Positions 1 to 32,000 of a DNA stretch of 32,000 nucleotides are shown here, in pieces (position 1 is the stretch's first letter; the number at the start of each line of letters is the position of its first letter). Below the pieces are notes generated by a model, which did no database searches, was not told where the DNA came from, and worked only from the letters and a program-made list of their open reading frames with translations. The translations under genes and the position numbers were made by a program. The stretch covers positions 30,001-62,000 of the forward strand of contig CAKTSY010000006.1 in NCBI GenBank assembly GCA_934613415.1, in the 5' to 3' direction. The stretch comes from an uncultured Opitutales bacterium. Lineage in GTDB: Bacteria > Verrucomicrobiota > Verrucomicrobiia > Opitutales > Intestinicryptomonadaceae.

Positions 1-102
1 GCCCTCACGCACTACTCGGCAGAGCTTTTCGAGTACGTTTGCGGCAATCACGCATGCTTTACGCATGATTCTTAAATCACGTTCAGATTTTATTGGAATC
101 AT
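1..102 (-). CDS. map: methionine aminopeptidase, first 34 codons only (gene continues past the window start)
   Basis: Hand translation of the minus strand from the ATG at 102 gives MIPIKSERDLRIMRKACVIAANVLEKLCRVVREG. This resembles the usual type-I MetAP N-terminus (IK..E.I..MR.A..I.A..L). map commonly lies downstream of secY in this cluster. It is absent from the ORF track because it is truncated. Confidence 0.7.
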   Translation of the reverse strand, partial: MIPIKSERDLRIMRKACVIAANVLEKLCRVVREG

Positions 103-159
103 ACTTACGCGCCGTCTATATTATGTTGTTATTGTTTATGTGAAAGAACAAAGCCGAGG

Positions 160-181
160 TTGCTCTAACGAATTAGAGCAA
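160..181 (-). other. 9-bp stem-loop overlapping the secY stop codon (TTGCTCTAA / 4-nt loop / TTAGAGCAA); function unknown
   Basis: 160-168 is a perfect inverted repeat of 173-181. The loop reads UUCG on the minus-strand RNA. Only a weak U-rich tract follows (CCUCGGCUUUGUUCUUUC), so it is not a convincing terminator. Confidence 0.4.
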
Positions 182-1636
182 GCCCCACTTTCTGATTACC
201 CATGCCGCAATGCCGACAACCGTAATTATAATTAGCGGAGTCCACAACGCCCACAGGTTTTTAAGTTGTTTCGAATCGAGAAGCTGACGCCTTTCGCCAA
301 CGCTTTTACCCTTAATGCGCCCCTTTTGAAGGAAGCCGTCGTAGTGGCGTTGAAGAAGGTATGTCTCGATTTGACGCATCGTATCCAAAGCAACACCAAC
401 TGCGATTAGCGCACCTGTGCCGCCGAAGAAACGTGAAACATTTTGGGGAACGCCCCATGCGTCTGTCAAAATATTCGGGAATACCGCGATTGCAGTTAGG
501 AATATTGCACCTACCAAAGTCAAGCGCGTCATGATAAAGTCTAAGAACTTTGCGGTGGGTTCGCCGGGGCGCACGCCGGGGATATACCCGCCATAACGCT
601 TTAAGTCGTCGGCAATCTGCAAAGGTTTAAACATTATCGAAACCCAGAAATACGAGAAAAGGAATATCAATACGCCAAAGCAAATGTTGTGCGTAGTTAA
701 TCCGAAATAGCCGAAAATTTGTTGGGGCAAAAGCAATATTGCACTTGCAAAGATTATAGGCATAACGCCTGCATAGTTTACCTTTAAGGGCAAATACGAG
801 CTTTGACCGCCCATAACCTTATTGCCTACAACCCTCTTTGCATACTGTACGGGAATTTTTCTTACGCCCTGTATCATTGCAATAATGGCGGCGGTTACCA
901 AAAGCAATATGGCAAACAAAGCAATAGCCTTGTGGTAGCCAAATGCTGCACCGTCGGCGCCAATGGGCCTGTCGACAACCAATGTGTACATTTGCGAAAC
1001 AGCCCCCGGCAAGTCGGCAACAATGCCCACGGTAATCAAAATCGAAATACCGTTGCCTATGCCCCTTTGGGTAATTTGTTCGCCAAGCCACATCAATATT
1101 GCCGAACCCGTTACCAAGAATACTATGCCCATTGCCATAAACAGCGGAGTGCTGCCGGCAACAACCAAAGAACCGTATACGTTTTTATCGAAGCCCCTAA
1201 AGAGAGTTTCGGGAGTATACGCAATGGCGTAAAGCATCATTATGCCCTGTATGAACGCTATCAACAAGGTCAAATAACGGGTATATTGGGTAATTTTCTG
1301 CCTGCCAATTTCGCCTTCCTGCATTAAGCGGGCAATGCTGGGCATTACCGCACCCATAAGCTGAAGAATAATAGAAGCCGAAATGTAGGGCATAATGCCC
1401 AAGGCGAACAATGCTCCGTTAAGCATTGCGCCACCTGTGAACATATTGTACAAGCCTATAAGCCCGTCGCCCGAATTGCCGCCGCTTTCGGCATAGAACC
1501 TAATAAGAGGGCTCATGTCGATTCCGGGCAGGGGTATAGAAGCCCCAACCCTGGCGACAAATACAAGACCTAGCATCAGCAATAAACGCTGGCGCAACTC
1601 TTGTATTTTGAAGCAATTTGTGAATGCGCTTAACAT
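173..1636 (-). CDS. secY: preprotein translocase subunit SecY, with a ~41-aa C-terminal extension
   Basis: 487 aa and multi-pass. Carries SecY signature blocks FALGIMPYISASIILQL, GNGISILI and FGGTGALIAVGVALDTMRQIE. Sits after rplO as in the spc operon. Confidence 0.96.
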   Translation of the reverse strand: MLSAFTNCFKIQELRQRLLLMLGLVFVARVGASIPLPGIDMSPLIRFYAESGGNSGDGLIGLYNMFTGGAMLNGALFALGIMPYISASIILQLMGAVMPSIARLMQEGEIGRQKITQYTRYLTLLIAFIQGIMMLYAIAYTPETLFRGFDKNVYGSLVVAGSTPLFMAMGIVFLVTGSAILMWLGEQITQRGIGNGISILITVGIVADLPGAVSQMYTLVVDRPIGADGAAFGYHKAIALFAILLLVTAAIIAMIQGVRKIPVQYAKRVVGNKVMGGQSSYLPLKVNYAGVMPIIFASAILLLPQQIFGYFGLTTHNICFGVLIFLFSYFWVSIMFKPLQIADDLKRYGGYIPGVRPGEPTAKFLDFIMTRLTLVGAIFLTAIAVFPNILTDAWGVPQNVSRFFGGTGALIAVGVALDTMRQIETYLLQRHYDGFLQKGRIKGKSVGERRQLLDSKQLKNLWALWTPLIIITVVGIAAWVIRKWGLL

Positions 1637-1644
1637 GGCAAGCC

Positions 1645-2097
1645 CTATTTATTTTCGGAGGTCAAAACGGCCTTGCCGCCTGCAGCTTCGATAGCCGCTT
1701 TGGCAGACGCCGAGAATTTGTCGGCTGTTACGTTTAATTTCTTTGTAAGTTTTCCGTTGCCCAAAACTTTAACCAAGCAGGCATTTGCGCGAACCAAACC
1801 GGCTTTAACCAATTCGTCGCGGTTTACGTCGGCAACGTCAAGCTTTTCAAGGTCGTCGAGCTTTACAATTGCGTAGTCTACCGTAAAGTTGTAGTTGTTA
1901 AAACCTCTGTGGGGAAGTTTTCTGTACAAAGGCATCTGACCGCCTTCAAAACCCGGACGAACGTGGCCGCCCGAACGCGCTTTTGCGCCCTTATGACCCC
2001 TGCCCGAAGTTTTGCCGTGGCCGCTGCCTACGCCGCAACCCAAGCGTCTTGAAGAATGTTTTGCACCTTTGGGATTTGAAAGATTGTGTAATTTCAT
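1645..2097 (-). CDS. rplO: 50S ribosomal protein L15
   Basis: 150 aa with a G-rich N-terminal block GSGHGKTSGRGHKGAKARSGG. Sits between rpsE and secY. Confidence 0.95.
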   Translation of the reverse strand: MKLHNLSNPKGAKHSSRRLGCGVGSGHGKTSGRGHKGAKARSGGHVRPGFEGGQMPLYRKLPHRGFNNYNFTVDYAIVKLDDLEKLDVADVNRDELVKAGLVRANACLVKVLGNGKLTKKLNVTADKFSASAKAAIEAAGGKAVLTSENK

Positions 2098-2125
2098 TTT
2101 ATAAAATTCCTTCGTTTATAAAGGA

Positions 2126-2629
2126 TTATTCTTTGCCCCTCAATTTGCCGATGGCTTCTACTGTGCGGAGCTTGGAAAGCGCATTCAATGTTGCGTTTAC
2201 CATTGCGCCGTCGTTGTTCGAACCCAAAGACTTGCTGAGGATATTCTTGATGCCTACCGCTTCGAGAACGGCTCTTACGCCGCCGCCTGCGATAACACCC
2301 GTACCTTGAATGGCGGGTTTAAGAAGAACTACGCCACCGTCGCTTTCGCCCATAACTTCGTGGGGTATGGTTTCGTTAACGATAGAGTAAACTTTAAAGC
2401 TCTTCTTGGCTCTGTCGGTTGCCTTGCGGATTGCATCGGGAACTTCCTTAGCTTTTCCGTAGCCGAGACCGGCCTTACCTTTACCGTCGCCAACAATAAC
2501 CAATGCCGCAAAGGAGAAACGACGTCCACCCTTTACAACCTTGGCGCAACGGTTGATATGCACAACCTTTTCGATGAATTCGGGAGCCGAAACTTCGGCT
2601 GCTGCCTGTTTTTTAAATTCTTTGCTCAT
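2126..2629 (-). CDS. rpsE: 30S ribosomal protein S5
   Basis: 167 aa containing [34 protein letters not shown] and a typical S5 C-terminal domain. Operon position fits. Confidence 0.96.
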
Positions 2630-2639
2630 CTTTTTATTG

Positions 2640-3005
2640 TTAGAAGTTTATGCCAGCTTCGCGGAGAGTGTCGGCAAAAGCCTTTACGCAACCGTGATAT
2701 TGTCTCGAGCCTCTGTCGAAAACAACCGCCGAAATGTTGGCTGCCTTCATCTTTTCGCCCAATTTCTTTGCCAAAGCAACGCTGCCTGCCATATTTGCCA
2801 AAATCTTTTCGCCGTTAAGCTCTTTAGACATCGAGCACAACGATACCAAAGTTTTGCCTTCAGTGTCGTCTATGCACTGAGCCGTAATGTGCTTGTTGGA
2901 GAATTTCACCGACAAACGGGGTTTTTCGGCAGTACCAGCAATGTTGCTGCGAACGCGCCAGTGGCGTTTCTGAGCCAAAATATTTTTCTTTTCAATTTTG
3001 TTCAT
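2640..3005 (-). CDS. rplR: 50S ribosomal protein L18
   Basis: 121 aa containing [18 protein letters not shown] and [34 protein letters not shown] Shine-Dalgarno sequence 8 nt upstream. Confidence 0.96.
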
Positions 3006-3026
3006 ACGATAACTCCTTCAAGAAAC

Positions 3027-3575
3027 TTATGCAGTCTTCTTGCCTTCCTTTCTGCGAATATGTTCGCCAACGATTCTGACACCCTTTGCCTTGTAGGGTT
3101 CTACCGGGTAGAACCTCTTTATATTGATGGCAACCTGGCCAACCATTTGCTTGCTTGCGCCTTCAACCGTAACCAAGGGATTGCGGTCTTGCGTTTCGCC
3201 AACGGTTATCTTTATGCCTTCGGGAATGTCGAGAATGCAGGGGTGCGCATAACCCAAAGCCAAAACGAGCTGCTTGCCCTTAACTTCGGCCTTGAAACCT
3301 ACGCCCTGTATTTCGAGAACAACTTTAAAACCTTCTGTTACGCCCTTAACCATCGAGTTTACAATGCTGCGTACTGTGCCGTGCATTGCGCCCGAATAGC
3401 GCGAGTTGGAGGCGGGCTGTACCGAAAAATGTTCGCCTTCAAGCGTCATTTTTACGGAATTGTCGAAAGTTTGCGACAATTTGCCTTTGGGGCCTTCAAC
3501 GTGTACTGTGTAGCCGTCTAAAGAAAGCTTTACACCGCTGGGGATTACTACTGGGAGCTTGCCTATTCTACTCAT
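3027..3575 (-). CDS. rplF: 50S ribosomal protein L6
   Basis: 182 aa starting MSRIGKLPVVIPSGVKL. AAGGAG Shine-Dalgarno sequence upstream. Sits between rpsH and rplR. Confidence 0.96.
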   Translation of the reverse strand: MSRIGKLPVVIPSGVKLSLDGYTVHVEGPKGKLSQTFDNSVKMTLEGEHFSVQPASNSRYSGAMHGTVRSIVNSMVKGVTEGFKVVLEIQGVGFKAEVKGKQLVLALGYAHPCILDIPEGIKITVGETQDRNPLVTVEGASKQMVGQVAINIKRFYPVEPYKAKGVRIVGEHIRRKEGKKTA

Positions 3576-3590
3576 TGTATATTAAACTCC

Positions 3591-3986
3591 TTACCAAACT
3601 TTGCAGATTATTTCTCCGCCAACCTTTTCCTTGCGGCAGTCGGCATCTTTCATTACGCCCTTCGAGGTTGTGAGAATTGTTATTCCCATACCGCCGAGAA
3701 CTCTGGGTATCGACAAAGAATCGCAGTATAGACGCTTGCCGGGTTTGCTTACCCTGTCTATGCCCGTAAGCGAGCATACGCCGTCTACATAGCGCATTTC
3801 GATGACGATATTTTTCTTTGCGCCTTCGCCTTCAACCGCAAACGATTGAATGTAGCCTTCGTCGGCAAGAATTTTAGCCATGCTTTCGCGGAGCTTAGTC
3901 CACGAAACGCTGCAAGATTCTTTGCTCGCGCGGGCGGCGTTGCGCACTACCGTTATAAAATCTCCTATTGTGTCGTGTGATGACAT
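3591..3986 (-). CDS. rpsH: 30S ribosomal protein S8
   Basis: 131 aa containing DTIGDFITVVRNA and ending GGEIICKVW. Operon position fits. Confidence 0.96.
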   Translation of the reverse strand: MSSHDTIGDFITVVRNAARASKESCSVSWTKLRESMAKILADEGYIQSFAVEGEGAKKNIVIEMRYVDGVCSLTGIDRVSKPGKRLYCDSLSIPRVLGGMGITILTTSKGVMKDADCRKEKVGGEIICKVW

Positions 3987-4004
3987 TTTAAAAACCTTTC
4001 TGTG

Positions 4005-4310
4005 TTACCACGATGCCTTTGTTACGCCGGGAATCTTGCCGTCGAGAGCCAACTCGCGGAAGCATATACGCGACAACCCAAACTTGCGGATAAAGCCTCT
4101 TGCGCGGCCCGAAACAGAGCAGCGGTTGCGCAAGCGGATTTTCGAAGAGTTGCGGGGCAACTTAGCCATAGCCTTAGTAGCTTTGAAGTATTCTTCGTCG
4201 CTCGATTCGGGATTGGCGATAATCTTTTTAAGTTCTGCGCGCTTGGCGGCATACTTTGCTACCAATCTTTCGCGTTTCAAATTGCGTTGTATAGATGATT
4301 TCTTAGCCAT
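4005..4310 (-). CDS. rpsN: 30S ribosomal protein S14 (long form, 101 aa, no CxxC zinc motifs)
   Basis: Contains [44 protein letters not shown]. Confidence 0.95.
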
Positions 4311-4319
4311 ATCTTTGCC

Positions 4320-4883
4320 TTATTTTGCCTGAGCAACTTTTGTGGACTTGCGGAAGGGCATACCCAAGAGGGTAAGCAACTGTCTGCCGTCGTTGTCTGT
4401 TTTGGCCGTTGTTACTATTGTGATATCCAAACCAACATTCTTGCGGTTCGGGTCTACGGTAACTTCGGGGAATATAGTGTGGTCGGCAATACCGAAATTG
4501 TAGTTTCCGTTGCCGTCGAACTTCGAGGGAACACCTCTAAAGTCACGAATAGAGGGAAGCACTATGGCGATAAATTTGTAGAGAAATTCCCACATTATCG
4601 CGCCGCGAAGCGTAACTTTTACGCCCGTGGGCTGACCCTTACGGAGTTTGAAGTTAGCAATGCTCTTCTTTGCTTTGGTAACTACGGGTTTTTGACCCGA
4701 AATCTTGGCTATTTCTTTTTCGACTTCCGAAACCCATTCTTTGGAAGCGTCGCTCTTTATAGAGGAGCTAAGAATGATTTTTTCTACAGCCGGTACCTGA
4801 TGGGGATTTTCCACTCCCAAAACTTTTTTAAGTTCGGGAACGACCTTATCCTTATATATGTTTTTTAATACTGGTGTGTTCAT
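4320..4883 (-). CDS. rplE: 50S ribosomal protein L5
   Basis: 187 aa containing NPHQVPAVEKIILSS and FDGNGNYNFGIADHTIFPE. Confidence 0.96.
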   Translation of the reverse strand: MNTPVLKNIYKDKVVPELKKVLGVENPHQVPAVEKIILSSSIKSDASKEWVSEVEKEIAKISGQKPVVTKAKKSIANFKLRKGQPTGVKVTLRGAIMWEFLYKFIAIVLPSIRDFRGVPSKFDGNGNYNFGIADHTIFPEVTVDPNRKNVGLDITIVTTAKTDNDGRQLLTLLGMPFRKSTKVAQAK

Positions 4884-4913
4884 CTTCTTTTTGTAGTTCA
4901 GCCGCTGCCGCGA

Positions 4914-5165
4914 TTACTTCGACTTCTTTTTAGAGTCGTAACGTTCAGCCGACATTACATTCGAAATGTGAATGGAAGATTCGCGTTCCACAATTGCGCC
5001 ATCGGGATTCTTTTCCGACTTGCGTTCGTGGTGCTTGCGCATATTTACGCCTTCCACAATAACTCTGCTCTTCTTGGGTTCAACGAGCAATATTTTGCCC
5101 CTTTTGCCCTTGTCCGAGCCGGATAATACGACAACTTCTACGCCTTTTTTAATTGTGTTCTTCAT
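4914..5165 (-). CDS. rplX: 50S ribosomal protein L24 (short, 83 aa)
   Basis: KOW motif IKKGVEVVVLSGSDKGKRGKIL. Sits between rplN and rplE. Confidence 0.92.
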   Translation of the reverse strand: MKNTIKKGVEVVVLSGSDKGKRGKILLVEPKKSRVIVEGVNMRKHHERKSEKNPDGAIVERESSIHISNVMSAERYDSKKKSK

Positions 5166-5169
5166 AATC

Positions 5170-5535
5170 TTACAGAACCTCCGGTGCCAGACTTATAATT
5201 TTAGAGAAATTTTTACCGCGCAATTCACGAGCAACGGGCCCGAAAATACGCGTGCCTTTGGGGTTGTTTTGTGCGTCTATGATAACGCAAGCGTTCGTGT
5301 CGAAACGAAGATAGGAACCGTCGGCTCTGCGAATGGGAGCCTTTGTGCGAACGATAACGGCCTTTGCAACCGTACCCTTCTTAACGGCGGCGTCGGGAGT
5401 CGATGTCTTAACGGCAACAACAATGATATCGCCTATCTTTGCCGAGCGGCGAGGTTGGCCAAGTCTGCGAATCATCGCAACCTCTTTAGCCCCCGTGTTG
5501 TCGGCAACAACGAGTTTTGTCTGCATTTGTATCAT
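5170..5535 (-). CDS. rplN: 50S ribosomal protein L14
   Basis: 121 aa starting [18 protein letters not shown]. Confidence 0.97.
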
Positions 5536-5548
5536 TTTACAATATCTC

Positions 5549-5824
5549 CTATGCCAAAATTGGCGCCTTTGTTACTATGCGAACAACGCGGAATCTCTTG
5601 AGTTTGCTCAAGGGGCGTGTTTCAACGATTTCAACTACGTCGCCCAAAGAACATTCGTTCTTTTCGTCGTGCGCGTGTACAACCGTCTTACGGCGAATTT
5701 CTTTGCGGTACAGCGGATGCGGAACCTTGTAGAAATACGTTACCTTTATGCTCTTGTCGCCCGAACGCGAAGTTACTTCGCCAACGAGGCTTTTTCTTTG
5801 TTTTCTGGAAATTTCTTCAGCCAT
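5549..5824 (-). CDS. rpsQ: 30S ribosomal protein S17
   Basis: 91 aa containing [16 protein letters not shown] and [21 protein letters not shown]. Confidence 0.95.
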
Positions 5825-5843
5825 TGTTTTTCTCCACTAATAG

Positions 5844-6029
5844 TTAGGCCTTTTGCGCCTTTATTGTTTCGAGACGCGCAATGAACTTGCGAAGCGACCT
5901 AATCTTGGCGGTATTTTCCACCTGACCGGCGCTCTTGCGCATATTCAAATGCAACAACTCTTCGCGCGATTCGCGCAATTTTTTGTCCATTTCCGCTACG
6001 GAAAGTTCTCTAATCTCTTTAGCTTTCAT
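5844..6029 (-). CDS. rpmC: 50S ribosomal protein L29
   Basis: 61 aa: [56 protein letters not shown]. Confidence 0.94.
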
Positions 6030-6051
6030 TCTAGTAGATTGCCCTTTCTGA

Positions 6052-6480
6052 TTATATGATTTCTACGCCTTCGCGTACTACGAAACGGCACCTTAGAGGA
6101 ACCTTGGCATCGGCCAAGCGCATAGCTTCGCGTGCAAGCGTCGGAGAAACACCGGCTATTTCGAATAGGATTGTGCCGGGCTTTACAACCGCGCACCAGT
6201 ATTCTACCGCGCCCTTACCTTTACCCATACGGGTTTCGGCGGGTTTCTTTGTAACGGACTTTTGCGGGAATACTCTCATCCACATTTTGCCTTTACGCTT
6301 TAAGTGCCTGTTAATGGCGACACGGGCAGCTTCTAACTGCTGAGCCGAGCATTTGCCGCGTTCCAAAGACTGCAACGCGAAGTCGCCGAAAGAAATATAG
6401 TCGCCGCCCTTGGCCAAGCCGCGGATACGACCTTTTTGTACCTTGCGGTACTTGGTTTTTGCTGGAAGTAGATTTGCCAT
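6052..6480 (-). CDS. rplP: 50S ribosomal protein L16
   Basis: 142 aa containing [18 protein letters not shown] and [21 protein letters not shown]. Confidence 0.96.
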
Positions 6481-6503
6481 CTTAAAACTCCTGTCTTATA
6501 GAA

Positions 6504-7142
6504 TTATAGTACGTCCTCGGATTTAAGGCACAACCAAACTTTTACGCCGATTTTGCCGTAGAGGGTGTGGGCTTCGGTGAAGCCGTAGTCTATGTTTTCG
6601 CGGAGAGTCTGAAGGGGAATTTTACCCTTTCTCTGCCATTCTGTGCGCGCAATTTCTGCGCCGCCAAGACGGCCGGAAAGTTGAACTTTAATGCCTTCGG
6701 CACCCATTGCCAACGAGGTCTGTATGGCCTTCTTGATGGCCCTGCGGAAAGATACGCGGCGTTCGAGCTGCAAAGCAATGCTTTCTGCTACGAGGAATGC
6801 AACCAAATCGGGTTTCTTGATTTCCTGTATGTCGAGCATAATGTCTTTGCCGAGGAACTTCGAAAGCTTTGCTTTCAATTGGTCGAGCGATGCGCCTTTT
6901 TGACCGATTACAACACCGGGGCGCGCAGTGAATATCTTAACGCGTACGCGTGCACCCGCACGTTCGATGAATACTCTCGAAACCGACGCCGACTTCAATT
7001 CGGGATATTCGCGCAAAAATTCGCGGATTTTATAGTCTTCGGCTAAGAATTTAGCATAGTCGCCCTTGTTGGCATACCAGCGCGAATCCCAGTCGCGACG
7101 TACTGCAAGGCGAAAACCTCTTGGATTTACTTTTTGTCCCAT
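6504..7142 (-). CDS. rpsC: 30S ribosomal protein S3
   Basis: 212 aa starting MGQKVNPRGFRL, with a KH-domain region VVIGQKGASLDQLK. Confidence 0.96.
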   Translation of the reverse strand: MGQKVNPRGFRLAVRRDWDSRWYANKGDYAKFLAEDYKIREFLREYPELKSASVSRVFIERAGARVRVKIFTARPGVVIGQKGASLDQLKAKLSKFLGKDIMLDIQEIKKPDLVAFLVAESIALQLERRVSFRRAIKKAIQTSLAMGAEGIKVQLSGRLGGAEIARTEWQRKGKIPLQTLRENIDYGFTEAHTLYGKIGVKVWLCLKSEDVL

Positions 7143-7160
7143 ATTTTTTTCTCCGATAAA

Positions 7161-7496
7161 TTATTTCTCGTCGCTCAAAACTATGCGGATATTGCTTGTG
7201 CGCTTCTTATAGGGATGCGCACTGCCTCTCGCTACGGGACGAAAACGCTTGAACGCAACGCCGCCGTCTACCGACGCCAATTTGATTGTAAGGTTGGCCG
7301 AAGACAAACCGTTGTTGTTCTCGGCGTTAGCTATAGCACTTGCCAATGTCTTGGCAACCAAGCGGGCACTCTTTCTGGGAATGAGGTTCAAAACCTCGAG
7401 TGCTTGACCCGCATTCATACCTTTTATACGGCGTGTAATGTCGCGAACTTTCTTGTCGGACATACGCGCAAATTTTGTTAAAGATTGAACTTCCAT
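7161..7496 (-). CDS. rplV: 50S ribosomal protein L22
   Basis: 111 aa containing ARMSDKKVRDITRRIKGMNAGQALEVLNLIPRKSARLVAKTLASAIANAENN. Confidence 0.95.
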   Translation of the reverse strand: MEVQSLTKFARMSDKKVRDITRRIKGMNAGQALEVLNLIPRKSARLVAKTLASAIANAENNNGLSSANLTIKLASVDGGVAFKRFRPVARGSAHPYKKRTSNIRIVLSDEK

Positions 7497-7513
7497 CTTT
7501 CTACTTTCTTAAA

Positions 7514-7846
7514 TTATTTATTTATTAGTCTGAGCTCAAAGGTTTCGTTGCCCGCAATGTTGTAGTCGCCCAAAAGAAGGGCTACGCTCGAATTTTTTGC
7601 ACATTCTATAACAACTGCGGTCAATAAAACTTTGTCGTTTTTCTTTACATCGCAAAAGGCACCTATGCGGTAGTTCGAAGACGAACCTTTGTCGAGCAAA
7701 ACCAAAGCGTTTTCGGCGTCGGTTTTAACGATGTTTGCCCTGCGCGATACTGCCTTTGAAGCCCAAGTCGGCATAGCCGCAAAACATATTTGGCCCAAGC
7801 ATATAAATGCCGCCGCCGATACGATATGTTTTGCGAATTTTGCCAT
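7514..7846 (-). CDS. hypothetical small exported protein (110 aa) embedded between rpsS and rplV
   Basis: It is the only long ORF in the 367-nt rpsS-rplV gap, on the same strand and 17 nt from each neighbour. The N-terminus looks like a Sec signal peptide: MAKFAKH-IVSAAAFICLGQICFAA-MPTWA|SK. The mature part (~80 aa) has a beta-strand-like hydrophobic alternation and 2 Cys. I recognise no family. Confidence 0.6.
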   Translation of the reverse strand: MAKFAKHIVSAAAFICLGQICFAAMPTWASKAVSRRANIVKTDAENALVLLDKGSSSNYRIGAFCDVKKNDKVLLTAVVIECAKNSSVALLLGDYNIAGNETFELRLINK

Positions 7847-7863
7847 ATACTAAAGCCCTTTAA

Positions 7864-8142
7864 TTACTGAACAGCCTTCTTTGTGTGGGGTTGGTGGCCT
7901 TTGAAGAAACGCGTGGGAGCGAATTCGCCAAGCCTGTGGCCAACCATATTTTCGGTTACATATACGGGCAAGAATTTGCGGCCGTTATGAACGTTGAAGT
8001 TAAGACCGACAAAGTCGGGTGTTACCAAAGAGCGGCGAGACCAAGTCTGAATGGGCTTGTGCGAATTTGTTTTATGCGCTTCGTCCACCTTTTTCTGCAA
8101 CTTGGGATCAACGTATGGTCCTTTTTTAATTGAGCGTGCCAT
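7864..8142 (-). CDS. rpsS: 30S ribosomal protein S19
   Basis: 92 aa containing [12 protein letters not shown] and [29 protein letters not shown]. Confidence 0.97.
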
Positions 8143-8146
8143 CTAA

Positions 8147-8995
8147 TTAGTTCCTTTTAAATTTTTTACCGTTGCGTCTGATAATAATAGAAGAATTCGA
8201 AGGCTTCGCCTTTCTGCGGGTCGGATAACCCTTCGAAAGCTGACCCCAAGGAGATACGGGGTGACCGCCACCGGAAGTTTTACCTTCGCCACCGCCCATC
8301 GGGTGGTCTACAGGGTTCATAGCAACACCTCTTACTCTCGGTCTGCGACCCAACCAACGACGGCGGCCCGCTTTGCCCAAGCTTTGGTTTGCGTGTTCCG
8401 AATTGCCAACAACGCCAACAACTGCGCGGCAGTTTGCCGATACCTTGCGGATTTCGCCGCTGGGCATTTTAATTGTTGCAATTTCGCCTTCTACTGCAAC
8501 CAACTGAGCCGAAGAACCGGCAGATTTTGCCAATTTTGCGCCCAAGCCGGGATACATTTCTACAGCGTGAATTACAGTGGCTGCGGGCAAGTCTTTAAGG
8601 GGCATTGCCAAGCCAACGGGAAATTCCGACTGCTTTTGGTTTGTAGAAAGGATTGTGTCGCCCTTCTTGAGACCTTCGGGAGCCAAGATGTATCTTTTTT
8701 CGCCGTTTTCGTACGATACCAACGCAATGTAAGCTGTGCGGTAGGGGTCGTATTCGATTGCGATTACCTTGGCGGGAACGTCGAGAATGTCGCGCTTAAA
8801 GTCTATGCGACGATACAATTTTTTGTGGCCGCCGCCTCTGCGACGCGAGGTGATTCTGCCGTAGCAGTTTCTGCCCTTTGCGCTTTGGATTCTTTCAGTA
8901 AGCGAAGCTTCTGGACGCTTGTCGTCTACTTCGTGTCTGGACAATTCCAAAAAGCGTTGAGCCGGTGTCTTGGGATTTCTTTTAATTATTGCCAT
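8147..8995 (-). CDS. rplB: 50S ribosomal protein L2
   Basis: 282 aa containing GGGHKKLYRRIDF and MNPVDHPMGGGEGKTSGG. Confidence 0.97.
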   Translation of the reverse strand: MAIIKRNPKTPAQRFLELSRHEVDDKRPEASLTERIQSAKGRNCYGRITSRRRGGGHKKLYRRIDFKRDILDVPAKVIAIEYDPYRTAYIALVSYENGEKRYILAPEGLKKGDTILSTNQKQSEFPVGLAMPLKDLPAATVIHAVEMYPGLGAKLAKSAGSSAQLVAVEGEIATIKMPSGEIRKVSANCRAVVGVVGNSEHANQSLGKAGRRRWLGRRPRVRGVAMNPVDHPMGGGEGKTSGGGHPVSPWGQLSKGYPTRRKAKPSNSSIIIRRNGKKFKRN

Positions 8996-9008
8996 CTTTA
9001 ACGCCTTC

Positions 9009-9302
9009 CTATGCTAACTGAATGCTTTCGCCTTTGGCCAATGTAACAATGGCTTTCTTCATGCGGCCTGTTACGCCAACACTGCCTCTCTTTATGCGAG
9101 AAAGCTTTACTTTGCCTTTTACATTTACCGTGTTTACATTCTTTACCTTAACGCCGTAAAACTTTTCAACGGCCGCAGCAATTTCGGTTGCGGTTGCGTC
9201 TTTGGCTACTTCGAAGGTGTATTTGTTTTCGTTAGACTGAAGCAAGCTTGCCTTTTCGGTAAGTCTGTAAGCCTTAAGAATTGTTTCGGGAGATACTGTC
9301 AT
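9009..9302 (-). CDS. rplW: 50S ribosomal protein L23
   Basis: 97 aa containing KYTFEVAKDATATEIAAAVEKFYGVKVKNVNTVNVKGK. Confidence 0.94.
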   Translation of the reverse strand: MTVSPETILKAYRLTEKASLLQSNENKYTFEVAKDATATEIAAAVEKFYGVKVKNVNTVNVKGKVKLSRIKRGSVGVTGRMKKAIVTLAKGESIQLA

Positions 9303-9314
9303 TTTCGCTACTCC

Positions 9315-9941
9315 TTACTTGTTGTTTGCGCGAGCCAAAATGGTGTTTAACGCATTTTCGCTTGCAATTATGCTGTTGAATGTAACCAATTCCATCGCGC
9401 TGATTGTGTCGGATTCGCAAAGATATACTCTTGCGATGTTGCGGCTGGAGAGAATTACATTGTCGGCGAATGTGTCGTCGATAATCAAAACCTTGCCATT
9501 GGGGCTGATTTTGTCGATTACCGAAACCATGGCTTTTGTTTTTGCCGCGGCGTCGTCGAACTTTTCTATTACGTTAAGACCGCCTTCGGAAACTTTGTCG
9601 AACAAAGCTCTTGCCAAAGCAAGCTTCTTAACCTTCTTGTTAATTTTAAGAGACCAGTCGAAGGGTTTCGGACCAAACACAACAGCACCGCCGCGGTGAA
9701 TGGGGCTCTTTGTAGTACCCTGACGACCACGACCCGTACCCTTCTGTTTGAAAGGTTTCTTGCTAGTGCCGCCAACATGACCGTAGTCGAGTGTAGAAGC
9801 GTTGCCCTGTCTTGCATTGGCCTGGTAGGCTACTATTGTTTCCTTTAACGCGAAAAGACCTTTGTCTCCTTCAAATGCAGGAATGTCGAAATCCTTTTCA
9901 ACAAAACTGCTAGCGTCTGATTTGTAAAGCTTAAGTTTCAT
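9315..9941 (-). CDS. rplD: 50S ribosomal protein L4
   Basis: 208 aa containing KKPFKQKGTGRGRQGTTKSPIHRGGAVVFGP. Confidence 0.95.
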   Translation of the reverse strand: MKLKLYKSDASSFVEKDFDIPAFEGDKGLFALKETIVAYQANARQGNASTLDYGHVGGTSKKPFKQKGTGRGRQGTTKSPIHRGGAVVFGPKPFDWSLKINKKVKKLALARALFDKVSEGGLNVIEKFDDAAAKTKAMVSVIDKISPNGKVLIIDDTFADNVILSSRNIARVYLCESDTISAMELVTFNSIIASENALNTILARANNK

Positions 9942-9954
9942 TTAAAAAGACTCC

Positions 9955-10584
9955 TTATTTTGCTTTTTTTGCTGTGCGAACAAAAACGGTTTCGCCCTTA
10001 GAACCGGGAACGCTTCCCTTGATGAGAAGAATGTTTTTGTCTTCCAATACCTTAACAACCGTAAGATTCTGGGTTGTTCTGCGAACTTGGCCCATATGAC
10101 CAGGCATCTTTCTGCCCTTGTAAACGTGGCCGGGAGTTTGACGGCAACCAACGGAACCTGTTCTGCGGTGCATCATGTGACCGTGGGTTTCGGGCTGACC
10201 TTCAAATCCGTAGCGTTTCATTGCGCCCTGGAAGCCCTTACCTTTTGTCAAGCCGATAATATCAACCTTTTGACCAGCTGCGAATTTCGAGGCGGTAAGA
10301 ACGTCGCCAACTTTATATTCGCCTTCGGGAGAACGGAATTCAACCAATTCGGTTACAGGTTCTGCGCCTGCTTTTTTTAAGTGCCCGAGCTCGGCTTTCG
10401 ACATACGAGATTCTTTTTGCGCGCCAAAACCGATTTGAACTGCGCTATAGCCGTCGCTCTGAGCAGATTTTACTTGTGTAACGGGGCAGGGACCTGCTTG
10501 AACAACAGTCACTGCAACGAGAACGTTATCCCCGTCGAAAACTTGGGTCATACCCAATTTTTTACCTATAAGTACTAAGCTCAT
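9955..10584 (-). CDS. rplC: 50S ribosomal protein L3 (first gene of the cluster in this window)
   Basis: 209 aa containing KKLGMTQVFDGDN and KGKGFQGAMKRYGFEGQPETHG. Confidence 0.96.
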   Translation of the reverse strand: MSLVLIGKKLGMTQVFDGDNVLVAVTVVQAGPCPVTQVKSAQSDGYSAVQIGFGAQKESRMSKAELGHLKKAGAEPVTELVEFRSPEGEYKVGDVLTASKFAAGQKVDIIGLTKGKGFQGAMKRYGFEGQPETHGHMMHRRTGSVGCRQTPGHVYKGRKMPGHMGQVRRTTQNLTVVKVLEDKNILLIKGSVPGSKGETVFVRTAKKAK

Positions 10585-10596
10585 TTTTTCTAAGAG

Positions 10597-10641
10597 GCAG
10601 GCGGTAATTCGGCTTTTTAAGCCAATTCACTTTATACCTGC
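10597..10641 (-). promoter_or_regulatory. composite stem-loop in the rplC 5' leader (candidate autoregulatory r-protein leader)
   Basis: Outer stem is 10597-10601 (GCAGG) paired with 10637-10641 (CCTGC). Inner stem pairs 10606-10609 and 10611-10615 with 10619-10627, with C10610 bulged and a 3-nt loop. The structure ends 12 nt upstream of the rplC ATG, which has no Shine-Dalgarno sequence. Pairings were checked by hand only. Confidence 0.35.
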
Positions 10642-10756
10642 GTTAGTGTTAATATTGTTTGTTTATGCTTTTTCTCTAATGAAGAAAGTTCTAAATACTG
10701 CCCTTTTAATATTTAAAGTCAACAACTTTTTAAAAAATTTTTAACTTTTTTATAAG

Positions 10757-10910
10757 TTTTTTGCAAAAATTTTTTAATTTTTTGCAAAAATCGGGCGTTT
10801 TTTGTAAAAAAATTTCGCCGATGGCAAAAAAATTTTAGTTTTTTTACAAAAAAAGCGTCTTTTTGGCGTCTTTTTATAAAATTTTTTACAATTTAAGAAA
10901 AAATTTTGCC
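10757..10910. repeat. phased array of T-run/GC/A-run dyads (consensus TTTTTTGCAAAAA), period ~21 bp
   Basis: Dyad centres fall at 10763/4 and 10784/5 (identical 13-mers TTTTTTGCAAAAA), 10804/5 (TTTTTTGTAAAAAAA), 10824/5 (half site GGCAAAAAAA), 10846/7 (TTTTTTTACAAAAAAA), 10866/7 (half site TTTTTGGC), 10888/9 (TTTTTTACAA) and 10908/9 (TTTTGCC). Spacings are 21, 20, 20, 22, 20, 22 and 20 bp. Confidence 0.8.
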
Positions 10911-11056
10911 CTTTTACCCCGCCCCAAGAAAAATTTTTAAGAATTAACTGCATTTTTTATCTTTATTGATAAAAATTTTTAAGCGGCGCACTTGTTTGAA
11001 AAATGCAATTTTTGCAGTTTTGGCAAAAAACTTTACCGCAATTTGCCAACATATGC

Positions 11057-11094
11057 AAAAAAAACGCCCCTTTTTGCAAAAAGCAAAAGGGGCG
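11057..11094 (-). terminator. intrinsic terminator downstream of the sugar kinase gene (symmetric, possibly bidirectional)
   Basis: Stem CGCCCCTTTTTGC (11065-11077) pairs with GCAAAAGGGGCG (11083-11094). The A8 run at 11057-11064 becomes a U-run after the hairpin on the minus-strand RNA. It lies 53 nt past the stop codon at 11147. Confidence 0.75.
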
Positions 11095-11146
11095 CGGAGT
11101 GTTGTTTTTTATATACTATATATATGATGAGAAAGTTTTGCGAAAA

Positions 11147-12238
11147 TTAGCGGTCTACGCGGGCCGAACCGCCGCCTGCCAACTTTTCCACTTCCTTTAG
11201 GCGAGCCATAGAAGTATCGCCGGGGGTTGTCATTGCCAATGCGCCGTGGGCTGCGCCAAAGTTTACCGCCTTTTGGGGGTCGCCCAATTCCATAAGCCCG
11301 TAAACAAAGCCGCTAGCAAAAGAATCGCCGCCACCTACTCTGTCGAAAATCTCCAATCCTGGGAATTTTTTTGATTCGTAGAACTTGCCGTCTTTCCAGC
11401 AAACTGCCGACCAATCGTTAATGGTTGCGGTTTTTACGTCTCTTAAAGTTGTGGCAACCGCCTTAAAATTGGGATATGCCTTTACAACCGTTTCAATCAT
11501 TTTCTTGAAAGATTCAACCTGAATGTTGCCGATTTCTTTGGTAACGCCTTCAACCTCAAAGCCCAAGCAGGCGGTAAAGTCTTCTTCATTGCCAATCATA
11601 ACGTCTACATACTGGGCAATTTGCTTGTTTACAGCCCTGCACTTTTCCAAACCGCCAATGCTCTTCCACAACGAAGGCCTGTAGTTTAGGTCGTACGAAA
11701 CAATTGTACCGTATTCTTTTGCCTTTTTAACGGCTTGTATAACCAAATTATACGAATTTTCGCTTAAAGATGCAAAAATGCCGCCAGTGTGCAACCAGCG
11801 AACGCCCAATTTGCCGAAAATATAGTCGAAGTCGAAATCGCCCACCTTCATTTGCGAAGCCGCCGACAAACCTCTGTCGGAGCAGCCAACCGCGCCTCTA
11901 ACGCCGTAGCCGCGCTCGGTAAAATTCAAGCCGTTTCTTACAGTGCGTCCTATGCCGTCGAAGGGAACCCACTTTATAAGTGAAGTGTCTACCCCGCCTT
12001 GACATACAAAATCTTCAAGCAAATAGCCAACTTCGTTTTCGGCAAAAGCGGTAAGCACGCCTGCCCTAAGGCCAAAACACTTTTTAAGACCTCTGGCTAC
12101 GTTGTATTCGCCGCCGCCTTCCCATACTTTAAACGAGCGTGCGGTTCTAATTCTGCCTTCGCCTGGGTCTAACCTAAGCATAATTTCGCCAAGCGACAAT
12201 ATATCGTAGGCGCAGTCTTTTTTGTCTTTAATATTCAT
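11147..12238 (-). CDS. kdgK: PfkB-family sugar kinase, probably 2-dehydro-3-deoxygluconokinase
   Basis: 363 aa. N-terminal GEIMLRLDP and the C-terminal PfkB signature DRVGGGDSFASGFVYGL followed by GAAHGALAMTTPGD. The family assignment is firm. The KdgK substrate call comes from remembered similarity only. Confidence 0.6.
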   Translation of the reverse strand: MNIKDKKDCAYDILSLGEIMLRLDPGEGRIRTARSFKVWEGGGEYNVARGLKKCFGLRAGVLTAFAENEVGYLLEDFVCQGGVDTSLIKWVPFDGIGRTVRNGLNFTERGYGVRGAVGCSDRGLSAASQMKVGDFDFDYIFGKLGVRWLHTGGIFASLSENSYNLVIQAVKKAKEYGTIVSYDLNYRPSLWKSIGGLEKCRAVNKQIAQYVDVMIGNEEDFTACLGFEVEGVTKEIGNIQVESFKKMIETVVKAYPNFKAVATTLRDVKTATINDWSAVCWKDGKFYESKKFPGLEIFDRVGGGDSFASGFVYGLMELGDPQKAVNFGAAHGALAMTTPGDTSMARLKEVEKLAGGGSARVDR

Positions 12239-12350
12239 AATTGTGTATGTTTGGTAAAGTTTGCCGCCTTTTTGCCATTTTGCAAATAAATTTTGCGCGC
12301 AACGCCTATTTTTTTAATATTAACTTGGCTATATGCGCCGCGCGCTTTTG

Positions 12351-14255
12351 CTACTTTTTAGCCTCGCGCAATTTTTGGCACTTTAAAACCGCCTGCATAA
12401 AGTCGGTATAATACGTTGCGCTTTCGGCTTTTGTTAGCGGAACGCTTGTCGGCTTTCCGCTCGTTAGTTCTTTATGCAAAAAGTCCAAAGCCTCTTTGCC
12501 GTCTAAAGCGCCTACTATGCCGTAAAAATTTTTGCCGTTAAACAAAGCGCAACCTTCTAAATTGCCGCCCGAAACCCCGTATACGTTGCCCGAAAGGGGG
12601 TATAATTCGGCAAAATTTTCCTTTATTAAGCCTGAAGGATACAAAACCGAGGCCGTTTTTGCAGTAGGTGCCATAGCCAATTCAAGCTCGGGCGACATTT
12701 TTGCCATTTGTTGCGGTATTTCTATTAAAACATAATCGAAATTTTCGCCGCAAAGCCAAAGTTTTGTTGCCTTAAACGAAAGCGTTTTTGCCGTGCACTG
12801 CCTCCTTGCCAAAACCGAAAGCGAATATACGCCACCCTTGCCTATTTCGCGCCAATCTAGACCGAGAGATTTAAAGGAAACCACAATATAAGACTTTTGC
12901 CCGAACCTTACCGAAATTGCGCTTGTTTTTTTCGACATAGACTCGTTTAAAAAGTGGTCTTCTAAAATATCTATTTGCACGCTCCAGGGCGACTGCCCCG
13001 AAAACGCCAAAGCCGAAACCGCTTCGGCCGAATTTTGCTGCGGCTTTTTTAAGTATGCAAAAAGCAACACAATTGCCCCCGCAAAAAATATCGCACAAAA
13101 GACATAAATAACCGCCATTCTCGAAAAAGTTTTAGACTTTTTGCCGTTTTCGTCTTTAAGGCTTTCCGCCAAATATTTCCGCGGCAGCAGCACAAAAGAA
13201 AGTATTAGCGACAAAACAAAGAATGCCCCCCAGCGGAAAAATTCGCCATACCTAAAAACTGCGTAGGCAAGCTGGTCTTTTACATACCCTTTTAACGCCG
13301 AAAACGATTTTACCGAATTTTTTGCAAAAAGCGAAAAAGCCTTTGGGTGTCGGGCGGCTAAAGCCATTGCCGCAGGCCCTTTGCGAAGCGCGCCGTAAGC
13401 GGCGTCCATTCCCTTTTGCCCGTTTTTTGCAACAAAATCGAAAACCTCCTGCGAATAGTCTCCCCCCAAAGCCAGAACTTTTTCAAGCTTCTTTGCGTTT
13501 GTCGGGTTTTGCTTAAGCAATTGCGTAAAATATTTTACCGCCGCCATATCTTTGGCGTTTTTCATCACTAGCGAAAACTGCCCAAAGCTGTGCGAATTTT
13601 TCCATAAATCCGAAACGGGAGCAATGCCCTCTTTTACCATATTTGCGGCTTCGGCTTTTGGAGCTTTTAAGGCGGTTTTTACCGTATTTTGAAAAGCATC
13701 GCACAAGGGTTTCGACAAACTGCCCGTTTTTTTAAGCACCTTTAACGCCGATGCCGAAACGTCGGCAGGCGGACATGCCGAAGTTAAAAGCCCTATAGAC
13801 GAAAACGCCACAACAAAAGAATCGGTTTCGTCTTCAAAAAACGACTCTCTTACAATGTCGCGTATGTCGCCGTATATAAGTAAGTCGCCCAAAACCGAGC
13901 CCGAAAGCGAATCTATGCCGTAGGCTTTGCCGGTAATAAAGCCCTTGCCTATGGCAATAACCCTGCCTTTTGCGCTTTTGCGGTCGGCAATCTGCTTTAA
14001 GTAGTTGTTATATAGCTCTCCGCAGGCGGCAGAATCGCCCAAATTGTTTTCCACAACATATTCTAAAGCGGCCAATGCGGCAAAATCGTTTCCGTGCTCC
14101 CACTGCTTTTTTGCGTACGAGTAATAATCAAAATCGGGCAAGTTTTCGTTTTCGGCAAGCTTGTTTATGTTTTGTACACCGCAAAGCAAATACATCAATA
14201 CGGCCACAATCGCGACAACCGCAAGCCTAAACAAAAACTTTATGCGCCTTAACAT
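12351..14255 (-). CDS. hypothetical membrane protein (634 aa, 3 predicted TM helices) with a trypsin/HtrA-like C-terminal domain
   Basis: Hydrophobic segments are LAVVAIVAVLMYLLCGV (N-terminal), WGAFFVLSLILSFVLLP and MAVIYVFCAIFFAGAIVLLFAYL (mid-protein). The C-terminal blocks FDYVLIEIP and GVSGGNLEGCALFNGKNFYGIVGA resemble the Asp and GxSGG..G..GI regions of S1/HtrA peptidases. I found no canonical His block. Starts 7 nt after the pssA stop. Confidence 0.55.
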   Translation of the reverse strand: MLRRIKFLFRLAVVAIVAVLMYLLCGVQNINKLAENENLPDFDYYSYAKKQWEHGNDFAALAALEYVVENNLGDSAACGELYNNYLKQIADRKSAKGRVIAIGKGFITGKAYGIDSLSGSVLGDLLIYGDIRDIVRESFFEDETDSFVVAFSSIGLLTSACPPADVSASALKVLKKTGSLSKPLCDAFQNTVKTALKAPKAEAANMVKEGIAPVSDLWKNSHSFGQFSLVMKNAKDMAAVKYFTQLLKQNPTNAKKLEKVLALGGDYSQEVFDFVAKNGQKGMDAAYGALRKGPAAMALAARHPKAFSLFAKNSVKSFSALKGYVKDQLAYAVFRYGEFFRWGAFFVLSLILSFVLLPRKYLAESLKDENGKKSKTFSRMAVIYVFCAIFFAGAIVLLFAYLKKPQQNSAEAVSALAFSGQSPWSVQIDILEDHFLNESMSKKTSAISVRFGQKSYIVVSFKSLGLDWREIGKGGVYSLSVLARRQCTAKTLSFKATKLWLCGENFDYVLIEIPQQMAKMSPELELAMAPTAKTASVLYPSGLIKENFAELYPLSGNVYGVSGGNLEGCALFNGKNFYGIVGALDGKEALDFLHKELTSGKPTSVPLTKAESATYYTDFMQAVLKCQKLREAKK

Positions 14256-14262
14256 ATTTGCA

Positions 14263-15165
14263 CTATTTGCCCGAACGCTTTTTTAGGTAGCGCAAAATTT
14301 TTACCATTCGCGGCATATATTTTGCGGGCGAATAGAACGCATAGCTTAAAAAGATTATGCTAAAGCTATATTCTTTAAAGTATACAATTAAAAATATGCA
14401 CGCAATTATAACAACAAAGGTTCTAAACTTTGCGCTTGTGTTCCAATTTATGTGCTTGAAAGTGGGATACGGAATGCTGCTTACCATAAACCACGCAATA
14501 AGCAACATTAGTGGAATTAAAAATATTGTGTAGAATTTTAGATTAAGCGTAAAAAGCGTAAGCGCAATAGAGGCAACCACGCCTGCCGCCGCGGGGGCTG
14601 GCAAACCGCTAAAGTCGCCCTTTTCGTACTTTTCGTGCCCCATAATGTAGGGGTTTGTAAGCACGTTAAAGCGCGCAAGCCTTACGCAAGCGCAAAGCAG
14701 ATATATAAAGCCCACAAAAAAGCCCACGCTGCCCATATATGCCTGCAAAAATTCGGGCAATTCGCTTACGGGCTTAAGCACTATAAATATCATAAGCAAA
14801 GAGGGAGCCACTCCAAACGAAACCGTGTCGGCAATAGAGTCGAACTCTTTGCCGAAAAGCGAAGACTTGCCCGAAGCTCTGGCTGCCCTGCCGTCGAGAC
14901 AGTCGCAAAATACCGAAAGCAAAATGCACAAAATCGCCAAAAGGTAGTAGCTTTGGCTTAGGTCGGCGTTAAGCGAAAGCGAGGGGGCTAGCATATTCGA
15001 CAGCTTGTGAAAGCCCGAGCCTTCTATGGGGCTAAACCTACCCAAAATACACAACACCATAGAGGAAAATCCGAAAAACAAATTCCCCGCCGTAAAGAAA
15101 TTGGGCAAGAGATAAATCTTGCTCGCCTGATGAACATTGCTCCAAAGAGTATTTTTTTCGCCCAT
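14263..15165 (-). CDS. pssA: CDP-diacylglycerol--serine O-phosphatidyltransferase (CDP-alcohol phosphatidyltransferase family)
   Basis: 300 aa and polytopic. Motif DCLDGRAARASGKSSLFGKEFDSIADTVS matches D-G-x2-A-R-x8-G-x3-D-x3-D. The N-terminal LLPNFFTAGNLFFG is typical of PssA. Confidence 0.8.
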   Translation of the reverse strand: MGEKNTLWSNVHQASKIYLLPNFFTAGNLFFGFSSMVLCILGRFSPIEGSGFHKLSNMLAPSLSLNADLSQSYYLLAILCILLSVFCDCLDGRAARASGKSSLFGKEFDSIADTVSFGVAPSLLMIFIVLKPVSELPEFLQAYMGSVGFFVGFIYLLCACVRLARFNVLTNPYIMGHEKYEKGDFSGLPAPAAAGVVASIALTLFTLNLKFYTIFLIPLMLLIAWFMVSSIPYPTFKHINWNTSAKFRTFVVIIACIFLIVYFKEYSFSIIFLSYAFYSPAKYMPRMVKILRYLKKRSGK

Positions 15166-15247
15166 ATTGTATGTTTTGTTTTATCGTTTGCATAATGAAG
15201 CCTTTGCACGTTTAGTCAAGCCGAACCGAAACGGCAAAGGTTTGCGC

Positions 15248-15273
15248 AAAAAACAAAAGCCCCTTTTAGGGGC
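15248..15273 (-). terminator. probable intrinsic terminator after the 1062-aa glycosidase-like gene
   Basis: GC-rich 6-bp stem pairs 15259-15264 (GCCCCT) with 15268-15273 (AGGGGC), with imperfect outer extension. The A-rich run at 15248-15258 gives a U-tract on the minus-strand RNA. It lies 27 nt past the stop codon at 15300. Confidence 0.5.
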
Positions 15274-15299
15274 CCTTGTTTTGCAAAAATGCCTACAAA

Positions 15300-18200
15300 C
15301 TATTTTTCGTATGTTTTAAGCAAAATCTTTCCTACATTGCCGAAAGAAATTAGGCTGTAGTTGTCTGTCCAGTCGCCCGGAACCTTGTTTTGGGTTGTCC
15401 AGGCCTTTAAGGACTTTCTTCTGTCGCCCATTTGGTGGCTTTGGAAGGAATGCGGCCATGCGCCGCGGGGCTCGCCTATTATGTTGTGGTGCGGACCCAT
15501 AAGGTTGCGCAGCGTCGGGTAGCATTCAACCGCAACGGTTTCGTTGCCGGTTTTTACATACTTTGTTATGTCAAGCTCGTAAGGAGCGTCGTAGATAACA
15601 CCCGCAAGAACGTCGTTTACGCGAATTGCAACAACCGCGCAATCGGTTTTGCCCAAGGCTATTGCAAAGCGTTTGTTTGCCGCCGGCTTTACATTGCCCA
15701 GTTTTACCAAATAGGTAAATGCCCCCGTGTAGAAGGGATAGCCTTTATAGGTTATATCGCAAACTTCGGTTACGGGTTTTTGGTCGCAAATATATAGCGA
15801 ATCTGCCTTTGCCCTTGTAACTGCGGGGGCGGGCAAGCCCATTTTCAACAATGTTTTGTCGAAGGGATTTTCGCCCGTAGCTTCGGCATTAACCGCAAAA
15901 TTGCCTATTATATATACCGACTCTATTTCCGTACCATACCTCTTAAATGCGGGTTTAGCCAAGCCTCTTATGCCGCACTCGAATTTGTCGAATTCAAGTT
16001 CCAGCACATTGTCGCCTTCTACAACTTCTTTTGTTATGTTTACGGGCAACCATCTAAAGTCGCGCCAGAAATTTGCACCTTCGTACTTAACGGGAGTGCC
16101 GTTTACCCTTATTTCGGAGCAGCGCAAGGGGTTTTCTATTACAGCCGCCATTGGCAGACCTTTTTTAAGACCTTTTACCTTAAACGGATACCTTATTGTC
16201 AACTTGCCGTTGTAGCGAATTTGGTTTAAATAGTTTTGAATTTCTATTACGGGAACTGCATATTCGCCGCTTTCGCCCGCGTTGTTTGTTTCGTAAAAGG
16301 CGTAGTCTAGCGTAAGGCTGTTCCATTCGTTGGGGCCTGCCGCCAAAACCTTAAGCTCTTTTTGCGAAACAAGCGTTTCGGGCTTTTCTTTTTTGGCTTT
16401 TGGCGAATCTTTAGAGAGCATTATGAGCTTTGTCTGCACGCTTTGCAAATTAAGCGGCATTACAAAACTGCCCGATTTCCTTTCCGCAAAAAACTCGGTT
16501 ATTTTGCCCGTTTTTATATCCAGCTCTTTTATGCTGTTGTATACGCCGCCGAACTTTGCCACGCCTTCGAACGCCGAATTTCTGTCGAGATTGGCAATCA
16601 GTATAATTCTGGAGCCGTCGGACAAATCCCTTGCGTGCGACCACACCAAGTCTTTGTTGCCGCTTTTTGTTTCTATTGCAACTTCTCTTTCCAATACGGG
16701 AATAATTCTTTTCGACAATTCAAAAGCCTCAAGCTTTTCGACGTTTTTCATCAACTCCATAATTCTGGGGTTTTCTTCGCCGTCTATCATAAGCGGGCAT
16801 TCGTTGCCGGCAAACAAAAGCAAGCCGCCCGTTTTTTGGAATTTTTCAAGCATTTGTACTGTAGACATTCTTAACGTGCACGACGACGGAATTACCACAA
16901 TAGAGTAGGTGCTTTGCCCTACCGATATTGTGCCTTTGCCCGCCGAACCGTCTTCGGCCATAATTTGTTCGCTTGCATAGTCGAAGCCTATGTTGTTTGC
17001 CAAAAGGTTGTCTGTTACCTGGTTTAAGCCGTCTTCGTAGGCTTTATATCTTTTATTCGTGCCCGCCCTATCCCAAACGGGGGCGTTGTTGTCGCAAGGT
17101 TGTATAAATTTTGCCCGAACCGACTCCATTGGGTGTATTACCAAAACTTTTGCGCAATATTTTCCCTGCGCCATTGCATAGCAAAGCCTTGCAAGGGGAA
17201 TGTCTAAAGTGCTGTTTAAGCCCCACCACGGCTGCTGATAGTATATGCTTTGCGGATAGTCTCTTTTGCGGCAGCCCGCCATAGTATATAAAGACAAATG
17301 CGGGTTTATTAAGTTTACGCCAAGCAAAACCTGCTCTACCGCAACCCATTTTCGGTCTTCAAAGCTTAGGGCAGCGCCTCCTATGCCGTACATTTCCGAC
17401 AGCATTCTCTTTTTGCCGAATTGGTTTACAACACTTTGGCACTGCTTTGCCGCGGGTCTTTCGCCAATTTGTCTTAAAAGGTGGTCTATGCCGGGAATTT
17501 GGTTGTGCCTGTAATAGGGCATAACGTCGCCCATAGCCAACTGGCTGCCCGAAAGCGGAAACTCCTGCATAAAGTGCCCCGTAAGCGAAATGTTGTGCTG
17601 CCCGCACCAATCGGCAATCTGCTTGGGATACGCTTCTTCGAACATCTTGTTCAGGGTTCTGTAGTACTTTACCCTAAAGCTTTCGGCTCCCTTTGTGTCG
17701 GTAAACAGTTTGTAGAAATGGGGAATCGGATCGAAACCGTATTCGTTTTTAAAAGTTTCTACCAAATTAGACGAATAGGCAATGCCGCCGCCTATGGTTG
17801 CACTGCGGTCCGACATACTCGGTTCGTCGGTAAATTCGGCAACTATAACCTTGCCGTAGTATTCGGAATACCTTTTATAATAGCTTTCGTAGGCGTCGGT
17901 TATAAATTTGCCAACGGCAGCCTTGTTCATTGTGTCAATATAGGTTGCCCCGTTGTAGCGGGCGTTGCCCATGGGGGCTATATATTTATATACCTGAATG
18001 CCGTCGTGCGGTTCGCCAATAGGCTCGCAGTGTTTGGGCACTCTTTCGCCGACTTTTCGCGCCACCAAAGATTTTTGGCGGTAGTCTTCGTTTGCCGCGG
18101 GAACAGTGCCGCCGCTATATCCGCTCGGCCAGCCGTCTTCGTCGTATAGCCAAACTTTTAGCCCCGTTTCAACACAGGCGTCTATTGCCGCGCTTACGCC

Positions 18201-18488
18201 CTTAAACCAGTCGTCGGAAAGATATTCGGTAATAAGCCCTTCGCGGCTATGCACAAAGGCGCCACCCCAACCGCCGCGCTTAATTTCGTTTACCTGACGC
18301 TTAATTTCGTCGGGCTGCATAACTTCGTTCCAGCTCCAAAAGGGCACTGCCTTAAATTCTACGGGAACGTCTGCAAAATCCTTTTCGTTAAAAGGCTGGG
18401 CTTCTTCGGCGGCAAGTTGCTGCCCCGACACAAACGCCCCAACGAAGGCTGCAACTGCAAAAAATTTATTGGTAAATGTGGTTTTCAT
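15300..18488 (-). CDS. large secreted glycoside-hydrolase-like protein (CAZy family not assignable by eye)
   Basis: 1062 aa with signal peptide MKTTFTNKFFAVAAFVGAFVSGQQLAA. I remember the N-terminal block PFWSWNE..IKRGGWGGAFVHSREGL..WLYDEDGWPSGYSGG from large bacterial glycosidases often annotated as GH2-sugar-binding or GH106-like. This rests on memory, not on a search. Confidence 0.5.
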   Translation of the reverse strand: MKTTFTNKFFAVAAFVGAFVSGQQLAAEEAQPFNEKDFADVPVEFKAVPFWSWNEVMQPDEIKRQVNEIKRGGWGGAFVHSREGLITEYLSDDWFKGVSAAIDACVETGLKVWLYDEDGWPSGYSGGTVPAANEDYRQKSLVARKVGERVPKHCEPIGEPHDGIQVYKYIAPMGNARYNGATYIDTMNKAAVGKFITDAYESYYKRYSEYYGKVIVAEFTDEPSMSDRSATIGGGIAYSSNLVETFKNEYGFDPIPHFYKLFTDTKGAESFRVKYYRTLNKMFEEAYPKQIADWCGQHNISLTGHFMQEFPLSGSQLAMGDVMPYYRHNQIPGIDHLLRQIGERPAAKQCQSVVNQFGKKRMLSEMYGIGGAALSFEDRKWVAVEQVLLGVNLINPHLSLYTMAGCRKRDYPQSIYYQQPWWGLNSTLDIPLARLCYAMAQGKYCAKVLVIHPMESVRAKFIQPCDNNAPVWDRAGTNKRYKAYEDGLNQVTDNLLANNIGFDYASEQIMAEDGSAGKGTISVGQSTYSIVVIPSSCTLRMSTVQMLEKFQKTGGLLLFAGNECPLMIDGEENPRIMELMKNVEKLEAFELSKRIIPVLEREVAIETKSGNKDLVWSHARDLSDGSRIILIANLDRNSAFEGVAKFGGVYNSIKELDIKTGKITEFFAERKSGSFVMPLNLQSVQTKLIMLSKDSPKAKKEKPETLVSQKELKVLAAGPNEWNSLTLDYAFYETNNAGESGEYAVPVIEIQNYLNQIRYNGKLTIRYPFKVKGLKKGLPMAAVIENPLRCSEIRVNGTPVKYEGANFWRDFRWLPVNITKEVVEGDNVLELEFDKFECGIRGLAKPAFKRYGTEIESVYIIGNFAVNAEATGENPFDKTLLKMGLPAPAVTRAKADSLYICDQKPVTEVCDITYKGYPFYTGAFTYLVKLGNVKPAANKRFAIALGKTDCAVVAIRVNDVLAGVIYDAPYELDITKYVKTGNETVAVECYPTLRNLMGPHHNIIGEPRGAWPHSFQSHQMGDRRKSLKAWTTQNKVPGDWTDNYSLISFGNVGKILLKTYEK

Positions 18489-18701
18489 ATATAAATTGTT
18501 TAATATCTTAACAAGAATACAGTTATTTTGCCAAAAGCGTCAAGATATAAAAGTTTGCCAACTTTGATATTTTCGGGCAAAACACGCCCTTTTGGTATTT
18601 TTTGAAAAATTCGACAAATCTGTAGGCTTTTATATTTATTGCATAAAATTTATTAGTAAACTTGACTTTGGGCAAAATAAGTTCAGAAATGTAGCCTTAA
18701 T

Positions 18702-21700
18702 ATGCCAAAACGCACAGATATTAAGTCTATTTTAATAGTAGGTTCGGGCCCTATAGTTATAGGCCAGGCCTGCGAATTTGATTACTCGGGGAGCCAAGCC
18801 TGCAAAGCACTAAGAGAGGAAGGCTACAAGGTTATATTGGTAAATTCCAATCCCGCCACGATTATGACCGACCCGCAAATGGCCGATGTTACATACATAG
18901 AGCCGCTTGTACCGGAAATTCTCGAAAAGATTATTGCGAAAGAGCGTCCCGACGCCCTATTGCCCACACTTGGCGGCCAAACAGGCTTAAATTTGTCGCT
19001 AAAGCTGCACCAGCTGGGCATTTTAAAGAAATATAATGTAGAGCTTATCGGTGCCGACGCCGAAGCAATCGAAAAGGGTGAAGACCGCGAAAAGTTCCGC
19101 GAAGCCATGATAAAAATCGGCTTGGACGTTCCCCTAAGCAAGGTTGTACACTCGCTAAAAGAAGCTCTTGAATGGGCCGACTCGCACAAGAAATACCCCC
19201 TAATTATCAGACCCAGCTTTACATTGGGCGGCACGGGCGGCGGCATTGCCTACAATAGAGACGAGTTCGAAAGAATGGCAGCCTTCGGCCTAAGCGCGTC
19301 TCCTGCAAACGAAATTTTGGTTGAAGAATCGCTTTTGGGCTGGAAAGAGCTTGAAATGGAAGTTATGCGCGACTGCAAAGACCAGTGCATAGCAATCTGC
19401 TCTATCGAAAACTTCGACCCCATGGGCGTACACACGGGCGACTCGATAACAATTGCCCCGGCGTTAACTCTCACAAACAAAGAATACCAGCTTATGCGCG
19501 ACGCCTCGTTTGCCGTAATAAGGGAAATTGGCGTAAAGACGGGCGGCTCGAACATTCAGTTTGCGCTTAACCCCAAAGACGGGCGAATGATTATCATAGA
19601 AATGAACCCCCGTGTTTCGCGCTCTTCGGCGTTGGCCTCGAAGGCTACGGGCTTCCCGATTGCGAAATTCGCCGCAAAATTGGCGGTTGGCTATTCTTTG
19701 GACGAATTAAGAAACGACATTACAAAGGAAACCCCCGCAAGTTTCGAACCGGCAATCGACTATGTTGTGGCAAAAGTTCCGCGCTTTGCTTTCGAAAAAT
19801 TTGCGGGGGCCGACAACACCCTTACAAGCTCGATGAAGAGCGTAGGCGAAGTTATGTCTATTGGCCGCAGCTTTAAAGAATGCTTGCAAAAGGCTTTGCG
19901 TTCACTGGAAATCGGGGCGCGCGGCCTGGGCGGCGGCGGCAAATTTGGCGGCAGCGAAATTACCGATATGTCGGTAATAAGCAAAGGCCTTGTAAGGCCC
20001 ACTGCCGAAAGAATTTTCTATATGCGCTACGCCATTTTGGCGGGTATGACAACCGAGCAAATCAGCGACCTTACGAAGATAGACCCCTGGTTTGTACGCG
20101 AAGTCGAGGGCATTGTTCGCATAGAGCAAACTTTGGCAAAAGAGGGGCTTTTGGGCCTTAACAAAGACCTTTTGGAAAAGGCGAAAAAGGCTGGCTTTAC
20201 CGATTTGCAGATTGCAACAATTTGCAACACAAAAATCAGAAACATTAAAAAGTTGCGCGAAGATTTCGGCATAAACACGGTATACCGCTTGGTAGACACC
20301 TGCGCCGCCGAATTCGAAGCGTTTACCCCCTACTACTATTCTTCGTACGGGGCAGAAAACGAGCTTAAGCCCAGCAACAAAAAGAAGATTATGATTATAG
20401 GCGGCGGCCCCAACAGAATAGGTCAGGGCATAGAGTTCGACTACTGTTGCGTGCATGCGTCTTTTGCGCTTAGAGAAGCCGGCTACGAAACCATAATGGT
20501 AAATTCCAATCCCGAAACGGTTTCGACCGACTACGACACTTCCGACAAGCTTTTCTTTGAACCGCTAACGCTTGAAGACGTGCTTGAAGTTTACAAACAA
20601 AACAAGTGCGACGGCGCGATAGTTCAGTTCGGGGGGCAAACTCCGCTAAACTTGGCGGCAGAATTGCAGGAAAACGGCGTAAACATAATAGGAACTTCGC
20701 CCGAATCTATAGACGCCGCCGAAGACCGCGAAATTTTCAAACACATAATAGAAAAGCTGCACTTAAGGCAGCCCGTAAACGCAACGGCAACCACCCCCGA
20801 AGAAGCCTACAAGCTTGCGGGGCAAATTGGGTTCCCGATATTGCTCAGACCCTCGTTCGTATTGGGCGGCAGGGGTATGTTTATAGTATACGGCATGGAC
20901 GACATGAAGAAGGTTATAAGAGACGCCTTCGAAGCCGCTCCTGGCAAACCCGTATTGCTCGACAAATTCCTTGAAGACGCCATAGAGCTTGACGTAGACG
21001 CAATTTCCGACGGCGAAACAACCGTTATTGGCGGCATGCTAGAGCATATCGAATATGCTGGCGTGCACTCGGGCGACGCTGCAATGGTATTGCCCCCGCA
21101 CACACTTTCCGAAAACGTGCTAAACGAAGTGCGCAAGGCAACCTACGACTTGGCAAAAGAGCTTAAAGTTATAGGGTTAATGAACATTCAGTTCGCAATC
21201 AAAAAGGGCGAAGTTTACATCTTGGAAGTAAACCCGAGGGCTTCGAGAACGGTTCCGTTTACATCGAAAGCCATAGGCGTGCCGCTGGCAAAGATTGCAG
21301 CGCGCGTAATGGCGGGCGAAAAGCTGAAAGACTTGGGCTTTACAAAAGAAGTGAAAATCCCCTACATAGCCGTAAAGGAAAGTGTATTTCCCTTTGTGCG
21401 CTTTAGCGGAGCAACCATTATGCTAAGCCCCGAAATGAGGTCTACAGGCGAAGTTATGGGCCTAGACAAAGACCTGGGAACAGCATTTGCAAAGAGCCAA
21501 ATTGCGGCTCAGCCCGGCTTGCCGAGTTCGGGCAACGTGTTCTTGTCGGTAAAAGACCACGACAAGGAAATGGCGGTTGAAATCGCAAAATCGCTGGATA
21601 AATTGGGCTTTAAGATTTTCTCGACGGCGGGCACGGCCAAGCTTTTGGCCGACAACGGCATTCCCGTAACGAGAACCTACAAGCTTAACGAAGGGGCTCG

Positions 21701-21938
21701 TCCGAATGTTATAGACATGATTAAGAACGACGAAATGTCGCTTATAATCAACACGCCCTCGGGAATGTATCCTTTGCTCGACGAAAACCTTATTAGGCAG
21801 GAAGCCCTTTTAAAGAAGGTTTGCATTATAACCACAATGATGGGAGCGTATGCAGCAATTAAGGGCATAGAAGCTATGCGAAGCAAAGACCTAAGCGTGA
21901 AATCGCTTCAGGAATATATGGAACAGTTAAAGAAATAA
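18702..21938 (+). CDS. carB: carbamoyl-phosphate synthase large subunit
   Basis: 1078 aa starting [30 protein letters not shown]. Shows the duplicated ATP-grasp halves (second repeat [25 protein letters not shown]) and an MGS-like C-terminus. Confidence 0.97.
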
Positions 21939-21942
21939 GACC

Positions 21943-23094
21943 ATGAACGACGCAGTATTGGCATTTGAAGACGGTAGCGTTTTTAGAGGCAAGGCCTTTG
22001 GCGCAAGAAAAACAACTTTGGGCGAAGCCATTTTCAACACATCGGAAATGGGCTATCAGGAATTGCTGACAGACCCAAGCAACTACAAGCTTATTCTTAC
22101 AATGACATTTGTGGAAATAGGCTGCTACGGCATTAACGAAGAAGACGTTGAAAGCGACTCGGTTAAAGTTTCGGGCCTTGTAGTTGCTCAGGAATGCGAA
22201 GTGCCTAGCAACTGGCGCAGCCAAATGTCGCTCGACGAATATCTTAAAAAGAACGATGTTCCCGGCATTAGCGGTATAGACACTCGCGCAATAACCAAAA
22301 AGCTTAGGGTTGGCGGCGCGCTAAAGGCGTGTTTGTCTACCGAAGGCATTTCCGACAAAGAGGCAATAGAGCTTGCCAGAGGCTGGCAGGGTATTGCGGG
22401 TGTAGACTATATCAAGGAAATTACCTGCAAAAAACCCTATTATTTCGACACGAAAAAAATCAATATCGAGCCTTTCCAGCTTGGCGGCGTGCACATCAAC
22501 AAAAAGCCCCGCAAGGAAAAGCTGTTTAAGTGCGCGGCCGTAGACTACGGCGCAAAGCTTTCAATCTTAAAAAGCTTGGCATATAGCGGCTTCGATGTAA
22601 CGGTATTCCCCGCAACTGCAAGTGCCGAAGAAATTATGGAATTTGGCCCCGAATGCCTCTTCCTTTCGAACGGCCCTGGAGACCCTTCGGTTACAACCTA
22701 TGCGCACAAAACAGTTGCAAAGCTTATACAGCACTACCCGACTTTCGGCGTATGCTTCGGGCACCAGGTTATAACGCACGCAATAGGCGCAAAAACCTAC
22801 AAGCTTAAGTTCGGTCACCACGGCGGCAACCACCCCGTAAAAAATCTCGACACGGGCAAGATTAACATCACTTCGCAAAACCACGGTTTTGCGGCCGATG
22901 CAAAGTCTATCGAAAACGCGGGAGCCATTGTAAACGAAATCAATCTAAACGACCATACTGTAGAAGGTTTGCGCCATAAAGACCTGCCCTTGTTCTCGGT
23001 GCAATACCACCCCGAATCCGCACCCGGCCCCACAGACGCCTCGTACGTTTTCGACAATTTTTACGATATGGTGAAAAAAACTCTTGACAAGTAG
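21943..23094 (+). CDS. carA: carbamoyl-phosphate synthase small (glutaminase) subunit
   Basis: 383 aa. Class-I glutamine amidotransferase active site GVCFGHQ, plus VQYHPESAPGPTD. Starts 4 nt after the carB stop. Confidence 0.95.
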   Translation: MNDAVLAFEDGSVFRGKAFGARKTTLGEAIFNTSEMGYQELLTDPSNYKLILTMTFVEIGCYGINEEDVESDSVKVSGLVVAQECEVPSNWRSQMSLDEYLKKNDVPGISGIDTRAITKKLRVGGALKACLSTEGISDKEAIELARGWQGIAGVDYIKEITCKKPYYFDTKKINIEPFQLGGVHINKKPRKEKLFKCAAVDYGAKLSILKSLAYSGFDVTVFPATASAEEIMEFGPECLFLSNGPGDPSVTTYAHKTVAKLIQHYPTFGVCFGHQVITHAIGAKTYKLKFGHHGGNHPVKNLDTGKINITSQNHGFAADAKSIENAGAIVNEINLNDHTVEGLRHKDLPLFSVQYHPESAPGPTDASYVFDNFYDMVKKTLDK

Positions 23095-23125
23095 CAAAAA
23101 AAGTAAATTTCTTTGTAAATACAAA

Positions 23126-23203
23126 ATGAGAATCGCGTTTACAAACAACAACTGGTGGCGTTGGTCGGCTAAAATATTAGGCGGCTGGCTATCCTATTGT
23201 TAA
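23126..23203 (+). CDS. trpL: trp operon leader peptide, 25 aa: MRIAFTNNNWWRWSAKILGGWLSYC
   Basis: Hand-translated short ORF with 4 Trp codons, three of them clustered (TGG TGG CGT TGG at 23153-23164). An antiterminator/terminator pair follows directly, and the ORF lies 144 nt upstream of trpB. It is too short for the ORF track, and I saw no clear Shine-Dalgarno sequence. Confidence 0.75.
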   Translation: MRIAFTNNNWWRWSAKILGGWLSYC

Positions 23204-23264
23204 AACGCAAAGCGTTTGGGTTTACAAAAAATAGAACCTAAAAAAGAGGATAAGGCTAACCGCC
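23180..23264 (+). promoter_or_regulatory. candidate antiterminator pairing of the trp attenuator
   Basis: GGCGGCTGGCTATCCT (23180-23195, inside the 3' end of the leader ORF) can pair with AGGATAAGGCTAACCGCC (23247-23264). That target covers the terminator 5' arm, its loop and the start of its 3' arm. Runs of 5, 4 and 6 base pairs are separated by one mismatch and a 2-nt bulge. This pairing excludes the terminator. Hand-folded only. Confidence 0.55.
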
Positions 23265-23280
23265 TTATCCTCTTTTTTTT
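23245..23280 (+). terminator. intrinsic terminator of the trp attenuator
   Basis: Perfect 12-bp stem AGAGGATAAGGC (23245-23256) / GCCTTATCCTCT (23262-23273) with a 5-nt loop. The T run 23273-23280 (8 T) starts at the last stem base, leaving 7 unpaired Ts. Confidence 0.85.
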
Positions 23281-23346
23281 GCAAAACATACCCCAGTTAA
23301 AAAATTTAAAAACATACCAAATTTAAAAATAAGGAAAGAATAAAAA

Positions 23347-24537
23347 ATGGACAGCAACTACAAGGTAGACAACAACGGTTATTACGGCGAATTCGGCGGA
23401 GCATACATTCCCGAAATTTTGCGCAAAAATGTGGAACAACTGCAGGAAGCCTTCTTTTCGGCGATGAAAGACAAAAGTTTTTTGGACGAATTTTACGCCC
23501 TTTTGCGCGACTATGTGGGAAGACCTAGCCCCCTTTATTTCGCAAAAAAGCTCAGCGAAAAATACGGGGCAAAAATATATCTAAAAAGGGAGGACTTAAA
23601 CCACACGGGCTCGCACAAAATAAACAACGCCATAGGGCAAATACTTTTGGCGAAAAGAATGGGCAAAACGAGAATTTTGGCCGAAACCGGAGCCGGTCAA
23701 CACGGGGTGGCAACCGCAACCGCCTGCGCGCTTATGGGGCTAGACTGCACCGTATTTATGGGCGAAACCGACATTAAACGCCAAAAGGCAAATGTAGAAA
23801 AAATGCAAATGCTGGGGGCAAAAGTATACTCGGTTACAAGCGGCAACAAAACCCTTAAAGACGCTACAAACGAGGCAATAAGATACTGGTGCTGCAACCC
23901 CGACACCTACTACCTTATAGGCTCGGTTGTAGGCCCGCACCCCTACCCCGAACTTGTGGCGAAGTTTCAGTCGGTTATAAGCGAAGAGATAAAAAAGCAG
24001 CTTCTCGAAAAAGAGGGGCGCGACTACCCCGACTATGTAATTGCCTGCGTAGGCGGCGGCAGCAACGCGGCGGGCGCTTTCTACAACTTTTTGGACAATC
24101 CAAAAGTTAAGCTTATAGCGGCCGAAGCGGGCGGCATGGGCGTAGAAACTGGCAAAAGTGCTGCAACTTTGGCATTGGGCAGCCTCGGCGTTTTGCACGG
24201 CTCTAAAAGCATTGTAATTCAAGACAAAAACGGTCAGGTAATAGAGCCCTATTCGATTTCGGCGGGGCTAGACTACCCTGGCATTGGTCCGCTTCACGCA
24301 TATTTGGCAAAGGAAAAGAAAATGACGCCCTGCGCCGTAAACGACGACGAAGCCCTGCAGGCCGCCTATTTGGCGACGCTAAAAGAGGGCATTATTCCCG
24401 CGCTTGAATCGGCGCACGCCCTTGCAATGCTCGAAAAGATTGCATTTAAACCAACCGACATTGTGGTTGTAAACGTATCCGGCCGCGGCGACAAGGATAT
24501 GCCAACATACTTGGCAAACAGAAAGGTTGTTAAATAA
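23347..24537 (+). CDS. trpB: tryptophan synthase beta subunit (TrpB1 type)
   Basis: 396 aa containing [23 protein letters not shown] (PLP lysine) and [19 protein letters not shown] Shine-Dalgarno sequence 10 nt upstream. Confidence 0.96.
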
Positions 24538-24538
24538 A

Positions 24539-25936
24539 ATGGTTAAACTTACCCAAATTGTACGCAAAATTGCGGGCGACTTGCAAACGCCCGTAGGGCT
24601 CTACCTAAAAATCAGGGATATCGGCGAAAAGTCGGCACTGCTTGAAAGCTCGGATTTTCACACACAAAACAACAGCTATTCTTTTGTGTGCGCAAAGCCC
24701 ATTGGCCACTTTAAGCTCGACAAAAACGTGTGCGAAACGGCGTATCCGAACGGCGAAACCGCACGCGAAACCGTGCAAGACGAAACGCCCGCGGTATCGC
24801 TGCTAAAAAAATATTTGGCAAACTACAAATTCGAAGGCGGCAACCCCCTGCCATCGAACGGGTTTTTCGGCTACACTTCGTACGACTGCGCCGAGCATTT
24901 CGACGCCGTAAAATTCGCAAAGCGCGCGCCCAACGAAAAGGACGCCCCCGAAATGTACTACGTTTTATACCGCTTTACGGTTTCGTTAAACCATTTTAAC
25001 AACGAGCTTGTTGTTGTAGAAAACCTGCCCGAAGGCGAAGCCTCGCAAATGGACGAATTTTTGGCGGTTATCCACAACAACAGTTTTGCCGAATATTCGT
25101 TTGAAAGAGTTGGCTCTCCCAACTACGAAACTTCGGGCGAAAAGTTTATGCAAAACGTTGCCGAGGCAATAAAAAGGATAAAGCTTGGCGACATTTTCCA
25201 GATAGTAATTTCGCGCGGGTTTAACACGCGTTTTAAGGGCGACGACTTTAAAGTATACCGCGCCTTGCGCCGCATAAATCCCTCGCCATACCTTTTTTAT
25301 TTCGACTTCGGCGATTTTAGAATTTTCGGGTCTTCGCCCGAAACGCATCTAAAAATTGTGGGAGATACCGCTAGCATAGACCCCATTGCGGGCACATTCA
25401 AAAGAACGGGCAACGACGAAAAAGATTCGCTTTTGGCCGCCGCCCTTTTAAAAGACCCGAAGGAAAATTCGGAGCACACAATGCTTGTTGATTTGGCGCG
25501 CAACGACCTTTCGAGAAGCTGCCTGCACACTAAAGTGGAATTTTTAAAGCAAATTCAATACTACTCGCACCTGATACATATGGTTTCGAGAGTGTCGGCA
25601 AAAGTGCCGAGCCCCGACAAAAAGCTAGACGTTCTCGCCGACGCGTTCCCCGCCGGCACGCTAAGCGGCGCGCCAAAAATCAAGGCTATGCAGATTATAG
25701 ACGAGCTTGAAGACGACAGGCGTTCGGTATACGGCGGCTGCATTGGGTTTATAGGCTTTAACGGCGACTTAAACCAGGCAATAACCATAAGGACATTCTT
25801 TAGCAAAAACAACACGCTATACTTTAAGGCGGGCGCGGGCATTGTTGTAGACAGTAAACCCGAAAGCGAATTGCAGGAAATAAACAACAAACTTGGAGCT
25901 TTAATGGCGGCTCTCGACAAAGCTTCGGAGGAATAG
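24539..25936 (+). CDS. trpE: anthranilate synthase component I
   Basis: Contains DLQTPVGLYLKI, the chorismate-binding C-terminus GTLSGAPKIKAMQII and GGCIGFIGFNGDLNQAITIRT. I prefer the ATG at 24539, 1 nt after the trpB stop. The ORF track's TTG at 24527 would overlap trpB by 11 nt. Confidence 0.93.
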   Translation: MVKLTQIVRKIAGDLQTPVGLYLKIRDIGEKSALLESSDFHTQNNSYSFVCAKPIGHFKLDKNVCETAYPNGETARETVQDETPAVSLLKKYLANYKFEGGNPLPSNGFFGYTSYDCAEHFDAVKFAKRAPNEKDAPEMYYVLYRFTVSLNHFNNELVVVENLPEGEASQMDEFLAVIHNNSFAEYSFERVGSPNYETSGEKFMQNVAEAIKRIKLGDIFQIVISRGFNTRFKGDDFKVYRALRRINPSPYLFYFDFGDFRIFGSSPETHLKIVGDTASIDPIAGTFKRTGNDEKDSLLAAALLKDPKENSEHTMLVDLARNDLSRSCLHTKVEFLKQIQYYSHLIHMVSRVSAKVPSPDKKLDVLADAFPAGTLSGAPKIKAMQIIDELEDDRRSVYGGCIGFIGFNGDLNQAITIRTFFSKNNTLYFKAGAGIVVDSKPESELQEINNKLGALMAALDKASEE

Positions 25937-25940
25937 CAAA

Positions 25941-26507
25941 ATGAAAACCCTTTTGTTCGACAACTACGACTCTTTTACATACAACATTGCAAACGCTCTT
26001 AGGGAGCTTGGCATAGAAAACCTAAGCGTTGTGCGAAACGACAAAATATCGGTCGAAGAAATGAAAAAGTTCGACAAGATAATATTTTCGCCCGGCCCCG
26101 GAATCCCCAAAGACGCGGGCGTTATGGAAAGCGCAATAAAAGAGCTTGCCCCCACAAAAACAATCTTGGGCGTATGCCTAGGCCACCAGGCAATAGGCGA
26201 AGTTTTCGGCGCAAAGCTCGAAAACCTAAGCCGCCCATTTCACGCGGTGCAGTCGCAAATGAAAATCGCAAAAACAAACCCGCTGTTTAGCGGTTTAAGC
26301 GACGGATTTTTGGCGGGAAGATACCATTCGTGGGTGGTATCCAAAGAAAACTTCCCCGACTGCCTCGAAATTAGCGCCGTTGAAGAAAACGGGCAAATTA
26401 TGGCGTTGCGCCACAAACAATACAACGTATTCGGGCTGCAATTTCACCCAGAATCTATACTTACCCCCGAAGGGGCCAAGATATTGGACAACTTTTTAAA
26501 GCTTTAA
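25941..26507 (+). CDS. trpG: anthranilate synthase component II (glutamine amidotransferase)
   Basis: 188 aa containing LLFDNYDSFTYN, GVCLGHQAIG and GLQFHPESILT. Confidence 0.94.
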   Translation: MKTLLFDNYDSFTYNIANALRELGIENLSVVRNDKISVEEMKKFDKIIFSPGPGIPKDAGVMESAIKELAPTKTILGVCLGHQAIGEVFGAKLENLSRPFHAVQSQMKIAKTNPLFSGLSDGFLAGRYHSWVVSKENFPDCLEISAVEENGQIMALRHKQYNVFGLQFHPESILTPEGAKILDNFLKL

Positions 26508-26511
26508 AAAA

Positions 26512-27507
26512 ATGAAGGCTATTTTAACAAAACTTTTTTCGGGCAAAACGCTAAGTTTTGACGAGGCAAAAAACGTAATGCTTGGCGTTTCCACCCACGG
26601 CTACAACAACGCGCAGCTGGCTGCGTTTATGTCGGTTTTCCTTATGCGCGCCATTGCCCCGCAAGAGCTTTCGGGCTTTTCGGCGGCAATACGCGAAACG
26701 CAAACCAAGCTTAACATAAACGCCGACAACGCGGTAGACATTGTAGGCACGGGCGGCGACGGCAAAGACACTTTCAATATCTCTACTTTGTCGTGCTTCG
26801 TTTTGGCGGGGGCTTCTTACAAGGTTGTAAAGCACGGCAACTACGGCGCAAGCTCGGCAAGCGGCGCTTCGAACGCGCTTGAAAACTGCGGAGCTAAATT
26901 CACAAACAACCCCGACATTCTGCAACGTTCTTTAGACGAATCGAATATGCTTTATATGCACGCTCCCCTTTTCAATTCGGCGTTAAAGGTTGTTGCCTCG
27001 GCAAGAAAAGAGCTTGGAGTAAGAACATTCTTCAACCTGTTGGGCCCCCTGCTAAACCCGCTTAAGCCCAAAAATATGCTGCTTGGCGTATACAGCCTAA
27101 AGCTTGTAAGGCTCTATAAATACATACTCGAAAACACGGTAGACAACTACGCCATTGTGCACTCGCTAGACGGCTACGACGAAATTTCGCTTACGGGCAA
27201 ATTCAAAATTGCATCGTCTAAAAACGAAGGCGTTTTTACCCCCGAAGACTTGGGGCTGCCGCGCTGCAAACAAAGCGATTTGGGCTGCCAAAGCAACGCG
27301 CAAATTGCAAAGGAAATTTTTATAGACGTTTTAAACTGCAACGCAACGCCACAGCAGGAAAATTGCGTTTTGGCAAATTCGGCGGCCGCAATAGGCATAC
27401 TCGAAAAAAACAAAAGCTTTGCCGAATGTCTTGAAATTGCGCGCGAAAGCCTGCGCGGCAAAAAGGCGTTGGCTTGCTTTAAAAAATATTTGGAGATAAA
27501 CAAATGA
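26512..27507 (+). CDS. trpD: anthranilate phosphoribosyltransferase
   Basis: 331 aa containing VDIVGTGGDGKDTFNISTLS and KHGNYGASSASGASNALE. Confidence 0.95.
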   Translation: MKAILTKLFSGKTLSFDEAKNVMLGVSTHGYNNAQLAAFMSVFLMRAIAPQELSGFSAAIRETQTKLNINADNAVDIVGTGGDGKDTFNISTLSCFVLAGASYKVVKHGNYGASSASGASNALENCGAKFTNNPDILQRSLDESNMLYMHAPLFNSALKVVASARKELGVRTFFNLLGPLLNPLKPKNMLLGVYSLKLVRLYKYILENTVDNYAIVHSLDGYDEISLTGKFKIASSKNEGVFTPEDLGLPRCKQSDLGCQSNAQIAKEIFIDVLNCNATPQQENCVLANSAAAIGILEKNKSFAECLEIARESLRGKKALACFKKYLEINK

Positions 27508-28277
27508 GCATTCTCGAAACCATTTTGGAAAACAAAAAAGCCGAAGTTGCAGCCGACAAAAAAAGAGTGGGTATTGCGGACTTTGGCGGTTTTGAATATT
27601 TTTCGAGAAAGTGCATTTCGCCGAAGGCATTGTTTTTAAAAAACAAAACCTCGCTTATTTGCGAATTTAAACGCAAGTCGCCCTCAAAGGGCGACATTGC
27701 CCCGAACGCCTCTCCCGAAACGCAAATTCCGCAATATATAAAAGGCGGGGCAGCCGCCCTTTCGGTGCTTACCGACAATGTGTTTTTTGGAGGCTCGGCA
27801 AACGACCTGCTTTGCGCCAGAAAGCTCGCAAACATTCCCGTTTTGCGCAAAGACTTTGTTGTAGACGAATACCAAATCTACCAGGCAAAGGCTTTGGGCG
27901 CCGACTTTGTTCTGCTAATAGCGGCAGCCCTAAGCAAAACCCAATGCAAAGACTACGCCGACATTGCCCACGGATTGGGAATGGAGGTTTTAACCGAGTT
28001 GCACGATGTTTTAGAGATTGAAAAGCTGCCCGAATCTTCAGATTTGGCAGGCGTAAACAACCGCAACTTGGCAAACTTTAAGTGCTCGTTTCAAAGCGCA
28101 AAAGATTTGGTTAACCTTATTGGCAGAAACTTTGTTAAGGTTGCCGAAAGCTCTATAAAAACGCCCGAAGACATACGCGAATTGAAGAATGCGGGCTTTT
28201 CGGCGTTCCTTATAGGCGAAACTCTTATGCGCAGCCAAAACCCCGCGCAAACAATTGCAGAATTTTTAAAGGAATGA
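27504..28277 (+). CDS. trpC: indole-3-glycerol-phosphate synthase
   Basis: 257 aa containing LICEFKRKSPSKGDI, ALSVLTDNVFFGGS and LRKDFVVDEYQIYQA. ATGA start/stop overlap with trpD. Confidence 0.95.
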   Translation: MSILETILENKKAEVAADKKRVGIADFGGFEYFSRKCISPKALFLKNKTSLICEFKRKSPSKGDIAPNASPETQIPQYIKGGAAALSVLTDNVFFGGSANDLLCARKLANIPVLRKDFVVDEYQIYQAKALGADFVLLIAAALSKTQCKDYADIAHGLGMEVLTELHDVLEIEKLPESSDLAGVNNRNLANFKCSFQSAKDLVNLIGRNFVKVAESSIKTPEDIRELKNAGFSAFLIGETLMRSQNPAQTIAEFLKE

Positions 28278-28891
28278 AAATAAAGATTTGCGGAATGAAA
28301 AACGCCGAAAACGTCGAGAAAATATCGACGCTTTGCCCCGACATGCTTGGCTTTATCTTTTACGAAAAGTCGCCCCGCAACGCGTTTGTCCTTAACATAG
28401 ATTTTATAAAAAATTTTAAGGCCGCGCAAAAAGTCGGCGTTTTTGTGGGCGAATCTATCGGAAATATCCGCAAAATTTGCACAGAAAGAGACATTAAAAC
28501 CGTGCAGCTTCACGGCAGCGAAAGCCCGGATTTTTGCAAAGAGGCAAGGGCACTTGGCTTTACCGTAATAAAGGCGTTTCAAATTTCGGACGAAGGCGAT
28601 TTAGAAAAAATAGAGCCCTATACTTCGGTTTGCGACTATGCTTTGCTAGATACCAAGTGCAGCACCTACGGCGGCAGCGGGCAAAAATTTGGCTGGGATT
28701 TGCTTGCCCGATACCGATGGCGTTTGCCCTTCTTTTTAAGCGGTGGCATTTGCGAGAACGATGCGAAAAACATTTTGGGAATAAAAAACAAAATGCTTTT
28801 CGGAGTAGATTTAAACAGCCGCTTCGAAAACGAACTAAAACTAAAAGACTGCGACAAACTGAAAAAATTTATAAAAGAAATTAGAGGATAA
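28274..28891 (+). CDS. trpF: phosphoribosylanthranilate isomerase
   Basis: 205 aa containing MKIKICGMKN, VQLHGSESP and LLDTKCSTYGGSGQKFGW. ATGA overlap with trpC. Confidence 0.93.
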   Translation: MKIKICGMKNAENVEKISTLCPDMLGFIFYEKSPRNAFVLNIDFIKNFKAAQKVGVFVGESIGNIRKICTERDIKTVQLHGSESPDFCKEARALGFTVIKAFQISDEGDLEKIEPYTSVCDYALLDTKCSTYGGSGQKFGWDLLARYRWRLPFFLSGGICENDAKNILGIKNKMLFGVDLNSRFENELKLKDCDKLKKFIKEIRG

Positions 28892-28895
28892 AATT

Positions 28896-29669
28896 ATGAA
28901 TAAATTAAACGAACTGCTTGCAAAAAAAGACAAAAACCTGCTTTCGGTATATTTTACCGCCGGCTACCCGAACCTAAACGACACGACAAAGATAATAGAA
29001 GCCCTCGACAAAAACGGCGTAGACCTTATAGAAATAGGCCTGCCCTTTTCCGACCCCATTGCCGACGGGCAAACCATTCAGGAAAGCTCGCATTTGGCCC
29101 TTGTAAACGGTATGACAACCCAGCTTATGTTCGAGCAGCTTAAAGCGCTAAAGAACACGAATGCCGTTTTAATTTTAATGACCTATTTGAATTTGGTTGT
29201 GCACTACGGTTTTGAAAACACCTTAAAGATGTGCAAAGAGAGCAACATTTCGGCCATGATTTTGCCCGACCTGCCGCTTGAGGAGTACGAGCGCGACTAC
29301 AAAGCCCTGTGCGAAAAATACGGTATAAAAATTGTTATGCTAATTAGCCCCGAAAGCTCCGACGAAAGGATAAGGGCCATAGACAACGCAACAGATTCGT
29401 TTATCTATATGGTTTCGAGCGCGTCGGTAACGGGCACAAAAGACGATTTCGACGAAAAGCAGTGCGCATATTTTAAACGAATTAGCGATATGAACCTGAA
29501 AAACAAACGCCTTATAGGCTTCGGCATTTCGAACAAAAAGACAAAGGACAAGGCAAACAAATACTCTTCGGGCGTTATCATAGGCAGCGCATTTATCAAG
29601 GCTTTGGCGCAAGAGCCGAACAACCCCGAAAAGGCGGTAAAGCTGTTCCTTGAAAAGCTGGAAAAGTAA
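28896..29669 (+). CDS. trpA: tryptophan synthase alpha subunit
   Basis: 257 aa containing YFTAGYPNLNDT, DLIEIGLPFSDPIADGQTIQ and GFGIS. Confidence 0.95.
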   Translation: MNKLNELLAKKDKNLLSVYFTAGYPNLNDTTKIIEALDKNGVDLIEIGLPFSDPIADGQTIQESSHLALVNGMTTQLMFEQLKALKNTNAVLILMTYLNLVVHYGFENTLKMCKESNISAMILPDLPLEEYERDYKALCEKYGIKIVMLISPESSDERIRAIDNATDSFIYMVSSASVTGTKDDFDEKQCAYFKRISDMNLKNKRLIGFGISNKKTKDKANKYSSGVIIGSAFIKALAQEPNNPEKAVKLFLEKLEK

Positions 29670-29822
29670 AAACGTTTTAAACAAAAATTTGCATAGAGCC
29701 TTGCGCTTGCAACGCCCGAAAAACGGCTCTTTTATAAAAAATTGCGGCACTCGATAAAAAAAGCTTGTATCGCAATTTTTTTCGATTAACCTATAAATCG
29801 TTTAATACTTAATAATAACACT

Positions 29823-30386
29823 ATGGCTAATTTTATAGAAACACAAATAGACGAACTGCGCGCCGTTTTGGAAAGCGCAAAAGCACTTGCCCCCGAAATC
29901 GAAAAGGCGGCTTTGTATGCAAGCGAATGTATAAATAATGGCGGCACAATATTTTCGTGCGGCAACGGCGGCAGCGCGGCCGACGCCATGCATTTGGCCG
30001 AAGAGCTTTCGGGCAGATATAAGAACAACCGCAAAGCTCTGCGCGGCTTGGCGTTGAATGCCGACCCTACCGCAATAACCTGCATTGCAAACGATTTCGG
30101 CTACGACAACCTTTTTTCGCGCCAGCTTGAAGCCTTCGGCAAAGCGGGCGACTTGCTTGTTTTGTTCAGCTCTAGCGGCAATTCAAAAAACCAGCTTAAC
30201 GCAATAGAGCAGGCAAAGCAAATGGGCGTAAAAACCTTTTTAGTTACCGGCAAAAGCGGCGGCATTTGCAAAGGCAAGGCCGACTTTGAGATTGTAGTGC
30301 CCTCTAACACGGGCGCAAGAGTGCAGGAAGTGCACACAATGGTATTGCACATCTTAATTGAATATATTGAAAAGAATTTGAAATAA
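29823..30386 (+). CDS. gmhA: SIS-domain D-sedoheptulose-7-phosphate isomerase (phosphoheptose isomerase)
   Basis: 187 aa containing GGTIFSCGNGGSAADAMHLAEELSGRY, LVLFSSSGNS and QEVHTMVLHIL. Confidence 0.85.
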   Translation: MANFIETQIDELRAVLESAKALAPEIEKAALYASECINNGGTIFSCGNGGSAADAMHLAEELSGRYKNNRKALRGLALNADPTAITCIANDFGYDNLFSRQLEAFGKAGDLLVLFSSSGNSKNQLNAIEQAKQMGVKTFLVTGKSGGICKGKADFEIVVPSNTGARVQEVHTMVLHILIEYIEKNLK

Positions 30387-30406
30387 CAACTAGAGGAAAA
30401 TTATAT

Positions 30407-32000
30407 ATGAAATTGAAAACAACTGCATTGTTTGCTTCGGCAATAATTGCCGCGGCTGGTTGCTTTGGGGTGGAAAATCCCGCACAGTATGTAAAACCCT
30501 TTGTGGGAACCGCCTATGTAGGACACACATTCCCGGGGCCTACAATGCCCTTCGGCTTGGTCCAGCCCGGGCCCGAAACAGGCCAATATAGCTGGAAATA
30601 CTGCAGCGGCTATAATTACGACGACAAAGCCATAATCTCTTTCGGACAAACACACATGAACGGCACGGGCTGCCCCGACTTTGGCGACGTTGCCTTTATG
30701 CCATTTGTTGGCGACCCCGTTAAAAAGTCGTATAAAAGCGCGTTCGACAAGAAAAACGAGAGCTCGGAAATAGGCCTGTATAAAGTATACCTAGACGACG
30801 CGAAAGCAGAGGTAAACATTACCGCAACCGAACGAGTCGCCTTCTACGAAATTAAGTTCGACGAAGACAACGGGGGGCTTTTCTTTAACTTCCAAAGCGG
30901 TATGGGCGGCAACCCTGCGCGCCGTGTGTTGGAATGCTCTATCGACACTGAAACCGTAAAACCCACAACGCTTTTCGGCGAAATTTCGGCGTTGCTTAAC
31001 GACAATGCTCCAAATGCAATTTCTGGCTATGTAAGAACGGCGGGCTTCACAAACCGCAAAGTTTATTTTTACGTTGTTTTCGACAAACCCATTTTAAAGC
31101 TTACCCAAGTAAAAATGGGTGCGCCAACCGAAAAAGCCCCCAAATGGGCTTTGCAGTTCGGATTAAAGAAGGGCGAAACGCTTAGGGTAAAAATTGCAAT
31201 GTCTACCGCATCTAAAGAAGGCGCAAAGCTTAATATGAAAAGCGAGCTGGACGGCTGGAACTTTAAGCAAACCGTTGCAAACAACAAGGCAAAGTGGAAC
31301 AAAATTTTGGGGCTAATAGACGTCAGGGGCGACGAAGCTTCGCTAGAAAACTTCTACACAAGCATGTATCACTTGTTTGTGCAACCCAACAATTTGTGCG
31401 ATGTGGACGGCTCTTATACGGCAACAAACGGCCAAGTTAAAAAGTCGCCTACAAAAAGCTATCATAGCTCTTGGAGCTTGTGGGACACCTACAGGGCGGC
31501 CCACCCCCTCTACACAATCTTGACGCCCGAAAAGGTGGACATGTTTATAAACGATATGCTTGCCCACTACGAAACAAAGGGCTATTTGCCGGTCAACGTA
31601 TATTGGGGCTTTGAAACACATTGCATGATAGGCAATCACGCAATAAGCGTATTAGGCGAAGCAATAGTTAAGGGCTTTAACGGTTTCGACCGCCAAAAGG
31701 CGTTAGATGCAATGGTAGTTTCCTCTACCGTTCCCCACAAAAAGTCGCCTTGGATAGACTACGAAAAATGCGGCTATTTTCCCTTCGACGTAATGAAAAC
31801 CGAATCGGTTTCGTCTACAATGGAGGCAACATATAACGACGCATGCGTGGCAGCTTCGGCAAAAGTTTTGGGCAACAAGTTCATTGAAGAACACTTTACA
31901 AAGCGTTCGAACTTCTACAAAAACCTGTTTGATCCTACCACAAAATTTATGCGCGGCCGCGACAGCAAGGGCAACTGGAGAGAACCCTTTAGCCCCTTCC
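30407..32000 (+). CDS. GH92-family alpha-mannosidase-like lipoprotein, N-terminal ~531 codons (runs off the window end)
   Basis: Hand translation from the ATG at 30407 gives MKLKTTALFASAIIAAAG|C (lipobox AAGC). GH92-type blocks follow: VKPFVGTAYVGHTFPGPTMPFGLVQPGP, FGQTHMNGTGCPDFGD, FYTSMYHLFVQPN and SLWDTYRAAHPLYTIL. The frame stays open to 32000. It is missing from the ORF track because it has no stop codon. Confidence 0.88.
   Translation, partial: MKLKTTALFASAIIAAAGCFGVENPAQYVKPFVGTAYVGHTFPGPTMPFGLVQPGPETGQYSWKYCSGYNYDDKAIISFGQTHMNGTGCPDFGDVAFMPFVGDPVKKSYKSAFDKKNESSEIGLYKVYLDDAKAEVNITATERVAFYEIKFDEDNGGLFFNFQSGMGGNPARRVLECSIDTETVKPTTLFGEISALLNDNAPNAISGYVRTAGFTNRKVYFYVVFDKPILKLTQVKMGAPTEKAPKWALQFGLKKGETLRVKIAMSTASKEGAKLNMKSELDGWNFKQTVANNKAKWNKILGLIDVRGDEASLENFYTSMYHLFVQPNNLCDVDGSYTATNGQVKKSPTKSYHSSWSLWDTYRAAHPLYTILTPEKVDMFINDMLAHYETKGYLPVNVYWGFETHCMIGNHAISVLGEAIVKGFNGFDRQKALDAMVVSSTVPHKKSPWIDYEKCGYFPFDVMKTESVSSTMEATYNDACVAASAKVLGNKFIEEHFTKRSNFYKNLFDPTTKFMRGRDSKGNWREPFSPF

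Follow-up and report, generated by a model that had tools for sequence, protein, structure and literature searches.

The rpsS-rplV junction in the 32,000-nucleotide stretch of Opitutales DNA analyzed here (hereafter the window) holds a genuine gene for a 110-amino acid protein. We read it as a functional gene fixed at this junction, whose product would be a Sec-exported, non-enzymatic binding or scaffold barrel of the periplasm with an abundance that follows ribosome synthesis, and we put the probability of this reading as a whole at roughly 0.6. The string rplB-rpsS-rplV-rpsC is among the most invariant gene orders in prokaryotes, and a conserved gene for a predicted exported protein that is wedged into it and kept across two classes of one phylum is unexpected.

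The ribosomal protein cluster in the window lies on the minus strand and runs rplC, rplD, rplW, rplB, rpsS, the 110-amino acid ORF, rplV, rpsC, rplP, and on to secY. The upstream neighbor of the ORF is rpsS (S19; 7864-8142; Pfam PF00203 Ribosomal_S19, E 1.6e-34) and the downstream neighbor is rplV (L22; 7161-7496; Pfam PF00237 Ribosomal_L22, E 9.6e-30), both on the minus strand. An initial reading made from the DNA alone (the sequence-only reading) had described the 367-nt interval between them (7497-7863) as filled by a same-strand ORF of 110 codons with 17-nt spacers, and the coordinates confirm this. In the ORF list and the sequence, the CDS occupies 7514-7846 with its stop codon included (ATG at 7846, TAA at 7516-7514), and the translation quoted at that time matches the ORF exactly. 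The spacer between rpsS and the ORF (7847-7863, minus strand) contains a Shine-Dalgarno-like AAGGG at 7860-7856, 9 nt 5′ of the ATG, and the spacer between the ORF and rplV (7497-7513, minus strand) is the purine-rich AAGAAAGTAGAAAG. As the sequence-only reading had claimed, no flanking transcription signals are present: scanning the minus strand around the ORF yielded neither a sigma-70-like promoter nor an intrinsic-terminator-like site. Rfam gave zero matches across the whole window, and an RNA element in the spacer was rejected on this basis. The composition of the ORF (G+C 44.1%, GC3 47.7%) falls within the range of 15 neighboring ribosomal protein genes (G+C 43-52%, GC3 43-57%; rpsS G+C 47.7%), which bears out the earlier view that it is not a recent foreign insertion; recent horizontal insertion was rejected on the native composition together with the ancient position. 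From the 17-nt spacers, the lack of a promoter or terminator, and the native composition, we infer that the gene is co-transcribed with the ribosomal protein genes in this Opitutales organism.

The surroundings of the cluster have features of their own. The S10 gene rpsJ is not found 5′ of rplC in the window; a 562-nt spacer with a G+C of 24-26% takes its place at 10585-11146. A strong terminator hairpin, CCCCTTTTGC-TTTTT-GCAAAAGGGG with a T-run behind it, lies at ∼11050-11090 and follows the minus-strand gene of a PfkB-type kinase (11147-12238). The spacer also has numerous short repeats that are rich in A/T and similar to TTTTTGCAAAAAA, and a box near 10722 with the promoter-like sequence TTGACT. 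With a terminator for the kinase gene before it and a box of the TTGACT type, this spacer is probably where the S10-type operon of the window starts. S10 lies directly upstream of L3 in Verrucomicrobiales loci (L083) and in Akkermansia. In the genomes that carry the family member P0073 (L083/L084, ∼6218-6651) and in A. muciniphila (Amuc_0292-0293), the cluster is interrupted behind rplN (L14), where a gene that is unrelated and partly divergent comes next; the S10 and spc operons are therefore non-contiguous there, and the cluster of the window runs to secY. Downstream of the operon region, the window also has two divergent ORFs of >1,000 amino acids, one at 15300-18488 on the minus strand (1062 amino acids) and one at 18702-21938 on the plus strand (1078 amino acids).

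Several lines of comparative evidence establish that the ORF is a real protein-coding gene and exclude a chance ORF or an RNA element. The same protein, identical or 89-99% identical, is found as 14 variants on many contigs, and the sole annotation among these close variants is "hypothetical protein [Opitutales bacterium]". Most of the amino acid differences between them lie within the hydrophobic N-terminal region, outside of which the protein is almost invariant. Purifying selection among these closest variants is only moderate when judged by pN/pS (dN/dS), which is 0.4-0.5 on few substitutions, against 0-0.06 for rpsS and rplV. Selection on deeper relatives is clear, with a dN/dS of 0.27 for a pair of short-form relatives (L017/L018) and a median of 0.15 for the long form described below (398 pairs, 75 sequences). 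When we searched with the single sequence by a word-indexed method, only the gene's own 90% cluster was returned; the relatives came from an exhaustive HMMER search and from a genome survey via rpsS. By HMMER, eight remote homologues 109-115 amino acids long were recovered (E 8e-14 to 6e-4, 32-37% identity), all with a start of the MAxFGK type, a hydrophobic stretch, the motif Ala-x-Pro-x-Trp, and the C-terminal domain in common. Reading frame, MAKFGK-like start, signal, and barrel are kept in homologues down to ∼20% identity, and this conservation at the protein level across two classes, Opitutae and Verrucomicrobiae, supports the coding gene that the sequence-only reading had proposed.

To place the gene in its phylum, we measured the rpsS-rplV gap in 80 GTDB genomes fetched via rpsS, of which 21 were Verrucomicrobiota and 59 belonged to other phyla. 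A same-strand ORF matching one family profile was found at the junction in 12 of the 21 Verrucomicrobiota loci (gap 366-806 nt) and at no junction of the 59 loci outside this phylum. In the remaining nine loci of the phylum, which are largely from Opitutaceae, the gap is short (10-149 nt) and does not contain the gene. An intact junction in relatives had been named at the outset as evidence against a conserved insert, and on this point the relatives divide, nine having the short junction and 12 a conserved homologous ORF. Some spacers outside the family are enlarged as well (L046 of Zixibacteria, 295 nt; L037, L038, and L078, ∼150 nt), and these hold no family-matching ORF of at least 35 amino acids.

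The family occurs in two main architectures. The short form (105-127 amino acids) consists of a signal peptide and a ∼75-amino acid barrel and is found in Opitutales, Puniceicoccaceae (Puniceicoccales), and some Opitutaceae; one short-form cluster, present on 506 contigs, contains CDE84837.1 from "Coraliomargarita sp. CAG:312" of the human gut. The long form (237-248 amino acids) has a signal, ∼130 amino acids of coiled coil, and the same barrel, and is found in Verrucomicrobiales (Rubritalea, Roseibacillus, and others). It comprises >1,057 clusters at 90% identity, which are named "hypothetical protein" or mislabeled "FliL". For instance, many long forms (P0087-P0200) carry the JGI name "flagellar basal body-associated protein FliL", with PF06810 as their precomputed Pfam entry; these public labels are likely misannotations caused by the coiled coil. 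We also observed a third architecture in a 111-amino acid protein from a 768-nt ENA contig (P0066), which joins a different N-terminal hydrophobic segment to the barrel with no coiled coil. This segment nearly matches DUF7935 (26.3 bits, cut-off 27), and the protein may be a membrane-anchored variant.

Starting from homologues, seven of seven look-ups led to a gene flanked by S19 and L22. The long-form alignment as query retrieved 80 metagenome loci; 70 of them have S19 upstream and L22 downstream, the other 10 end at a contig edge, and there are no exceptions. The sequence-only reading had called the product lineage-specific; this was too narrow, as the family spans Opitutae and Verrucomicrobiae and is always at the rpsS-rplV junction. 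In a rough NJ tree of S19 and L22, all long forms fall into one clade and the short forms lie in Opitutae. Opitutaceae that do not have the gene nest in this tree beside two that retain it, which is consistent with a gene that was present ancestrally and lost later; the gene was apparently lost in most Opitutaceae. Six loci of Opitutaceae and related Opitutia (L010, L011, L014, L015, L049, and L073) have junction gaps of 30-106 nt without an insert, and their tree neighbors L012 and L024 keep the gene; absence at these junctions indicates repeated or lineage-wide loss. Since the gene is missing from the junction in nine of 21 loci, it must be dispensable there or have moved elsewhere.

We define the family by homology in the C-terminal barrel (profile E at most 1e-9), an N-terminal signal, and a same-strand gene between rpsS and rplV. 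The window protein matches the family profile with an E of 1.3e-28 and aligns over the barrel with both forms. Searches of Pfam, NCBIfam, and PDB sequences with single members and with profiles returned only sub-threshold matches or coiled-coil noise, and our literature searches found no description of the junction gene, of S10-operon insertions in Verrucomicrobia, of the Akkermansia muciniphila gene Amuc_0299 (AMUC_RS01705), or of its probable UniProt entry B2UMT5. The earlier impression of an unrecognized family and an undescribed insert was therefore correct as far as Pfam and NCBIfam models and the publications found are concerned. Identity with a published PVC signature protein was rejected, as the papers on that protein describe no ribosomal protein operon gene and our family is absent from Planctomycetes loci. 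These intercalated, putatively exported barrel proteins are a new verrucomicrobial family, which falls short of every membership threshold of FlgT, TsaP, and MreC.

The N terminus of the protein has the features of a Sec signal. We scored signal features by a heuristic scan on 20 full-length family members and found a predicted tripartite Sec signal in all of them, in agreement with the sequence-only reading: N-terminal positive charge (absent in one member), a strongly hydrophobic stretch of 12-30 residues without charge, and then small-x-small motifs. The Sec/SPase I pattern used for comparison consists of an n-region with positive charge, an h-region of some 7-15 or more hydrophobic residues, and small amino acids at -3 and -1 relative to cleavage. 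In the window protein, the n-region has two Lys, the uncharged run covers residues 7-30 (24 residues), and the best 10-residue window has a KD of 2.69. The predicted signal peptide, MAKFAKHIVSAAAFICLGQICFA, spans codons 1-23 (7778-7846, minus strand) and would be cleaved by SPase I between CFA and AMP. Cleavage had been placed after A29, between MPTWA and SK; however, a C/A/S-x-A motif is conserved across the short forms immediately before the Pro-x-Trp linker, so that cleavage after A23 is the likelier prediction. None of the members contains a canonical lipobox ([LVI][ASTVI][GAS]C); the corresponding segments of the window protein are AFIC and GQIC, and only one long form has a weak AGSC. 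Export is thus a well-supported prediction from heuristic signal features.

The same region could instead act as an uncleaved signal-anchor, which would keep the barrel fixed on the outside of the cytoplasmic membrane instead of releasing it. The uncharged run of 24 residues in the window protein would suit such an anchor, and so would the different, longer N-terminal hydrophobic segment of P0066 with its near match to DUF7935 (26.3 bits, cut-off 27). MreC, which is closest to the family by architecture, is itself membrane-anchored. However, the small-x-Ala motif that follows the h-region is family-wide, and the h-region IVSAAAFICLGQICFAA is short and broken by Gly-Gln, as is typical of a cleaved signal and not of a transmembrane helix. 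We therefore consider a permanent anchor unlikely.

With regard to the remainder of the protein, AlphaFold2 gave a poor model from the single sequence (mean pLDDT 53.8), which rose to 79.5 with a 28-sequence alignment. In the latter model, residues 35-110 have a pLDDT of ∼85-95, and residues 6-18 form a low-pLDDT N-terminal helix that is followed by a linker. The C-terminal domain is confidently predicted as a six-stranded β-barrel, with modeled strands at residues 34-43, 48-51, 64-69, 72-82, 87-92, and 102-108; it occupies codons 34-108 (7523-7747, minus strand) and is the conserved core of the family. Only two residues, G54 and G62, are invariant across the family and no polar or catalytic residue is conserved, which suggests a structural or binding domain rather than an enzyme. 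The two Cys that had been noted in the mature part are present as C65 and C82 (C16 and C21 lie in the signal region), but they do not form a conserved disulfide pair, as C82 is Ser in three of the 14 close variants. A C65-C82 disulfide is accordingly not obligatory. The C65 position is buried and conserved; short forms have Cys here, and long forms have an aromatic residue, Phe or Tyr.

Comparison of the model with known structures gave uniformly weak Foldseek matches (E ∼0.004-0.02), and the barrel is a generic fold. The best whole-domain matches in the PDB were the N-terminal crown barrels of V/A- and F1-ATPases (TM 0.50-0.55), which superpose with an rmsd of 2.4-2.8 over 75-79 columns (best match: E 4e-3, TM 0.55, rmsd 2.5, 77 columns). 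Such crown barrels, from the alpha/beta (A/B) subunits of F1/V1/A1-ATPases, pack side by side into rings. They are, however, cytoplasmic and always fused to an ATPase domain, whereas the window protein has 110 amino acids in all and shows no sequence similarity to ATP-synt_ab_N. Common ancestry with them is unsupported. Profile comparison by hhalign gave E 0.25 for AtpD and E 0.14 for AtpA, the latter in the wrong region. Because the best structural matches are to cytoplasmic ATPase crown domains, the fold itself says little about function.

Sub-threshold sequence signals fall on periplasmic barrels instead: FlgT_C (E 0.06), the NCBIfam model of MreC (E 0.003), and TsaP (E 0.5). The domains of FlgT_C (PF16538; 3w1e, 8z5n) and the FlgT-like domains of TsaP (3jc8) are, like the family barrel, small periplasmic β-barrels that depend on a signal peptide, and the sub-threshold HMM matches lie on a shared motif, hydrophobic-x-(V/L)-(L/I)-(D/N)-x-G-x-x-x-G-(hydrophobic)-x-x-G. 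FlgT and TsaP domains are non-enzymatic ring or scaffold modules. The relatives P0066 and P0073, however, reach only ∼14 bits against FlgT_C (E 0.06), far short of the gathering threshold of 27, and the window protein has no match. Structural comparison with FlgT (3w1e, E 0.0097, TMq 0.45; 8z5n_0 of the LPHT ring, E 0.011, TMq 0.53) was no better than with the ATPase crown barrels. The window protein also has a single domain, whereas FlgT has three and TsaP adds LysM, and the family gene resides in a ribosomal protein operon with no flagellar or pilus context. MreC (NF010520, 7eft) resembles the long form in its order of hydrophobic N terminus, coiled coil, and β-barrel, and there is a weak alignment of the family barrel with the first barrel of MreC (E 0.003; hhalign with E. 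coli MreC, E 0.007, probability 5.7%; Foldseek with 7eft, E 0.019). Yet P0073 alone matches the MreC model, with 16.8 bits where the cut-off of NF010520 is 343. In addition, the family carries a single barrel where MreC has two, its signal looks cleavable whereas MreC has a transmembrane anchor, its gene lies outside an mreBCD operon, and the short form of the window does not have the coiled coil.

In a more specific proposal, a periplasmic barrel of the MreC/FlgT type, produced at a constant ratio to the ribosomal proteins, would signal growth rate to the cell envelope by attaching to a peptidoglycan synthase or to some other machine of the envelope. By such binding, envelope growth would be set by ribosome output. 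We hold this version to be unlikely.

Another reading places the function at the ribosome. The product could be an extra ribosomal protein or assembly factor that stays in the cytoplasm, its N terminus serving some purpose other than export. This would fit the location of the gene in the middle of the S10 operon, a barrel fold that is common to translation-protein barrels (P0066 has a weak match to EF-Tu domain 2, E 0.005), and the mildly basic mature part of the window protein (pI 8.9). However, the signal features are found in 20 of 20 members, long forms included, and mature pI values across the family range from 4.5 to 9.2 and are not consistently basic. The gene also evolves far faster than rpsS and rplV and is missing from many relatives. 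Comparison by hhalign with the 15 ribosomal proteins of the window was negative (best E 0.019 over 12 columns), and neither Pfam nor NCBIfam gave a ribosomal protein match. Taken together with the spread in pI, this agrees with the sequence-only reading that the product is not a ribosomal protein, and we consider a cytoplasmic ribosome factor very unlikely. Origin by duplication of a neighboring ribosomal protein barrel was likewise rejected on the negative hhalign comparisons with these 15 proteins.

Alternatively, the gene might act in cis. Insertion of its signal peptide into the membrane during translation (transertion) would hold the S10-operon mRNA, together with ribosomal proteins still being made, at the membrane, with the barrel being secondary. 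In favor of such a role, a signal-peptide ORF is found at a conserved position midway along a polycistronic mRNA of very high expression, and ribosome-bearing internal membranes are reported for some PVC bacteria (PMC4452313). On the other hand, the barrel is the best conserved part of the protein and is under purifying selection, and the signal region is the most variable. Moderately hydrophobic Sec signals moreover are mostly exported post-translationally. A cis-acting role thus appears highly improbable. Lastly, the notion of a non-functional ORF, that is, a chance frame or an RNA regulatory element in the spacer, could draw on the lack of a known domain and on the one 90%-identity cluster of the single-sequence search, but it is effectively refuted already by the comparative data, given the frame, start motif, signal, and barrel kept to ∼20% identity, a confident fold that depends on the alignment, dN/dS values of 0.15-0.27 in relatives, and no Rfam match.

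We return to the reading that we prefer, an exported barrel produced in step with ribosomes. In this scheme, the gene would be part of the S10-operon polycistronic mRNA and would be translated from its own weak Shine-Dalgarno site. Transcription on the ribosomal protein mRNA would cause its output to follow ribosome synthesis and growth rate. The product would be exported via Sec and its signal of ∼23 amino acids cleaved after A23, leaving a short linker with the conserved Pro-x-Trp and the ∼75-amino acid barrel. This barrel would then most likely serve as a non-enzymatic scaffold of the periplasm that binds proteins or the envelope, as the barrels of FlgT/TsaP and MreC do, and the ∼130-amino acid coiled-coil stalk of the long form would oligomerize the barrel or add reach.

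Published expression data from Akkermansia muciniphila are consistent with the transcriptional part of this scheme. In A. muciniphila, the "hypothetical protein" Amuc_0299 is encoded between rplV (Amuc_0298) and rpsS (Amuc_0300) (PMC11480725). Given this position, and since the long form is at the junction in all sampled Verrucomicrobiales, Amuc_0299 probably belongs to the family, an assignment made from position and taxonomy and not from its sequence. In the supplementary files of that study (PMC11480725), Amuc_0299 has a log2FC of 2.07 compared with 2.05, 2.59, and 2.09 for its neighbors. Across 21 samples of raw RNA-seq counts, it correlates with rplB (r 0.998), rpsC (r 0.997), and rplV (r 0.990), and its ratio to rplB is steady at 0.58-0.72 (PMC11480725). 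Amuc_0299 was absent from the supplements of Akkermansia proteome papers and of a comparative genomics/proteomics paper (PMC9415379).

The family combines two known kinds, the passenger gene of a ribosomal protein operon and the periplasmic β-barrel module. As in the spc operon (secY, adk, map, infA) and the alpha operon (rpoA), a non-ribosomal gene lies inside a ribosomal protein operon. Those genes are co-transcribed with ribosomal protein genes, so their supply follows ribosome production, and secY is an example of an export-related function coupled in this way. Unlike these passengers, which are at operon ends and are nearly universal, the gene described here interrupts the rplB-rpsS-rplV-rpsC string midway, is confined to a single phylum, and encodes a predicted exported protein. 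What is new is a large family without a Pfam or NCBIfam model, with two architectures and lineage-specific losses.

The family provides a clean phylogenetic and synteny marker for Verrucomicrobiota and a natural case of a secreted protein translated from the middle of a ribosomal protein mRNA. The arrangement implies selection for making this predicted envelope protein in concert with ribosomes. Akkermansia muciniphila is genetically tractable and medically relevant, and because the family probably includes Amuc_0299, which is transcribed at ribosomal protein levels, the question is directly testable in this organism. If the barrel does bind an envelope machine and convey growth rate to it, a version of events that we have called unlikely, the gene would be a direct operon-encoded link from ribosome synthesis to cell-surface expansion in Verrucomicrobiota, including Akkermansia.
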